DNA of 64,000 nt. Origin: a virus (taxonomy: Duplodnaviria > Heunggongvirae > Uroviricota > Caudoviricetes). Positions 1 to 64,000 of the stretch are shown here, one piece after another. Under the pieces are notes generated by a model. It saw only the letters and a program-made list of their open reading frames with translations. It ran no database searches and had not been told where the DNA came from. The stretch is taken from the IMG/VR virus record IMGVR_UViG_3300017747_005082, positions 9,618-73,617 of that record; one strand, given 5' to 3'. Every line of letters starts with the position of its first letter. Within the stretch, counting starts at the first letter, position 1. The position numbers were made by a program, and so were the translations under genes.

Positions 1-186
1 CTTTCAGCTAAAAATATAGTTTGCCCTTTTAATGTAGAATCACTATTTAATGGTATTCCTAAATCTCTTAAATATTTACTTCTTTCTGTTGCAATATAAT
101 AATCTTTGAATTGTGGTAATTTTGATAAGGCTTTTACTAATGTTGTTTTTCCAACGGATACTGTACCTACAAATGCTATTTTCATA

Positions 187-429
187 TTATTTAATTTCTG
201 TTACTTGAGGATTTTTATGAGGGGGTTCTCCATTAGTATCTTGTTTTGCTGCATTCCATTGATCTTTAGTATATTGAATCCCATATAAATAATATTCATC
301 TTTTGATTTTGATCCAGGTGGATATTGAATAGCTGCATGTTCCCAACAATGTAATTTACCATCAAACATTGTTATAGATTTACCATCAGGTGTTTTAAAT
401 GTTTTAGTTTTAAATTCGTTTTTAATCAT
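187..429 (-). CDS. small phage repeat protein (DGKLH-x-AAI-x-YP motif)
   Basis: One copy of a DGKLHxxxxAAIxY repeat common in phage small proteins. Confidence 0.4.
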   Translation of the reverse strand: MIKNEFKTKTFKTPDGKSITMFDGKLHCWEHAAIQYPPGSKSKDEYYLYGIQYTKDQWNAAKQDTNGEPPHKNPQVTEIK

Positions 430-634
430 ATTTATTTATTATTTTTTGTAATGTTTGACCAAATTGATCAGTAGTAATTTGATTTATCATATAATGAATC
501 CAATCATCATTAATATCATATATTTCTTCTTGTGTTAATATATTTTTTAATTCTTCCCAAATTTTAGAAGCTTTATTTTGATTACTTTCTCTTCTACATA
601 AAACTTGATTTTTAAAATTATTTAATAGCTTCAT
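422..634 (-). CDS. hypothetical protein
   Basis: 70-aa ORF packed in the minus-strand operon. Confidence 0.55.
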   Translation of the reverse strand: MKLLNNFKNQVLCRRESNQNKASKIWEELKNILTQEEIYDINDDWIHYMINQITTDQFGQTLQKIINKYD

Positions 635-657
635 TTTTATTTTAATATATGAAAATT

Positions 658-2031
658 TTAATTATTTTCCAAAATAGATTCAGCAACATAAATACCATGG
701 GCTCCACTAACAGTTATTCCTCTAGCAGACAAAGCATCTCCTACAAAATGAATATTAAGGTAATTTTTTAAAGATAAATCATTATAATTTACAATTGGTT
801 CTGGTGAAAGATATTTTACCTCTGGTATATATAATCCATAATCATCTCCCATATCAGGGAATATTTTTTTCATATCATCAATAAAATTGGTAATATAATC
901 AGCATATTCACCTAGTGCTTCTTTAAATGTAATCAAATTATCTACCTCACTTGCTAATATTTCTTCATTTTCTGAAGAATAAGATAATTGTCTAGTAAAA
1001 TTTGGAGAATAATATAACCCACCATTACTTTGTTTATTTGAACCATCCATATTCATTAAATATGTTTGACATTTTTTAACTGCATTTCTACACCATTCAA
1101 AGGGATTTTCGATACCTTTAATTTCCATCAGGATACCAAAATTAGTCATATCATTTCTAAATTCTTCTCCTTTTTTAGCATGTCCATTATAACTTATATC
1201 CCCATAAGTCTGTTCAACAGCCACATAAGCTGCGTTATTATTTGTACAAAATGTACGTAAAGAAACAGTATCAAATTTCTGATACAATTTAAAATCATAT
1301 GAAATATCAATTAATTTTTGGAAATATTTTTGTGGTGCTTCAAATCTAACACCTATTTGAACTGATTTAGGTTCAGTCTCTAATTCATATTGTTCTGCTA
1401 ATTTTTTACCAAAATCAATTCCTGATTTCCCAACAGCGAATATAAGAGTATCATATGGAATTGATGTATATTCATACCCTTTTCCTAATATTTTGTTTGT
1501 TTCTTGGTTAAAGAATTGAATATAATTTATTTTGAAATCAATTTTTTTTACTTCAGATTCCCATCTAAAATTAACTCCTTTATCTATTAAATATTGATAC
1601 CAAGATTTTGCAATTTCATGTAAATAGTTTGAACCAATATGCCATACAGGAAATAATCTTAATCCAAAATATGGTTTAATAAATTCAGGTTCTTCAACAG
1701 GATTGGACATGAATATTTCTTCGGGTTGTGGATGAAATCTACGGAAATTAGATATTACTTGATCCATTAAATCCATAGCTTTTTCCTCACCACAATATTT
1801 AGCTAATTGTCCTCCGATTTCAGTATGGTAAGTAAGTTTACCATCACTCCATCCACCAGCTCCTAACATACCTTCCATTACTTCCTCAGGTAATCTATTT
1901 TCTGGATCTTTACCTTTATCTATAATAGTAATTAATTCTCCAGGATATCCTTTATCAACTAATTTAGTAGCAGCATTAATTCCGGCCACTCCAGCACCAA
2001 TAATAACTATTTTTTTATTGTATTTGATCAT
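658..2031 (-). CDS. NAD(P)/FAD-dependent oxidoreductase
   Basis: N-terminal IIGAGVAG Rossmann motif, GAGGWSDGK, C-terminal GDALSARGI. Confidence 0.85.
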   Translation of the reverse strand: MIKYNKKIVIIGAGVAGINAATKLVDKGYPGELITIIDKGKDPENRLPEEVMEGMLGAGGWSDGKLTYHTEIGGQLAKYCGEEKAMDLMDQVISNFRRFHPQPEEIFMSNPVEEPEFIKPYFGLRLFPVWHIGSNYLHEIAKSWYQYLIDKGVNFRWESEVKKIDFKINYIQFFNQETNKILGKGYEYTSIPYDTLIFAVGKSGIDFGKKLAEQYELETEPKSVQIGVRFEAPQKYFQKLIDISYDFKLYQKFDTVSLRTFCTNNNAAYVAVEQTYGDISYNGHAKKGEEFRNDMTNFGILMEIKGIENPFEWCRNAVKKCQTYLMNMDGSNKQSNGGLYYSPNFTRQLSYSSENEEILASEVDNLITFKEALGEYADYITNFIDDMKKIFPDMGDDYGLYIPEVKYLSPEPIVNYNDLSLKNYLNIHFVGDALSARGITVSGAHGIYVAESILENN

Positions 2032-2064
2032 TATTTATATTTAAGTTTAAATCCATAACATATT

Positions 2065-2433
2065 TTAATATTCAATAATATTTAAATTAAATTTTTTAAA
2101 AATTTCATCTGCATTTTTAAGATTGACTTGAATCCAAATAAATACTTCACCATAATCATTATTAGCAATATTACACCCTCCAAATTCCCAATAATCTTCT
2201 AATTCAGAATTAAAATAAGATTGATTTCTAAAAGATATAACCCAATGTGGTTTATTTTTATTAATAATATTATATGCTTCTTCATATAATAATTTACTCA
2301 ATTTTCTTTGAAATATACTAGGATTATCTTTAGTTCCTTTTTCATCAACCCAAAATAGAAAACATTTATCTTTAGCCAAATTTAAAATTTCTTTGGGATT
2401 ATTAGGGATATTGTCTATTATAGCATGTTTCAC
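2065..2433 (-). CDS. hypothetical protein
   Basis: 122-aa ORF in operon. Confidence 0.6.
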   Translation of the reverse strand: MKHAIIDNIPNNPKEILNLAKDKCFLFWVDEKGTKDNPSIFQRKLSKLLYEEAYNIINKNKPHWVISFRNQSYFNSELEDYWEFGGCNIANNDYGEVFIWIQVNLKNADEIFKKFNLNIIEY

Positions 2434-2645
2434 TTATCTATATTATTTTTATTGAATTTATTTAATCTATATTTAGCTTTTTCTTCAACTTTACCTGGAC
2501 TACATAAAGGGCAACTACAAGGTTTTCCTGTAGTCTTTAATTTATAATTCTGTCTGTTTTGAATTTTAGAACAATTATACCATTGTTTTAATCTTTTAAT
2601 ATATTTGTAATATCCTTTAGTTCTACGTTCTAATTTATTCATCAT
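2430..2645 (-). CDS. small basic protein with CxC-xxC motif
   Basis: Lys/Arg-rich, TGKPCSCPLCS. Confidence 0.5.
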   Translation of the reverse strand: MMNKLERRTKGYYKYIKRLKQWYNCSKIQNRQNYKLKTTGKPCSCPLCSPGKVEEKAKYRLNKFNKNNIDK

Positions 2646-2810
2646 TAAGAGCTATATAATTTCTTAATTTTTCAGCAGCTTCAATATATTCTTTTCTTAT
2701 TTGGTGAAATTTTTCATCTTTGATTTCATCAAAATCAGAATAATCTTCAAAAGTATAACCAAAACCTTCATTATATATTATAGATGTAACATAATCTTTT
2801 TCACTTCTAG

Positions 2811-3332
2811 TCATATTTTATTTTTAAATATTTTTTTCATTTCTTCTTCAGTCAAACATTCTAGATCATTATTATTTCCTGTCAAAACTTTAATTATTGC
2901 TTGTCCTAAATCTAATTCATCTCCTACCCCCCATTCATTATAACTAAAAAGAACATTTCCATCTTCCTCTAAAACCCTTATAAAATCATTACTATTTTGA
3001 AAATGAACATAAAGATTTTTATATTCTGTTGAACCATAAGGTCCTTGAGTTACATATTGAATTTTTTTATAAATATTACTCATTATTTATTTTATATGAG
3101 CTAATTTTTGTAATCTTTTTACCTCTTTCAATTCTTGAGGTTGTGAAGTATTATCAACTATAGAATCATAATTATCCATAGTTAATATATTTCCCTCTTT
3201 AGATAAAGATAATATATTTTCTGTTACTTTATGAAGATCCATATCATCTTTAGCATCCTCTCTAGCATATTCTAATAAGCGAATAAATAATGGTATATCT
3301 ACCACTATTTTATCTGTTGGGTTAAAGTTCAT
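2811..3332 (-). other. two small hypothetical CDS (2811-3083, 3087-3332)
   Basis: Tightly packed minus-strand ORFs. Confidence 0.55.
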
Positions 3333-3342
3333 TTTTATATTT

Positions 3343-3726
3343 TTATATTTTTATTTTAAATTCAATATTAGTTCTCTTCTCTTCAATAAAATAATCAATT
3401 ATTCTTACTTCTTTTCCTTGTTCCTCAGCCCATTTTATTTCCTGTTGGACACCTTTTGATTTTTCAATCAAATTTAACCCATCATATCCTACAATATTAA
3501 CAACCCAAATTTCATCAGCCCATCTTACAAATTCTTCATCTTGTCCTAACCAAACATCATAAGTATGTTCTACCATTTCTGTTTTCCAAATTGGATAACT
3601 ATGACTTATTGGAGAAAATACAAAATATTTTCCTTTTGCTATTAATAAAGATGCCACTTCATTAGCACATTTAAAACTTAAATCCTCTATATTAGAAAAA
3701 GGGATAGCTAAATATATTTTTTTCAT
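3343..3726 (-). CDS. DUF1937 / nucleoside-deoxyribosyltransferase-like fold protein
   Basis: KIYLAIPFS, VFSPISHS, SKGVQQEIKWA pattern. Confidence 0.55.
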   Translation of the reverse strand: MKKIYLAIPFSNIEDLSFKCANEVASLLIAKGKYFVFSPISHSYPIWKTEMVEHTYDVWLGQDEEFVRWADEIWVVNIVGYDGLNLIEKSKGVQQEIKWAEEQGKEVRIIDYFIEEKRTNIEFKIKI

Positions 3727-3831
3727 TTTTATTTTAATATATGAATTAAAAAAATAAAATCCAAATTTTATAATATTTCTTTTATTTCAAAATTTTATAT
3801 TATACGAAAGTTCCTTTAAATATCAAAAATA

Positions 3832-3848
3832 GGACTCAAATTGAGTCC
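3832..3848 (-). terminator. intrinsic terminator-like hairpin
   Basis: ggactcaa/ttgagtcc inverted repeat just downstream of a CDS, T-run on minus strand. Confidence 0.6.
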
Positions 3849-3858
3849 AGAATTTATT

Positions 3859-4818
3859 TTACCATTTTTTACATGACCAATATCTTGCTTTCCATTTTGG
3901 TCCTGGATTCTCACAATTATGCCTTGCTCTAAAAGCTTTTCGTCTAACAGGATTGTTTTTCTTTATATTCATTCCTTTAGCTCCAAAATTTACTTTTACA
4001 ACATTTCCTTTTTCATTTTTAACATATACTTTGAATTTTTTGGAATCACCTTGCATCGGTTTATTTAAAGTAACTTTTCTACCTTGATATTCAGATTCTT
4101 CTAAAATTGATTCTTTTAAATCAGAACTACATTTTTTTAATTCTTCTAAAAATCCTTCCATTTCTTCATCATTAATAGTATATTCTTTTATTGTACTATC
4201 TATTTTGTATTGTTTTCCATTGATTTTTAAAGCCTCTAAACCATCAATATTAATCATACGATATCCTTTAGGTCCATTTCCTATTTTTAAATCATAAACA
4301 GGTATAACTCCTTTATCTTTTGGAGAATAAGGTAATTCACCACCAGAAGTATATTTTCTTACCCCAGTCATTCCATTCATTACTCGTTGTTGTCCATCTT
4401 TTTTAGTAAAAACAGCAGTAAATATTTTTCCTTTATATGATAATAACTCTCTTGCTTCTTCCCTACTTATATATTCTATTCCTTTAGGTTCTACATCACT
4501 TTTTGGTTCTGTTTTTTTAGTTGGAGGAATACGTTTTGAAGTAGGAGGTTCATCAGGTTCTACCTCAGCAGCAGGTTCTTCTTCAGAATCTTCATCATCT
4601 ATCTCAGGATCTTGAATATCATCAGGTTCAATAATTATTTCTTCTTCATCTTCTACATTTTCTTCATCATCCTCATCTCCTTCAACTTCTTTTAATAATT
4701 GATTATATTTTAATAATTCAATTTTTTCCCATACTAAACCTCTAACATATCTCATGTCATATTTAGTATTTTTAGTTAAATCAAGAATTTGGTTAGCTAT
4801 TTCTGAAAGTTTTATCAT
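3859..4818 (-). CDS. multidomain phage protein (acidic linker, SH3-like domain, conserved basic C-terminal domain)
   Basis: Acidic D/E tract; C-terminal YQGRKVTLNKP...RARHNC...ARYWSC resembles a domain in T4-like/large phages. Confidence 0.5.
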   Translation of the reverse strand: MIKLSEIANQILDLTKNTKYDMRYVRGLVWEKIELLKYNQLLKEVEGDEDDEENVEDEEEIIIEPDDIQDPEIDDEDSEEEPAAEVEPDEPPTSKRIPPTKKTEPKSDVEPKGIEYISREEARELLSYKGKIFTAVFTKKDGQQRVMNGMTGVRKYTSGGELPYSPKDKGVIPVYDLKIGNGPKGYRMINIDGLEALKINGKQYKIDSTIKEYTINDEEMEGFLEELKKCSSDLKESILEESEYQGRKVTLNKPMQGDSKKFKVYVKNEKGNVVKVNFGAKGMNIKKNNPVRRKAFRARHNCENPGPKWKARYWSCKKW

Positions 4819-6116
4819 GATAATTTAAGGAAAACAGATGATTCTTCTAATTGGGAAGAAGCATAATTTATTATTTCTGTTATTATTTTATTTTTTATAT
4901 CTTTTGGTTGATTTAATATATTAGATAATAAATTTAATCCAAGTAATTTAGATACTTTCCAATCAATATTTTTTTCTTGTATAAATATATTGAAAGATCC
5001 TCCTATACCACCAACAAAATCTCCCAATAATGTGAATAAAACCATTTCTGCATATGTTGGGTCTTCTTCCCAAATTAATTTAATCTCTTTGGCTGTTTTA
5101 AGTTTAATATCAAACTTATTTAATATAGTATTTATAGCACCAAATCCTATTTTACCATGAGAAGCAGTTTTACCTAAAATCTCTCCTGCCCAATTTGTAG
5201 CAAAATTAAATGTTCTAAAACATATTTTTCCATCATTATATAATATATTTATATCTTTTGATTTTAATGTTGTTTTAAAACCTTCATAAGTATATTCTTT
5301 TCTCATTTTTCCTTTATTTACTACTTTAATATTTGGTTCTTTTCCTAGTTTTTTAAGCGATACTCCAATTAATTCTTTTTTATCAAACATATCTTCTACT
5401 TGTTGATTTAATTCTTCTAAACTAGATGAAAACTGCGTATATAAAACATTTTCCTTTACAAACCATATATCTGATGGATTCCATTTATCAGATTGAAAAC
5501 CTACGTTGATTTCACGGTAAGAATCATATAATTTATTTATAAGTTGAGAATCTCTATGATGTTCAAATTCTTCATTATCTAAATACTCATAAAGCATATT
5601 TGAACTTGTTAAAAATGATTGTCTCCAAGTAGGATTTTGAGAAAAATCAAATATTTCTTCTAGTTCAGTAGATGTTTGACAAAATTGATATGATTCAGAA
5701 ATAGCAGTGTATGTTATATCTATATTATCAATATAAGATTTTTTAACATTAGTTGCTAAAGCATTAAACACACATTGAGTTGATTCTTGTAGAGCTGTGT
5801 TTTTTGAGCCTGCTCCTATTCCTGTACCAGCTCCAAATTCCTCAGTTTTCTTAAAATTAGATAATGCAATTAATCCAATTTCGGTATCAAATAATTTTTT
5901 ACCACCACTTAATTCTTTATAATTTTTCTCCTCCAAAAATTGAATTCCAGGAGAAGATTTTAATATAGTTAATAAAGAACCATCTGTTAATTCAAATGGT
6001 TCTTCTTTATTTATTTTTTCTAAAAATCTTTCTCCTCTATCTTTATATAAACCATAAAATTCATGATTAGAATGATACGGCTTTTCTAATTGGGAATGGG
6101 ATAAAGCTACACTCAT
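4815..6116 (-). CDS. putative restriction-endonuclease-fold protein
   Basis: TALQES, DKWNPSDIW, LIGVSLKK pattern consistent with PD-(D/E)XK-like fold. Confidence 0.4.
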   Translation of the reverse strand: MSVALSHSQLEKPYHSNHEFYGLYKDRGERFLEKINKEEPFELTDGSLLTILKSSPGIQFLEEKNYKELSGGKKLFDTEIGLIALSNFKKTEEFGAGTGIGAGSKNTALQESTQCVFNALATNVKKSYIDNIDITYTAISESYQFCQTSTELEEIFDFSQNPTWRQSFLTSSNMLYEYLDNEEFEHHRDSQLINKLYDSYREINVGFQSDKWNPSDIWFVKENVLYTQFSSSLEELNQQVEDMFDKKELIGVSLKKLGKEPNIKVVNKGKMRKEYTYEGFKTTLKSKDINILYNDGKICFRTFNFATNWAGEILGKTASHGKIGFGAINTILNKFDIKLKTAKEIKLIWEEDPTYAEMVLFTLLGDFVGGIGGSFNIFIQEKNIDWKVSKLLGLNLLSNILNQPKDIKNKIITEIINYASSQLEESSVFLKLS

Positions 6117-7573
6117 TTATTCGTCTTCATCTTCATATTCGTCTTCTTCATCATCTTCTTCATCAGAAAATACAGCACTTAATATATCTTCAGTACTAGC
6201 TTCTGGATTTTCATCTTCAGCTATATCACTAAATTTATCCATATATTTAGTAATTATTTCTACCGGTAAACCCATTTTTTTAGATAAATTTAAATACATT
6301 TGTTCTGCATCATATATATATTCTAGTTCATAATTTATATCATTAATATGATTATAAAATATTTGTTTTATATCTTCTTTAGATAGATCTTGATTTTCAT
6401 TTAATATTTTTATTCCTGCTAATTGTTGCATTCTAGCAACTTCATTTAATTGTTTCATTTTATAATTTTAAATTTTTTAGGAGGTTTTGGTACTTCTACC
6501 TCTTGTAATTCTTCTTCAGATTCTTCATTATCAGTTTCTTCTGTTTCTTCGCCAGGTTCTGATGTTAAATCACTTACAAATTCATCTTTCATATCTTTTT
6601 CATTAGAATCTTCTTCACCTGGGCCTTCGGAACCTGGAGGCATACCCATTAATAATAGATCAGTGATAGCTTTCATAGCATATTCTTCATCTTTAATATT
6701 CATTAAATGATATTGTTTTCCAGCTATTTTAGCTATATAAGCTTTAGGATTATATGTAAGATAAAAAGATTGACCATTATGTAATAGAATTTTAAATGTT
6801 GTTGGTTTTGGAGCCATTACATATATCCCTGTTAGATAATCTCTAAACACAGAAGTCATTAGTTCTTCTAGAGTAGCCTCTAAAGAAGGATATTTTTTAA
6901 TTATATATTCTAAAGGATCTTTTTCAAATGTTAATATTTCCTCTTTACGATTTTGTATTTCATTATCAATTTCCTCACTAAGTATTTTTTTTAATGTCAT
7001 TGGTTGTTCTGTAATAAACTTACCGTCTATTTTTTTAATACTATTTAATGGTTTATAGAAAATTTTATCATTATTATCTAAAGTTAAATAAGCGTGAGTA
7101 AAATTATTTGCTATATTTTTAAGATAATAAGTCTTAGGATCATTATTTAATATAACCCTAGAGCCTCTACCTAACTTATTAATAATATTATCGTAAGCCA
7201 TTTATTTTAATAATTTAGCTTGGAAATTTCTAGCTAATTTAGAAGGACGTTCAAATTGTTTTTCCCCTTCTCCAAATTTAATCTTATCAATAGCCTCTGT
7301 TAATGATTTTGCTTTAACATTAAAATCATAATCTATTTTATTATCATTTTGATGAATAATAAAATATACATTATAATAATTTTCTTTAATTAAAGCATTA
7401 GAATAACCATCTCTGATAGCAACTTTCAATTTTGTTCTATCTAGTTCAGGAAAAGTGTTTAATACTGAAGAATATATATTTTGTATAGTTTTATCATCTT
7501 CAGCAAAACGTTGTTCCGGAGATTCTCCAGTTATTACTTCTTTAATTATATCTCTTAATCTACTTTTCTTCAT
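6117..7573 (-). other. three hypothetical CDS (6117-6458, 6455-7201, 7202-7573)
   Basis: Contiguous acidic ORFs with overlapping start/stop. Confidence 0.6.
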
Positions 7574-7745
7574 TAGAAGTTGTTTTTTGTTTAATAAAAG
7601 CAGACCATATTATACCAACTAATGATACTGCACTACCACTAATAGTAGCTATTGTAGCTTCATCTGTTACTCCATAAGTCACTAAAATTCCACCAACAAA
7701 AGTTAAACCATGTCTAATAAGTCCTAATATTTGATCTTTATTCAT
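7560..7745 (-). CDS. small two-TM membrane protein, holin-like
   Basis: Two hydrophobic segments and a basic C-terminus. Confidence 0.45.
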   Translation of the reverse strand: MNKDQILGLIRHGLTFVGGILVTYGVTDEATIATISGSAVSLVGIIWSAFIKQKTTSNEEK

Positions 7746-7780
7746 ATTATTTATTTTAATATAAATATATTAATCTTTAA

Positions 7781-7966
7781 TTATCCATGTAACATTTTTG
7801 ATTTGGGAATAGATGGCTGTGATTTTTTTACTGCTTGATAATAACCATTACTATCACAAGCTATTCCTCCTAATAATTCATAATCAGAATGTGATTGAAG
7901 AAAATTATTTACTTCTTCTTGTAAATCTTGAAAAAAATTAGCGGCAATTATTATATAATCTAACAT
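7781..7966 (-). CDS. hypothetical protein
   Basis: 61-aa ORF after a terminator/promoter cassette. Confidence 0.5.
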   Translation of the reverse strand: MLDYIIIAANFFQDLQEEVNNFLQSHSDYELLGGIACDSNGYYQAVKKSQPSIPKSKMLHG

Positions 7967-7990
7967 ATTTTATTTTTAGGGAATATACAA

Positions 7991-8009
7991 AGGCCTCTTT
8001 AAGAGGCCT
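7991..8009 (-). terminator. GGCC-type terminator hairpin
   Basis: aggcctctt/aagaggcct inverted repeat; related copies at 12429, 36761, 51001. Confidence 0.65.
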
Positions 8010-8024
8010 AATATTTTATAATTT

Positions 8025-9787
8025 TTATTCTGTGGGAGTTTCTTTTTGTTGTTTTTCCTTTTCCAAATCTTCTCTTGTCCAAAATCCTTTTACTCCTGGT
8101 ACTCTTCTAATAGCTGTTTTTACAGTAGATTTAATATCTGAATTTTCTTCACTTGAAAATGGGAACGGATCTATTTTAATAGATAATTTGGTTCTTTTAT
8201 CTTGATTTGCTATATCTATATTTCTAACAACAGTTATTCCTGTTATACTTCTTATATCTGATAAGATATCAGTTAAATTAAGTCCATCTTTAATATAAAG
8301 AATACCATCCATATGAATAATATTATTTATTGCAGATTCTTTAATTTCATCTTTAGGTTCTACCTCATATTTTCCATAATATGGATTATCTTCAGTATTA
8401 TCTGCTATTTTCTTTAAATCGTTGAAATCAAATGAAGTGGTAATCCCAGTTTCATCTAATTTTACTGCATAAAAAGGATGTTTAGATAATGAAATAACTC
8501 CTTCTTGTCCATCTTTAGTAGATACTCTATCTCCTTCTTGGAATTTGGTTTCATCTTCCAAAATTTGAATAATACTTTCTCTAATTAAATGTCTAAGATT
8601 CTGTTTCATTTTTAGGTTTTTCCTCGGGTTTTTCTTTGGATGGTTTTTCTTTTTCTAGTGAAGACTTTAATCTTTTTAATAATTCTTCGAATTTATCTAA
8701 TTGATCATATAAAGTATTTATATCACTAGAAATAGCTGAACGTTTACCTGGATCAGAAATACCTTCTGTAGTTTTAGATTGTATCTCTAATTTTATTTCA
8801 GCAATTTTGTCTTCTAATTCTTTTACTTTTGAAGAACCTGTTTTAATATCTTCTTTTAATTCTGAATCCCTCTGTTTTAATAATTTTCGAGAAGTGGTTC
8901 TAGCTTTACCTTCGGATTTGTAAAGGCCTACAATATTTTCCTTTGTTAAACCTTGAGAAGAAAGCATTTCTGCTAAACCAAAAACATCAAGTTCTTTAAT
9001 TAAATCATCCTCAGTAGATTCTTTAATAGCTTTTGTTACTATCCAAAAATTTCCAATTTGGTCTTCTAAATTATATGCTTCTTGTGGTTGTGAATCTAAT
9101 ATATTTAGGTTTTCTTTAAGTAACTTTTCTTTTAATTCTTCCTTTATTAATGATATAAGTTCCGTTTTTTTCATTATTTATTTTTTATTAATGTCTATTA
9201 TAAATATATTAAATTGTTTTGGATTTCTGTTCTTTAATTTGTTCTTTAATTTTTTTAATAAATTCTCTATCTATTCCTCCCCCTAACCATGTTTCTTTAA
9301 CACCATCTTCAGTAATAAAGGAATCATTTGTAGAATTACTATATTCTTCCAAAGCAACTTCTAATTCATCCAATAATGAATTTCGGTTTGAATTCATCAA
9401 TTTTCTTTCATATTCCTCAAACTTACCTTCTAATTTAAGTTTAGTTTCCATTTCAAAAACACAATCAGAACAAGTTCCATGTATATTATACATTTTTTTA
9501 TTAAGTTCGCTTATTTTAAAATGAGTTTTACAATTTGGGCATGTTAAAGGATAATGTAATATTTTTTTTAGTTTATCAAACTTAGTAATGGTTTGTTTTA
9601 ATCCATCTTTGATAGTCCACGTTTTATCATTTTCTTCCCAAATATCTCCTTCTTTATATTCTATTTTTTGTGAAGTATATCCTGTTTGAGTTTTCGTTTT
9701 TTCTCCATATCTTCCAGTAGTTAAATTACGAATACGAGCTAGATCACTTTCTGAAAATTCTTTTTTTAATAATGTTTCTTTACTCAT
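8025..9787 (-). other. three hypothetical CDS (8025-8609 KOW-like; 8593-9174 coiled-coil; 9209-9787 with CxxC...CxxC)
   Basis: ORF track; motifs read from the translations. Confidence 0.55.
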
Positions 9788-10322
9788 TTTTTATTCCTAT
9801 TTTTTGTAATTCTAATATAACTTCTTCTGCTGTAGTATATAATATACCAATTCCATTTTGAGACTTCCATTGAAGAATATTATTTTCTTGATCATCAATA
9901 AGTATTCTATTAGGGCCTGATAATTGTTGTTTTTCAGAAGCTCTTTTAAATATTATTTCATTATCTCCTAGATTATCTTGTACCCATAATGTTTTTCCTT
10001 TGATAGAAGTATCACTTAATGAAGGAGAAGTTAATATTGTAGGTTTATATGACTTAATATAATTCCAAAGTTTTTTACCTTCAGGAGTCCATTTCATTCC
10101 TCTCCAAAATCTTATTCCAACTTGATTATCTATTAAATCCCAAAAACGTTCTGTTCCTTTTTTATCACCAAATTGTTTTTTAGCCTTATAAGTATATTCC
10201 TCAGGACTTATCCCTGAAAAATGTTCAAATCTTTCAACAAAATCACATAATACACCATCTAAATCACAGTATATATCATATTGATCTGTAAATTCTTCAG
10301 TTAGTAATTCGTTTAAATTCAT
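9780..10322 (-). CDS. HAD-family 5'(3')-deoxyribonucleotidase-like protein
   Basis: DLDGVLCDF motif I, LIDD motif IV. Confidence 0.75.
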   Translation of the reverse strand: MNLNELLTEEFTDQYDIYCDLDGVLCDFVERFEHFSGISPEEYTYKAKKQFGDKKGTERFWDLIDNQVGIRFWRGMKWTPEGKKLWNYIKSYKPTILTSPSLSDTSIKGKTLWVQDNLGDNEIIFKRASEKQQLSGPNRILIDDQENNILQWKSQNGIGILYTTAEEVILELQKIGIKNE

Positions 10323-10510
10323 AATTGTTTAGTTTCTTTTATAACAGAATACCAAGACATTCCTTCTTCTAATCTATTAATTATATGAATAATTTTACTT
10401 TTATCACTAATATACCACCAAATAATCCACAATAGATCTTTAAATGTTACATATTTTTTATGTGGTTTTATTAATTCAGATATTTTATCTTGTATTTCTT
10501 CTTTTGTCAT
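10319..10510 (-). CDS. hypothetical protein
   Basis: 63-aa ORF in operon. Confidence 0.5.
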   Translation of the reverse strand: MTKEEIQDKISELIKPHKKYVTFKDLLWIIWWYISDKSKIIHIINRLEEGMSWYSVIKETKQL

Positions 10511-11505
10511 TATTCAAATATTTCTGGTATATTTCTACCTATTTCCCTCATTATTTTCCCAGCATAAGAATTTGCTTCATTTTCAAATTCATCCCCATCT
10601 TTTCCTGCATCTACTGTTAATCTTCCTTCTAAATCTTGTTTAAAATGATATAATTCATGAGCTATAGATCTCATTATATCTGCCATATTTCTATTATATA
10701 TTACAGCATTGATCTTTTTTTCTGAAGGGATATATCCTCCAAAACTAGAATGCTGTTTTACATAATTAGGATTGTTAATTAAAGTAATCTCAGGTTTTTC
10801 TATTTGTAAATTATTACAAACATATTCAATTGCTTTATTTAAAGTTGGAGCATGATTTTTTTTAAAAATTTCTTGAATAGGTTCAGGTAAATACTTTTTT
10901 CCCAATGGAGTTAATCTATCAGGGTCTTTTCTTTTAGCCATTGCTACTAATAATTCATGATAATCTTTTTTTTCATGAATTTGAAAATTTAATAAAAAAT
11001 CATTTAATTTAATACCTTCAGGAATTAATGTTTTGATTTTATTTAGATCTCTTATTCCAATAGCTTCTCTTAAAGAAGTAGCAGATAAACCTTCGATATT
11101 TCCGGCATTTACTATATCAACATTAAAGTATTTATCTCTATTTTCTTTTATAGAATTATATCTTTCTTCATCATCTTTTCCATAAATGACAATATAATTA
11201 TTATTCTGATTTTTTACTTCATTATAAATTTCTGTTATTGGAGATGTTGATTTTGCGATTCTAATTTGAACATTTTCTGGAAGTAACGTTTTATATTGTT
11301 TCCATATTTTTAATGATAATTCAGGTGTATATCCTTCAGTAGTATTATTAGAAATAATAACATGAACTTCATCTACTTTAGAAGCGGCAGTTTTTACCAC
11401 TTCAAAATGTCCTTTATGAGCAGGTTTAAATTTACCTGGATATAATGCTATTATAGGGGTAGATTCATTAATTATTCGTTCTGCTATTTCTTTTCCAATA
11501 TCCAT
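10510..11505 (-). CDS. HxGH nucleotidyltransferase (cytidylyltransferase-like) fused to a HEXXH metallopeptidase-like domain
   Basis: YPGKFKPAHKGH and SATSLR; C-terminal AHELYH...ENEAN. Confidence 0.7.
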   Translation of the reverse strand: MDIGKEIAERIINESTPIIALYPGKFKPAHKGHFEVVKTAASKVDEVHVIISNNTTEGYTPELSLKIWKQYKTLLPENVQIRIAKSTSPITEIYNEVKNQNNNYIVIYGKDDEERYNSIKENRDKYFNVDIVNAGNIEGLSATSLREAIGIRDLNKIKTLIPEGIKLNDFLLNFQIHEKKDYHELLVAMAKRKDPDRLTPLGKKYLPEPIQEIFKKNHAPTLNKAIEYVCNNLQIEKPEITLINNPNYVKQHSSFGGYIPSEKKINAVIYNRNMADIMRSIAHELYHFKQDLEGRLTVDAGKDGDEFENEANSYAGKIMREIGRNIPEIFE

Positions 11506-12209
11506 TTTTGTAATTCTGTTATTGTTATATGTTTTGGAGGGTGATGTAAATATATCGGAAATTCAAATTCTTCTACATTTTTATCTATTTCCTCTAAAGT
11601 TTTTATAAATAATTTATTTTTTAATTCAATTTGTTCAGTACTATACTGTGTATTATTTTTTGAAAAAGATGATTTAGCTTCAATATTTGTTAATTCACTC
11701 TTAGCAGAAATTCTTAACATTTGATAATCATTTACAACAGTCATTTCTTTTTCAGTATAATCTGTTTCATAAGTATAAATATTATTTTCTCCGAACATTT
11801 TTATATACTCTTTTGTATTTGAATATACTTTAATCCAATTATCTAATAATATTTGTTTTGGAAGTTTACGTTCTCTATTAAAGTTTCTATAAAATGCAAT
11901 TACAGGATTACAATAATTAATTATTAATTTAAATTCATAATTATTATTACTTTTAATTAAATTTTCAATGGTCTTCAAATTAGCTCCAGTAGTATCCAAT
12001 ATAAAATCTTTATTTGATTCAATTATAGAAGGTAACCATACTTTATGTAAAAAACTAGCTGCTTTCAAAGGATTATTATAATAACCACTTTCTTTATTTT
12101 CAACTAAAATATCAGAATTAACCATTATAAATTCATCAAATATTAATTGTTTTAATAATGTAGTTTTTCCACTCGCTGCAGAACCTATAACTATTATACC
12201 TTTATTCAT
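11484..12209 (-). CDS. P-loop nucleotide/polynucleotide kinase-like protein
   Basis: GSAASGKTT Walker A, VNSD, ILDTTG, RNFNRER lid. Confidence 0.7.
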   Translation of the reverse strand: MNKGIIVIGSAASGKTTLLKQLIFDEFIMVNSDILVENKESGYYNNPLKAASFLHKVWLPSIIESNKDFILDTTGANLKTIENLIKSNNNYEFKLIINYCNPVIAFYRNFNRERKLPKQILLDNWIKVYSNTKEYIKMFGENNIYTYETDYTEKEMTVVNDYQMLRISAKSELTNIEAKSSFSKNNTQYSTEQIELKNKLFIKTLEEIDKNVEEFEFPIYLHHPPKHITITELQKWILEKK

Positions 12210-12402
12210 AACTAATTAATTCAAATGTTAATTTATTATATTTCTCATCTTTAGAATTCTCAACAAAATCTTGACATAAATATAAATTTTTCGTTGCTAT
12301 ATTTAATGAATTATATACTTTACCAAATTTACTATAACTAATCCAAGTTCCATCACATGTTTTAGTTACATATTTTCCATTACTACATTTAATTTTATAC
12401 AT
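12202..12402 (-). CDS. hypothetical protein
   Basis: 66-aa ORF. Confidence 0.5.
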   Translation of the reverse strand: MYKIKCSNGKYVTKTCDGTWISYSKFGKVYNSLNIATKNLYLCQDFVENSKDEKYNKLTFELISYE

Positions 12403-12428
12403 ATAATATTTTTGAGGAAATATATAAA

Positions 12429-12446
12429 AGGCCTTTTATAAGGCCT
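12429..12446 (-). terminator. GGCC-type terminator hairpin
   Basis: aggcctt/aaggcct inverted repeat after exonuclease. Confidence 0.6.
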
Positions 12447-12450
12447 AATA

Positions 12451-13224
12451 TTATTGTTTTCTTTTAATTATAGTGGGAAAGCTATCACTTATTGGAGCTT
12501 GTTTTGGATTTTCTAAATCAAATAAAGTTCTAATTACTTTAAATATTTCTATATTTTTTTCATGCTTACGTTCAGGTTCAATTAAATTCCAATTTTTCCC
12601 TTGTATCTTTTTCCCAGTTTTATCAGGTCCTCTAGATGAAGATTTTAACCATAAAATACCAGTTCTAGCTACTTTCCTACCAAAACATTCTTCATAACAA
12701 TGTTTATATAAAGAAGTTTGTATTTCATAAGTTGATTGGACTTGGTTAGAAGTTTTTAAATCTATAATCCATATTTCTCCATTAATTTCACATACTATAT
12801 CACAAGTTCCTGCTATTTTTAAAGTATCTGAGAATAAATGTACTTCAGTCTCCAATAATATTGGGTTGTAAGTTTCCCAAAAATCCACAAACCTTAAAAA
12901 CATTCTCCATACATCAGGATTATATTTTGGTTGTTGATATTCATCTAAGAAATGTAATTCTTCTCCCAATAAATATAATTCACATAATTCATGAGTTTGT
13001 GTTCCTTCTTCAGCTGCTTTTCTTGCAATATGTTCAGAAGTATATCCATGTTTTTTTAACCAATCTTCATAATGTTTTCCTTTTGGATATACTGATAAAA
13101 CATGAGTTATAGAAGGATAATATTTACCATTTCTTCTATAGAATCTTGAATCTAAACTTGTTATTTGTAAAGCATCTTCAGATATTTCTAATAATCTTTT
13201 ATACTTTTTATTCTTTAGGATCAT
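12451..13224 (-). CDS. PD-(D/E)XK exonuclease (RecB/Cas4-like phage exonuclease)
   Basis: YYPSITHVL, EGTQTHE, AGTCD...IIDLKTS, YEIQ. Confidence 0.75.
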   Translation of the reverse strand: MILKNKKYKRLLEISEDALQITSLDSRFYRRNGKYYPSITHVLSVYPKGKHYEDWLKKHGYTSEHIARKAAEEGTQTHELCELYLLGEELHFLDEYQQPKYNPDVWRMFLRFVDFWETYNPILLETEVHLFSDTLKIAGTCDIVCEINGEIWIIDLKTSNQVQSTYEIQTSLYKHCYEECFGRKVARTGILWLKSSSRGPDKTGKKIQGKNWNLIEPERKHEKNIEIFKVIRTLFDLENPKQAPISDSFPTIIKRKQ

Positions 13225-14162
13225 ATTTCCATTTTTAATTTAACTAAATCAGAATATGTAAATGGTTTTAAATTCTGTACTAGTTGGTTATATTTCTCAA
13301 AACCTATAACGTTGGGATCTTTCCCTTTTAATCTAACAACATAAACTTTTTTACCTAAATTAATTAATTCCTCCGATATTCTTAAAGTATTTTTCAAAGC
13401 ATCTTCATCCAAAGACAAATATATAGATTTAACTGAGTTTAATGTTAATTGTTTTTTGAGTTTTTCGGGTATACTTTTACCAAATAATGGGATTGCATTT
13501 CTTTTAATAGATAATGCATCAAAAGGTCCTTCACATATAGTAATAGGCAAATCCCAATTTATTAATGATTCAAATCCAATTATATTCTTATCAGATTTAG
13601 GAGCATCTAAGGGAAATGTAGATTCTTTATCAAAAGATCTAGCTACAAAATAGTCTAGATTTCCTTCTTTTGAATATGAAGGAATAATTATTTTATTTCT
13701 ATATCGACCATCTTCACAATAACCAATATTATGTTTAATTATATCTTCAAAAGATATTCCTCTATCTTTAATTAAATATTTTAAAGCATGTTTTGATAAA
13801 ATATCCGTTTTTTTTAATTCTATAAAAGGTCTAAATTCTTTTGGTAGTTCAACATTAATATCAAGTTTTATTTTATCAGCTTTAAATGCAGTTCCTAATA
13901 TTTTATTTAATTCTTCAAATTTAGAAGTATTAACTTTTAATGCATTAAATAATGATTTTAATGTAGTACCTTTAAAATTACTACAAGTCCAGCAAGCCCA
14001 TCTATTTTCATTTTTAGTAGTGGGAATCATATTTACTTCTAGTTTTCTTTTATGATGCTTACATTTAGGACAATAAAAAGCATAATTATTTCTAGAACGT
14101 ACTTCTCCTTTACCAAGTACAGATTCTACAAGGCCTAAAAGTACATTATTTATTATTTCCAT
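13221..14162 (-). CDS. DNA primase (Zn-binding + TOPRIM)
   Basis: CPKC..H...CWTC zinc module; CEGPFDAL and LSLDED TOPRIM. Confidence 0.85.
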   Translation of the reverse strand: MEIINNVLLGLVESVLGKGEVRSRNNYAFYCPKCKHHKRKLEVNMIPTTKNENRWACWTCSNFKGTTLKSLFNALKVNTSKFEELNKILGTAFKADKIKLDINVELPKEFRPFIELKKTDILSKHALKYLIKDRGISFEDIIKHNIGYCEDGRYRNKIIIPSYSKEGNLDYFVARSFDKESTFPLDAPKSDKNIIGFESLINWDLPITICEGPFDALSIKRNAIPLFGKSIPEKLKKQLTLNSVKSIYLSLDEDALKNTLRISEELINLGKKVYVVRLKGKDPNVIGFEKYNQLVQNLKPFTYSDLVKLKMEI

Positions 14163-14352
14163 TACATAATAATTTTTTTACAATAAATAATTTGTCAAAT
14201 TCTTCTATTGGAAGATTTTTTATTGTTTTAAAATAATTATGAGCTAATTCATCTTCACCTATCTTATATCTTAAAGAATGTGAAAAGTTAGTTTCAAAAA
14301 TTGAAATTAATTCTTTTAAATTATTTTTACTATATAATCCATATTTAGCCAT
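14146..14352 (-). CDS. hypothetical protein
   Basis: 68-aa ORF. Confidence 0.5.
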   Translation of the reverse strand: MAKYGLYSKNNLKELISIFETNFSHSLRYKIGEDELAHNYFKTIKNLPIEEFDKLFIVKKLLCNGNNK

Positions 14353-14403
14353 AGAAAGAAATTTTTGTTATAATATATAAAATAAATTTGAAATAACCTA
14401 ATA

Positions 14404-14850
14404 TTATATAAAATCTTTTCTATGGAATTTACCTAAAATAGAATGATTATAAGTATCTCTCTGAAGTACATTCTCCTTCATTTGATACATAGTTTCATAA
14501 TAAGTTAATTGTTTGGAATTAAAAGCAAATTGAATAATAATTCTTTCGTATTTTTCTTTACCATTAATTTTTAATTCTTCTAATAATTCCTTAGACGAAC
14601 CATAATAATCTTTCCAATCAGATTCAGTTATTACTCTTTTTGAAGTTGGTCGTCTCCCAGGTTTTATTTCTATATTCGCTAATTCTTTTTTACCTAATTT
14701 TTTCTTTCGATCAAACTGAAGAACTTTTTTTCCAATATAAAATTTGCCTGATTCCTTATTTACTATTTTATATACAAAACCCACACAATTATTTGGGAAA
14801 TCTTCTAAACAAAGATATTTTTTTTTACCTGATATATCTATCCAATTCAT
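14404..14850 (-). CDS. GIY-YIG (Seg-like) endonuclease
   Basis: GFVYKIVN...FYIGKK, YYGSS, YYE, YN motifs. Confidence 0.7.
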   Translation of the reverse strand: MNWIDISGKKKYLCLEDFPNNCVGFVYKIVNKESGKFYIGKKVLQFDRKKKLGKKELANIEIKPGRRPTSKRVITESDWKDYYGSSKELLEELKINGKEKYERIIIQFAFNSKQLTYYETMYQMKENVLQRDTYNHSILGKFHRKDFI

Positions 14851-14853
14851 ATT

Positions 14854-15129
14854 TTAAAAATCTAATCTTACCATAAATACTGTATCTGTTGTTGATGACA
14901 ATTTTATAGGTTGTCCTAATTTTGCCACTGCTATTAATTCATTAGCATCATTATATAATCCAATAGTGGTAACATATGGAGAAAAATCTTCGGCTAATGC
15001 AAAAGGTTTTAGTTCTCCAAATGAACCGGTTTGTAATGTAGGATTTGTTGAGTAATTAAATTCATTTTCTCCTACATTACATCTTATTTCAGTTTCATAT
15101 ATTATATATTCGTTTTTAAATTCTATCAT
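14854..15129 (-). CDS. virion structural protein, paralogous to the C-terminus of 17674-18693
   Basis: Both share NEFNYSTNP and TT[IV]GLYN..NEL[IL]AVAKL..P...LDF. Confidence 0.65.
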   Translation of the reverse strand: MIEFKNEYIIYETEIRCNVGENEFNYSTNPTLQTGSFGELKPFALAEDFSPYVTTIGLYNDANELIAVAKLGQPIKLSSTTDTVFMVRLDF

Positions 15130-15132
15130 AAT

Positions 15133-15660
15133 TTATATATCACAAGATGAAGATCTAACATTAGAATAAGAAGAATTTCCACTTCCACTACATTGATTTG
15201 CTACTCTAAAATAAACAGGAGAACTACCATTTATTGGTAAATTTTCTAATGTACCAGAAATATTAACATTAACTAACATTGAAGAACCAGTATTAGTAAT
15301 TAAACTTATACCTATTTCTCCAGTAAAATTAGATTGTAAACTATATTCTATAAAACTAGTAGGTATAGAACTAGTTGTTCCATTTAAAGCATATCTTATA
15401 TTATATACATAATCATAATCAGGTCCACATGGAGTAGCTGCTCTTAATAATGTTGGGGCTATACAATATCCTGTTATAGGACAATTCTCAGGATCAAAAA
15501 TTTTATAAAAATATTGAGTATTACATAAAAAAGAAGATGTAAAACTAGAACTTAGGTTGAAATTTATACTATATGAAGGATTTACTACAGATCCTGAATT
15601 TGGACCTGTAGTAAATATTTGTATCACGCTTGGGTTTATTATATATCCTGTATTTGCCAT
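15133..15660 (-). CDS. putative tail/fibre structural protein
   Basis: S/T/N/G-rich, Fn3-like YFRVANQC, in structural operon. Confidence 0.5.
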   Translation of the reverse strand: MANTGYIINPSVIQIFTTGPNSGSVVNPSYSINFNLSSSFTSSFLCNTQYFYKIFDPENCPITGYCIAPTLLRAATPCGPDYDYVYNIRYALNGTTSSIPTSFIEYSLQSNFTGEIGISLITNTGSSMLVNVNISGTLENLPINGSSPVYFRVANQCSGSGNSSYSNVRSSSCDI

Positions 15661-15669
15661 AATTATTTA

Positions 15670-17667
15670 TTATTGTTCACAATATGATCCACTATAAATA
15701 TTTACTCTACCATAAACTTCAGGATTAACAATATTACTAACACATCCTGAAGCATCAATTACAGATGCTATTACTGTCATTGCATTTAAACCATCACTAT
15801 ATAATGTTATACTAGATGAATCTGATACATATACAGTACTTGGACTTATAATATTATATGTATAAGGACTAACTCCTCCAGAAATATTAAAATTAATTGT
15901 TGAATAACATTCATTATCATATGAAGCTGTAGCTGATATAACAAATAATCCTGGTGACGTTAGTATTACATTTGATGATTGGATACAAGTTTGGTTATCT
16001 ATAATTATATTATATGAACCACTTACTAGATCTTCTAATAATAAAGAAGAAGTGTTATATATTGAAGAAGAAGTATTAGGGTAAATTACTTCTATACTAA
16101 CAATATCAGTATCATTCTCAGTATAATTAATATTAATTGTTCCATTATCATTGTTATAACATGAAATAGATGAAGTTACTATAGTGTAAGTAAATGGAGG
16201 ATTTTGACCTATATTAAATGAACTTGTTATTGAACAATTATTATTATCATATAATGTAATATAGTTAGAACCAGTAGATAATGTAATTAAATTTGGTATT
16301 GTATATTCTGTAGGATTTACTCCTACAATAAATTTAATAGCATTTGATGATGATACAATTATTGAACCACTTGTTGTACATGAAGGAGAATTATTAATAG
16401 TCATATCTACATCAATTTCATCATGGAAAAAACTTATAGATTGAGATATAATATTTCCAATATAATCTTTAATATATAAAGTATTATTATTACTATTTAT
16501 AGATCCTGTTACCTCAATATTATAAAAACCAGATATATTAGTATAATTAGTATTATCAAAAGAAAATGAATATTCAGGAACTCCTCCATTTATATCAAAT
16601 GAATAACTAGTTAGAGTTGAAATCCCAGGACATACTTTTTCAGTTTGAATATTATTTACTTTTAATTCATCTGCAGTAATAACAATATTAATAGTTGCAA
16701 TATTACTTAATAATCCTATATTATTTTCAATTTGGTAACCAATTTGATAATTACCTGGTATAAAACTTTGTTGGTTTTGTATTATATATAATAAGGTATC
16801 CCCCCCAATATAACAATCAGGAAATGATGATGATAATGGAATTAAATTTATAGATGAATAATTTATCCCTCCACAATCACTAAAATCATTTTCTAATATA
16901 TCAAAATTTACAGGTTGATTTAAATTATTATAAGTATAATAATTATTTATAGCTATTGGAGGTAAATCAATAGCACAAATATATTCAGGATTTGTTAATA
17001 TTATTAAACCATGAGAATAAAATATATTTCCTACATATATTGCAGTTGGAATTCCCGATTCTATAATTGTATTATAATTTTCTAAATTACCATAATCAAA
17101 AATATTTCCTTCACCATCATCTCTTATATAAAAACTACCTGATTCTAAAATAAATGAAGAAGGTTTTATGTTGGAGCCATAAATATTTTTATCAATAGAA
17201 ATTACAGATATAATTGTTCCTTGTCCAGAACTATAAGCACTTTCATCATATAATGCATCTTCATCATATAATGCACCATTATATATACTATTAATTCCTT
17301 GAAAAGAAGAACCAGTTATATTTCCAATTCTTCTTAAATTAGTAGTGTATGAACCTGAATATAATGTAGTTTGAGGATATTCTTCATATGATGAAGATGT
17401 TGTAAATATCCCATCATTTTCTATGTAATTTTGATAGAATAATTTTTTAATAGAATCAAAAATAAGACGTCTATATTCATTATTAGTAGTCTTATTATCA
17501 TTTATTGGATCAAAACTATTAATAGTATTAACGGGGGTATTTTCCCCCGCATATATATTAATACCATTATCATTTAATTCATTAAAATTAACTTTAAATG
17601 ATTTATTTGATTTATATTTTGTGACATTTATATCACTAGATGTTATTTTTTTATATGAGAAACTCAT
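15670..17667 (-). CDS. putative tail/baseplate protein with SprB-like repeats
   Basis: ISCY..DNGTINI...L.SGSYNIII...C and FDINGGVPEY / FNISGGVSPY repeats. Confidence 0.55.
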   Translation of the reverse strand: MSFSYKKITSSDINVTKYKSNKSFKVNFNELNDNGINIYAGENTPVNTINSFDPINDNKTTNNEYRRLIFDSIKKLFYQNYIENDGIFTTSSSYEEYPQTTLYSGSYTTNLRRIGNITGSSFQGINSIYNGALYDEDALYDESAYSSGQGTIISVISIDKNIYGSNIKPSSFILESGSFYIRDDGEGNIFDYGNLENYNTIIESGIPTAIYVGNIFYSHGLIILTNPEYICAIDLPPIAINNYYTYNNLNQPVNFDILENDFSDCGGINYSSINLIPLSSSFPDCYIGGDTLLYIIQNQQSFIPGNYQIGYQIENNIGLLSNIATINIVITADELKVNNIQTEKVCPGISTLTSYSFDINGGVPEYSFSFDNTNYTNISGFYNIEVTGSINSNNNTLYIKDYIGNIISQSISFFHDEIDVDMTINNSPSCTTSGSIIVSSSNAIKFIVGVNPTEYTIPNLITLSTGSNYITLYDNNNCSITSSFNIGQNPPFTYTIVTSSISCYNNDNGTININYTENDTDIVSIEVIYPNTSSSIYNTSSLLLEDLVSGSYNIIIDNQTCIQSSNVILTSPGLFVISATASYDNECYSTINFNISGGVSPYTYNIISPSTVYVSDSSSITLYSDGLNAMTVIASVIDASGCVSNIVNPEVYGRVNIYSGSYCEQ

Positions 17668-17673
17668 TATTTT

Positions 17674-18693
17674 TTAGAAGTCTAACTTAACTCTCAAAAG
17701 CATTTCTTTTGTAAAATCCTTAGTCAATGGTTTACTTAATTTAGCTACTGCTAATAATTCATTAGAATTATTATATAATCCAACTGTTGTTATAAAAGTT
17801 TGAGGATTATTAACTAAACTAGGATAATAAAACTCTCCATTATCATTTATAATTGAAGGATTTGTTGAATAATTAAATTCATTATTTCTAACTCTAATAA
17901 AAACATAATCAGAAGTAATTGTTTCTTCACTATTTAATGAAAAATAACTTCCTGAATTTATAGCATTGAAAAATTGTAAATTATTTTGATTTAAAGTAAC
18001 ATTATCTTGTGCTGTTCCAGGAACAACATTTATACCTCCACTAACAAAAGGTAGTGCTAAAGCTTTTGGATTTAATAAAATTAAACCTACGTCTGGTAAA
18101 AATTTACCATATGAACCAGAAGCTGTATAACCTGGTGTTGTACTATTAGAAGTAGTAATTGCATTTCCATTACTTCCACTAACTACATCAAATACTCTAC
18201 CTGCATCACAATAACTAATAGTTGTTACATCCTTACTATTATTAGTTAAATTAATAGTACCTGATACTCCAGTTAAGTTAAGATTAAATGTTGGAGAAAA
18301 TAATTTTTCTTTATATCTTGTTCTATTTATATTAATTATATAAATATCTTCTGCTACAGTATTTCCATTTCCAAAATTTATATCTGTATTTTCGTCTCCA
18401 TTTATTAATGTTCTAAATTGACCATATAATACTCTTGTTATAGAATTATTTGGAACTAAAGGATTAATTAATGCAGAACCAGATCCATACTTATTTCCAT
18501 AGGCTATAGAAAATTGTACATCTAAACTAGAACTTATATTAGGATCTGAAGAATATACCTCTATATAAGGTTTAGTAGATGTATTTTCTTTATAGAAGTT
18601 ATTTAATATAGTTTTATCATCACTCCATAAAGTAGATACTATTGAATCCGAGCTTACTACTATATCTTCATTGTTTAATGGTGAAAAACTCAT
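17674..18693 (-). CDS. virion structural protein
   Basis: In baseplate operon; shared C-terminal domain. Confidence 0.6.
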   Translation of the reverse strand: MSFSPLNNEDIVVSSDSIVSTLWSDDKTILNNFYKENTSTKPYIEVYSSDPNISSSLDVQFSIAYGNKYGSGSALINPLVPNNSITRVLYGQFRTLINGDENTDINFGNGNTVAEDIYIININRTRYKEKLFSPTFNLNLTGVSGTINLTNNSKDVTTISYCDAGRVFDVVSGSNGNAITTSNSTTPGYTASGSYGKFLPDVGLILLNPKALALPFVSGGINVVPGTAQDNVTLNQNNLQFFNAINSGSYFSLNSEETITSDYVFIRVRNNEFNYSTNPSIINDNGEFYYPSLVNNPQTFITTVGLYNNSNELLAVAKLSKPLTKDFTKEMLLRVKLDF

Positions 18694-18694
18694 A

Positions 18695-19354
18695 TTAGTT
18701 TATTGTTTTAGTTAAAGTTATTGGAATTGTTATTCTTGCTCCTGAATCTCTACCTACTATTGTTAATATAGTTGAAATAGATGATTGTGTATTGAATAGT
18801 GTGTTAATAGTTGTTCCTGTAATATTAATAGTTGTTCCTATTACAGTTTTAGATACATTAGTTCCTAAAGTAGTTGTTGAATTTAATGTTGTTACATCAG
18901 GAGTTGTTATACCTACCCCTTCAAAATTAGATAATAATCGTGAGTCTCCTATAGTTGCTGTATATCCAGATGATTCAAATGTAGAAGCAGCACCTAAATA
19001 ATTTAGTGTTTGAGGAGTAATACTTAATGAAGCTCCCTGTTTTAAACTTATTGCAACATAACCAACATCTAATATAGGTAATTTAGCTGTTCCTCTAGGT
19101 AATGAAAGTAACTTATATTTCATTATTTGATTTTCATCAGGGAAAGCTTCTATTATTGGCATAGCTTCTATGGCTTCACCAAAAAATGCAGATCCCGATG
19201 GATGTTCTGGATTATATAATGTATAATCTATTTCATCATCAGATAATGAAAATTGAGTTATTCTAAATGAGCCATCATTTTTAGCTAAAAGTTCACGACC
19301 TTTTTTAGTAAGAATAGCATCAATTGAAATTGTATTTGAATTTAAAAATCCCAT
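18695..19354 (-). CDS. virion structural protein
   Basis: DAILTKKGRELL...FSLSDDEIDY; operon context. Confidence 0.55.
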   Translation of the reverse strand: MGFLNSNTISIDAILTKKGRELLAKNDGSFRITQFSLSDDEIDYTLYNPEHPSGSAFFGEAIEAMPIIEAFPDENQIMKYKLLSLPRGTAKLPILDVGYVAISLKQGASLSITPQTLNYLGAASTFESSGYTATIGDSRLLSNFEGVGITTPDVTTLNSTTTLGTNVSKTVIGTTINITGTTINTLFNTQSSISTILTIVGRDSGARITIPITLTKTIN

Positions 19355-19388
19355 TTGTTTTTATTTTATAATTATAAATATATACAGA

Positions 19389-22300
19389 TTAAATTAAGTT
19401 TTGGTTTTTTAGTTGTTTAATAATATTACCTGCTTTATTTTTTACGTTATCACTTATGTTATTAGGTAATATAATTCCAGATGAAGTAGCTCCAGGTTTT
19501 TTACTAGTATTTAATACTAAATTAGTTTCATCAGATATTTTTGATAACATAATAAAGTTTTGAATATTTTTAGCTAAGCTACCACTTTCACTATAATCTA
19601 AACAAGCTTGATTTGGAATACTATTTGTTAGTTCAATAACAAGTCTATTATCATAACTAGATGATATTGGTTGAGATTGTGGAAAATGTATGGCTTTAAT
19701 TTCATTCTCAAAATTAATTGGAAATGATCTTCTATCATTATTATAAAATCTTACTAAATCTCCTACTTTTAAATGGAATATAGTTTCTATTTCTTCATAT
19801 CCCAAAGGAGAAAATAAAGGTGATGTTTGTATAAATTGATTTCCTTCATTTAATATTCTATTATAAATAATATCAGATAGATAAAATGAACCTGTTAATA
19901 AATTATAATTACTTCCATTAGTATCACTATTCCCTCTTTCAAAATACCAATTATTAATTGGAGCAGAACCAGAATTAAATCCATAATCTAATGATCCTGT
20001 TATGTAAATATAATCTGGTGGAGAAGTATATATAAATGGAGTTCCAATTCTAGCAAATGCATTTTGATTAGATTGAGGTAACTCAGTAAATTGTATATTA
20101 TTAACTCCAGTTTTAGTTAGATTTACTGTAGCACGTATATTTCCGATATTATTATTTATATCTCGTAATTCAATATTTCCTGAGTTTACTCCATCAGGTA
20201 ATATGATTATACCTTCAATATTAAAATTAATTATTATTTCTAAATTATTAGCTGATTCTATAGGATAATTTCCTTCAGGAATATTAGATGTAGGTACATT
20301 ACCAAAACTATTAAGTTTATTACTAATATTAAAAGAAGCACTGGTACTTAATACCATTAAATTAGCACTAGTAACTCCATTAGTAAGTGGATTAACTATA
20401 TTTGGGTTTTGGGTTGGTCCTGTAAATGAATTAATTAATGTATCTAAATTTGGATGTCTATATATATCTGCTTTAATACCTGCAGGTACCTTTATAGAAC
20501 GTACATTATCATTAAATCCAGGAAAATCAGGATCATTATTAAAATTATTATATACCCCAGGTTCTAATAAATATTCTACACCTGTATAATTTGTATTTCT
20601 ATAAAATCTAGTAATTAGATTTGTAGGGGGTGATACTTTAGTTATAAATGATACAGAACCTGTTACCTTTTGAATTATTTGTCCTGGATATAATGTATTT
20701 CTAGTTACATTAACTAATATTCTTGAATTTAAATTTGATTGTAATGTATTAGATAAGGTATTAAGTCCAGGAGTTATTGTTGGGTTAGATTGTAAAGATA
20801 AAAAATTAATAGACAAATCTTCATTAGCTAAAGGTGATGTTACTTCACTCCCTGATATATTTTGGATTGGAATATCATTTAAAAATGTATATTCTAATGA
20901 ATTATGAGTAGAAGTTGTTGTTGATAAATTTTGTAGTACTGTTTCATATCTAAATCCTCCAGCAAATATAGGTTTTAAACCATCTAATATTTTTTGGTTG
21001 CTTGGATTTTGATTATCATCTAATAGTACATCAGCTTTATTTACATTAAAAATTGATTGTATATCAAAAAGATTTTTATTTTGCCTTGTTAATTCTGTAA
21101 TATTTGAATTTTCATCTATTAGATATTTTATATAAGCGTTTGTTCTTCCAGGTAATGTTAATGATTGAGAAGTCATTTCCTCAAAATAAACAAATTTATT
21201 ATTATTTTTATTAATTACAGGATTTTTACCATAAGAGATATCTCCAATATTATATATATTATATTCTTTAGAAATTAATTTACTTCCTAAATATCTAGGT
21301 TGTGTATATCTTTTTAATGTATAGTTACTTTCTTGAATATCAGCATTTATAACTTCATTATTAACATTATCAAATAATGAAGAGGTAATATAATTTAAAT
21401 TCACTGGAATATTTATATTCCCATTATAATCAACATTAAAATATTTTTTTGATGTTCTTGCTTTTTCAACATTATTTAATATTGGATCAAATATTAATTT
21501 AGAATAATTTTTACTAATTTCCTCATTTTCTAATTTAATTTTATTTAATTCATATACTATATTAGTACTAGGTAATTTATATACTTCTATTTCAGAATCA
21601 CTTAATTCTCCGTTATATAATTCTTTATTATCTGTACTAACTTTAGCAACTATTCCTATTTCAGTATTATAATATTTAGTATTAGAAGAATCTATAGTTG
21701 AATTAAGACCATTTGAACCTGTTATAAAAGCAGTTTGAATTTCTGTTTCCATATATTTAGATTCTACTACAGGTTCAAATTTTTGAACCTTATTTCTTTC
21801 TAAAATATGAGGTTTTATTACTAAACCAGAAGATAAATTAGCTTTAGCAGGAACATAATCTTTTATCATTTTAAATAAAGAATTATCTAAATATGATAAT
21901 AATTTAATAATATCAAATATATCTTGTTTTTCTAAATACTTTTTAAAATAAAATGATCTTAGTTCATCTAATTTAGGATAAGTTAGTTTATTAGCATCTC
22001 TAGGATCACCTATATATTCATCTAAATTAAAATTACCTAATTGTTTTATTATATCATCATTTATAGAATTTTGGGGAGAAATAGCTATTTCTAATTTAGA
22101 TGAATTTTTTACTTGATTATATTTTTGTTTTTTTACTATTGAAACATTTGGAGATAAGGTATTATCAGGTAATGTTTCAGTTTCAATAATTTTTATTTTT
22201 TCATTTGATTCAATAAAACTACCTCCATTCGGTGAATTTACTAAATATTGCTCATAATTAGGAATATATCTTATAAATGATGGATTTGAATTTACAGCAT

Positions 22301-24851
22301 ATGAAGATGATAATCCCCCAGATATAAAAGTTTCAATATTAGATGGATGCACAGAATAAAATCTTGATTCACTAATTATATCTAATTCTGATCCTAAAGG
22401 TAATCTAAAAACTAAATTTTCATATGAACTAGTTTCATTAAATTGAGAAAAAGATTTTGGATTTAAAATATGATCAGTAAAATTATTTATTGGAATAGAG
22501 TTAATCCAATATCTAAATTCTTGTAATGAACCTGAAAATGCATTATTTACTGATCCTCCTCCAAATAATAAACTTCCAGTACTATTCCATGTTTTATTAT
22601 ATGAGCTCGAAGTTGAACCATTAATATAAATAGAGCTAGAATATATATTTTGTATACCATATTCGTCTTTATTCCCTATGGTTAAAGTATAAGTGTTATT
22701 TATAGAATCATTTCCTATTTGGATACTTCCAGTTTCTCTACTTATATTTACATTCCACCAATCACCATTATATAAAGGTAATCTTAAAGACGAAGATACT
22801 AATTGTGTATTGTTATCAGCATTTTTTAATATAAATTTAATATCTCCTAAAGTACCAGTAACAAAAGTTGTAGTAAGTAATACTCCAGTATTATTAGCTT
22901 CTAATAAAGATTGAGTAAAATTACTTACAGGATCTGGGTAATTTTTAAATCTGAATTCTATAGTATCATGAACTATATTATCAAATCCTGTATTAATATA
23001 TTGCTGATTTAAACCTCTCCAAGGAATAGTTAATATATTTAGAGAATTTAAATATAAACTATAATTAAATTTTTCTACATTTTGTTCTATTAAATCTAAT
23101 TCTTTGATAACTCCACCAAATTCTTTTACATCTAAAATAGTTTCGGGGATACCAAAACAATTGATTAAAGCGCGTAACCCTTTTTCTGTACCACGTGACT
23201 TAAGTAGGTAAGGTAAATTGTGATAAACGCGTTTATATGTTGATTTTACGATATCATTTGACGGTATAGTATAGTTAGAAGCAGTAATATAATTATCTAT
23301 TTTATAAGATCCAGTGTATGGAAGAAAAGTACCATCAGGATTAACTCCTAAAATAGAAGAATATATATTTTCATTATTTCTTGAATTAGTATATAATTTA
23401 ATACCAAACGATCTTAAAGCATCTGCTACTAAATCTTTAGAAATACCAAACTTAAGTCTATTATCAGCTACATTTTTATTTGTTATATCTTTAATATAAG
23501 TCCAAATATAATCAAAATGTTGACCCATCATAGCCACCATTAGCTCTAATTTATTATTTTGAGGATCATATTTTATATATTCAGGTAAATTATTCCAAAT
23601 ATAATCTCTATTTTGATAATCATAAGTAGATGCTTCTAATACAATTCCCCCATAATATATAGATGCTTCATCTTCAGAACCTAACCATGTTATAGATTGA
23701 ATAGAATTAACATCATCGTTTATATATGGTCTTATTGAATTTAATTTTGGAAAACTATTAGAACCTGATTCATAGAATAAGAAATTTTCATACCCATCAA
23801 AATTTTGAGTGATATTATTAATTTGGTTTTTTAATGTTAATATAGAATTATTAATACTTCCACTATCTATAGAAGAAGTTAAATTTGTAATTATATTTAA
23901 ATCACTTTCTAACTTTTGTATTTGTGTTAATTTATATATAAAATTATTTACTCTTTCTCTTGCTGAAGAAAAATGGATGAAATTAGAAAAACTATTATAA
24001 TCAATATTAATATCAATATTATCTTTAATTATTGATTGTAATTGATTATATGATGATGTTAAATCAGTACTTAATATATTAGATATATTTAAATATGGAG
24101 TTGTAGTACTAATTTGGTTATTAATCTCAATATTAAAATTAGGCCCTCTTAATTGGGAAACTGTACTATTTCCTTCAACAATAACTTCACCATTAATTCT
24201 AAAAGAATAAGGTTCAGAAATTATTTCTGCTAGCCAAAATGTAGATTTTATTTGATAGTTAGAAGGTAATGGTTCATATAATTTTATATAAAGACTAGGA
24301 ATAGAAGTATTATCATTATCTAAAGCAATGTTAACTCCTATTATACTTTCATTTTGACCAAAATTTAATATAAAATCGGAATAAAAATTTCTTTGATTTC
24401 TATTTACTATAAATTCAACATATAAAGATTGAAGAGTTAAATAATCAATATTATTAGTAGTTATTTTTAATTCTGTTCTATCATTAGATATTTCTTTTAT
24501 AAAGAAATTAGAATTAATTGAACTACTAAATAATAATCTATTAAAATTATATAATAAATCAAATTGACCTTTATCATAACCATATTCAAGTAAATCATCC
24601 TCTGGAGATATCTCTATAGTATTATATAGAGATGAATTATCAATTACATTTTTATTTTTATAATTTTTATAATTATAATTAGATTCCAGTACCTCTCCAT
24701 TAGGAGATATTATATGAAATTCTATTATATCATTTACATTCCCAAATTCCTTATTTATATTAATTGGAGATAATAAATTAGTATCATCTGATTTATAATT
24801 TTGAGAAATATATTGATTTGAATCTATATTTTGTATTTGGAATTCTTCCAT
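19389..24851 (-). CDS. large baseplate/tail protein with LamG-like and beta/gamma-crystallin-like domains
   Basis: 1820 aa; LLKSRGTEKGLRALINCFG wedge-like segment; TIEFRFK...FSGSLQEFRYW; FYRNTNYTG...NDNVRSIKVP. Confidence 0.65.
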   Translation of the reverse strand: MEEFQIQNIDSNQYISQNYKSDDTNLLSPININKEFGNVNDIIEFHIISPNGEVLESNYNYKNYKNKNVIDNSSLYNTIEISPEDDLLEYGYDKGQFDLLYNFNRLLFSSSINSNFFIKEISNDRTELKITTNNIDYLTLQSLYVEFIVNRNQRNFYSDFILNFGQNESIIGVNIALDNDNTSIPSLYIKLYEPLPSNYQIKSTFWLAEIISEPYSFRINGEVIVEGNSTVSQLRGPNFNIEINNQISTTTPYLNISNILSTDLTSSYNQLQSIIKDNIDINIDYNSFSNFIHFSSARERVNNFIYKLTQIQKLESDLNIITNLTSSIDSGSINNSILTLKNQINNITQNFDGYENFLFYESGSNSFPKLNSIRPYINDDVNSIQSITWLGSEDEASIYYGGIVLEASTYDYQNRDYIWNNLPEYIKYDPQNNKLELMVAMMGQHFDYIWTYIKDITNKNVADNRLKFGISKDLVADALRSFGIKLYTNSRNNENIYSSILGVNPDGTFLPYTGSYKIDNYITASNYTIPSNDIVKSTYKRVYHNLPYLLKSRGTEKGLRALINCFGIPETILDVKEFGGVIKELDLIEQNVEKFNYSLYLNSLNILTIPWRGLNQQYINTGFDNIVHDTIEFRFKNYPDPVSNFTQSLLEANNTGVLLTTTFVTGTLGDIKFILKNADNNTQLVSSSLRLPLYNGDWWNVNISRETGSIQIGNDSINNTYTLTIGNKDEYGIQNIYSSSIYINGSTSSSYNKTWNSTGSLLFGGGSVNNAFSGSLQEFRYWINSIPINNFTDHILNPKSFSQFNETSSYENLVFRLPLGSELDIISESRFYSVHPSNIETFISGGLSSSYAVNSNPSFIRYIPNYEQYLVNSPNGGSFIESNEKIKIIETETLPDNTLSPNVSIVKKQKYNQVKNSSKLEIAISPQNSINDDIIKQLGNFNLDEYIGDPRDANKLTYPKLDELRSFYFKKYLEKQDIFDIIKLLSYLDNSLFKMIKDYVPAKANLSSGLVIKPHILERNKVQKFEPVVESKYMETEIQTAFITGSNGLNSTIDSSNTKYYNTEIGIVAKVSTDNKELYNGELSDSEIEVYKLPSTNIVYELNKIKLENEEISKNYSKLIFDPILNNVEKARTSKKYFNVDYNGNINIPVNLNYITSSLFDNVNNEVINADIQESNYTLKRYTQPRYLGSKLISKEYNIYNIGDISYGKNPVINKNNNKFVYFEEMTSQSLTLPGRTNAYIKYLIDENSNITELTRQNKNLFDIQSIFNVNKADVLLDDNQNPSNQKILDGLKPIFAGGFRYETVLQNLSTTTSTHNSLEYTFLNDIPIQNISGSEVTSPLANEDLSINFLSLQSNPTITPGLNTLSNTLQSNLNSRILVNVTRNTLYPGQIIQKVTGSVSFITKVSPPTNLITRFYRNTNYTGVEYLLEPGVYNNFNNDPDFPGFNDNVRSIKVPAGIKADIYRHPNLDTLINSFTGPTQNPNIVNPLTNGVTSANLMVLSTSASFNISNKLNSFGNVPTSNIPEGNYPIESANNLEIIINFNIEGIIILPDGVNSGNIELRDINNNIGNIRATVNLTKTGVNNIQFTELPQSNQNAFARIGTPFIYTSPPDYIYITGSLDYGFNSGSAPINNWYFERGNSDTNGSNYNLLTGSFYLSDIIYNRILNEGNQFIQTSPLFSPLGYEEIETIFHLKVGDLVRFYNNDRRSFPINFENEIKAIHFPQSQPISSSYDNRLVIELTNSIPNQACLDYSESGSLAKNIQNFIMLSKISDETNLVLNTSKKPGATSSGIILPNNISDNVKNKAGNIIKQLKNQNLI

Positions 24852-24857
24852 CCTTTA

Positions 24858-25193
24858 TTATTGGGTTAAATCATTTATTGTTTGTTGTGCTTCCAATAGT
24901 TCTAGTCTTAGTTGATTAATTTCATCTAATAATAAATCTATTTCATCAGTATTTTGGGTTTCCCCTACATATTCTGTACTTCTTTTAATTAATTCTTTAT
25001 GTGAATTAATTTCTCCATCTATAGGTATTTCAAAAAATAAGGTATTATATAATTCAAAAAATTCATCTACTGTTGGAGTAGGAATTGAAATGGATGAAGA
25101 AGGTTGAATAAGTTGACTAAATTCAATGTCTATAACTTTTGGGTAGTCTCCTTTATCATATACCGTTTTATTTAGTTTAATAACTTCTACCAT
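24858..25193 (-). CDS. hypothetical structural-module protein
   Basis: 111 aa with a C-terminal coiled coil. Confidence 0.5.
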   Translation of the reverse strand: MVEVIKLNKTVYDKGDYPKVIDIEFSQLIQPSSSISIPTPTVDEFFELYNTLFFEIPIDGEINSHKELIKRSTEYVGETQNTDEIDLLLDEINQLRLELLEAQQTINDLTQ

Positions 25194-26209
25194 TATCTAG
25201 TTACTTTAAAATAATTATTATTGTTTTCTATTATTACTATATCTTCATTTATTGTAGTTTTTATTAAAATTTGATAATATCTCTCAGGTTGTAAACCATT
25301 CATATATATAGTAAAATAATTTCCATTATCATCTCCTCCTATTTTAGTACCCAAAGAATGATAATCTATAACTATTTCCTCAGTCTTCATATCTTTTAAA
25401 GCCCAAAATGATTCTTCGGGCAATATTTTATTATTTAAATATAATGAACTAGTTTGGAACTGCCTAATAGGATATAAATCTCTTGATTTAATTCTAAATG
25501 TATATATACTATCTTCTTCAAATTCACTTCTATTATTTATAATATTAGAAACAAATAAAGTATTATTTATTAAAGGTAATGATGAAGAATAAGATACATC
25601 ATTCCAATATAATTCTAAATGTGGAGGATAAATAGTATGAGTATCCATTGAAAAAAATTGAGCAAAATAATTTAATGATGAAGACTCAGAGATATTATCA
25701 AATTTTAATAATAATCCATAATTATTTATATCATTATTATTCCATCCTAATACCATATCTGTTACATTACAATTAATATCTTTTGTAGAAGTATAATTAA
25801 ATGATTGAGATGTTACATATTGAGATGGGACTGATAGCCATTCATTCCATGGGATGTTTGGGGAATTAGGGTTTGGGTAATTCCAACATGCTCCATTTTG
25901 GGGATTATGGAAATCACCTTCTCTGCCCGTACCCATTATCCAACTTTGAGATAAAGGACTTATAACAAAAGAAAAATTATCAGGTATTTGGTATGAATTC
26001 GCTAAAAACAGTTTTAAACTTGATGAAAATGCATTATTTGATAATGATATATATTGAGATATTTCATCAGTATCAAATTGGATTAATGCTCTAGATGTTG
26101 AGTCTAATCCTGTTCTAATATCAAGAATTTCATCTCTACCATAATTTGAAAATGGATTATGAGATGAAATAAATGTATCTTTTATTGGAAAAATTTTTAC
26201 TACAGCCAT
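25193..26209 (-). CDS. DNRLRE-like beta-sandwich structural protein
   Basis: DTFIS..NYG...RALIQFD...NYGLLLK...F.S...YPPHL pattern. Confidence 0.5.
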   Translation of the reverse strand: MAVVKIFPIKDTFISSHNPFSNYGRDEILDIRTGLDSTSRALIQFDTDEISQYISLSNNAFSSSLKLFLANSYQIPDNFSFVISPLSQSWIMGTGREGDFHNPQNGACWNYPNPNSPNIPWNEWLSVPSQYVTSQSFNYTSTKDINCNVTDMVLGWNNNDINNYGLLLKFDNISESSSLNYFAQFFSMDTHTIYPPHLELYWNDVSYSSSLPLINNTLFVSNIINNRSEFEEDSIYTFRIKSRDLYPIRQFQTSSLYLNNKILPEESFWALKDMKTEEIVIDYHSLGTKIGGDDNGNYFTIYMNGLQPERYYQILIKTTINEDIVIIENNNNYFKVTR

Positions 26210-26242
26210 ATTTTATATTATATAGCTATAAATATCCATGAA

Positions 26243-28084
26243 TTAAAAACTAACTGTTCTACCTTGAATATCAATAGAAGGATATTTTATTTCAAATATA
26301 CTAGGATCTAATGATGGATATATTATTCCATTAATAGTAGCAGATTTAATATCATATCCATATTTAGAATAACCATTTTCCTCCCCATTTTTATTATATA
26401 TTTCTATATTTTTAACAGTTTGAACTCCATCTACTTTATCTAATAAATTATAAATTTCTGATATAATAATAGGATCATTTATTTTCCATTTATCTATATT
26501 AAAATATGTAGTTAATTCTTGTAAACATGAATTAATTACCAGTCTGTTATTATAATTAGGTCTTAAAGTAATATCGAAATTAATTCCAATATTTATTATA
26601 AAAGCATCTTTAATATTAACAGCATCTGTTTCAGATTTATATTCAGTTAAATATGTTTGTAGATTTGTTTTTAAGGCTAAATCAGCTATAGCTAGATTGT
26701 TATTAATATCTTTTGATAAAATATAAAGAGATAATAAATTAGAATCTCCATCTCCATTAAATGAATCTTTGTTTATAAATGATTTAGAAATTAATCCAAA
26801 ATCAGGAGGTAATGATAAAGTTCTAATTAAATAATCATCACTTGTAACTGCTCTTAATTGAGTAGGATATGATGATAAAGTTTTTAATCTAAGGTCATCA
26901 TTAGAATCTCCATCTCCACCGCCAACTCCAGGTGTTTCATTATTAAATGATAATGAATTTATAATAGTGTTAGATAATTGTGGATCTAAATTATTATTTA
27001 AAAAAGACACATTCCCAGATGATAATATATTTAATGTACTCGATGGAGTATTAGCTTCAGCACCTCCTCCTACTAAATATTTAACAGTTAATTCTGTATT
27101 AGAAGGTGATATTCCATAAGTATTTGTATATAAAAAGTTAGATGGATCAAAAGCCGTTTCTAATTTAGATACTCCATAAGGTAATCCTAATCCTATATTT
27201 TCAAAATTTGGAATTATTTCTTCATCAGGTGATGAAGAAACTCCAGACCCAAATTGTATTTCTAATTGATTATTAGATTTAAATCTAGATACAAATCTTT
27301 TAGGTACTTTTTTTAAACTTAATAAATATGGAGTTGTTGTTTTATTTAATTGAAGATTATTTTGATTATTTGGAATTTTATCAAATATTGTTTCTTGAGC
27401 TAAGTAAGGTACTTCATACCATCTTTCATTATTACTATCTGTTATTTCTAATATTTTGATTATTTTAGAATCATTAATAGTAATAGTTTTAAATTGTTCA
27501 GGTTCAGTAAATTGAAAATTTAAAGATTTAATTTCTCCAGAATAAGCTTTAGCCTGTTTTTTTAATAAATAAAATTCTGGAATTTGATTACCATCAAAAG
27601 AATATATACTTACTTCAGTTGGATCAAAAGATCCTGATTTATTAAATTCTACTTTATTTTCAATGAAAAATTTGATAGAAGGATTTAATGAAGATTGAAT
27701 TTGTGTATTTTCCTCTAATATTAATGAATAAGTAAAATCAGGAAATACTGAACCTGATATATTAATTGATGGTACTAATTGATAAATATCTATTATAGTA
27801 TTAGATACTGTTGTGACTTGAGGTTTATAACCTAAGACATATGCTTGGGAAATTAAGTTTTTTCTTTGTTTTGAAAATTGAAGAAAATTTTCTTGTATTT
27901 GATTATCTTGATATAAAGATAAAACATCACCAATATATGATGACATTTCTATTAACATCATCCCAGGAGATGCTTCAGAAAAATCATTATAAGTATTAGG
28001 GTAATAAGTTTTAGCAAAATTAATTAATTTTGCCTTATACGCATTAAAATCTTTATTTATATAATTTATATTTTTTTCAGTCAT
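26243..28084 (-). CDS. baseplate wedge protein (T4 gp6 / baseplate J-like)
   Basis: DFSEASPGMMLIE, YLVGGG.EAN, GGGDGDS...QLRAVT..DY. Confidence 0.85.
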   Translation of the reverse strand: MTEKNINYINKDFNAYKAKLINFAKTYYPNTYNDFSEASPGMMLIEMSSYIGDVLSLYQDNQIQENFLQFSKQRKNLISQAYVLGYKPQVTTVSNTIIDIYQLVPSINISGSVFPDFTYSLILEENTQIQSSLNPSIKFFIENKVEFNKSGSFDPTEVSIYSFDGNQIPEFYLLKKQAKAYSGEIKSLNFQFTEPEQFKTITINDSKIIKILEITDSNNERWYEVPYLAQETIFDKIPNNQNNLQLNKTTTPYLLSLKKVPKRFVSRFKSNNQLEIQFGSGVSSSPDEEIIPNFENIGLGLPYGVSKLETAFDPSNFLYTNTYGISPSNTELTVKYLVGGGAEANTPSSTLNILSSGNVSFLNNNLDPQLSNTIINSLSFNNETPGVGGGDGDSNDDLRLKTLSSYPTQLRAVTSDDYLIRTLSLPPDFGLISKSFINKDSFNGDGDSNLLSLYILSKDINNNLAIADLALKTNLQTYLTEYKSETDAVNIKDAFIINIGINFDITLRPNYNNRLVINSCLQELTTYFNIDKWKINDPIIISEIYNLLDKVDGVQTVKNIEIYNKNGEENGYSKYGYDIKSATINGIIYPSLDPSIFEIKYPSIDIQGRTVSF

Positions 28085-28484
28085 TACTAAAAGTTAATTG
28101 TATATCATCTGTAATATTTGTATTTATTACAGAATATCTAAAATATATAGTTATTGTATTATTATCAGGAGTTATGGATAATTCTTCTAATTTTATATTA
28201 GGAAAATAATTTTTAATATAACTATAAATTATATTTTCTATATTTTCTAAAGTATTATTATTCATTTGCTCAAATATTTGATTTCGTATTCCCGAACCAA
28301 AATTAGGATTCATTATCCTTTCTCTAGTTCCTGTTAATAAAAAATTTAATAAATTAGCTCTAATAGATTCTTTAGTATTATATGTTATATTTAATCCAGT
28401 AGCACCATCAAAAGGTATATTTATTCCAATACCCTTACTAGGTTGGAGATCTAATGGATTAATATTTTGAACTATATAATTCAT
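28077..28484 (-). CDS. baseplate wedge/sheath-initiator protein (gp25/GPW-like)
   Basis: NLLNFLLTG..ERIMNPNFGS motif. Confidence 0.85.
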   Translation of the reverse strand: MNYIVQNINPLDLQPSKGIGINIPFDGATGLNITYNTKESIRANLLNFLLTGTRERIMNPNFGSGIRNQIFEQMNNNTLENIENIIYSYIKNYFPNIKLEELSITPDNNTITIYFRYSVINTNITDDIQLTFSND

Positions 28485-30618
28485 TAATCTTCACTTTTAT
28501 TTAAGACTTTCATAAAATTTGAAAAATCAGGAACTACATCAATATCTACTTGATTTATATCTTGTACTCCTTTATTTTGAACTAACATATCATTAACAGT
28601 TCCTACTTTTACATCTGTCATAGGATTAGGAATATTTCCACTAAATCCACTTACATTATCTGTTTTAAAATTACCTATACTTTGCCAATCTTCTCCAGTC
28701 ATATTACTTTTTGTTTCATTTAATAAATCAATAAGTGGATTATCTGATGAATTAGATTCCTTTTTGGGTTTTTTATTTTGTGGTTCCAATTGATTAATTG
28801 GTTGTTTTAATTCAATTAATTTATTTTCCACTAATGAAGGAATAAATTCTTCTTTTAGAACTTCCCTCATACATTCTTTTAATAAATTTTTAAATTGTGT
28901 TACTTTCATGACTATAAATATTTTAATTTCTAATTTCTACTAATAGTAATATTATTATTTATTATTCTGATATTAAATTTATCAGAATAAGTATATTTAA
29001 ATGCAGATTCTATTTCTTCTGGAGTATATCCTTTTTTAAGTAAAGAATCTGCTAATAATTTTAATCGATTTTGTAGTAAAATACTACCTAATGATGAGTT
29101 ATTATATTGGTTAGAAATAATATTAGCTACTCTTTTTATTTGTTCAACTCTTTTTGGATTGGGATTTATATTATCTCCACTTACGGAATCATATATTTTT
29201 TTATCTTCTGGATTATTTTGAATTTGGTTATATAAAGTTTCATTAATTTCATTTTCCTTAATAACAGCTTCTTCTAAAGATACAGTATCCATACCAATTT
29301 GGGATAATAATATTGAAGTTTCTTCATTAGTGATATTATCTGTTCCATTATCTGATGTTCCCATTTCAGATTTAGAATCTATATAATATTGTCCTTCTTT
29401 TATTAAAATTTGATCATCATTAGAAAAAGTAGGGGTACTTTCATATTCAATGATATCTTGGGAGTTAGTTACAATTACTCTTCTTCTAATTAATGATGTA
29501 TTATTATCTGTTGTTTCTTCTTTAATAATAGATATGTTATATCCTTTATATGAAGAAGTATTAATATTATCTCTAACTGAAGGGAATAATTCATCTAATA
29601 AAATAATATCATTATTTAATGTTGTTATAGCATCACTAATATTACCTAATAAGTCACTATTAGTAAAGTAAGGGCAAGCTGAAATATTTTCATATAATTG
29701 GTTTAGTCCAATTAATAATATAAAAATTTCATTTCTTATTCTTTTAATCTGTTTTATTACTGATGTAGAAAGAAATATAGATACACTATTTAGTAGTTTT
29801 TCCAGATCACTAATATCAGATTCAAATTTAGCTACTTTAGTTGATGAAGTAACAATAGCTCCAGATGTCATATATTTCGCTGGCATTGGGAGTTTTTGGA
29901 TTATTCTTGATGATATTTTGAATACTTTAATTAAAACATTTATAGCTTTAATTATTTTATTCATTAATATAATTATATTTTGTATTTGAACAATAGATTT
30001 ATCAACTTTGATTACTAATTTAATTAATTTTAATAAATCATTTCTAAATTGTTCAGGTCTAATTATATTACGTAATTGTCTATTTAATGAATCTGCTTGA
30101 CTAGATAGTAAAGCTTCAGTTAAATTAATAGGATTTGATAAAGGAATTAATCTATTAGTAAAAGATTTTATTAATGTTTTTTTATCATTATTAGATAATA
30201 AAGTATTTGTAATGACTAAAGAATCATTCAAATCTTGTATCAATTTAGTTAATCCATCAGCTCCCGGGATTATATCTTTTAATTCCTCAGGCAATATTAA
30301 ATCTTCTAAAGATAATCTTAATTCTTCAATATCATCCGGTAAAGTATTAGTATTATTATTTAATTCTAGTTTTTTAGTAGAAGTATTAATAAATACAGTA
30401 ACTTTTTTTCCATATTCTTTTAATAAATTATCTATTAATCCTTCGGGAGGTAAAGCTCTTGTTAGAATATATCCTAAAGGGTTACAAAAATCTACAGAAT
30501 TTAATTCTCTTACAACTTCATTAATTTGAAATAATACATCAAGGATATTTTCCGTAATATTATTTATCTTTTTAGGAGATTTATCCAATAATATATTAGA
30601 AAATTTGGTTGTTGTCAT
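28484..30618 (-). other. two hypothetical structural-module CDS (28484-28909, 28930-30618)
   Basis: Long minus-strand ORFs inside baseplate operon. Confidence 0.55.
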
Positions 30619-30621
30619 TTA

Positions 30622-31038
30622 TTATAAAGTAAAATTTTGTGTTGAATTTAAATTTTTTAGTAATATTTTTATTCTTTTCATAGAATATATTAAACTATTA
30701 CCAGCAGTTTGTACTGATGGAATAGGATTTCCATTACTATCAGTAGCTGTAAATAATTGATCACCAACATTTTCCAAATTAGAAAATAAAGTTTCTAATA
30801 TATTTTTTAATTGATTTCCTTTTACTAAAGGTTCTTCAGCATTTAAACCTAATTGTATATTGGAAGAATTTATAATAACATTTTTTTCAGTATTTAAATG
30901 TATTCCTTCATTAGAAGATAGTCCTATAACTTTGTTTGAAAATAAAAATATAGAATCATTTTTAGAATTAATTAAAACTCTATCTGAATTAAATACTATT
31001 TGATTCCCATTATATGGAAATTGTGGTGTATATGCCAT
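30622..31038 (-). CDS. baseplate spike/hub-associated protein (gp5 C-terminal-like)
   Basis: Beta-helix-like repeats, IQLG.NAEEPLVKG. Confidence 0.55.
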   Translation of the reverse strand: MAYTPQFPYNGNQIVFNSDRVLINSKNDSIFLFSNKVIGLSSNEGIHLNTEKNVIINSSNIQLGLNAEEPLVKGNQLKNILETLFSNLENVGDQLFTATDSNGNPIPSVQTAGNSLIYSMKRIKILLKNLNSTQNFTL

Positions 31039-31838
31039 TATTGAAAATTATTACTATCAAGAATTTGTAATGAAGAATTAAAACTATTAGATAAAGTCAC
31101 ATTAAATGATTTTAAATTTTTAGAACCTAATTCTAGAGGTAGTTCTTGACCAGAAGTCAAATATATAGATGAATCATCTCCATTTATATCTTCATATATA
31201 GGAGTCCATGGAGATGAATTATTTTGTATTACTTGCCCATTTCTAATAATAATTATAGGTTTTCCATTTTCACCTGTATCACTCCAAGGATTTCTATTAT
31301 TTTTTTTATTTGAAGTTGATGATAATCTAATTGAATTCCCAAATCTTCCTTCAACTAAAACATCTCCCTCTTCAGGTAAAAGATTTCTTATACCTTCCTT
31401 TTCTTTAAAAATATTCCCTAGATTTAAATCTTTAGGATCAAATTCATAATTAGGAATATCAGGAAATGAGTTATGATGAATACTATTCCATATACCTATA
31501 GGAAATGGGAAATAATAAAAATCAGTAGCATTTGGGTTATCATTTAATTTATTCGAAGGGGCATTTAATATAAGAACTATTTCCTCTTTTATAGGATATT
31601 GTTTTATATTAGTATATAAAGGCTTAGCATATAATATAGAAACATTATTAGTATCAACTGATTTATATAATGGTTTAAATTGAATTAAACCTATATCAGC
31701 CCATCCTTCTGATTTTTCAAAGAATGGTTGATCATTAGATAATAAGATATCCTTAACTCTAGCAGGAAATAATACATTAAATGACTTAGATGTTTTATCT
31801 GAATTATTTCTTTTTGATAAAGATGGATATTTACTCAT
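31038..31838 (-). CDS. baseplate hub protein (gp5 N-terminal-like)
   Basis: YPIKEEIVLI and EGDVLVEGRFGNSIRL motifs. Confidence 0.6.
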   Translation of the reverse strand: MSKYPSLSKRNNSDKTSKSFNVLFPARVKDILLSNDQPFFEKSEGWADIGLIQFKPLYKSVDTNNVSILYAKPLYTNIKQYPIKEEIVLILNAPSNKLNDNPNATDFYYFPFPIGIWNSIHHNSFPDIPNYEFDPKDLNLGNIFKEKEGIRNLLPEEGDVLVEGRFGNSIRLSSTSNKKNNRNPWSDTGENGKPIIIIRNGQVIQNNSSPWTPIYEDINGDDSSIYLTSGQELPLELGSKNLKSFNVTLSNSFNSSLQILDSNNFQ

Positions 31839-32176
31839 TATACTATTTTTAGTTTATCAACCTCTTTCATTAATTGTTCTTTTTCATCTTCAGATAATTC
31901 AAAATCTGACCCATCTGCTTTTTTCCCAGCAGCCATAGCTTTTTGAACTATCATAGCCATTTTGATTAAATTATCATCATTTTTAACAGCTACATCAATA
32001 TAAGATTTAATTAAAGGTACTATAATTACAGCGTCACCAGCAGTTTGAATTAAAGGTTTTAAATCAGAAATTAATTTTTTTAATTCCTGTTCTTTATCTT
32101 GTTGATTACTATGTATTTCTTTTAAAACATCAGAAAATGTTTTCTTACCATATAATTTAATTTCATTAAAATCCAT
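31838..32176 (-). CDS. hypothetical protein
   Basis: 112-aa helical ORF. Confidence 0.55.
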   Translation of the reverse strand: MDFNEIKLYGKKTFSDVLKEIHSNQQDKEQELKKLISDLKPLIQTAGDAVIIVPLIKSYIDVAVKNDDNLIKMAMIVQKAMAAGKKADGSDFELSEDEKEQLMKEVDKLKIV

Positions 32177-32191
32177 TGTATTTATATTTTA

Positions 32192-32380
32192 TTATAAATA
32201 TGAAAAAGTAAAACCTTTTAATGTATTACCTCCATATTTTCCATTTAAAAATCTCCTGATAGAACCAATTACTAAATTCATTTCATTACTACAATCTTCT
32301 ACACTTTTATAAATTATACCAGTTTCATTACATATTAATATTTTTGGTTTAACTCCCCAAAAACATTTAGTTAATTTCAC
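32192..32380 (-). CDS. small NUMOD1-like DNA-binding protein (homing-endonuclease remnant)
   Basis: ILICNETGIIYKSVEDCS...I...L.G...GFTFSY. Confidence 0.5.
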   Translation of the reverse strand: MKLTKCFWGVKPKILICNETGIIYKSVEDCSNEMNLVIGSIRRFLNGKYGGNTLKGFTFSYL

Positions 32381-32477
32381 CTTCTTTCCTATATTATTCT
32401 GTTTTTTTATAATTTTAAAATTTTTATAACTATTAATAGAGGAAGATAAACATTTAGTAATAATATTGAAAATTCTG

Positions 32478-33227
32478 TCAAAAATTAAGACTTATAAACC
32501 CATATTCTAAATATTGATTTTTTAATCGATTATATATTTTCTTTATTTTCTTCATAATTTTCGTTACTTGAGTAGTCTCTTGATGAGTCATTTCTCGAAT
32601 GTAAATATATAAAGCTTTTTTATCAAAAATATCTATATTTTCTCTATTTTTGAATAATTCCATTATTGCATTACAAGATTTTAAATCTTCTTCTTCAGGA
32701 AATATATATTTTTCATATCGATTCATATATTCAATAAACATTTCAATACAATAATTTTCATCATTAAATGGCTGTTCATTAGGATTAGGATTATTTAATA
32801 AATCTATAACAATACTTTTATCTTCATCAATATTATCTAATCCTTCAATACCTAAAACTTTTTTATATGCTTTATTATTTTCATTAATAAGATATCTTAA
32901 AGTTATAGTACCAAAATAAGAATATGCAGCTCCTTTAGATTGTGTATATTTTGATAATTTTTCTAAAAGAAAACAAATACATTCCTGCTGTATATCTTCA
33001 ACTGAACCATCTAAATATGGAAATTTATATGTGTTAATGATATTTTGGGTTAGTTTGAAAAAAGGATAATCTATCCTTGTTCTATATATTTTATTTCGGT
33101 TATTTTGATTATCCGAAGCTACATATTCTAAAATGGCTTCCTCAGTATCTTTAGTGAAATAGTATATTTTTTGTTTTGGTTTTCTTTTACGTGGCGTTCC
33201 TTTTTTTGTAAGTTCTAATGTTTCCAT
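32478..33227 (-). CDS. sigma-factor-like protein (possible late sigma)
   Basis: DIQQECICFLLEKLSKY...GAAYSYFGTI resembles sigma region 2. Confidence 0.5.
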   Translation of the reverse strand: METLELTKKGTPRKRKPKQKIYYFTKDTEEAILEYVASDNQNNRNKIYRTRIDYPFFKLTQNIINTYKFPYLDGSVEDIQQECICFLLEKLSKYTQSKGAAYSYFGTITLRYLINENNKAYKKVLGIEGLDNIDEDKSIVIDLLNNPNPNEQPFNDENYCIEMFIEYMNRYEKYIFPEEEDLKSCNAIMELFKNRENIDIFDKKALYIYIREMTHQETTQVTKIMKKIKKIYNRLKNQYLEYGFISLNF

Positions 33228-33294
33228 AATTTTTATAGACTCAAATAGAGGATTCTTTTGGAATCCTCTTCTCGAGTTATTTTTTAGTTTAATA

Positions 33295-33585
33295 TTATTT
33301 CATAAATTTAATATACTCTGATAATTGTTCTTGGAGGCCTTTAATAGACGTAAAAAAGAATCCTATTTCATCATCGCTTTGGAATATTTGAGCTTTATCT
33401 ATTTCTTTAATTTTTCTTTCAGTCATAGAAATAGTTTCATACATTTGCTCCAAATATTTATTTTGTTTTTCTACAATTTCTTGTAGTTTTTTATTTTTAA
33501 TAAAAGTATTTCTAACAATCCAAATTCCTAAAATTAATAATATAATAAATACTTGTATTAATAAAAAAAATCCTATATCTCCCAT
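33295..33585 (-). CDS. membrane-anchored coiled-coil protein
   Basis: N-terminal TM segment followed by heptads. Confidence 0.5.
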   Translation of the reverse strand: MGDIGFFLLIQVFIILLILGIWIVRNTFIKNKKLQEIVEKQNKYLEQMYETISMTERKIKEIDKAQIFQSDDEIGFFFTSIKGLQEQLSEYIKFMK

Positions 33586-34253
33586 TATTTTTTATTTTTA
33601 TAAATTTCTTCTTTTAAATATTGTTGCTCAAATTCTATACGAGCAGCCATCATATCAGCTTGGTGAAGGATATAAGGTAGTGCTGTTCTTGGTTTAGCTT
33701 CAGGCATAAATGATTTTAAATAAGCTTCATTTGCCTGATCATATAATCCATCATGAGTTTTAATAGCTATATATTCATTTTGAGAAACTGATATTTCATG
33801 TTGTTGTAATAAAAATAATGATCTATCAGGAATAGACATAAATGATAATTTAGTATTATGACTATATAATTCTCCTAAATTTGTTTTTCTCCATTCATCT
33901 GCTGATGGTAAATAAGCATCATTGAATATATCTCCCATTTTACCTAAATCATGATTTATAGCTGAAAATACTAATTCCTCTAATGTATAAGTAGAAGTAT
34001 CGGTACCCATTTTTTCCCATAATTTATTTAAATAAAGAGCTCCTTCAATTACTTTATTTACATGATAAATGTATCCTCCAGGAAAACAACTATGAAATTT
34101 AGTCATATTAGAAGCAGGCATTAGAGCCACTCTACTTTCATATTTTCTATAGAAATCTTTAAGTTGATTTTTTCTATTTCCCTGAATATATGTATCTATA
34201 AAACCATTAAAACGATCCCAATTATCTTTAATTTCTTGTGGTGTTAAAGTCAT
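33585..34253 (-). CDS. HD-domain phosphohydrolase (YhaM-like)
   Basis: H...GG...H, HDLGK, HDG, HQAD. Confidence 0.75.
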   Translation of the reverse strand: MTLTPQEIKDNWDRFNGFIDTYIQGNRKNQLKDFYRKYESRVALMPASNMTKFHSCFPGGYIYHVNKVIEGALYLNKLWEKMGTDTSTYTLEELVFSAINHDLGKMGDIFNDAYLPSADEWRKTNLGELYSHNTKLSFMSIPDRSLFLLQQHEISVSQNEYIAIKTHDGLYDQANEAYLKSFMPEAKPRTALPYILHQADMMAARIEFEQQYLKEEIYKNKK

Positions 34254-34418
34254 TATTGTTGGTCTGAATTTGTGTTTATTAATGTTTGGACTTCTTCAAG
34301 AATCTCTTCTAATAGAATTGTTTTTTCTCTATATTCCTTCATTTCACCACGTTCTGCGTGGAACCTTAGTTGTTTTAATCCGTTTGATATACTGATAATT
34401 TTATCAGTAATTAATTGC

Positions 34419-34739
34419 TTATAACGCATAAATTTCTTTTAATTTATTAATAATTTGATCTATTGTCTCGAATATAAAAAGTCCTTCTCGCTCATCCAAA
34501 TCTGTTTTAGAAACAAAAAATAAATCGTAATTAAATTTATTATTTATTTTTAATATTGGATACGATTCAGTTTTAAATAATTTCTCTAGTTTTTCACCTT
34601 GTGAAATATTAAAACCATTATCTATTACTATTTCAGTATATGATAAGTTTAATTCTTTTAATTTTCCCTTTAATACTTTACAATATATACATTCTTTTAA
34701 TGTATAAAGAATGATTATAGAATTATCTCTTATTTCCAT
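34419..34739 (-). CDS. glutaredoxin-like protein
   Basis: YTLKECIYC (CxxC) and SYP cis-Pro. Confidence 0.7.
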   Translation of the reverse strand: MEIRDNSIIILYTLKECIYCKVLKGKLKELNLSYTEIVIDNGFNISQGEKLEKLFKTESYPILKINNKFNYDLFFVSKTDLDEREGLFIFETIDQIINKLKEIYAL

Positions 34740-34923
34740 TATATTTTTTATTTATACCTTTTTATTTATTTCTAATCCCTTCTATCATCTTCATTTCATA
34801 TATTTTATTAAAATTATGATTAACTTATTTTATAAATTATAAAGAGAATCTACGAAAAATTATTTTAATAAGCCACATAAATTTTATTTAGTAATAATTT
34901 AGTAATATTAAAATGACTAGAGT

Positions 34924-36693
34924 TTATTTTAAAATAGAGATAATCATTTCATTAGTATCATTTATTTGTGATTTAAAATCATTATTTTTAACTTGTAATG
35001 TTTGTTTAACTGCCCCTTTATATATATTATCTATAGGATCGTATCCTTTATTCTTTTTACAAAAATTTTCAAAATGATAATTGTTTATTTCTATTTCTGA
35101 TTTAATAATTTCTCTATATTTTTCTAATATAAAAACACTTATCTCTTTTTCTAAATCTTCTGCCTCTTTCTTACCCAGATATTTACTAATTTTCATAAAT
35201 ATATCTTCCCGGTCACATAATTTTATCATTATATAAATTTTAAATTAATTGATTTAAACATATAAATTTTTTTAAACATATTATATCGTGAGATCTAAAA
35301 GATATTGTTTTAAATCGCTTAAAATCGCGCAATTTTTAGTATTTTTTTGTGTAGAATAATATACTAAACTATCTTCTATAAAAATTAAAATAAAATCAAT
35401 AGTTTCTTTATCTTCTTTAGTAATTAAACCTGATTCTTTCATTTCTAGAATAGAAGAAAGAGAATTATCCATAAATTCTCCTAATACAGGATTTAAATAA
35501 TCATTAATTATTTCATTTTCATCTTTATTTTTCATCTTGTTGTATAATTAATTGTGCATAATTTTTCCAATGACCAGCTTTTGCATTTGGATCTCGGTTT
35601 ATCTCAACTTCATGTGATTCTTTTCTTTTTACTTCTTGGATTATAAAGACCTCAACGGGTTCAATATCTCCAAAATGTTTATAAAAATATCTAATTACCA
35701 TAAATCTTCTGAATAAAGTGTTTCTTTTAATTCCTCAGTCTGACCTGAGTCAAATGCTATTTTAGCTCCTTCTTTTCTATCAACAAATCGATTCTTGTTT
35801 GTTAAAAATCCTTGGGATACTTCTCCTAATTTACGACTTGGCAGACCTGATATTGCAACAGCCTGATAAATACAGTTAGCGTGTCTCCATCCACTAAAAA
35901 CAATTCCTCTATCAACATTATAAGGAGAAAAACCTCTCATTCGTAAAATATGTGCATGTTCCTCGTCTAAAGGGAAGTTGTCATACCAGACTGCTGAACA
36001 TAAAATATATTCTTTCATACTTTATCCATTAATGTTTTTGACCAATTTATATTTAATGAAATACTATTTCTTCTAGAAAGTTCCATTTCATTTGATATTA
36101 ATTCCTTTAATGCTTTTTTACATTCCTTTAATTTAGCATAATTGAATTTACAATAAAAATTATCAGGGGCTCTTTTCATTTCTAAAAAATCTAATAAACA
36201 ATAAACAGGATATTTATTTGCTGATTCAAAAGATTTATAACCTTCGTCTTTAATTAATTTTTCATCTTCAATTCTATCTAATGGTCTTGTACATACTGCA
36301 TATCTATCTGATATAGCTTTTATCATGTATGGAAGGTTTTCTTCCATAAAATAAATTTCCATATTTTCTTTTAAATTTTCTTTCATATTTAATTTAATAT
36401 TGTGTTAATTTAGTAAATTCATCATATCTTTGCCAAGTATTATCATTGTAAACAAAACCATGACCTGATATAATAGGTCTTTGAGTATATAAAAATTTAT
36501 TTTTAGTCCATTTATTTTTTCTTGCTTGAAATTTTATTTTCTCTCCAGTAGAGTTTCCATATCTGTCTGTTATTATAATAAAATCTTCATAATATTCCCA
36601 ATTTCCTATATTAAATAATTCCAAAATATCAGAAAATAAAATAAGTATAATTTTTAAAACATGAATTAAAGGTTGTAATGTAAAATTTTTCAT
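34924..36693 (-). other. run of small hypothetical CDS (34924-35229, 35281-35535, 35695-36018, 36015-36386, 36394-36693)
   Basis: ORF track, contiguous minus-strand packing. Confidence 0.55.
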
Positions 36694-36760
36694 ATTTTTT
36701 AATTTAATAATATAATAATTAATGTTATTGAATTTCTTATTTCCATTTTTTATATTAAAA

Positions 36761-36781
36761 AAGGCCTCAAAATGAGGCCTT
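36761..36781 (-). terminator. GGCC-type terminator hairpin after TROVE gene
   Basis: aaggcctca/tgaggcctt plus T-run. Confidence 0.65.
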
Positions 36782-36785
36782 ATTA

Positions 36786-38396
36786 TTAAATTACTATTGC
36801 TTCAATTTCATCAATTAACGCTTTATATCCTTTACAATTAGATTGAATTAAATCAAATATCTTATCTGACCAACCAGCAATTTGTAAAACATTTAATGAT
36901 TTATCAAATACTGAAGTTCCCTTTGTTTGTTTAATATCAACACATATAGTATTACATTGTGGATTTACTTGTTTGAATTTTTTAAATAATATTTGAAATG
37001 ATCCTAAACCAGCATTTGAAGTATTATCCCATCCTCCAATTCCTCCAGAACTAATAACCATATCTGAAAATATAACTAAATTATCAACTTTTGTGTTATT
37101 TTTAATAACATCGTTTAAGAAATAATATAATCCATTTTCTGTATTGGCTCCACATTCTTTTCCTTTTTCAAATGAACGTTTATTAAAATCTAATAAACCT
37201 AATTTTCTATCCATATTAATTGAAATTAATTCATTTCCAAATAATCCCATATAAACATCTCTTTGGGAATATGCTAACATAGAACCAAATAAATTCCCAA
37301 TCATAGCAGTTGTTGTTTTAGAAAAAGCGGATATTTTAGAACTACCTCCTGCATCTCCTCTTACGGAACCTGAATGATCTACTAATATGGCAGTATTACC
37401 TTCTAATGCTGGAATATTATCTACAGAATATTCTAATGCTTTTTCTAATGCTTTTAATACTTTTTCTATAAGTACTTTAGGTTTCATATCTGATTCAAAA
37501 GCTATTTTAGAAGATGAAGTAGTTGGGTTTATATCTTCTACTTCTTTATATGCTGATACAAATCTAAAAGGTAATAATTTAGATTTTAACACTTTATCTC
37601 TATTAGTTAATTGACTAATAGCGTCATCTACTTTATCAGGAGCTAATAGAATAATATTTCTTAAATTTCTTACCAAATTCATCATTGGCATTCCTTTTAC
37701 ATTATCTAATACAGTAGTAATAGCTTCTTCTTTAAGAGTTTCAACTTTAACTCCTGTAGATTTAGCAATTTGACCTGCTTTAGACATTTCTTTTTCAAGA
37801 ATTTTAGTATTATATAATCCATCTAAAGATTCTCCTTTTATTAAACGTTTATACGCTTCTTCATTAATTTGAGAAGGTACTGGATGTGTTAAATTAACTA
37901 AATCTACTAATGAAATTCCTTTTTTAGCCATTTTATACTTATCTATTAAATAAGGATCCATTGACTCTAATTTAGATTTAAATCCTCTCTTCATAGCACT
38001 TGCTATTTTTGTATTTCCTTTTGAGAAATAATAAGCTAGAATTTCTGACATATCATCAGGTCTAGAAGCAATTTTTCTATAAAATCTTGAAGCATATTCT
38101 TTTCCTGATAATCTTGGAGCTAATTCTCCCGAAAGTAAATGAGTTACTGATCTCATATTAGCATCATTTCTTAGATATAAAGCTAATTTTGCTACAAATT
38201 GTTCATCAACAACAGAAGCAGCTTTATTTATTCTATCAACTACTTCTTTTTCTTTTTCATAATATGAATTTGAAAGAAATGTAGTCAAACAAGTTGATAC
38301 TAATTCTTCTTTAGCGCTTAATTGATACGCTTTTTCTCCCATTTTATTTACTGTAGTTGGAACTACTGGTTCTTTTGTTTTGTTAAATTTCGACAT
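36786..38396 (-). CDS. rsr: Ro60/Rsr TROVE-domain RNA-binding protein with C-terminal vWA domain
   Basis: FVAKLALYLR....MRS, KYK......SLVDLVNLTHP, LLPFRF..AY, LVDHSGS MIDAS, VIFSD. Confidence 0.9.
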   Translation of the reverse strand: MSKFNKTKEPVVPTTVNKMGEKAYQLSAKEELVSTCLTTFLSNSYYEKEKEVVDRINKAASVVDEQFVAKLALYLRNDANMRSVTHLLSGELAPRLSGKEYASRFYRKIASRPDDMSEILAYYFSKGNTKIASAMKRGFKSKLESMDPYLIDKYKMAKKGISLVDLVNLTHPVPSQINEEAYKRLIKGESLDGLYNTKILEKEMSKAGQIAKSTGVKVETLKEEAITTVLDNVKGMPMMNLVRNLRNIILLAPDKVDDAISQLTNRDKVLKSKLLPFRFVSAYKEVEDINPTTSSSKIAFESDMKPKVLIEKVLKALEKALEYSVDNIPALEGNTAILVDHSGSVRGDAGGSSKISAFSKTTTAMIGNLFGSMLAYSQRDVYMGLFGNELISINMDRKLGLLDFNKRSFEKGKECGANTENGLYYFLNDVIKNNTKVDNLVIFSDMVISSGGIGGWDNTSNAGLGSFQILFKKFKQVNPQCNTICVDIKQTKGTSVFDKSLNVLQIAGWSDKIFDLIQSNCKGYKALIDEIEAIVI

Positions 38397-38961
38397 GACT
38401 TAAAATTTTAATATTTAATATTTGTTCTAAATATTCAAACATAGGTTTGAATTCTTCTCTATATAATTCTTTTTTAATAATAGGATATTCTTCTTGGTAT
38501 TTATTATACATGGTTGAATTAGTAAGTAAACCATAAGAAGTATTTGCAATTATATCACATAATTTAACAAATAATCCTAAACGACATTCTTTTAAACCCA
38601 TAATATATTCAATTCCATGTCTTTCTTTTCTATTTTTACCTTTTAATTCAGTACAAGAATAAATAACTTCTGCAACTTCTTTAGAAATATTAATTTTATT
38701 AGATCCATTTGGATAATGTTCTTCAAAATATATAGAATATTGAAGTATATCATTATATGTTATTCTGGCATCTTCAATCAAATCATGCCCCCAAGCTCCA
38801 TTTAATGCTATACATAAATCTTTTGGATTTAATATAAATTGAAATTTTTCTACTTGTTTTGCTACTAGATTTAAATGAAATGAATATGGTAAATTTTTAT
38901 CATATTTTTGATTACAATTAATATCATGTTGTTGTTTACAAAATTCTATAAATTTACTCAT
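38383..38961 (-). CDS. RelA/SpoT-type HD hydrolase (small alarmone hydrolase/Mesh1-like)
   Basis: QKY...PYSFHL..V, AWGHDLIED, VKLCDIIAN. Confidence 0.7.
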   Translation of the reverse strand: MSKFIEFCKQQHDINCNQKYDKNLPYSFHLNLVAKQVEKFQFILNPKDLCIALNGAWGHDLIEDARITYNDILQYSIYFEEHYPNGSNKINISKEVAEVIYSCTELKGKNRKERHGIEYIMGLKECRLGLFVKLCDIIANTSYGLLTNSTMYNKYQEEYPIIKKELYREEFKPMFEYLEQILNIKILSHVEI

Positions 38962-39128
38962 AATCTCTATTTTTTAAATTAATATTATTATTTTCTTTTC
39001 TTTGAGATGGAGTAAAAAACATTGCTCGTTTAGGTCCTTTATCTATTTTATTTTTTAGAATAGATCCTACTCCATAACTATTTTTTAATTTTTTCTTTTT
39101 ATTTTGACTAGCCATAATTTTTAAAAAT

Positions 39129-39163
39129 AAAAAGGGTTAAAGTTGCTTAGCATCCTTAACCCT
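39129..39163 (-). terminator. terminator-like hairpin between the Y-like RNAs and the HD-TROVE genes
   Basis: agggttaa/ttaaccct stem followed by TTTTTATTTTT on minus strand. Confidence 0.5.
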
Positions 39164-39171
39164 GTTAATTT

Positions 39172-39310
39172 TAGTAGAGAAATCTAGTAGAGTGTTAATC
39201 TAAATGATTGTTTAAGAGACAATTGCCTTACCACTTGGCTAATTTTCCATGCAGAAAATATAGGATTCGAACCTATGAAAACGAAGTAACTCTAGCTATT
39301 ACAACTACTA
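39172..39310 (-). ncRNA. Y-RNA-like element with circularly permuted tRNA-like domain (YrlA-like)
   Basis: Outer TAGTAG/CTACTA stem, bulged-C helix, TACTTCG, then T-arm, loop-closed acceptor, D-arm, anticodon-like arm. Confidence 0.7.
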
Positions 39311-39319
39311 ATATAATTA

Positions 39320-39406
39320 ACAAGGGAATTATTGAACTGAGAATTTGGTTGAAGATTAATTTTAGAATAATTATGTTCGAAGTATCTCAAATTTCTTACC
39401 ACTTGT
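39320..39406 (-). ncRNA. minimal Y-RNA-like element
   Basis: ACAAG/CTTGT stem, TGGTAA, GAA(A)TTTG/CAAATTC stem, TACTTCG. Confidence 0.55.
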
Positions 39407-39415
39407 ATATGCGAT

Positions 39416-39550
39416 TAAGTAAGGGAAAGTTTAGAAAAGGTTGTTATAGTTTTTTGTGGGAGTTGAACCCACGACCTTAAATTCCAAATATTTACGCTCA
39501 ACCAACTGAGCTTAAAAAACGAAGTAACTTTTCTAGTTACCACTTACTTA
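39416..39550 (-). ncRNA. Y-RNA-like element enclosing a complete tRNA-like cloverleaf (TTG loop) at 39448-39520
   Basis: TAAGTAAG/CTTACTTA, TGGTAA, TAGAAAAG/CTTTTCTA, TACTTCG, then GTTTTTT/AAAAAAC acceptor with D, anticodon and T arms. Confidence 0.7.
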
Positions 39551-39564
39551 TATTTATCAATGAA

Positions 39565-39610
39565 CTTATTATATTGTGAATATATGAATTAAAAATTTAT
39601 AATCCAAATA
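39565..39610 (-). promoter_or_regulatory. Bacteroidota-type promoter driving the Y-like RNA cluster
   Basis: TTGGATT...TTCATATATTCACAATATA, matches the repeated promoter motif. Confidence 0.6.
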
Positions 39611-39652
39611 TATTTTAAGTAATTTTTATATTATTTATATAAAAATAATTTG

Positions 39653-39726
39653 TGGCCAAGAAAGGTAACGATCCTTCTATCTTCTGATTATGAGTCAGTT
39701 GCTTTTACCATCTAAGCTACATGGCC
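39653..39726 (-). tRNA. tRNA-Met/Ile2 (CAT)
   Basis: Cloverleaf, loop CTCATAA, atypical T-loop ATCGTTA. Confidence 0.75.
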
Positions 39727-39909
39727 AATTTTGTGGAGAATAGGTACTCACCCCACTATACTTTCCCATACCTAATAACTTAAGATACTAAAGCTTTAAA
39801 TTTTAATACACTTTATAGCCCTGTAGTTTTCGCTGTTCTCGAAACCGTATCTACTTAGGAGACTTCTGCTATAAAATTCACATAAAACTGATGTTAAGTA
39901 TTAAAAATA

Positions 39910-40176
39910 TTATTCTGTGTATTCTAAGATATATTTATCAATTAATGATTGAGATATTTCTTTTTTAACACATTTTTGTCTTTCTTTACCTTTCAAAACA
40001 GCGTAAGCTTCATATAAATGTCTTAATTTTTCTCTATTACTAAAAACATTATAAGTGGCTTGATCTGCTTCTACTGTTCTTATACCGGTAAAATGAATTG
40101 TTTTTCTTTGTGGTTTTAAAACTACTTGTTGATCAACTAATTGTTTAATATCTGTTCTAATTTTTGTATATTTCAT
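39910..40176 (-). CDS. hypothetical basic protein, translationally coupled (ATGA) to the Pth2-like gene
   Basis: Its ATG overlaps the TGA of 40173-40514. Confidence 0.65.
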   Translation of the reverse strand: MKYTKIRTDIKQLVDQQVVLKPQRKTIHFTGIRTVEADQATYNVFSNREKLRHLYEAYAVLKGKERQKCVKKEISQSLIDKYILEYTE

Positions 40177-40514
40177 GATAATGTTAATTTTAATTTTTTA
40201 AATAATTGTTTGTGTAATTCTGATGGAAGTGATTCAATAGCAATAGCTGTTAATTGATTACCTATATCAGGTTCTAAAAACACACTATATTTAATTTTAA
40301 GTTCATCTAATTTTGATCTTAAGATCTCAATTTTGAACTCTGATTCTTCCAAACAGCATAAATAATTACTTTTAAATTGCCATTCTTTAAATTCATGATA
40401 ATACTTTACAGCAAAATCAGCTAACGCATGAGCGGATTGTACTACCTTATAACCAGGTGTTAAATCCTTTCTTGTAACAATAGTGATAAAATCACCTTCT
40501 TTAATCTACTTCAT
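40173..40514 (-). CDS. peptidyl-tRNA hydrolase 2 (Pth2)-like protein with in-frame TAG at codon 3
   Basis: Hand translation MK*IKEGDFITIVTRKDLTPGYKVVQSAHALADF...FLEPDIGNQLTAIAI...; 114 codons, TAG at 40506-40508; absent from the ORF track. Confidence 0.8.
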
Positions 40515-40537
40515 AATAAAAATTATTTAATTAGTAG

Positions 40538-40611
40538 TGATTTTAATGGGACTCGAACCCATAACCTTCAGTTTTAGAGACTGCTGCTCTTACCAATTGA
40601 GCTATAAAACC
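40538..40611 (-). tRNA. amber suppressor tRNA (anticodon CTA)
   Basis: Cloverleaf GGTTTTA/TAAAATC, D-arm GCTC/GAGC, loop CTCTAAA, T-arm ATGGG-TTCGAGT-CCCAT. Confidence 0.9.
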
Positions 40612-40831
40612 AATTTTCATTACATGAGATTACTGTAACTAGATTTTAACTGTTTTTTTTCTTAAAAATTCAACAATTAGTGTCTTACCACATGAACTAA
40701 AATCAACCTTTCCGTGGAGGAGTAGGTAGTTCTCCTTTTATCCAATCGGCCCCTTCTGTAAAATCGTAGACGGAACAACTATAACTTTGTTAATGTAAGT
40801 TACAAAACATCAAGTATCTCTTACTTATTCG

Positions 40832-40901
40832 TAGCGGTCGCAGGAATCGAACCTGACCTTAGGGTTATGAGCCCTTCGTGCTACCCTTACACTACCCCGC
40901 G
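40832..40901 (-). tRNA. initiator-like tRNA-Met (CAT), atypical
   Basis: CGCGGGG start, GGG/CCC anticodon stem, mismatch at 1:72; shortened variable/T region. Confidence 0.7.
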
Positions 40902-41036
40902 ATATATTTTTATTATTAAACGGTGACAGCTCTTCATGTTTTTTGAACATTATGTCAATAATATGTAATATAAATCCGCTGTACCTAAAGAGTCTCGTAT
41001 CTCTCATTGATAGCCGCCTCCGTTTAATAATTTTTG

Positions 41037-41110
41037 CCGTCCTTATGGGACTCGAACCCATGATCTCCTACGTGACAGGCAGGCATCCACTCCAACTGGA
41101 CCGAAAGACG
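41037..41110 (-). tRNA. tRNA-Asp (GTC)
   Basis: Cloverleaf, loop CTGTCAC, G73. Confidence 0.9.
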
Positions 41111-41202
41111 AAGCTTGGTGTTTTATATTAGTTTCCATTTTTTTAATATAAAAAATCGACCACCGCCTCAAACACCATGAGGGATAAATGCTTTAAAAAT
41201 TG

Positions 41203-41275
41203 TGGATACGCAGGGATTCGAACCCTATCTTCCTAATTGCAAATCAGGAGCATTTGCCATTTATGCTAGCGACCC
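41203..41275 (-). tRNA. tRNA-Ala (TGC)
   Basis: Loop TTTGCAA, G3:U70, imperfect lower acceptor stem. Confidence 0.8.
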
Positions 41276-41279
41276 ATTG

Positions 41280-41352
41280 TAAGAGAGAATACTAAGAAGA
41301 GTTTATTGTTAAAATCCATTTATCGAAGTAACTCTATCTTTTACTACTCTTA
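41280..41352 (-). ncRNA. minimal Y-RNA-like element
   Basis: TAAGAG/CTCTTA stem, TAGTAA, GA(T)AGAGTT/AACTCTTC bulged helix, TACTTCG. Confidence 0.6.
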
Positions 41353-41353
41353 G

Positions 41354-41427
41354 TAACGCATATGGGATTCGAACCCACGATCTTATCATAGAAAGTGATA
41401 CGTGTTAGCCAACTACACTAATGCGTC
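41354..41427 (-). tRNA. tRNA-Glu (TTC)
   Basis: Cloverleaf, loop CTTTCTA. Confidence 0.85.
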
Positions 41428-41606
41428 ATTTTAAATAAGTTGTAGAGGCTTTTAGGGATAATTATAGGCAACTTTTCACCGTAAACTCGGCTTCCCAAAC
41501 TCATTTGCACTTATATCTTATCTTTTACGCGTGCAACTTATTATATTGTAAATATATGAACTTATATTTTATAAATCAAATATTTTTTAAAATATTTTTA
41601 TTTTTG

Positions 41607-41682
41607 AGCAGAATGTGGGATTCGAACCCACGATGATTCTACATTGGAAGTGTAGCGCAATCGGCCGCTATGCGAATTCTGC
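41607..41682 (-). tRNA. tRNA-Gly (TCC)
   Basis: Cloverleaf, loop CTTCCAA, U73. Confidence 0.9.
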
Positions 41683-41740
41683 AAATAGTAAGAAATAAAA
41701 TATAGAACCACGAGCACTGATGAATTCTATTCTTACTTTG

Positions 41741-41814
41741 TACTCTGAGAGGGGGTCGAACCCTCAAAAATCTTGTTCCTAAGACAAGCGCGTATGCCAT
41801 TCCGCCATCAGAGC
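41741..41814 (-). tRNA. tRNA-Leu (TAG), short variable region
   Basis: Cloverleaf, loop CTTAGGA, variable region only ATTTTT. Confidence 0.8.
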
Positions 41815-41822
41815 AGTTTTTG

Positions 41823-41907
41823 TACCGCTACCGGGAGTTGAACCCGGACGCCCATTCTGGACACAAGATTTTAAGTCTTGCATGACTACCAATTCCATCA
41901 TAGCGGC
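41823..41907 (-). tRNA. tRNA-Leu (TAA)
   Basis: Class II cloverleaf, loop CTTAAAA. Confidence 0.92.
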
Positions 41908-41945
41908 GTTTAAAGAAGAGTATGATGTTGATTCTCTCTTCTTTG

Positions 41946-42021
41946 AGGTAAGGATAGGATTTGAACCTACGAACATATGGGTTGCAACCATCTCCCTTAA
42001 ACCAAACTCGGGCACCTTACC
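41946..42021 (-). tRNA. tRNA-Cys (GCA)
   Basis: Cloverleaf, loop TTGCAAC, U73. Confidence 0.9.
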
Positions 42022-42029
42022 AAGTAAAT

Positions 42030-42098
42030 TAAATAGTATGGTTTTGAATTCATATCTCCTCGAAAATCAAGGGCTCTAATATTTGAGCTAACTATTTA
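42030..42098 (-). pseudogene. degenerate tRNA-like sequence
   Basis: TAAATAG/CTATTTA acceptor and GCTC/GAGC D-arm, but broken anticodon and T arms. Confidence 0.5.
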
Positions 42099-42234
42099 AT
42101 TATCATATTGTCCATAATTTGTTCTTGGACTTATTTCTTCAAAATCTCTAAAACTTGATTCATCTTCCATAATCCAATTATTTAAATTTCTATGTTATAA
42201 ATATATGAATTAAAATTTTATAATCCAAATTTTT

Positions 42235-42738
42235 TTAAAAAAGTAAATATTTTTCCCAACTTTTAGGTAAATTATCTATACCTTTTAACAACATAAGATA
42301 ATGTGGACGTTTTGGTTGAGGAATTTCTTTACCATATTCTGTTAAAGTTAAATCCGCTTTTTCACTATTACATTTTTTACATGCTGTAACTACATTTTCA
42401 AAAGTATTCTGACCACCTTTTGATGTTGGATGAACATGATCTAATGTTAAAGTTTTTTTATTATCACAACCACAATAAACACATTCAAAATTATCTCTTT
42501 TAAATACATTTTCTCTTGAAAATGGAACTTTTTGAAAAGGTTGATTTACATATTTAAAAACTCTAATAACTGATGGTTTTTTAATATCTAATTCAGGATT
42601 AACTAGTTTAAAGCTCTCGTCATGTTCCTGAATTACTTCAGCATTTCCTTTATAGGAAATAACAAAGGCTCTTTCTGTTGAGATAATACTTCTAGCTATA
42701 TAACTTGAATCTATTACTAGTGTTTTTCTATTATTCAT
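42235..42738 (-). CDS. HNH endonuclease (McrA-like)
   Basis: RDNFECVYCG...TLDHVHP..KGG...ENVVTACKKCN. Confidence 0.9.
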   Translation of the reverse strand: MNNRKTLVIDSSYIARSIISTERAFVISYKGNAEVIQEHDESFKLVNPELDIKKPSVIRVFKYVNQPFQKVPFSRENVFKRDNFECVYCGCDNKKTLTLDHVHPTSKGGQNTFENVVTACKKCNSEKADLTLTEYGKEIPQPKRPHYLMLLKGIDNLPKSWEKYLLF

Positions 42739-42920
42739 GACTTTATTTTATGTTGTGTTTTTCTATTATGTTTCCAAGAACGGTATTCTCTATATTTAAA
42801 ATATCCATGTCCTGCTTCACATCCTTCTTCACAATATGGAGGATATAGATCATTTAAAAACATTACTCTATATTCCTTATTGTTAATAGCTTTTTTATAT
42901 CTATCTCTATTTATACTCAT
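42735..42920 (-). CDS. small basic protein (RSWK..RKTQ motif)
   Basis: 61 aa; TGA overlaps the HNH ATG. Confidence 0.6.
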   Translation of the reverse strand: MSINRDRYKKAINNKEYRVMFLNDLYPPYCEEGCEAGHGYFKYREYRSWKHNRKTQHKIKS

Positions 42921-42932
42921 TTTTGCTCATTT

Positions 42933-42974
42933 TTAGGTTATTTAAACCTAATAAGCGTCAAATTTCTTTTTCAT
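42933..42974 (-). promoter_or_regulatory. TAG-terminated uORF (MKKKFDAY*) plus hairpin upstream of 42735-42920
   Basis: ATG 42972-74, TAG 42948-50, TAA 42942-44; TTAGGTT/AACCTAA stem. Confidence 0.55.
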
Positions 42975-43060
42975 AATTACTAATTTATATGTTTAAAACA
43001 ATCTTGATAGAATTCTGGTAAGTTTTTCTTTACCAAACTACTAAAAATGGGTGCGACTTG

Positions 43061-43131
43061 CACAGATGGTTGCAATCGAAGCAACTCGTTGAGATTTTGG
43101 AGATCTAATCGACACCAAGCCTGTCATCTGT
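43061..43131 (-). tRNA. tRNA-Trp (CCA), weak D-arm
   Basis: ACAGATG/CATCTGT acceptor, loop CTCCAAA, G73. Confidence 0.75.
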
Positions 43132-43138
43132 ATTTTTG

Positions 43139-43211
43139 AACCCCCATTCAGATTCGAACTGAAATAAAATATCTTAGAAGGATATGGCATTTCCATTTAT
43201 GCTACAGGGGC
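43139..43211 (-). tRNA. tRNA-Arg (TCT)
   Basis: Cloverleaf, loop CTTCTAA. Confidence 0.85.
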
Positions 43212-43490
43212 AAATTTACCTAGATTTCGTTCTAGGAAGACGTAAATAATAAATTCCTGGAACCTATTATTTAACAGCTTATTAAGCCGCTATTGCAAAG
43301 TTGTCCTTTACGTTTATATTAATCTCTATCTATTACTTAATCTAATGTCAAAGCCATTCCTCCCCTTATACAGTAGAGATAACTATAAGTTATCTCAACA
43401 CCCTAAAATACACATGGTATAAGGGCTTAGTGGAGAGGCTGGGTTTCGAACCCAGGTCCATTAAAATGTTAATAAACGTCAACAATTAAT
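43212..43490 (-). ncRNA. ssrA: circularly permuted (two-piece) tmRNA
   Basis: 3' piece GAC-CTGGG-TTCGAAA-CCCAG-CCTCTCC-A (to 43431) precedes 5' piece GGGGAGG-AATGGCTTT-GAC (from 43365); G3:U70; tag frame 43282-43311 VKDNFAIAA* TAA TAA; outer ends approximate. Confidence 0.88.
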
Positions 43491-43495
43491 ACTTG

Positions 43496-43570
43496 TGCAC
43501 CAACGAGGATTCGAACCCACGATATCTCTTAGTCCGTAGCTAAGTGTTTTTCCATTTAAACTATAAGTGC
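43496..43570 (-). tRNA. tRNA-Arg (ACG)
   Basis: Cloverleaf, loop CTACGGA. Confidence 0.85.
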
Positions 43571-43623
43571 TGGTGGGCATCCAAACCTAACTAAATAGGA
43601 AACCTGGCCATGTAGGTTTTTAG

Positions 43624-43712
43624 GGTGAAAGATGGGATTCGAACCCACATTAGAAAATTAATTCATTCCAGATCCACAATCTAGTCGGCATCCCTTACCG
43701 GTTACAATCACC
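43624..43712 (-). tRNA. tRNA-His (GTG) with 19-nt variable region
   Basis: G-1:C73, loop TTGTGGA. Confidence 0.8.
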
Positions 43713-43789
43713 ATATTAAAAATAAAGCTGACCTCCTAGTGGGCTTTAACCGTTAGCATTTAAGATACATTTACTCCACTTTATTTTAG

Positions 43790-43862
43790 TAGCGATGATA
43801 GGTTTTGAACCTACTACCTGAAGTTTATGAATCTTCCGCTCTACCAATTGAGCTACATCGCC
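43790..43862 (-). tRNA. tRNA-Met/Ile2 (CAT)
   Basis: Cloverleaf, loop TTCATAA. Confidence 0.85.
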
Positions 43863-43866
43863 AAAT

Positions 43867-43938
43867 AATCCCCTAATGGATTTCATACCATTATCTCCTG
43901 CTAGCTAGTCGGTTTATGAATATTAACTTAAAGGGATT
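43867..43938 (-). pseudogene. degenerate tRNA-like sequence
   Basis: AATCCC/GGGATT closing stem and AATGG-TATGAAAT-CCATT T-like arm; no proper anticodon arm. Confidence 0.4.
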
Positions 43939-43940
43939 TG

Positions 43941-44025
43941 AAGAGAGTATGAGATTCGAACTCATGCCGCGAATTAACGCGGACCGATTAGCAATCGGAT
44001 GCAATAACCACTCTGCCAACTCTCC
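43941..44025 (-). tRNA. tRNA-Ser (GCT)
   Basis: Class II cloverleaf, loop TTGCTAA. Confidence 0.9.
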
Positions 44026-44080
44026 ATAAATACCTCACCCTGAGCGCGCTGATCTTAAGGGAAGCGGGGTGAGTATGTTG

Positions 44081-44155
44081 TACTCATAGCTGGATTTGAA
44101 CCAGCGCGTAAAATCTTATCAGGATTTCTTTCTACCAGACTGAAAATATATGAGT
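44081..44155 (-). tRNA. tRNA-Ile (GAT)
   Basis: Cloverleaf, loop CTGATAA. Confidence 0.85.
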
Positions 44156-44233
44156 AAATAATTATAAGCTTAGGGACCACTTTTATGTTGCAACTAACCC
44201 TTGATTGAAAAGATGTGCTTCACTTATAATTTG

Positions 44234-44305
44234 CTCCTCCGGGGAATTTCGAAATCCCGACCATCGACTTAACAGGTCGCCGCTCTACCTCTGAGCTACG
44301 GAGAA
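44234..44305 (-). tRNA. tRNA-Asn (GTT)
   Basis: Cloverleaf, loop CTGTTAA, G73. Confidence 0.9.
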
Positions 44306-44346
44306 TTTTATTTTATTTTATTTTATTATTTCAATTTCGATTTTTG

Positions 44347-44420
44347 TGGAGATAGATGGATTTGAACCATCGTCCACCTCATCTTCAGTGAGGCACTCTA
44401 CCAGGCTGAGTTATATCTCC
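44347..44420 (-). tRNA. tRNA-Phe (GAA)
   Basis: Cloverleaf, loop CTGAAGA. Confidence 0.9.
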
Positions 44421-44480
44421 AATTTACTACTTTGATTTGGACACAGGACAAAGTAGAGAAAAAACCTCCCGTTTTGTTAA

Positions 44481-44714
44481 TTATTGGTGGTGTTTTATAT
44501 AACGACCAAATTTATCAATACGTAAATTCATACGTGTTAAAGATAAATTCCAAGAATTAAAATTAGACAATTTTGTTTTTTGTTGTGCCATTTTAAGAGC
44601 ACTAACTTCTGCTTTTGAACGATCCTTCTCTGTTGTTTCAACAAAGTAAGTGGGAGCTTGAGCACCAGTAATACTAGTAGGAACTACTCTCCAAATTCTA
44701 ATTTGTGTTTCCAT
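44481..44714 (-). CDS. hypothetical protein
   Basis: 77-aa ORF inside the tRNA array. Confidence 0.6.
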   Translation of the reverse strand: METQIRIWRVVPTSITGAQAPTYFVETTEKDRSKAEVSALKMAQQKTKLSNFNSWNLSLTRMNLRIDKFGRYIKHHQ

Positions 44715-44716
44715 AA

Positions 44717-44759
44717 TTTTAACGCTAAGTTAAAACTAGGAAGAATTTAGATTTGTCAT
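44717..44759 (-). promoter_or_regulatory. TAG-terminated uORF (MTNLNSS*) plus hairpin upstream of 44481-44714
   Basis: ATG 44757-59, TAG 44736-38, TAA 44730-32; TTTTAAC/GTTAAAA stem ends 2 nt before ATG. Confidence 0.6.
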
Positions 44760-44769
44760 AATTTTAATT

Positions 44770-45051
44770 TTATTTTCTTGAATATTTTTTAACATCTTCA
44801 AGGTCCCATCCTCTAAAAATGTTCATTCTATTATCTTTTTCTTTATCAACATAAATTCTAAAAATATAATCACAATAACTATATTGATCATAAATTGATT
44901 TAGGATTTGTAAAAGAAAAATCTTCATCCCAAAATTTAGAGCTTTTTATTTCATTATTCCAAGCTCTTCTAATTGTTCTCCAATATAAAGATGTTCTTTT
45001 GTAATTTCTTGGTTTGTCTTTAATTATTGGTTTTTTTCGACTTCTTGACAT
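44770..45051 (-). CDS. small basic protein (MSRSRKKP...DY...RK family)
   Basis: 93 aa, Arg/Lys/aromatic-rich. Confidence 0.6.
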   Translation of the reverse strand: MSRSRKKPIIKDKPRNYKRTSLYWRTIRRAWNNEIKSSKFWDEDFSFTNPKSIYDQYSYCDYIFRIYVDKEKDNRMNIFRGWDLEDVKKYSRK

Positions 45052-45057
45052 TTTTTT

Positions 45058-45096
45058 CTAGGTTTAAATTAATACCTAGAAGACTGAATATTTCAT
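45058..45096 (-). promoter_or_regulatory. TAG-terminated uORF (MKYSVF*) plus hairpin upstream of 44770-45051
   Basis: ATG 45094-96, TAG 45076-78, TAA 45064-66; CTAGGT/ACCTAG stem ends 6 nt before ATG. Confidence 0.6.
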
Positions 45097-45099
45097 AAT

Positions 45100-45747
45100 T
45101 TATTTTTTAATATTTCTTCCTTTATAAGTAGGTGTTTGGGAATGACAATTTGGGCATAATATTTTTAAATTTTCTAATAAATTATTTGAAGAATTACCAT
45201 CTATATGCTCTAAATCAAATGAAATTATTTTATTATTCCATTCTTTAATTCCACAATCTTCACATTGTTCTATTTTCAATCCTTCTCTATATAAATATCT
45301 TTTTAAACATCCAGTAAATGAATTATAATATTTATTTTCAATAAATTCTTCTCCTTTTAATAGTTTAGAAAAATCTCTAAATTTCCCTCTCCCAGATTTT
45401 TGTAATTTTTTATTTTTTATATAATTTAAATTATATTTATTGAATAATAATATTATATATGGTTTTGAAATTTTATAAATTTTATTTATCTTATAAATAG
45501 AATAGTTTAATTTTATTACTTCATCTAAAAATGTTTTTTCATCTTTAAATCCTAATTTTTTTAATATTTCCCAATAATCTATTGGTAATTTTTTTGGTTT
45601 AGATTTATTCCTTTTTTTGGTTTTGGGGTAATCTTTTAGATAATATCCTACAGTACCCTTTCCAATTTGTAAAATTTCACAAATTTGAGGTATAGTTTTT
45701 AATTCTTTCCTCAAATCCCAAATCATTTCTTTCCTTTCTAAATTCAT
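45100..45747 (-). CDS. HNH homing-endonuclease-like protein with N-terminal HTH
   Basis: CEDCG...DLEHIDGNSSNN.LENLKILCPNCHSQT. Confidence 0.85.
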   Translation of the reverse strand: MNLERKEMIWDLRKELKTIPQICEILQIGKGTVGYYLKDYPKTKKRNKSKPKKLPIDYWEILKKLGFKDEKTFLDEVIKLNYSIYKINKIYKISKPYIILLFNKYNLNYIKNKKLQKSGRGKFRDFSKLLKGEEFIENKYYNSFTGCLKRYLYREGLKIEQCEDCGIKEWNNKIISFDLEHIDGNSSNNLLENLKILCPNCHSQTPTYKGRNIKK

Positions 45748-45799
45748 ATTGTATATTTAATATAAATATACGAACATATTTATAATTAGCAAAGGTTTG

Positions 45800-45880
45800 T
45801 GGGAGGTAGTGGACTCGAACCACTCCCGTTAGGATTCGATTTACAGTCGAACTGCTATATCCAAATAACTTTTACCTCCC
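45800..45880 (-). tRNA. tRNA-Tyr (GTA)
   Basis: Class II cloverleaf, loop CTGTAAA. Confidence 0.85.
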
Positions 45881-45891
45881 AATTTATTTTG

Positions 45892-45962
45892 TACCTCGGG
45901 AAGGAATCGAACCTTCTCCATATCCGTGTAAAAGATAGACGCTACCATTACATCACCGAGGT
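45892..45962 (-). tRNA. tRNA-Val (TAC)
   Basis: Cloverleaf, loop TTTACAC. Confidence 0.85.
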
Positions 45963-46000
45963 ATAATTAGGTTTTTTATGGAAACCTGTAAAACCATTTG

Positions 46001-46073
46001 TACCCCCGGCAGGCCTCGAACCCACTACCCCTCCGTTAAAAGCGGAGTGCCCGTCCACATGAGCTTCGAAGGC
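46001..46073 (-). tRNA. tRNA-Lys (TTT)
   Basis: Cloverleaf, loop CTTTTAA. Confidence 0.9.
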
Positions 46074-46126
46074 AAATTTAATTCTATGATACCACAAGGT
46101 CTATGAATTAATAACAGTCTCCATCG

Positions 46127-46199
46127 TCTAAGTGAAAGGTCTCGAACCTTCGGCCTCGTAATCCCAAATCACGCGCTCTACCAACTGAGCTACACCTAG
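46127..46199 (-). tRNA. tRNA-Pro (TGG)
   Basis: Cloverleaf, loop TTTGGGA. Confidence 0.9.
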
Positions 46200-46207
46200 A
46201 AATATTG

Positions 46208-46278
46208 TTTCTCTGCAGGGACTCGAACCCCGACGATAAAATCCAAAATTTTAGATGCTACCATTACATCACAGAGAA
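46208..46278 (-). tRNA. tRNA-Gln (TTG)
   Basis: Cloverleaf, loop TTTTGGA. Confidence 0.85.
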
Positions 46279-46284
46279 ATATTG

Positions 46285-46373
46285 AGGAAGAAGTGGGACT
46301 CGAACCCACAACCCAGTTACTCACCGAATTACTACTTTTCAAGAGTAGCCCCTCATCCAGCCGGATTCCTTCC
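46285..46373 (-). tRNA. tRNA-Ser (TGA)
   Basis: Class II cloverleaf, loop CTTGAAA. Confidence 0.88.
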
Positions 46374-46473
46374 AAATTTTACCGATATGTCAAAGTACGA
46401 CTTATTTAATTTCTTATTTAGTAAATATATGAATTTAATTCTTATAAACCAAATATTTTTTAAATTCTTTTTG

Positions 46474-46545
46474 AGGTCAATAACAGATTCGAACTGTTGT
46501 CTCCTGGTTACAAAGCAGGAATTTTACCAATTAAACTAATAGACC
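46474..46545 (-). tRNA. tRNA-Thr (TGT)
   Basis: Cloverleaf, loop TTTGTAA. Confidence 0.88.
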
Positions 46546-46546
46546 A

Positions 46547-46576
46547 ATAAAAAACCCGTTCTGTTGGGAACGGGTT
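46547..46576 (-). terminator. intrinsic terminator immediately 5' of the first tRNA
   Basis: AACCCGTTC/GAACGGGTT stem plus T-run. Confidence 0.75.
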
Positions 46577-46598
46577 ATATTTTAATATATAAAAATGA

Positions 46599-46733
46599 TT
46601 ATATTAAATCATTATCCCCGTTTTTATTTTTATGTAAATCTTCAATTCTAAAATTATTCACATTCATAGTTGAACCCGCCCATTGACTTACTTGAAGCGT
46701 CGGATAATTCGATATATGTTTATAATTTTTCAT
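46599..46733 (-). CDS. 44-aa putative leader peptide (attenuator)
   Basis: MKNYKHISNYPTLQVSQWAGSTMNVNNFRIEDLHKNKNGDNDLI*; contains the antiterminator GGGCGGGTT (46673-46681). Confidence 0.55.
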   Translation of the reverse strand: MKNYKHISNYPTLQVSQWAGSTMNVNNFRIEDLHKNKNGDNDLI

Positions 46734-47111
46734 TGTTGTTTTTATTACGTATATAAATATATGAAAGATTTTTTAAAATCCAAAATATTTTTAAAAATTT
46801 ATGTTATTTGGAATTTTTCCAAATTATCCTTCCCAAGTTTTTCCATAGAGAATTAAATCATCTCCGTACCAAGTACTTCCTTTAAATTTCATACTTCAGT
46901 CCCCCCATTTTTTTGAGTCCATGTTCCTCCACCCAATAATTCTATACATATTTTCATACTCCAATTCCTCCATTTTTAATCCCATGAACTTTATCCCAAA
47001 CTATTAAATCACTTATGACTATATCAAATGATATAATATCCATTCCTGTTCCTCCTTTAAAATTTTTCATATTATTAATTTTTATTTAATATAAATATAT
47101 AAAACTAAAAT

Positions 47112-47903
47112 TTAAACTCCAAATTTATTTTTAAATGAATTTGTTAATCCTAATCTTTCAAACCAATTATTAAAATAAATTAATAATTCTTTACTTCTAG
47201 GATGTGTTTTTTGATGATAAAGTATAAAATCTTTGCAATTTTGGATTTTATCAGCTTTTAACATATCATTTACCTCTTTCTCTTTTGATAATTCAATTTC
47301 ATTAATTGATGAAATTTTTCTAGTAGAAAGATAAGCATTTGCTACTCTAGCATATTCAATAGCTAAATTTAAAACTCTTTCACTTACATTATTAAAATCT
47401 CTATACATCCAAAATTCATCAGTTTGTATTATTGGGTGTAAACAATATGCTTTTTTAGCATCTTCAGTTGCATCTATTTTAGATAGATAAGCTAATCCTT
47501 CATCAATATGATTCATGAGAAAAACACCGCTACGTTTAGCTCGTTTATCACCATATTCATCTCGAATAATTTTATATTCAGGCCATTCTTCTAAATCATA
47601 TGAAATGTATGGAATATTATTTTTTTCTAAAAATTTAGACAATTCACATTGTATAGATGTAAGAATAGGTAATTTCTTTTCTTTATATAATTCTAGAAAT
47701 TTACCTTTTCCTCTAGCATTTTTAAGAATATAAATACTCATATATTCAACCCCATCTATTAAAAAATAAGCAATCACACCTATATCAGTTCTATATTCAG
47801 TTCCTATATATATGATTTCCTTAAACTTTCCTAATTGAAGAATTCTATTTTCTATATAAATAGTAGCTTCGCCTATTGAATTTGCATCAAAATTAAATCT
47901 CAT
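47112..47903 (-). CDS. hypothetical protein, GNAT-like N-terminus and His/Asp-rich helical C-terminal domain
   Basis: ARGKGKF acetyl-CoA-like motif; RSGVFLMNHIDEGL, LHPIIQTD, ADKIQN. Confidence 0.4.
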   Translation of the reverse strand: MRFNFDANSIGEATIYIENRILQLGKFKEIIYIGTEYRTDIGVIAYFLIDGVEYMSIYILKNARGKGKFLELYKEKKLPILTSIQCELSKFLEKNNIPYISYDLEEWPEYKIIRDEYGDKRAKRSGVFLMNHIDEGLAYLSKIDATEDAKKAYCLHPIIQTDEFWMYRDFNNVSERVLNLAIEYARVANAYLSTRKISSINEIELSKEKEVNDMLKADKIQNCKDFILYHQKTHPRSKELLIYFNNWFERLGLTNSFKNKFGV

Positions 47904-47906
47904 AAT

Positions 47907-48164
47907 TTAATAAATTTCATAATTAGATTTTATTTTTTGTGGAAATATTTTACCTTTTTTTTCATTAAATCTAATAAACTTTCCACATACAGTTTCTAAT
48001 GTACAATAATTCCCATGTTCTGTAGCCCAATCATCATAATATATAAATTTGATAATATATTTTGCATTAACATTATATACATTTTCACGATTATACCCAG
48101 GAGCATTGGAATTATTATATCCACCTATATTCATTTCAACTTGATCACCAACATTAATTTCCAT
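47907..48164 (-). CDS. small KOW/SH3-like protein ending YEIY
   Basis: INVGDQV start; C-terminal NYEIY*. Confidence 0.6.
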   Translation of the reverse strand: MEINVGDQVEMNIGGYNNSNAPGYNRENVYNVNAKYIIKFIYYDDWATEHGNYCTLETVCGKFIRFNEKKGKIFPQKIKSNYEIY

Positions 48165-48588
48165 ATATAATTTTATTTAGTTTTAATATTATTTCTTCTT
48201 TTTTATGATATTTTATTAATTCAGTATTTCTTCTAGAAGGATGGGGGATAAAAATGGTGTTTTTAACTATATTTTCTTTTCTAAATTTATGATTAAGAAC
48301 CATAGATGCTGTATTTCCTAAAATAATAATTTTTTCTGCTTTTAATACTTTCTCTCTTAAAGATCTTTCCCAATAATCTTCACATTGATCAAAACTAGGT
48401 TGTTTATGTTTACCTTCAGAAGTATATCCTGGAAACATATCATAAACCGCGTCAAAATCAAATAAATCCTGCGCATATTCTACACTAATTCCTACCCATG
48501 ATAATATATCATATAATAAAGTAGTATCATAAGGATAACGTTGTTTTTTAGCTGGAGGGGCTTGACCTATTATTAATATTTTCTTCAT
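48154..48588 (-). CDS. uracil-DNA glycosylase-superfamily protein
   Basis: IIGQAPP, IIILG, IPHPSRRN. Confidence 0.7.
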   Translation of the reverse strand: MKKILIIGQAPPAKKQRYPYDTTLLYDILSWVGISVEYAQDLFDFDAVYDMFPGYTSEGKHKQPSFDQCEDYWERSLREKVLKAEKIIILGNTASMVLNHKFRKENIVKNTIFIPHPSRRNTELIKYHKKEEIILKLNKIIYGN

Positions 48589-48594
48589 TGATTT

Positions 48595-48930
48595 TTAATA
48601 AATCTCATAATTACCAGGAAGATAATCTATATCCGCCCAAATACCATCTTTATAAATTGTATAACCAGTACCTATTCTTCCCTTTCTTAGACATGATCTA
48701 TAATCTATTATTATACTATTAGACTCATAATATGAGAATAAAGTTCCTGTAACTTCAATATTATCACACCCACATTTTAAATTTTGATTATTAAATAAAG
48801 TTCCTATGGGGAATCTATTTTGAGCTTCTTCTAATGAAGGTATTTTCATAATTATATTTTCATTTTTTTGAATTAAATTTATCATAATCTTCTTTAGTAA
48901 CAATTTTATGTATTTTTTCATCAAATCCAT
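48595..48930 (-). CDS. small protein ending YEIY
   Basis: C-terminal GNYEIY*. Confidence 0.55.
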   Translation of the reverse strand: MDLMKKYIKLLLKKIMINLIQKNENIIMKIPSLEEAQNRFPIGTLFNNQNLKCGCDNIEVTGTLFSYYESNSIIIDYRSCLRKGRIGTGYTIYKDGIWADIDYLPGNYEIY

Positions 48931-49531
48931 ATTTTAAAAAACATTCAAAAGACCGAGCGATTTCTTTTGGTGCATCTTTCAAATCTTTTACTTCAACTAC
49001 AATACCTGGCATCTTATCAACATATACAGTCCAAATATTATCTTCACTTTCAATACAAATTAATTTTATATCTGATAATTTCATAAAAATTCTATTTCGT
49101 AATCTCTTACAGTTAAACAATTTTTTGATGGTTTTATACCATTAATTTCTTTAACAATATACATTCCTTCATATCCTGAAAATTGGGAAAAACAATTTTC
49201 AATTAACAATATATCTCCATCTTTAAAATATTTCTTTTTAATTTCTCGTAAAGTATCTCCCAACACTTTAACTTTAAAAGTCTTAGATTCTGTATTAGTG
49301 TTCATTTATAAGTTCATTTTTATATTTAGACTCCCCTATTTTAACAGAATGGGTTCTCCACTCTGTTATATTATGATCTTTTACAGGTAAAACTAGGATT
49401 TTAACTCTATCTAGTTTTTCCATTTCTATAATCAATTCTTTTAATTGATTTATTGTAAGTTCTAAACCAACCCTACCAGAAGGTAAATCTAATAATTTAC
49501 CATAACCTATATAACGTTCAGGATTATCCAT
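48860..49531 (-). other. three small hypothetical CDS (48860-49120 HicB-like, 49081-49305, 49295-49531)
   Basis: ORF track; WTVYVDKMPGIVVE resembles HicB N-terminus. Confidence 0.45.
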
Positions 49532-49552
49532 ATTAATACTTTAATTATTTAG

Positions 49553-49719
49553 TGATAATGACAGGATTCGAACCTGTAATTAGGATTTGCTTTTACCCGC
49601 TCTTGATTATCTGCTGACGGCCCACAACAAGTACATCCTATTAATTGTGGTGTTTTACTGTTATTCATTATCTAGCTCAAAGCTACTACAGTCAGCGTCT
49701 ACCATTCCGCCACATTACC
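49553..49719 (-). ncRNA. tRNA-like RNA with greatly expanded anticodon and variable regions (167 nt)
   Basis: GGTAATG/CATTATC acceptor, Leu-type D-arm, ACAGG-TTCGAAT-CCTGT T-arm; GCTGAC/GTCAGC stem encloses two sub-hairpins. Confidence 0.75.
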
Positions 49720-49791
49720 TTTTTATTAATCCCAGAAGATTCAAACTGGGATATTCCCCTACTTAAGAACGAATCATCTTTTATTTTACCT

Positions 49792-50809
49792 TCATTCCCC
49801 TATTTTCAAATAGCATTTTCCAAAATGATCCGCATCTTCTTTTACAAATGGATTGCCTCGAAAATCTACAAATTCCCAGCCTTCTTCATACTCTCCTTCT
49901 AGTTTTGGATTTACAAAATCTATATGTCCATAGCTTTCATATCCACTAGGATCTTGTTGTACTGCAAATTCTACAATTGTCTCATCAGGAAAATTATTAA
50001 GCCACTGTTTTAAATCTTTAACTGTTGTCATATCATCTTTTTTGTAGTGAATACCACTTCACTTATTTTCCATAAGTTCCGTTATCTACTTTTTTCTGTA
50101 TAATTAAAGCATCTCCTATTCCTACACCACAATAATCCAAGTTTGCACCTTGCATAATTACAGGATGCACCCAGTTATCATCATTCCATAATGTATACCA
50201 TCCATTTTCTATAAGATATTTTTTGTTGTCCATTTTATTTTAATTTTTTTATAATTTTTTCTTTTCATAAGTTGTTTTTGCGGCTTCTCTAATTGTAGGT
50301 TTATGACCTAGTCTTTTTTCTGTATTAATAAAAGAAGATTTCCATAATATATCACAACTAAATCTATTTAATTTTCTTATAGAAGCATGAGCTAAATGTA
50401 ATATACCTTTTGTTTTTACTTTAAAATAAGCGACTTTATCTACTTTAATACAAAGATTTAACATTGGGTAAGGAGATTGTCTTGTTACAACATGAGAATC
50501 AGGTCCAAAATATTGAACCCAAGAAATATTATCATCTATTCTTAAACGTAATCCTTGATACAAATCATTTATTTCTTCAATATACATTCCGTTATTTAAT
50601 GCCCATTCTTTTACTGAATGAATATTTTTTCCTGGAAATATTATTGATAGAATATATGTATCTTTATCCCATTCTAATTTTTTTGGAGATATTTGAAATT
50701 TCCAACCAATATCTTCTCTAAATCTTATTAAAGTTGAAGCAAAAGTACATCCAATCTTACCTGAACGAATCCATTTAATATTACTCTCTAATGGATTAAT
50801 AAATTTCAT
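49792..50809 (-). other. hypothetical CDS (49792-50031, 50249-50809)
   Basis: ORF track. Confidence 0.5.
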
Positions 50810-51000
50810 AAACTAGTTCTTTATTATATTTAAGTAATTCTCTTTTAGAAAAAGTTAAATGATAATTTAGAATATCAATAGTATAAGGTTCTTCCCTAAA
50901 GACATTAATATCAATTATTGTTCCTTCTTCTTTGTCATTAATTTTTACAATTTGACCTATTTGGAATTTCATAACATTTCAATTTGTGTAAAAATACGAA

Positions 51001-51018
51001 AGGCCTCTTAAGAGGCCT
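51001..51018 (-). terminator. GGCC-type terminator hairpin
   Basis: aggcctct/agaggcct inverted repeat. Confidence 0.65.
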
Positions 51019-51021
51019 AAT

Positions 51022-53152
51022 TTAATTTAATAAATCTTTTAAAGATTTTGTTTTGGAAAATTCTTTTAAATTTTCATATTTCTCCAGTTTATATTTAACA
51101 CCTGCATTATCCATCACTGTTTTCAAAATATTAGCAGTTGCAATTTGAGAATGATTTTTTTCTTTTGGAAATATAAGTCCTTTATCTCCTTCCTTCTCAT
51201 AAGTTAATATATTGGGTTTACTTGAAAATGATTTTATTAAATCTTCCATAGCTTGTCTTGTTTTGGGAGGAAAAGGCTCACCTCTTTCTTTTTCAAGTTT
51301 TTTCTTAATTACAGGAGTAGTAGGACCAAAATGATTTACAATAGCTTGTTCCACCTCCCTTTTATTACGAGTATTGATTAAATAATTCCCATAATTATCT
51401 CTATTTTCTAAAGCACTGATCAAATCTTCTACTGTATTTCCTGGTTTTGGAGTTAAAAAATAATCTAATTCTGAACGTGAATGTCCTCTATTAGAGCCAT
51501 CATCTTCAGTATTTTCTACAATTTTAAATTTCTGCATATATAGTTTTAGTATAAATATTTACTTTATACTATTTAATAAAATTTTCGTTAAATTCCTTGT
51601 TAAGTTTATTTATTGGAGCTAATTTTGCTTCTCTTTCTAATTTTTTCTTTTTTGCTTTTTCAATCTTTATATTATATAATGAATTATACATTTCTTCTAA
51701 ATTTTCGGTTCCATCAAAATCGTCACCTTTAGATTTTAACACATACATCGAATCAATAAAACAATAACGATATTGGGTAAATAAAGGAATAAAAGGTAAA
51801 AATAAAGCTAACCAACCATTATTCATAAAACTATATTTTAATTCCCATTTTTCTATCATCCATTCTTTTTCTAAATAATGAGTACCCTTAGATAATTTAT
51901 AAATTGGAGTTTTCTTTCCTTTATAAATTTTCTTTTTAGGAAATTTTAACCAAGATATACCATTAGGAAAAATACTATATAATAATAAATTTAAACCAGC
52001 ATTTATAATTATATAAACTAGTAAATACAATAAATAAAATCCCATCATTTTTTTATTTTTTCTAATTCATTAATTGCATAAATCAAATTATCTATAGATT
52101 GGGCTGCAATTCCTCCTACAAATATACCCTGCAAATCAGAGACTAATATTTTTGAATGATGTAATACCAAAGTTAATTTTTCTAATTGTTCTTTTGTATC
52201 AAGATTAATAGTATTATTCTCTAAAGATCCTGTTGTTGGGATCTCACTATTTTCATTTTTCTTTTTTGCCATTATTTATAAAATTTTATTGATTTTCCCA
52301 ATTTAATTAATTTTCCATCTTCATAATACTCAGAAGCATATCCTATAAAGTTAGGATTAATTTCTTCCGTTAACACTGCAGTTGATTCCATTCTTGAAAA
52401 TTCAACTAATTTTCCATTAATAAATACTTGTTTCATAATTTTCTTAGGTTTATTTTTCTTTTGTAATGCAAAACATATAGCAATAAATGCCATAATTAAC
52501 ATAATATCTTCCATATCACTTTTGTTTTAAATAATATTTATCTTCTCCTAACATAATATAGGCATCATTAGCTAATACGAAATATTTATATATTTCAGGG
52601 TTTAAATGTTTATAAGATAAAGAAACATACCCTTTTTCAAAATCTGAGAAATGGGTAGGATTGAAATCTTTTCTTTCTAATTCTAAGTGTATTTTAGCCA
52701 TAATTTATACTTATGTTTAAAATTTAAATATTTATCAGATTTATAACTTATACAATGTAAACAGATATTATGTATACTAAATCCTAACCAGGAAAGAATT
52801 AAAAACCATTTAAAACAGTATTTTGTTTCATCAAATTGTCTTGGAGATAAATCATTAATAAAACCTCCTATTCTACCATATGTTATTATAACACCTAGTA
52901 AATATATTCCTATTCCTATGTATATATTATTCATAATCATCTAATTGTATCTCCTTCGTTATATTTTTCTAAATCAAAATTCAATACTTCAACATTATAT
53001 ATTGAGTCTTTATTTTTCATAATAATATAAGAAGTAGTGCTATATTCACTTCTTACTTTAATAAAAACATCACCTTTATAACGTTCAATAGGATAAACAT
53101 CTCTTTTACCACAACTATATAATAGAAATAATAATAAACTAATATATTTCAT
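51022..53152 (-). other. run of hypothetical CDS, including membrane proteins (51569-52048, 52683-52940) and a lipoprotein-like ORF (52937-53152)
   Basis: ORF track; hydrophobic segments; LLYSC lipobox-like. Confidence 0.5.
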
Positions 53153-55567
53153 AACTAATCCCTAAATTAGATTTATGTTCTTTTAATAATTTATAAAAAT
53201 CTGTTGGGCTAATTTGAATTCTCCCTAATAATTCTCCTAATCCTAAATCATGAATTGATTGAAAACTTAATATTCCAAAGTCATTGATGTAATAATAACA
53301 AGTATCATGAAATCCAAAATGATTATTAATATCCATTAATCCTTTGTTTTTAAGTTCTTTATTCATTAGTATTTCTACTTGTGAAGTAATACCACTTGAA
53401 TTCCATCCTATAGAATACCAAGTATTATCTTCTATATTAATATATTTCATAATAATTTATTTCTGTTAATTCTAAATCATACCAAAAACTCCAACAACAA
53501 TCAATACTTCTATTTCCAACTTTTACTAAAAATTGTCCTTCTCCTCCATCCTTAACAATTTTCCCTATTTCACCAACTTTGTTATTACTACCTGCTTTGT
53601 TAGAAATTAGCTTTACTGTATCTCCTATAATAAACTTTCTCATAATGTAATTATTTAAAAAACCATATTGTTATTGGCCAAAATAATACTAATAATAAAT
53701 TTTTTATTGTAAAATCTTCATCAAAAATTTTTGACCAGGAAAATGTTAAATATACTAAAAAACATGTTATTAAATAATAAAATAACGCTGTAACTAAAAA
53801 TACCAATTCCATAATTTAATAAATTGGATAAAGTGATTCAGTAAATTGTCCTTCCAATACTGATAGATAATGTTCTGGAGTAACTATTTTGTAACCTCTA
53901 GGTCTATTATATGAATATGTAAATTCTCCTTTATTAATATAATAAAATATATCCGAGGAATTGTATGAATAATTTACACTTTTAGGAGATAATTTTAGTT
54001 CCTTCATTTTTTTCTCAATTTGAGAAAATATATCAGATGACTTATTAATTCTATTATATTGTCCTTTAAAATAAATTTTTTCTTCCATTTTTAATATATT
54101 TTGTATGTTTCTGTACATAATTCCAAATCATCTTCCTCACTCCAACAATTTCCAGGATCGTATGATCCATGATCTGGATCTATAGAATATCTACTTCCAA
54201 TTCCTTTTCGTACAATTCCTGTATCACCAATATTATTTTTGCTATAAGTTGTATTATTAATTAATCTTACTCTATCACCTATTTTAAATTTATTCATAAT
54301 TAATATATTTCGTATGTTTTATTATTCAATTCTAAATCTCCTGGATAGTGCCAATTTCCATTATTTGGATTTCCAGGAACATGAACTCTATATGGTGTAA
54401 CATATGAATAATTGATTTCATCAATTTTCCCTATTTCACCAATAAGATTTTGAGAAAATGATTCGTTTTTAACTATTTTAACAATATCCCCTATTTCGTA
54501 TTCCATTGCTTCTTTAATTTTTTGTAAATAATCTTTTCCATCACAAACTTTCCCTAAAGTAGAAGCAAATTCAAGTCTATTTGCACTAGTAATACGATAT
54601 ATTCTTGAAATTCCTAATTTTTCAGGACAAGTTATTCCTTTCTTTATAAGAAATGATTTAATATCTTCATATTCTTCTCCTTTAATATCTCCATTTAGAT
54701 ATGTATTCAATATAGAATTTCCCATGACTAATATATTTCGTATATTTTATTAACATTATTTAATATTTCCCAAAATTCATCCATGGATACTAATTTATAA
54801 CCTGAATAATCAAATTTTGATAAAGTACTTATGTATTTAATAGAATTAGTTTTATTATCTATATAATATTTTCCATTACCGAAAAATCTTAACCCATTTC
54901 TATTTATATTTAACTTTTTTAATTGTTTTTCAATATCTCTCCAAGAGTATGAATATTTACTAGATCCTGAAAAACCTTTAAAACATATTTCGTACAAATT
55001 TTCCATAAACTATTATTTAATATATTTCGTAATCATCATTATAAAATCCATTAAGCATATTAAAAAAAGTAACAATATCAACTTCTATTAAATGTTTTGA
55101 GAGTTGATCAAGAATAAAATCACTTAAAAATGTAAACTGCCCTAAAGAATTAAGAAAATAAACACACCCTTCAGAATCAAATCCAAAGTCATTTCCTTTA
55201 TATTTAGGATCTACTATGTCTTTTCTTACTAATAATTTATTAAATTCTTTTTTAGAGAAAGGAAGATTTAACCAATCTTGTGGCTTAATAGCTTTAAAAT
55301 AAATTTTATTATTCATAATTAATATATTTCATATTGTTCTTCAATTAATTCTAAATCAGAATCAGCATGCCAACAACCATTAGTTTTTCCTGGTTTTACT
55401 TCTACCAAAAAACTATCTTTATTTATTCCTACGCGAGTAATAATTCCTATTTCTCCTACTCGATTATTACTACCTGATTCGTTTTTGATTATAAGAACTC
55501 TATTTCCAATTTGTAATTCCATAATTTTAATTTTTGTAAATATATAAAATATAAGTATATACACCAA
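53139..55567 (-). other. tandem family of eight small genes ending Y-[E/P/K]-I-Y (53139-53450, 53437-53643, 53816-54118, 54091-54297, 54300-54725, 54728-55006, 55017-55316, 55319-55567)
   Basis: Shared C-terminal tetrapeptide; KOW-like FxIGDxV...G.IG.I domain in several. Confidence 0.75.
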
Positions 55568-55709
55568 ATTTTTGAACGTAAATTTTTTTCTTCTCTTTTT
55601 TATAGATACGAGATTTTAGCCCGAAATGGTTATTTCGGAAATGGGTTTTATATAAGTATATACTGGGAGATTTTTGTAAAAGATGTTATCGGTATGAACT
55701 TATATCTAA

Positions 55710-55818
55710 TGCCTTTTCCCGCAATGCCGGCACCGTTGATGGACATCAACGCGGCGGTAGGGGACGGACAAGGGCCGTTAACGACCCGTTAACGCCCTTA
55801 CTACCTCTTCCCTTGTCC
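55710..55818. repeat. GC-rich palindromic non-coding island
   Basis: cgttgat/atcaacg, two cgttaacg palindromes, ggacaaggg/cccttgtcc. Confidence 0.6.
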
Positions 55819-56044
55819 AATCTAAGTGTTCATTATACATCATAACCAATATTTATATTTTTGTTAATAATTCTTTTTCTTCTAATGCTTCCAGAAATTC
55901 CCTCATTTCAAATTGGATTTTAACTCCCATATCTAATGTAAGTTTATCTGTGTTATAACCAGCGGCCATTAAAAAATCTGCAATTATTGATAATCCTTTT
56001 AACCCTTGTAATGTGTTACTTTTAACAATTTCTGCTTTAAGACT

Positions 56045-56089
56045 TTCCATAACTATATTGTTTTAATTATTATTACAGTGTGAATATAC
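56045..56089. repeat. 45-bp exact direct repeat (promoter/RBS/start cassette), second copy at 58239-58283
   Basis: ttccataactatattgttttaattattattacagtgtgaatatac occurs at both sites. Confidence 0.85.
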
Positions 56090-56410
56090 GAAATTACCTT
56101 ACAATATCCCATTCCCAGAAAAAATTTGAATATATAAATATTCCCAATCAAATATGTTTGGATCTACTTCCACATATTTAGATGGTGTATCATAACCCAT
56201 ACTTTGAATTTCTGATGTAATATTTCCTTCTTCATCAATAATAGAAATGAATAATTCATTCATATAATGAAATTGAATAGCCCCACCACCTGATTTGATA
56301 TATTGTATGATTTTTTCTTTCATAACGTTTATTATTTAATTATTTAATTATTTATTTAAATTTCTATATTGTAAATATACGAAATAATAATTAATAATCC
56401 AATACCTCCG

Positions 56411-56791
56411 TTATGAATAGAATTCTTTTTGAATGTGTTCCAATGTTAGTTTTAGAACGTATTCCTTAGTTAATATTTTGTTTACTTCTTCATTAACTAA
56501 ATTAGGTAAATCAATACCTAAATCTTTATGAAATGATACTAATTTTGTCCAACTCGCGTAGGTATTTTCCGTAGGCATATTCATATATGAAACATCTTCT
56601 ACATCAATATGATCTATATCTACATGAAATTTGGAACCTTTCACCTCTACCTCCTCAGATTTATTTTTATATACCCATACTTGTGTAATACTAGTACCTC
56701 TTACTTCACCTATCTGAAATGGTAATTTTACTATTATTGATAAGCACCCGCGTTCAGTTTGTGGTTGTGTTGGTGTTTTATATGTTGCCAT
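56411..56791 (-). CDS. hypothetical protein, paralog of 63681-63971
   Basis: Shared Y..LV..HK.[LI]GID.P...[LI]TKEY. Confidence 0.6.
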   Translation of the reverse strand: MATYKTPTQPQTERGCLSIIVKLPFQIGEVRGTSITQVWVYKNKSEEVEVKGSKFHVDIDHIDVEDVSYMNMPTENTYASWTKLVSFHKDLGIDLPNLVNEEVNKILTKEYVLKLTLEHIQKEFYS

Positions 56792-59700
56792 AATTATTTA
56801 TTTTTTAATTATTAATTTATATTGTAAATATATGAAACAATTTTAATAAATCAAATGCCTAAGATGTATATTACTTTTCTATTTTACGTAATTCCGTCAA
56901 CGAAAGGGTATATCAACTTGCCTCTATATTATCTTTGAGATTTTTCACCATTTCCTCTAATGTAGCTAGTAAATCTAATTCTTCTTGTTTATTACCATAA
57001 GTAATAATTTCTCTGCTAATGAATTTATCTATTCTTTGCATCCAATTTATTTTAGCTTTACCTTCCATGATTTGTTTTATTTATTGGTGTCAAAATAATA
57101 TTTTCTATAACCACTTTCCCATTTTTTACGTTCAATTTTTGTCATTTTTCTTAAATGCCAATTTGGTAACATATGAACATAATCATCTATAAAAGAATAT
57201 TCAATTCCTGGTGCTAATGATTCTTTATGTCCTTCTTTAAATGTAGGATAATAAGGGTCTGCTAATGATATTTCAATTATTTGACCATCATAATCAGCAG
57301 TTTGGTATGTATCAATTAGAGATGATCTAATTTCAATTGAATAATGAACATATTTAAGTTGATTTTTTGTTTTCATAACTGTAAAATAATTAATTATTAT
57401 TTAATCTTATACTATAAATATATGAAAAAAACAATTATAAAACAACGTGGATTTTAATTATTTTATTGCGAGTCAACAATTGCGATGTAGGTCGAGAGGT
57501 AATCGATATTTTCCGCTTGTACTTGCTTATATACCGTATATTTTTTATAGGGAGTTCAGGCATGACTGAAAGAAACCTAGATACCAGGTCTGAACTTAAC
57601 TACCTCTTCCCTCGTTTCTCACTTCTTACTACCACTTTTCAACCCCAATATATACGTATCTCACCCTTCCTTAGTTGTACCTCACACTTTATTTAGATCG
57701 CTCTACCCTAAAGTTTAGATGCATCTAAAAATTCATTTAGTCTGTAATATTCCAAGGTACATTCGTTACATCAATATCAATTCTACAAGCATTATCTAGT
57801 TTTGCTTTTCTTACCATATATGGAATATTAGCATCTTTTAATGATTCTATAGTTTTAATATAACTTTCACTATCTACTATTTCCTCTACCCACATTAAAT
57901 TGTCTCCTTTTAATTTCTTAGAAGCATATTTATTGTTTTTATAAAGGGTTCCTACAATAGATTTAATTGATGTAACATAGGTATCAGGTGTTCCAGGGGG
58001 ATGATATAATACTTGAATAATTAATGTATTTTCAGACCCACAATGATCTTTATATGCTCTCATAACCATTTTGATTTAATTAATCTTTTTTATACTCATT
58101 ATAGAATTGTATAATATCTTCCTCATTAAAACACTCAGTTAAATAGTTAATTTTTTGTGAATTACTTAAATCAGAAATTTCTGCATCACTACAAAATTGT
58201 TTATTTTTAATTAATAAAAGAATTTTTACTCTTACAGATTCCATAACTATATTGTTTTAATTATTATTACAGTGTGAATATACAAAAGTAGTTTTAAATA
58301 TCAACGACCTGATTTATTCAGCATCGTGATCGTAATTAGTTAATTCGTTTAATAATTTCTCAGCATCTTCCTGTGACAGTGTCTTAAATATATCAGCATA
58401 ATCTAATTCATGATTTAACATTACTTCCTCAGAAATATATTTTTCCAATATAGGATTTAAATCAATATCATCATAAGTATCATACAATTCAAAGAATAAT
58501 TCAACAATTGAATCTACGGTAAGTTTATTTGCTTTCATAGCCTTTATTTATATTACCGATGCACAACCATTAAGTAAATATAAGATTTCATCTATATTTT
58601 CTTGTACATACTCTTTAGTACTTTCATCACATTCCCAAGCATAAGATACACTATTAATATTTTTATAGGGTGTATCATATTCTCCAAATTCATTTCTTTT
58701 TTCAGAAATCATTTCTAATATGCTTTTGAATTGTTCTTCCTCTGTTCTACCTAAAGTATATTTTTTTAAATTAAGAGGAATTTGTTGTAAAATTTGCATA
58801 ACAACAGAATGTATATAATCTTCTAATGATATATTCATAACTTTAATTATTTAATTATTATAGTGTAAATATACGAAATAGTAATTAATAATCCAATACC
58901 TTAATTATTAGGATAATTTGGTACTAGAAATGTTAAAATACTAGAAATATTCTCCCCTACTCTTTCATAAAATTTACAGTTATGAAGAAATTTTACTAGT
59001 CCTAATTTTGTTTTTTGATTTAGATGTTTTCTATATAATAATCTCATTTCTTCATCATTAAATAGTTTATCTACCTCTACATAACCTTTTTGTAATAATT
59101 CCTCTTTACTTAGAAGATTTAATTCAGCAGCTATTTTTTTCATAACTATAATGTTTTAATTATTTAAATTTCTATATTGTAAATATATGAAGTTAAATTA
59201 TATAATCCACTACCCTTACTACATTTCCACTCCCAAAAATAGAATGGTCTGTTCCACTATACCATAATTTTTTAATACATTCTTTTACATCATATGGAAT
59301 TGATTCATCTTCACCTGAAGTGATTACCAATACCTTAAATATATCTTCATATTCATTAGTTATATGAACTTTCTCTACATAAATTAATCCTCCTTCCCCA
59401 CAATCATATTCAAATAAGTTAGATTCATAATCATCTTCCTCATATGATTTGTTTATTTCTTGGGATAATATTTCTGGTGTTTCACTACATAGATTTACTC
59501 CATATTTTCCTACTATATATTCCGTTTTCTGTATACATAACTATTATATTTAACTATTATGTTGTAAACATACGAATTATTATTTATAACTCAAATACCT
59601 ATTATGGATATTTTTATTTTTCTATATCTTGTTCTATTTTCTCAAAATATTTTTTAAATTTTTTCCATTGTTTTTTTGAAATATCATTATACGTTTCAAC

Positions 59701-60856
59701 GTTTTTGATAATTCTTTTAATATCTTTTTGATATTTTTTATTATGAAGGTATTTTTCTACTTTAATTATTAAATAAGTAGCTTCTTTTTCTGGAATTGTA
59801 TAAATTGAATTCATAATAAAAATATTTTGTTGTAATTACTATGTTGTAAATATACGAAATTCAACTTAATAATCCTATACCATTATTGTGTATATTTTAA
59901 CTCAACCATTTTAACCCAGCTAATACAATACAAAATGCGATAGCAGCTGATATCATTAACCAACCACACCCTTTCATTTCTTCTGAATCTTTACTCATAA
60001 TATTTTTATTTTAAACCTTCATTATACCATTTTATAATTCCTTTGAAAATAATAATAAAATCAACTTGATCAAAGTCCTCTAATTCATCAACAACAAAAC
60101 CCCATCTGTCATAACTTACATGAATAGTATCCTTTCCGTTATTAATTTCCAATACCATTTCATCTCCACCAGTACCTCCATAATTTTCTTTGATATAATC
60201 CCAATTTTCTTTAAAGGGAATTTGAGCTTTTTCTAACTCTTGTCCCAAAAAACGAGTATTATCTAGGGTCTGTTGTTTAGTTGGACCTGCAGGACCTTTG
60301 TATGGATTGTAAGTAAATACTTTTGGAGAATATTCCTCATACAATTCTTGTCTTCTATTATATTCTTCTAACAATTCTTTTTTGAATAAAGATAATGGTT
60401 TAATAATATCAGAAGGTAAATATTCTGATACATGAAGGAAATCATGATTTATAGTATTGTCTATTCTATTCAATAGACATAATAATTCTTCTAATGAATT
60501 ATCACTTATAAGATTTAATTTTTTCATAACTATATTATTTAAATTTCTATATTGTAAATATATGAAATATTATTTATAATTCCAATTCCTTCAATTTAGT
60601 TTATATAAAATACTGCTAAACCATTCTCATATGCCCAACTAGCAACTAATAGTAAATCTTTAATTTGTTGTACCCAGACATCTCCTTGTATAGCTAATCT
60701 AAAACTACCATTACTTAATTTAGATAAATTGAATAAATTATAATTATTTTGTGTAAGTAGTAACCTAATTTGATCTTCTCCCATAATATTAATTATTTTC
60801 ACTAAAAAAAAGCATCAAAATTAATTGATGCTTTCCTTCCCTTAAATCTAACTTAA

Positions 60857-61330
60857 TTATGCTGTTACTTGTTCAGCAATATTTTCTTGTAATACTTCCT
60901 CTACTGGTGCAGTTGGAATTACTTCCTCTATTACTTTTGCAGGGCGACCTCTTTTAACTGTTCCAACTTTTGCTAAGCGTTCTTGTCTTGCTGATGTTGG
61001 GTTTACTGGTCTTCCCAATTTTAATTCCCCAGCAGCTTTTTTCTCAGCTAATGCTTTTTGTTTAATATTCCAAGCAGATGTTGGGTCAGGTTTTCTACCT
61101 CTTTGTCCAGTTCCTTGTGTTGCCAAACGCAATTGTCTTGCACTGTTTGGGTCTACTTTGCGACCTCTTGTTTCAGTTTTAGCTTGAGCTGCTTTGAATT
61201 CTTCAATTCTTGCTGCAATTTCAGCTGCTTTACCTGTTGTTGGTAGACCTAGATCTTTAGCTTCTACTTTTAATGCATTGTAATCTAATTTTACACCTGC
61301 AACTTCTGTTTTTTGAGCATGTTTGTTCAT
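60857..61330 (-). CDS. SAP/HeH-domain protein with AT-hook-like GRP/GRK repeats (nucleoid-like DNA binder)
   Basis: YNALKVEAKDLGLPTTGKAAEIAARI; repeats RGRKVDPNSARQ, RGRKPDPTSA, LGRPVNPTSARQ, RGRPAK. Confidence 0.6.
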   Translation of the reverse strand: MNKHAQKTEVAGVKLDYNALKVEAKDLGLPTTGKAAEIAARIEEFKAAQAKTETRGRKVDPNSARQLRLATQGTGQRGRKPDPTSAWNIKQKALAEKKAAGELKLGRPVNPTSARQERLAKVGTVKRGRPAKVIEEVIPTAPVEEVLQENIAEQVTA

Positions 61331-62196
61331 AACCTTTAATTTTAATTTTGTTAATTATTTTATTTAAATTTCTATACTGTAAATATACGAATTCTTTTTT
61401 ACTAATCCAAATTTATTTTAATATGTTTTAAAATCTTTTATTAATTAAAAAAACATTATTTAAATGAACTTATATTTGTAAATATACGAAACTAAATTAT
61501 ATAATCCAAATATATTTATAAATAATTTATAGTTATTTTGTTATTAGTTATTATACTACACCGTTGCTTTATTTTTCCCCTACTATACTTCAAGGTAAAG
61601 TTTTTTCACTTCCAGGTCTAAATTATTTATAAACAATATTTAAATGAACTTTTAATTTCACATTGTAAATATACGAATTAAAAATTATAATTCCAATTCC
61701 TTAATTGAAATAAAATATAAGATGACCTACAACTTATATTATTTGAAAAACCTACCACAAATTTTTCATTAAATCCCTCATTTTTATAAGAACGTTTAGG
61801 TTTGTTTTTTATAAATATAGATTGTATCTATTATTTTACCATCTGTTGTTAATTTAATTTCAGGTTTAATTTTATTATTTGAACGTATTTCATTCCCAAA
61901 TTTAGTTCCAATTGCTAAACCTAATATAAATATCATTACAGCCATAAATATAGTAGCTGCACATCCATTTTTTTCATCATTATTCATAACTTTAAGGTAA
62001 ATAAATTCCTATTAAAAATATTGTAACTAATATCTGAATTATTAATAGAAATGATGCAAATACTTCTAATTCTGAAGTTTTGATAGCATTTTTAAAATAA
62101 CCATTAATTCCTATTTTTCTAAATATAATACCTTGTATTATAAATGAAAGAATATAAAGTGTCCACATATTGTTTTAATTTAATTCGTTAATAAAA

Positions 62197-62730
62197 ATAA
62201 ACTATTGTAAGAAATGATGTATTTAATGCATTTACTCAGCCCAATGGGTCATTCTCCTTATGAATGTACAAGGTCTTACAATAGTTTATAAAATAAACTT
62301 CTAATAGCTCTAACTTCATTAGTCTTATATCTTAGCTATTATATCCACTATTTCAGGATAGCTTATCAGATTATTTCAGGGCTTGGTTGTGCTACCTGTA
62401 TTAGAAGTTATTGAGTATTTACAGATTTTTAGAGAGGTATCAAATACACAACGTTATCATCCTCTGTTCCTTTACATTTCTCTGTAAAGTAGGTAGAATA
62501 TTAATAGTAGTCAGAACTTCTTATTTTAAGTCTCTTGATTTTTATTCTCTACTGTCATACTATCAATATTAATTTTTAATCCCTCTGCATTTTATTATAA
62601 TATAATAATCACACCTTGGGAATGTGAAATGATGCATTACTTAAACTCTTACAAGGTTGCACCTTAACTAACACATATTTTTAGTAAGTGTTATATAGGT
62701 AGAGCGAATCATAGCTATCCTGCAATTGGA
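62197..62730 (-). ncRNA. cluster of about six closed-stem small-RNA-like units behind a promoter
   Basis: Terminal inverted repeats of 16, 11, 8, 13 and 10 bp; promoter near 62770; no ORF. Confidence 0.5.
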
Positions 62731-63680
62731 TAAGAGTTTATTATTTATTTCAATGAACTTATTAAATCTTATATTGTAAATATACGAATTTACCTTATAA
62801 TATCCAATACCTTAACTAAGTAAAATTACTTTTCTCACCATTTTATCCTTAGGTGTAGTTTCATCTTCCAAACATTCTTCATATTCTTCTTCTGTAGCAA
62901 TTTGATCTGTTCGATGATAATCGGAGTATTTTGTATATCCTTCAGATGCATCATTGATTTTCCCTGCTAATTCAGTTCTCCAATAATCTCCTGAAGGGTA
63001 TGAAAATTTAACTTCCATAGTTCCATCTTGATCTTCTTCCTCAAAACCTTCCAAATAAAATATTAAATCTTTTCTAGTCATAACGTTTATGTTAATATTA
63101 ATTATAATGTAAATATATGAAATTCAACTTAATAATCCAATACCTATTTTATAGGTCTTAATGATTTATCAATTAGAGACAAGACCATTAAATCAGTAGC
63201 TAGCCATTGTAGCATTTTTACTTTATCTTCCTGACTAAATTTATTAGCGTAAGCTTTAAATTTTTCCTCATTAAAAGAAGTAAATTTTTTATTAATAGTT
63301 ACTTTTGGATAACCCTCTGCTAATTCTCCAAAAGCATAAAGAGTTTCTATTTCTTCAAAAGTTAAAGTTTCCCATCTTCTTCCAATACCTATAAATTCAG
63401 TATTTGTATCACATAATTGGGTTTTGGATAAACTAGATAAATTACTCCACCATAAAATAATTTTTTTCATAGATAATTCATTGTTTGTTAACCCAAACTT
63501 ACCACAATGATTACAAATTCCAGTTTGTACTCCTTCTTTTTCTTTATTGCAGTGATTGCAAATTACTTTAGATGTTTCATTCGTTTTCATCTTTTCTTAT
63601 TTTAATTATTATGTTGTAAATATATGAAACGTAATTTAATACTCCTATTCCTATATTAATATATCCTATTGGATCTAATA

Positions 63681-63971
63681 CTATTCACCTATACCGTAAA
63701 AACTTACTTGTTTCTCCAAATATTCTTTAGTAATAATTTCATTTTGTTTATCTTTTAGTATTTTAGGAAAATCAATTCCTATACTTTTGAAGTGTGTTAC
63801 TAAAGAAGTATAATTTGAAACAGGCATACCATTTAAAGTTAAATCTTTTATCATTGTTGTAATATTTTTATGTTCAACAATATCTCCAAGTTTAGTAGAG
63901 GTACTTATAACTATTAAATTACATTTTACTGAACTAAATTCAATAGGAATTTTAGTTTCTGTCATAGCCAT
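63681..63971 (-). CDS. hypothetical protein, paralog of 56411-56791
   Basis: Shared C-terminal motif; ends in TAG. Confidence 0.55.
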   Translation of the reverse strand: MAMTETKIPIEFSSVKCNLIVISTSTKLGDIVEHKNITTMIKDLTLNGMPVSNYTSLVTHFKSIGIDFPKILKDKQNEIITKEYLEKQVSFYGIGE

Positions 63972-64000
63972 TAAGCTAAGATTTTTTGAGGAAATTTTTG

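Follow-up and report, generated by a model that had tools for sequence, protein, structure and literature searches.

A tRNA with the anticodon CUA, encoded by a phage that otherwise keeps the standard genetic code, is likely (at a probability of roughly 0.8) to be one half of a conserved two-part module, in which its selected job would be to decode the in-frame stop at codon 3 of the adjacent gene for a PTH2-like peptidyl-tRNA hydrolase. Comparison of related loci shows a stop codon, hereafter the gate, that would need decoding, that is conserved, and that tracks the anticodon of a co-oriented and usually adjacent tRNA. An earlier note on this DNA, made from the letters alone, had seen in the suppressor a regulatory or partial-readthrough device; the direction of this proposal stands, whereas its target has to be moved, since the conserved TAG is codon 3 of the PTH2-like gene and does not lie at gene ends.

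The stretch of DNA that was analysed (64,000 nucleotides, hereafter the window) covers bases 9618-73617 of a virus record that is 180,524 bp long and has direct terminal repeats; the phage genome is complete (CheckV 100%) and has a GC content of 26%. The minus strand of this genome carries 292 of the 294 ORFs and every tRNA. Judged by the 1820-aa protein, the nearest cultured relative is Flavobacterium phage vB_FspM_immuto (35% identity over 43% of the protein). Coordinates of the locus and its surroundings are collected in Table 1.

Table 1. Features at and around the suppressor tRNA, in window positions
Feature	Positions	Strand	Basis or remark
tRNA, anticodon CUA (amber suppressor type)	40538..40611	(-)	Rfam RF00005, ARAGORN, direct sequence reading
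Anticodon CTA within loop CTCTAAA	40575..40577	(-)	Plus strand reads tag; ARAGORN anticodon position 35
AT-rich spacer, 23 nt, from tRNA 3' end to ATG of gated gene	40515..40537	(-)	
Start and gate: ATG (40514-40512), AAG (40511-40509), TAG (40508-40506), then ATT	40506..40514	(-)	
Gene for PTH2-like (predicted) peptidyl-tRNA hydrolase, 113 codons, TAG as codon 3	40173..40514	(-)	PF01981, AF2 model, open-frame scan
88-aa ORF, family unassigned	39910..40176	(-)	ATG overlaps TGA of the PTH2-like gene (ATGA)
tRNA array, 26 tRNAs	39448..46545	(-)	25 by ARAGORN, one by Rfam only
CAT tRNA of the array	40833..40900	(-)	Rfam only
Permuted (two-piece) tmRNA	43282..43477	(-)	Rfam 60 bits, gathering score 47
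HNH endonuclease gene	42235..42738	(-)	
HNH endonuclease gene	45100..45747	(-)	
HD metal-dependent phosphohydrolase gene	38383..38961	(-)	phrog_990
TROVE/Ro60-like RNA-binding protein gene	36786..38396	(-)	PF05731; phrog_850
tRNA match, 167 nt	49553..49719	(-)	Rfam 33.8 bits; ARAGORN with introns: tRNA-Leu(cag), 74-nt insert

The canonical cloverleaf, the loop CTCTAAA, the arm GCAGT/ACTGA and A73, all of which had been read from the letters, are confirmed by independent means. Rfam gives a full-length match to RF00005 (70.7 bits, E 2e-13, model positions 1-71, gathering score 29), which ranks second among the tRNAs of the window, and the ARAGORN call (75 nt, anticodon cta) spans 40537-40611(-). 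Direct reading gives an acceptor stem with G1-C72 and G2-U71 followed by A-U pairs, a GG in the D-loop, a T-arm ATGGG / TTCGAGT / CCCAT, and an anticodon arm GCAGT / CTCTAAA / ACTGA with one mismatch, G27-A43. The loop C32 U33 C34 U35 A36 A37 A38 has the seven nucleotides, U33 and purine at position 37 of an amber suppressor, and the discriminator A73 is followed by CTA, i.e., CCA is not encoded. Pyrrolysine tRNAs have an atypical architecture, which lacks both G18-G19 and the canonical T-loop. The label tRNA-Pyl, which ARAGORN prints for every cta anticodon, was therefore rejected for a tRNA with a canonical GG-bearing D-loop and the T-loop GTTCGAG.

The tRNA had further been likened to tRNA-Trp and to the E. 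coli suppressor Su7, which inserts Gln or Trp. This likeness is real in the anticodon arm, which is that of phage tRNA-Trp genes, and the core of the CUA tRNA is closest to such genes (83-84%, BLASTN against phage records), further matches being genes of Aeromonas and Sinorhizobium phages with labels such as tRNA-Pyl or tRNA-TERM. It does not extend to the acceptor end, where G1-C72 and A73 stand against A1-U72 with G73, or G73, in the tRNA-Trp genes of related phages. Su7, a tRNA-Trp with anticodon CUA, shares the Trp-type anticodon arm with a change of C35 to U, but keeps the Trp acceptor end with G73, whereas A73 and G1-C72 are not bacterial identity elements for Trp or Gln and the relatives of the phage tRNA vary; the analogy thus fails for identity, and the Gln/Trp identity is not transferable. 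A Trp-derived suppressor of the Su7 type was accordingly rejected on the lack of G73.

The identical 17-nt anticodon arm occurs in the CUA tRNAs of four other viral contigs, and G1-C72 with A73 is common to four of these five tRNAs (that of the window and three others). All four contigs appear to be standard-code, and three of them also encode tRNA-Trp(CCA); Trp(CCA) tRNAs with G73 are present in one of the contigs and in relatives of two of them. Among 36 distinct suppressor tRNAs of this kind, the acceptor stem is not constant, nor is the discriminator (most often A, but also G or U). The resemblance to tRNA-Trp is therefore limited to the anticodon arm, and the sequence gives no amino-acid identity. 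Assignment by the nearest tRNA paralogue was rejected as well, as it yielded no consistent class. An exact-pattern search found no near-identical tRNA among viral contigs. Among public sequencing runs, the locus is present only in the probable source sample; none of the public RNA sequencing runs contains it, and the runs listed share 4-7% of words, which probably are conserved tRNA words.

Past the gate, the neighbouring gene continues for 110 codons without a stop and without an ATG, the first GTG or TTG being codon 51, and no other usable start is apparent in the frame. In a scan of the 180-kb genome, it is the sole frame of at least 70 codons that opens with a TAG, has an ATG shortly before it and lacks any ATG inside. 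Its product matches the Pfam family PF01981 (PTH2) with 26.1 bits (cut-off 23) over profile positions 4-114 of 115, and a search of the family profile against the PDB returns 24bt, “peptidyl-tRNA hydrolase” (E 1.2e-4). An AF2 model built on a 38-sequence alignment has a pLDDT of 94.6 and a TM score of 0.72-0.79 to the Pth2 structures 1xty, 1q7s and 3erj; the best 13 Foldseek matches in the PDB are archaeal Pth2 or homologues and human Bit1. An invariant Asp and an invariant Thr (EPD...T) fall on the DAG...T motif of a solved Pth2 in the alignment; at the Lys of the G-K motif, members of the PTH2-like family have either K or Q. By profile and model, the product is a PTH2-like protein with a predicted Pth2 fold, and hydrolase activity is predicted. 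At least 15 related loci likewise have the 88-aa ORF after the PTH2-like gene; searches of Pfam and PHROG assigned it to no family, its Atlas model is poor, and no usable Atlas match was obtained.

The phage as a whole is not TAG-recoded (code 15), as one gene only carries a required in-frame TAG. Over the whole genome, code 11 gives a coding density of 0.871, which rises to 0.881 if TAG is read as sense and to 0.875 if TGA is, and the 294 greedy ORFs end in TAA (224), TGA (45) or TAG (25), so that TAG is the rarest stop. The 1820-aa ORF and other long genes are open under code 11. The complete genome contains no RF-1 domain and none of the synthetase domains tRNA-synt_1c, tRNA-synt_1b and tRNA-synt_2 (classes Ic, Ib and IIb). 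The view of the earlier note that the suppressor is not a code switch is thus borne out by the density comparison that it had asked for, and by a genome without widespread in-frame TAG and without a release factor. The TAG-ended ORFs that it had pointed out (53139, 54728, 63144 and 63681) are real as well, two of them ending in YEIY-TAG. However, nothing is conserved beyond the stop at TAG gene ends, and reading through the stop adds a median of 5 codons for TAG, 6 for TAA and 3 for TGA, i.e., the length of extension at TAG ends is no different from that at the other two.

Outside the tRNA array, two gene pairs are in frame across a TAG, and both candidates for in-frame fusion were rejected as separate genes, the second gene having its own ATG just after the TAG in each case. 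The scan that found them required at least 40 codons on each side of the TAG and therefore missed the gate of the PTH2-like gene, where the N-terminal piece is two codons long. These same-frame adjacent pairs lie outside the window (genome 90439-90954 and 97070-97831), and in each the two genes are parted by one TAG and a short spacer. One pair consists of tandem paralogues; for both pairs, a fused product is possible when the suppressor is present. Seven of the 27 TAG-terminated ORFs are small genes with the tails Y-E-I-Y, Y-D-I-Y or Y-S-I-Y, sited at window positions 53139 and 54728 and at genome positions 92038-96221. The string GAAATATATTAG is common to four of these small genes and runs on into T[TC]ATGG, where the ATG of the next gene lies; their C-terminal tail would be masked by read-through.

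A protein search with the PTH2-like product returned 134 homologues, many of which start with M-K-Q-I. The apparently conserved Gln at the gate is an artefact: the DNA behind two homologues gives the database protein only if TAG is translated as Q, as in code 15 gene calling. The Q therefore carries no evidence on the inserted residue, and switching to code 15 on short contigs can hide a gate by printing Q. For the comparison at the DNA level, 41 viral loci, the 80 best among 408 metagenomic relatives and several further loci were combined into a set of 114 unique ones. In 107 of them, an ATG is followed by 0-13 further codons (mostly 1-3), a stop, and the domain, with the stop at a constant distance from a conserved Q-S-A-H-A motif. 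Of these gates, 104 are TAG and 3 are TAA, yet TAA is the usual stop of these genomes. The PTH2 proteins of related loci are 31-94% identical to that of the window, at a GC content of 23-52%, and ATG, GTG and TTG are all absent from the 12 codons past the gate in 81 of 104 gated loci. A purine follows the gate throughout (A in 80, G in 27 of the 107 loci), compared to 13 of 25 ordinary TAG stops in this phage (p = 1.5e-10). As Ile or Val follows the gate in 97 of the 107 loci, this context may be a constraint on the protein rather than a context for decoding.

Suppressor tRNAs in the flanks are all on the strand of the gene (87/87), and those located upstream end less than 100 nt from the gate in 22 of 34 cases. 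Ungated PTH2 relatives near a CUA tRNA are few (L075 and G005). The stop codon of the gate goes together with the anticodon: a TAG gate is accompanied by a CUA tRNA in 73 loci and by a UUA tRNA, which can read UAG by wobble, in two; a further 29 loci with a TAG gate have no suppressor in the available sequence, the flanks often being short. The three TAA gates (L045, L076 and L127) each come with a UUA tRNA (55.9, 68.9 and 63.6 bits in Rfam), and the combination of a TAA gate with a CUA tRNA does not occur. The association is significant (Fisher's exact test, p = 1.3e-4), with few non-TAG cases behind it (3 TAA, 1 TGA). In L045, the tRNA is a close homologue of the CUA tRNA of the sister locus L040, from which it differs at position 34.

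The TGA case is the Agrobacterium phage Atu_ph07, whose authors reported one suppressor only, with anticodon UCA, as well as two Pth genes, and did not connect the tRNA with the genes (PMC6102473). From the UCA tRNA, which was confirmed from the sequence, a TGA gate was predicted beforehand, and one of the PTH2 genes of this phage is indeed headed in frame by ATG ATT GGC GAA CAC TTT TGA ATT; start codons are absent between the TGA and the PTH2 domain, and the annotated start truncates the domain. The orthologue of Sinorhizobium phage Phosso, 72% identical to that of Atu_ph07, has a Shine-Dalgarno-like GGAG and then ATG AAG TAT TAG GTT, in a genome with CUA-type tRNA matches, one of them annotated as tRNA-Pyl. 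All three stop codons thus occur as gates, each with the matching anticodon. In phages with a UUA suppressor, TAA still ends 66% and 74% of ORFs, respectively, and the suppressor cannot therefore be an efficient general read-through agent; the pattern fits a weak decoding event that is favoured by the context of the gate.

The association also holds when the search starts from the tRNA. Four contigs were found solely by the tRNA pattern, and in three of them a PTH2-like gene lies within about 1 kb of the tRNA. Two are clearly gated (M-K-TAG-I in G006, M-S-K-TAG-M in G007), while G005, with a PTH2 fusion protein near the CUA tRNA, lacks a clear gate and was rejected; the fourth is a fragment of 34% completeness. 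Among cultured phages, Tenacibaculum phage pT24 has an annotated tRNA-Sup and, about 2.5 kb downstream, M-K-TAG-I-T-K-N before a PTH2 domain. In Stenotrophomonas phage RAS14, M-K-TAG-T precedes a longer protein that ends in PTH2, with no ATG before the conserved N-terminus, and in the Xanthomonas phages XacN1 and Xoo-sp13, M-K(-K)-TAG is found four or five codons before the annotated ATG.

The annotated starts of four PTH2-type proteins lie inside or well past the conserved N-terminus, namely those of pT24 (BPT24_235, LC168164.1), RAS14 (WAX21615.1, OP752703.1), Atu_ph07 (AUZ95035.1, MF403008.1) and Phosso (XYS97424.1, PV764938.1). Evidently, the annotators stopped at the in-frame stop codon, and if the proposed decoding is true, the truncated or missed PTH2 annotations in these records can be corrected.

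The array in which the tRNA lies comprises 26 tRNAs that serve 19 amino acids in addition to the suppressor. A tRNA-Trp(CCA), which is present in related phages, was not found anywhere in the complete genome. Within the array is a permuted tmRNA, and just downstream of it lie the genes for a Ro60-like RNA-binding protein and an HD phosphohydrolase, the latter with weak similarity (E 0.002) to the N-terminal domain that is fused to PTH2 in ORF364 of XacN1. The two-piece tmRNA, the HD phosphohydrolase and the Ro60-like protein point to translation-stress handling. A further tRNA match at some distance from the array could be intron-bearing or degenerate. HNH endonuclease genes are found amid the array, and HNH or LAGLIDADG genes also occur in related arrays, which suggests that they are mobile insertions.

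How the module might work can be outlined as follows. The tRNA array and the PTH2-like gene would be co-transcribed from the minus strand, as is suggested by the 23-nt spacing and the shared strand. The tRNA would then be cut out, supplied with CCA and charged, all by host enzymes, charging being assumed. Ribosomes would initiate at the ATG at 40514, read AAG and reach UAG followed by A, where release factor 1 would terminate most attempts after a dipeptide, and the charged suppressor would pass a fraction into the 110-residue hydrolase domain. Hydrolase output would thereby need both the mRNA and a working suppressor tRNA, i.e., the arrangement would act as a coherent feed-forward AND gate. 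Elsewhere, TAG would stay a stop, and read-through at the approximately 25 gene ends might be tolerated as a side effect, given that the next stop lies a median of 5 codons further on.

What such an arrangement would be good for can be addressed more tentatively. It is possible, at rather less than even odds, that the dose of hydrolase is tied to the balance between suppressor and release factor, and hence to the load of aberrant peptidyl-tRNA. Somewhat more doubtful is the idea of a sensor, in which competition of release factor and suppressor at a leaky early stop would set the hydrolase dose by how termination and peptidyl-tRNA stress stand in the infected cell, or, alternatively, of a hydrolase that serves as a dose-matched antidote to the disturbance of host termination by the suppressor. 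If the sensor or antidote reading were true, the module would be a natural, tRNA-built counterpart of prfB autoregulation and would provide a general reason for suppressor tRNAs in standard-code phages.

Several other explanations of the tRNA have to be weighed against its role at the gate. As an agent of general partial read-through, it would extend or modulate the roughly 25 TAG-ended proteins of the phage, or proteins of the host, and the TAG of the PTH2-like gene would be incidental. About 8.5% of ORFs do end in TAG, several of them being the YEIY-tailed small genes, and a TAG separates the members of two in-frame pairs of adjacent genes; however, the extensions past TAG resemble those past TAA or TGA, in both pairs the second gene has an ATG of its own behind the TAG, one pair being tandem paralogues, and the authors of the XacN1 study found nothing past amber stops (PMC5852040). 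General read-through is improbable also because it leaves unexplained why 107 loci have a stop in the same gene at the same position, why codon and anticodon covary, and why phages with a UUA suppressor still use TAA for most ORF ends. Even less probable is a way-station to TAG recoding as in the model of Borges et al., in which the suppressor comes first and the first in-frame TAG arose by chance in a neighbouring gene. Suppressor tRNAs have already been described in standard-code relatives of recoded phages (10.1101/2021.08.26.457843), GC is low (26%), TAG is the rarest stop here, and the TAG-recoded Lak phages also have PTH2 relatives, all of which would suit this model. Chance, however, would strike different genes, whereas loci spread over 31-94% identity and 23-52% GC have the stop in the same gene, at the same place near the N-terminus, and no other gene of the complete genome has an in-frame TAG. 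Moreover, genomes in which two thirds of the genes end in TAA have TAA gates with UUA tRNAs, and such gates cannot lie on the way to a reassignment.

The codons ATT, ATA and ATC can act as weak bacterial start codons. As one of these is found next to the gate in 71 of 107 loci, ATG-x-TAG could be conceived as a leader mini-ORF with re-initiation at the following ATT, ATA or GTN, which would not need the suppressor and would leave the tRNA to do something else. In the other 36 loci, however, the next codon is GTA, GTT, ACA, ACT, AGT, AAG, AAC or GCC, none of which is a known start, and a leader of this sort could end in any of the three stops; nevertheless, 104 of 107 loci have TAG although their genomes are rich in TAA, and the gate codon agrees with the anticodon of the suppressor encoded alongside. 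We give this explanation a slimmer chance still. The slightest chance of all falls to a tRNA that does not decode, be it a decoy or spare against tRNA-cleaving defences of the host or a degenerate copy of the missing tRNA-Trp: an array of 26 tRNAs for 19 amino acids without tRNA-Trp(CCA) and a Trp-like anticodon arm would agree with it, but related phages have Trp(CCA) and CUA tRNAs together, the CUA tRNA is among the best-scoring tRNAs of the window, and its anticodon tracks the gate codon.

Decoding of the gate, the preferred reading, would make the module a case of phage stop-codon recoding that is confined to one gene and workable with any of the three stops. It would thereby resemble the code 15 phages (crAss-like phages and Lak, with TAG reassigned to Gln), in which a phage tRNA(CUA) likewise decodes in-frame TAG in a standard-code host (Borges et al., 10.1101/2021.08.26.457843; Peters et al., PMC9523058). 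These phages are also of low GC and poor in TAG, and the idea that suppressor-dependent translation times expression is shared. However, in code 15 phages a block of late genes carries in-frame TAG, whereas here it is one gene with the stop 1-14 codons past its start; TAG remains a stop elsewhere, and the design is also found with TAA/UUA and TGA/UCA. Some members of the code 15 phages have an accessory RF2 and a synthetase, while RF-1 and the synthetase families searched are absent here.

The gene prfB, which encodes release factor 2, is autoregulated through an early in-frame UGA. There as here, an early in-frame stop lies in the gene of a translation factor and output depends on termination versus alternative decoding, but the escape in prfB is by +1 frameshifting and the sensor is the gene's own product, whereas the escape proposed here is by a dedicated tRNA. 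A comparison can also be drawn with minigenes, as dropped peptidyl-tRNA, on which peptidyl-tRNA hydrolase acts, classically stems from ORFs of two or three codons and a stop. The bar minigenes of phage lambda are toxic to Pth-deficient hosts, whereas here it is the hydrolase gene that begins with a leader resembling a minigene; that the two are functionally linked is a matter of speculation.

Suppressor tRNAs without a nameable target have been described in the standard-code jumbo phages XacN1 (PMC5852040), Atu_ph07 (PMC6102473) and phiKp24 (PMC8386662), and in XacN1, with two CUA tRNAs, the targets were not identifiable by the authors (PMC5852040). These studies looked past gene ends, whereas the gates of XacN1, RAS14, Xoo-sp13, Atu_ph07 and Phosso lie upstream of the annotated PTH2 or HD-PTH2 starts. 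PTH2 genes in jumbo phages have likewise been described already (PMC7824862). In full-text searches of a literature with few subscription journals, no work was found that links a suppressor tRNA to PTH2 or describes a start-proximal gate. A conserved target in a single gene, in which each of the three stops goes with its own anticodon, would give the suppressor tRNAs of standard-code phages a concrete function. A counterpart in layout is an engineered feed-forward loop, in which a suppressor tRNA and an amber-bearing target are co-expressed, the protein needs both, and leaky expression is abolished (PMC7969014). While that loop is synthetic, the phage module, for which the same layout is proposed, occurs in nature, is conserved and goes with a single enzyme family, and would offer a natural, compact AND gate to synthetic biology.

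What the first reader, a model, noticed from the sequence alone, without database searches (positions are those of the whole stretch)
43212..43490. Circularly permuted two-piece tmRNA in a probable Bacteroidota phage
Seen: the acceptor piece (GAC-T-arm-CCTCTCC-A) precedes a 65-nt intervening segment (43366-43430, with a perfect 9-bp hairpin). The coding piece follows: GGGGAGG with G3:U70, CATTA/TAATG P2 pairing, tag frame (A)VKDNFAIAA followed by TAA TAA in a hairpin, and a downstream AGGAA/TTCCT pseudoknot. No smpB and no encoded CCA in the window. Established: two-piece tmRNAs are known from Alphaproteobacteria, some cyanobacteria, some Betaproteobacteria and jakobid mitochondria, and phage tmRNAs are known. 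Inference: an independent permutation in a phage, giving ribosome rescue alongside Pth2.
Basis: partly seen in the sequence, partly recalled or inferred. Interest (0 to 1): 0.8.

Follow-up and report, generated by a model that had tools for sequence, protein, structure and literature searches.

The report
Compact two-piece tmRNA gene in phage
A 180-kb freshwater T4-like phage carries, inside its tRNA gene cluster, a real "split" gene for tmRNA (the RNA that rescues stalled ribosomes); split tmRNAs in phages are already known, but this one belongs to an unusually small, Bacteroidota-type lineage that I found described in no paper.

Summary
On the minus strand, 43212-43494 holds a circularly permuted tmRNA gene. 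It scores 60 bits against Rfam RF04321 (threshold 47). It has a 7-bp acceptor stem with G3:U70 and A73, a T arm, a 65-nt spacer and a three-part helix 2. The tag is (A)VKDNFAIAA, followed by UAA UAA in a hairpin.

Default ARAGORN misses it. Sister phages keep the gene in the same tRNA-Arg / tmRNA / tRNA-Arg slot, with compensatory changes.

It is not a private event. The pattern scans found about 200 IMG/VR contigs with the same compact design. Two unrelated, cultured Flavobacteriia phages carry copies already annotated as tmRNA: Maribacter phage Panino and Chryseobacterium phage MA9V-3.

None of the 23 family members tested reaches the alpha, beta or cyano model thresholds. The tRNA-like domain and first helix resemble one-piece tmRNAs of Bacteroidota. 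More distant relatives of this phage carry one-piece tmRNAs. An origin separate from the three known permuted lineages is therefore plausible but unproven.

The phage genome has no SmpB, no CCA-adding enzyme and no encoded CCA. Host factors are needed. No RNA data were found.

Verdict: a real gene and a new variant of a known kind. Earlier scan notes found this lineage on other DNA.

The parts
43495..43570 (-). Upstream tRNA-Arg(ACG). Its 3' end probably sets the 5' end of the acceptor piece.
   Evidence: ARAGORN and Rfam. The distance from the tRNA end to the acceptor discriminator is 64 nt in all 5 first-found copies, and 58-65 nt in all 16 family members that have an upstream tRNA.
43431..43494 (-). 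Acceptor piece, 64 nt. Helix-2 3' strands lie at 43484-43492, 43470-43477 and 43459-43465. The T arm is 43439-43455, the acceptor 3' strand 43432-43438 and discriminator A 43431. CCA is not encoded (A-CUA follows).
   Evidence: Rfam alignment, cofold and pair tables.
43366..43430 (-). Intervening segment, 65 nt, removed on maturation. It contains a perfect 9-bp hairpin at 43376-43396 and no meaningful ORF.
   Evidence: Sequence. Spacer length and sequence are not conserved among relatives (20, 60, 65, 79 and 170 nt).
43212..43365 (-). Coding piece, at most 154 nt. Acceptor 5' strand: 43359-43365. D-loop analogue AAUGGCUUUGA: 43348-43358. Helix-2 5' strands: 43316-43347.
   Evidence: The resume codon is at position +55, which leaves no room for pseudoknot 1.
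43279..43311 (-). Tag reading frame. Resume codon GUA at 43309-43311, VKDNFAIAA, then UAA UAA at 43279-43284.
   Evidence: Sister copies encode VKDNFAIAA, VKDNFAYAA, VKDNFAFAA, ANDKFALAA and ANDNFALAA, with synonymous changes in the Ala codons.
43274..43290 (-). Stop-codon hairpin (helix 5 equivalent).
   Evidence: Cofold. This matches the placement of the stop codon in the RF00023 consensus.
43219..43273 (-). Two 3' hairpins of the coding piece, at 43243-43273 and 43219-43236. The second has the conserved loop ACGAAAU.
   Evidence: Cofold. Stems covary in G001, L315 and L234: CCUAGA/UCUAGG, UUCGGA/UCCGAA, CCUGAA/UUCAGG.
43138..43211 (-). Downstream tRNA-Arg(UCU). RNase P cleavage at its 5' end would release the 3' end of the coding piece.
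   Evidence: G001 and G002 have the same tRNA-Arg / tmRNA / tRNA-Arg order.
40185..40484 (-). Pth2-like peptidyl-tRNA hydrolase gene in the same tRNA island (context only, not part of the tmRNA).
   Evidence: PF01981, 25.4 bits against a cut-off of 23.

Best explanation
This is a working gene for a compact two-piece tmRNA.

Shown: the gene order is 3' tRNA-like half, spacer, 5' tRNA-like half plus tag message. The two halves can pair into an alanine-type acceptor stem (G3:U70, A73), a T arm and a three-part helix 2. A 9-codon tag ending in IAA is followed by two stop codons in a hairpin. The design is kept, with compensatory base changes, in sister phages and in a family of about 200 phage contigs.

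Inferred mechanism: the gene is transcribed as part of the minus-strand tRNA array and cut out by the host's tRNA-processing enzymes alone. A 3' tRNA-processing enzyme (RNase Z, or exonucleases) frees tRNA-Arg(ACG) and so creates the 5' end of the 64-nt acceptor piece. The same activity trims the acceptor piece after A73, and the host CCA-adding enzyme completes it. RNase P cuts before G1 of the coding piece and before tRNA-Arg(UCU).

The two pieces stay together by base pairing. Host AlaRS charges the RNA, and host SmpB and EF-Tu deliver it to stalled ribosomes. Translation resumes at GUA and adds A-VKDNFAIAA, a degradation tag like the host's.

The likely benefit is to keep ribosomes available in infected Bacteroidota cells, alongside the phage's 25 tRNAs and Pth2.
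For: - Rfam RF04321 scores 60 bits against a threshold of 47.
- All 12 pairs of the tRNA-like domain are canonical in 5 copies, with two-sided changes at 6 of them.
- In 169 distinct family sequences, all four Watson-Crick pair types occur at acceptor pairs 5 and 6 and at T-stem pairs 1 and 2. G3:U70 and A73 are invariant.
- The first part of helix 2 covaries, for example CAGCAAG/CUUGUUUG against CACAAUG/CAUUGUUG.
- The tag is conserved at the amino-acid level with synonymous changes.
- The gene sits in the same tRNA-Arg / tmRNA / tRNA-Arg slot in G001 and G002.
- The tRNA-to-discriminator spacing is constant at 58-65 nt.
- The acceptor 3' flank (A-C-U/A-A) looks like that of all 25 phage tRNA genes, none of which encodes CCA.
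- Bacteroidota tmRNA genes mostly lack encoded CCA as well.
- Cultured Flavobacteriia phages carry copies that ARAGORN calls as permuted tmRNA.
Against: - There is no expression or processing data. No RNA run holds the locus.
- The complete phage genome has no SmpB and no CCA-adding enzyme, so function depends wholly on an unknown host.
- There are no pseudoknots, and the resume codon is GUA rather than the usual GCN.
- The resume codon lies in a predicted 6-bp hairpin.
- Default ARAGORN rejects the gene.
- The upper part of helix 2 rests on few sequences.
Confidence: 0.8

Rival explanations
1. Rival on origin. The gene is not a separate permutation. It descends by horizontal transfer from one of the three known two-piece lineages, most likely the betaproteobacterial one, and was then stripped of its pseudoknots in phages.
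For: Among the lineage models, the best partial match is beta_tmRNA for 22 of the 23 family members tested (29-53 bits). The family moves between unrelated phages. The tRNA-like domain is too short and too conserved to carry much phylogenetic signal.
Against: None of the 23 members tested reaches the thresholds of beta (84), alpha (50) or cyano, and the beta match is essentially the tRNA-like domain alone. The family shares the exact motifs GGUUUUGACAGC and CUUGUUUGGAC with a subset of Bacteroidota one-piece tmRNAs: 34/169 and 9/169 family sequences, 10/54 and 9/54 Bacteroidota loci, 0/29 alpha. CCA is not encoded in any of the copies examined individually (WIN, G001, G002, G024, G025, Panino, MA9V-3), though 17 of 169 family sequences contain a CCACCA string, whereas the permuted consensus and the alpha genes encode it. 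Relatives of this phage carry one-piece tmRNAs. Some family members keep a GGUGGUGGA element, which otherwise turned up only in those phage one-piece tmRNAs among the sequences searched.
Confidence: 0.35
2. Rival on function. The RNA acts mainly as a decoy that soaks up host SmpB or AlaRS and shuts down host trans-translation, as proposed for the tRNA-like-domain-only RNA of mycobacteriophage DS6A. It would not act as a tagging tmRNA.
For: Phage DS6A carries such an RNA, and a similar molecule inhibits tmRNA in E. coli (PMC4131195, PMC11915505). The phage has no SmpB of its own. The RNA is stripped of pseudoknots.
Against: The tag frame, its hydrophobic-AA end, the double stop codon and the stop-codon hairpin are all conserved. 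Synonymous changes occur in the subgroup. Family-wide, tags are mostly 9-17 codons long and the commonest end in AA. A decoy would not need any of these.
Confidence: 0.1
3. The region is a decaying or chance tRNA-like remnant, for example an attachment-site fragment of a host ssrA gene, with no function.
For: Phages often carry 3' fragments of ssrA as attachment sites. RF04321 gave two sub-threshold false positives at ordinary tmRNA genes.
Against: Both halves, helix 2 and the tag are complete and covary. The slot is conserved in sister genomes. No bacterial species genome holds the same 3' half.
Confidence: 0.03

Closest known systems
Phage-encoded two-piece tmRNAs of aquatic phages (Methylophilales phage Melnitz, Pelagibacter phages HTVC008M and Mosig, cyanophages, Caulobacter phiCbK-like phages; PMC9004378)
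   Same: A circularly permuted ssrA gene carried by a large phage, with no phage SmpB and a presumed role in keeping translation going. HTVC008M was used as a control here and scores 90.6 bits on RF04321.
   Different: Those genes belong to recognised host-type lineages. HTVC008M reaches the alpha_tmRNA threshold with 83.8 bits against 50. It encodes CCA and places its tag about 100 nt into the coding piece. The window's gene reaches no lineage threshold, has no pseudoknot 1 (tag at +55), encodes no CCA, and is embedded between two tRNA genes.
Two-piece tmRNA genes already annotated in cultured Flavobacteriia phages: Maribacter phage Panino (PP540027) and Chryseobacterium phage MA9V-3 (PV245944)
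   Same: The same compact permuted design, which ARAGORN calls permuted. In Panino the acceptor 5' region is nearly the same as in G024. Panino's gene also lies in a tRNA array, 64 nt from the end of tRNA-Asp.
   Different: These are different phage types (77 and 103 kb, not T4-like), with longer tags (GKVMNVSFAPTVRQFA, GNVIDINKYVAKLEVAA). They appear only as feature lines in the records. I found no paper that discusses them.
Alpha-, beta- and cyanobacterial two-piece tmRNAs (Rfam RF01849, RF01850, RF01851; merged model RF04321; Keiler et al. 2000, Sharkady and Williams 2004 as cited in PMC11915505)
   Same: The same permuted gene order. The acceptor stem is formed in trans, and helix 2 holds the two pieces together. 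Maturation by tRNA-processing enzymes is stated in PMC11915505.
   Different: Sampled alphaproteobacterial genes have a GGCAGUA T loop, an AUCGAC D-loop, a pseudoknot 1 region and an encoded CCA. They score 89-164 bits on RF04321. The phage family scores 41-78 bits and fails all three lineage models.
One-piece tmRNAs of Bacteroidota and of related T4-like phages (G006, G007, G008)
   Same: A UUUGAC/AUUGAY D-loop, an AGCAAG/CUUGUUUGGAC first helix, no encoded CCA in most genes examined, an AAUAAAC-type context before the resume codon, and tags ending in YALAA, FAMAA or similar.
   Different: Those genes are collinear, 350-500 nt long, and have four pseudoknot regions.

Membership tests
tmRNA, circularly permuted (two-piece) form, Rfam RF04321 | Score at or above the curated gathering threshold of the family model | tested here: met
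   60.0 bits against 47, full model 1-213, E = 3.9e-9.
tmRNA, circularly permuted (two-piece) form, Rfam RF04321 | Permuted gene order: the T arm plus acceptor 3' strand lie upstream of the acceptor 5' strand, with a spacer between them | tested here: met
   43431-43455, then a 65-nt spacer, then 43359-43365.
tmRNA, circularly permuted (two-piece) form, Rfam RF04321 | Alanine identity: a 7-bp acceptor stem with G3:U70 and discriminator A73 | tested here: met
   GGGGAGG/CCUCUCC-A. Invariant in 169 family sequences, although the scan pattern fixed pairs 1-3.
tmRNA, circularly permuted (two-piece) form, Rfam RF04321 | Helix 2 between the 5' part of the acceptor piece and the coding piece just after the D-loop analogue | tested here: met
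   The cofold gives three stacked helices. The first covaries across the family. The upper two are supported only in the close subgroup.
tmRNA, circularly permuted (two-piece) form, Rfam RF04321 | Tag reading frame with a resume codon, a hydrophobic-Ala-Ala end and a stop codon in a hairpin | tested here: met
   GUA AAG GAC AAC UUU GCA AUA GCG GCU UAA UAA. Conserved in relatives.
tmRNA, circularly permuted (two-piece) form, Rfam RF04321 | Transcript is cut into two stable pieces, gains CCA and is charged with alanine | not testable with these tools
   No RNA run holds the locus. CCA is not encoded and the phage has no CCA-adding enzyme.
tmRNA, circularly permuted (two-piece) form, Rfam RF04321 | Works with SmpB | not testable with these tools
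   No SmpB in the complete phage genome. A host protein would be needed. The Bacteroides control genome has SmpB.
Canonical tmRNA architecture | Pseudoknot 1 before the tag and pseudoknots 2-4 after it | tested here: not met
   The resume codon is at +55, and all 35 nt after the D-loop are used by helix 2. Only simple hairpins lie downstream. In the family, the resume codon is at +57 to +68 in 125 of 132 cases. Pseudoknots are typical of tmRNA but not strictly defining.
Alpha (RF01849), beta (RF01850) or cyano (RF01851) two-piece lineages | Reaches the lineage model's gathering score | tested here: not met
   The window's best is beta_tmRNA at 29.4 bits against 84, covering the tRNA-like domain only. 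All 20 sampled family members plus G024 and G025 also fail. Control HTVC008M passes alpha with 83.8 against 50.
Compact two-piece tmRNA family of Bacteroidota phages (defined here and in earlier scan notes; not found in the literature) | 64-nt acceptor piece, UUUGA D-loop, tag at about +55 to +68, no encoded CCA in the copies examined individually, carried by phages of Bacteroidota | tested here: met
   The window meets all of these. Nearest neighbours are G002/L292, L315, G001 and L234. Cultured-host links are Maribacter and Chryseobacterium phages.

The most novel reading that the evidence does not exclude
The compact phage family that includes this gene is a fourth, independent origin of circularly permuted tmRNA. 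On this reading it derives from a Bacteroidota-type one-piece tmRNA rather than from the alpha, beta or cyano lineages. It exists only in phages: none was found in 151 sampled Bacteroidota genomes. It has lost all pseudoknots. In tRNA-array copies like this one, it is released entirely by tRNA-processing cuts, so it needs neither its own promoter nor its own terminator.
Probability: 0.45. Interest if true: 0.6.

Novelty: new variant of a known kind. Interest (0 to 1): 0.42.

Why it matters
Circular permutation of tmRNA is a textbook case of RNA gene rearrangement. It is thought to have happened three times in bacteria, and the 2025 tmRNA database sorts every permuted gene into alpha, beta or cyano.

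A phage-borne, Bacteroidota-type lineage would add a further origin. It would also show how far tmRNA can be reduced: about 215 nt in two pieces, with no pseudoknots. That makes it a natural minimal model for trans-translation.

The fixed 64-nt spacing from an upstream tRNA suggests a simple way to mature a two-piece RNA with RNase Z and RNase P alone.

There is a practical point too. Default ARAGORN misses this copy and about a third of the family (69 of 202), so phage annotation pipelines under-report these genes.

For phage biology, it adds to the evidence that large Bacteroidota phages bring a whole translation-maintenance kit: tRNAs, a suppressor tRNA, Pth2 and tmRNA.

Tried and rejected
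- BLASTN of the window's gene against 50,697 phage records found no match, and megablast of 24 kb of the window also found none. The gene is too divergent. Family members did hit Flavobacteriia phages later.
- Exact 3'-half pattern: 3 viral contigs, 1 metagenome contig that duplicates one of them, and 0 of about 185,000 species genomes.
- The 5'-half pattern added one chance match inside a gene, L023. A looser T-arm pattern returned mostly tRNAs.
- Expression: no RNA holder is listed for the locus.
- The 'Permuted' entry for Cellulophaga phage phi4:1 in Table S1 of PMC9004378 was not reproduced. RF04321 gives only 15.6 bits, in a coding region.
- Two sub-threshold RF04321 hits in Bacteroidota genomes turned out to be the 5' halves of ordinary one-piece tmRNAs.
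- The proposed AGGAA/UUCCU pseudoknot is not conserved.
- I proposed a long-range pairing of the conserved acceptor-piece motif UUGACGU with ACGUC in the coding-piece tail. It is present in WIN, G001, G024 and L315. It is not enriched family-wide (observed mean 3.25, partner-shuffled 3.71), and a change in L234 is not compensated.
- In-place permutation in this phage's own lineage is not supported. The one-piece genes of G006, G007 and G008 sit at other places, and the window's tRNA-like domain is closer to that of an unrelated 68-kb phage than to those of its sisters.
- My first script to parse alphaproteobacterial genes failed because their T loop is not UUCGA. I read them directly instead.

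Full report
WHAT IS THERE

The feature lies on the minus strand, as does every predicted ORF of at least 200 codons in this genome. The window is part of a complete 180,524-bp virus record with direct terminal repeats and 26% G+C. The only sequencing run that holds it is a freshwater metagenome. The phage is T4-like: it has a Gp23 capsid, a Gp20 portal, a T4-type terminase and a tail sheath.

Rfam's merged model for permuted tmRNA (RF04321) matches 43282-43477(-) at 60.0 bits. The gathering score is 47, and E = 3.9e-9 for the window. Default ARAGORN finds nothing. With relaxed thresholds, its single tmRNA call in the whole genome is this locus, with the same two tRNA-like halves but a wrong tag.

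Read 5' to 3' on the minus strand, the region holds:
- tRNA-Arg(ACG);
- a 64-nt acceptor piece, 43494-43431;
- a 65-nt spacer with a perfect 9-bp hairpin;
- a coding piece from G1 at 43365;
- tRNA-Arg(UCU), beginning at 43211.

STRUCTURE

The two pieces pair as GGGGAGG/CCUCUCC, with G3:U70 and discriminator A. The T arm is CUGGG-UUCGAAA-CCCAG.

An RNA cofold of the two pieces gives the acceptor stem, the T arm and three stacked helix-2 segments: UUUAAUG/CAUUAGA, then two A/U-rich helices. These use all 35 nt between the D-loop analogue and the resume codon, so there is no room for pseudoknot 1.

The resume codon GUA is at +55. The tag is VKDNFAIAA, followed by UAA UAA inside a 7-bp hairpin, as in standard tmRNA helix 5. 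Two further hairpins close the coding piece.

CCA is not encoded: A-CUA follows the acceptor stem. The same is true of all 25 phage tRNA genes, which nearly all show discriminator-C-A/U-A.

IS IT CONSERVED?

Sister phages G002 and G001 have capsid proteins 90% and 92% identical to the window's. They keep the gene in the same tRNA-Arg / tmRNA / tRNA-Arg slot. Their acceptor stems are GGGGCUG/CAGCUCC and GGGGAUG/CAUCUCC. Their T stems are GAGAG/CUCUC and CCGGU/ACCGG. Their spacers are 20 and 79 nt, and their tags are VKDNFAIAA and VKDNFAYAA.

Exact-pattern scans also found the design elsewhere. One is a complete 68-kb phage with no T4-like capsid (G024). Two more are fragments of another phage, identical across the tmRNA region (G025 and G026).

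A gapped pattern for a permuted tRNA-like domain with a UUUGA D-loop returned 222 viral stretches. Of these, 202 have fully paired stems and 169 are distinct. Across them:
- acceptor pairs 5 and 6 and T-stem pairs 1 and 2 show all four Watson-Crick pair types;
- G3:U70 and A73 never vary, although the scan pattern itself fixed pairs 1-3;
- the first helix-2 segment covaries;
- the resume codon is at +57 to +68 in 125 of 132 cases;
- tags are mostly 10-16 residues long, and the commonest tags listed end in AA or a similar hydrophobic pair.

Default ARAGORN of the 202. The nearest neighbours of the window's gene are G002/L292, L315, G001 and L234. Their tags form a series: VKDNFA(I/Y/F)AA, ANDKFALAA, ANDNFALAA. 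Their last hairpin covaries around a fixed ACGAAAU loop.

HOST AND RELATIVES

The nearest isolate is Flavobacterium phage vB_FspM_immuto, at 53% identity for both capsid and terminase. Microcystis phage Mel-JY01, a 484-kb uncultured phage and Rhodothermus phage RM378 follow. None of these has a permuted tmRNA.

BLASTN with family members hits only phages of Flavobacteriia. These are Cellulophaga phages phi38:1, phi40:1 and Calle, Chryseobacterium phage MA9V-3, and Maribacter phage Panino. The matched regions in Calle, MA9V-3 and Panino are already annotated as tmRNA.

ARAGORN calls the Panino and MA9V-3 genes permuted. Panino's copy sits in a tRNA array, 64 nt from the end of tRNA-Asp.

The phage's ribonucleotide reductase is closest to proteins of Chitinophagales, Saprospiraceae and other Bacteroidota (50-58%), and also to some Pelagibacterales assemblies (52-53%).

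So 'Bacteroidota phage' is well supported for the family and likely for this phage.

WHICH LINEAGE, AND WAS THE PERMUTATION INDEPENDENT?

The lineage-specific Rfam models do not recognise the gene. For the window, the best is beta_tmRNA at 29.4 bits against a threshold of 84, covering the tRNA-like domain only. G024, G025 and all 20 sampled family members also fail. As a control, Pelagibacter phage HTVC008M passes alpha_tmRNA with 83.8 bits against 50.

Sampled alphaproteobacterial genes differ clearly. They have a GGCAGUA T loop, an AUCGAC D-loop, a pseudoknot 1 region and an encoded CCA, and they score 89-164 bits on RF04321. The tally of 39 of 41 genomes includes one unpublished genome, G221.

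In Bacteroidota, 144 of 151 sampled genomes have a standard tmRNA and none has a true permuted one. A subset of those one-piece genes shares GGUUUUGACAGC(AAG) and CUUGUUUGGAC with the phage family:

| Motif | Phage family | Bacteroidota one-piece | Alpha two-piece |
|---|---|---|---|
| UUUUGACAGC | 34/169 | 10/54 | 0/29 |
| CUUGUUUGGAC | 9/169 | 9/54 | 0/29 |

These genes mostly lack an encoded CCA as well.

More distant T4-like relatives (G006, G007 and G008; capsid about 62% identical) carry one-piece tmRNAs. In G006 the gene heads the tRNA array.

One family member, G025, has in its 170-nt spacer a 31-nt match to the pseudoknot region of G007's one-piece tmRNA (z = 4.9). The short-spacer subgroup keeps the same GGUGGUGGA element downstream of the tag. 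I did not find that element in the six Bacteroidota bacterial tmRNAs I searched for it.

Together this favours derivation from a Bacteroidota-type one-piece tmRNA, which would make the family a further independent permutation. The case is not closed, for four reasons:
- The tRNA-like domain is short and generally conserved.
- HTVC008M also has a UUUGAC D-loop.
- I had no beta or cyano sequences, only their Rfam models.
- Mimicry of the host's tRNA-like domain could produce the same likeness.

The event did not happen in this phage. The window's tRNA-like domain is nearly identical to that of the unrelated phage G024, while its tag matches its sisters'. This suggests exchange among phages that share hosts.

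HOW IT PROBABLY WORKS (INFERENCE)

The distance from the upstream tRNA to the acceptor discriminator is fixed: 64 nt in five copies, and 58-65 nt in all 16 further tRNA-linked family members. The 3' flank is tRNA-like.

This fits release of both pieces by the host's tRNA-processing enzymes, followed by CCA addition, alanylation and use with host SmpB. The complete phage genome has neither SmpB nor a CCA-adding enzyme.

A Pth2-like gene lies 2.7 kb away in the same RNA island.

WHAT IS KNOWN

- Phage tmRNAs have been recorded since the mycobacteriophages (PMC4131195).
- Huge phages carry tmRNA and SmpB (PMC7162821).
- Two-piece tmRNAs in phages are published. PMC9004378 reports 53 permuted tmRNA structures among phage genomes in the INPHARED database, mostly marine.
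- The 2025 tmRNA database lists 79 phage sequences and sorts all permuted genes into alpha, beta or cyano (PMC11915505).
- I found no paper on a compact Bacteroidota-phage lineage.
- Earlier notes of this scan reached the same reading on other DNA.

VERDICT

This is a genuine, probably functional two-piece tmRNA gene. It is a new variant of a known kind, and of moderate interest.

Noticed in passing
L021:751-920 (G025, IMGVR_UViG_3300017722_004904), spacer of its two-piece tmRNA: The 170-nt spacer holds a 31-nt stretch ending in AAGUGGUGGA that matches the pseudoknot region of the one-piece tmRNA of phage G007 (z = 4.9). Family members with short spacers keep GGUGGUGGA about 142 nt into the coding piece. 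It may be a relic of the one-piece ancestor, but its position inside a spacer is unexplained.
   Followed up: partly
window 43476-43482 (-) and 43240-43244 (-): The motif UUGACGU lies in the internal loop of helix 2 and is invariant in the five first-found copies. It is complementary to ACGUC in the coding-piece tail, with 7-8 nt of complementarity in G024 and L315. The pairing is not enriched across the whole family, and a change in L234 is not compensated.
   Followed up: partly
window 43225-43230 (-); family coding pieces: The hexamer ACGAAA occurs downstream of the tag in 38 of 165 family members, against 10.8 expected from shuffles (maximum 19). In the window it forms the loop of the last hairpin. 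Its role is unknown.
   Followed up: partly
window 49553-49719 (-) and 40833-40900 (-): Two Rfam tRNA hits that ARAGORN does not call. One spans 167 nt (33.8 bits) and may be an interrupted or tRNA-like RNA. The other is 68 nt (38.9 bits).
   Followed up: no
window 40537-40611 (-) and 40185-40484 (-): A tRNA with anticodon CUA (amber suppressor, labelled tRNA-Pyl by ARAGORN) lies just upstream of the Pth2-like gene. The genome otherwise reads well in the standard code: stop-codon use among ORFs of at least 100 codons is 142 TAA, 28 TGA and 17 TAG.
   Followed up: no
window 42235-42738 (-) and 45100-45747 (-): Two HNH endonuclease genes are inserted within the tRNA array.
   Followed up: no
L200:9609-10103 (-) (G006, IMGVR_UViG_3300008262_000042): A 495-nt one-piece tmRNA starts with GGGCCUG and encodes CCA. 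ARAGORN misses it. It sits immediately upstream of a 24-tRNA array in a complete 180-kb relative. Its tag is 26 residues long and ends in VAVAA.
   Followed up: partly
L256:3364-3481 (-) and L256:1311-1487 (-) (IMGVR_UViG_3300036764_000079): A contig carrying a family tmRNA also has a Hatchet ribozyme (81 bits against a threshold of 51) and a sub-threshold RAGATH-22 match (59 bits).
   Followed up: no
L226:1501-1713 and L227:1501-1743 (two Bacteroidota genomes): RF04321 gives about 40 bits across its full length at ordinary one-piece tmRNA genes. The match is their 5' half plus unrelated upstream sequence. This is a source of false 'permuted' calls just under the threshold.
   Followed up: yes
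PMC11915505 Supplementary Table S2, Bacteroidota row: The tmRNA database lists 18 alpha-, 23 beta- and 7 cyano-type permuted tmRNAs under Bacteroidota genomes. These may be phage contigs of the compact family binned into metagenome-assembled genomes. I could not check this.
   Followed up: no
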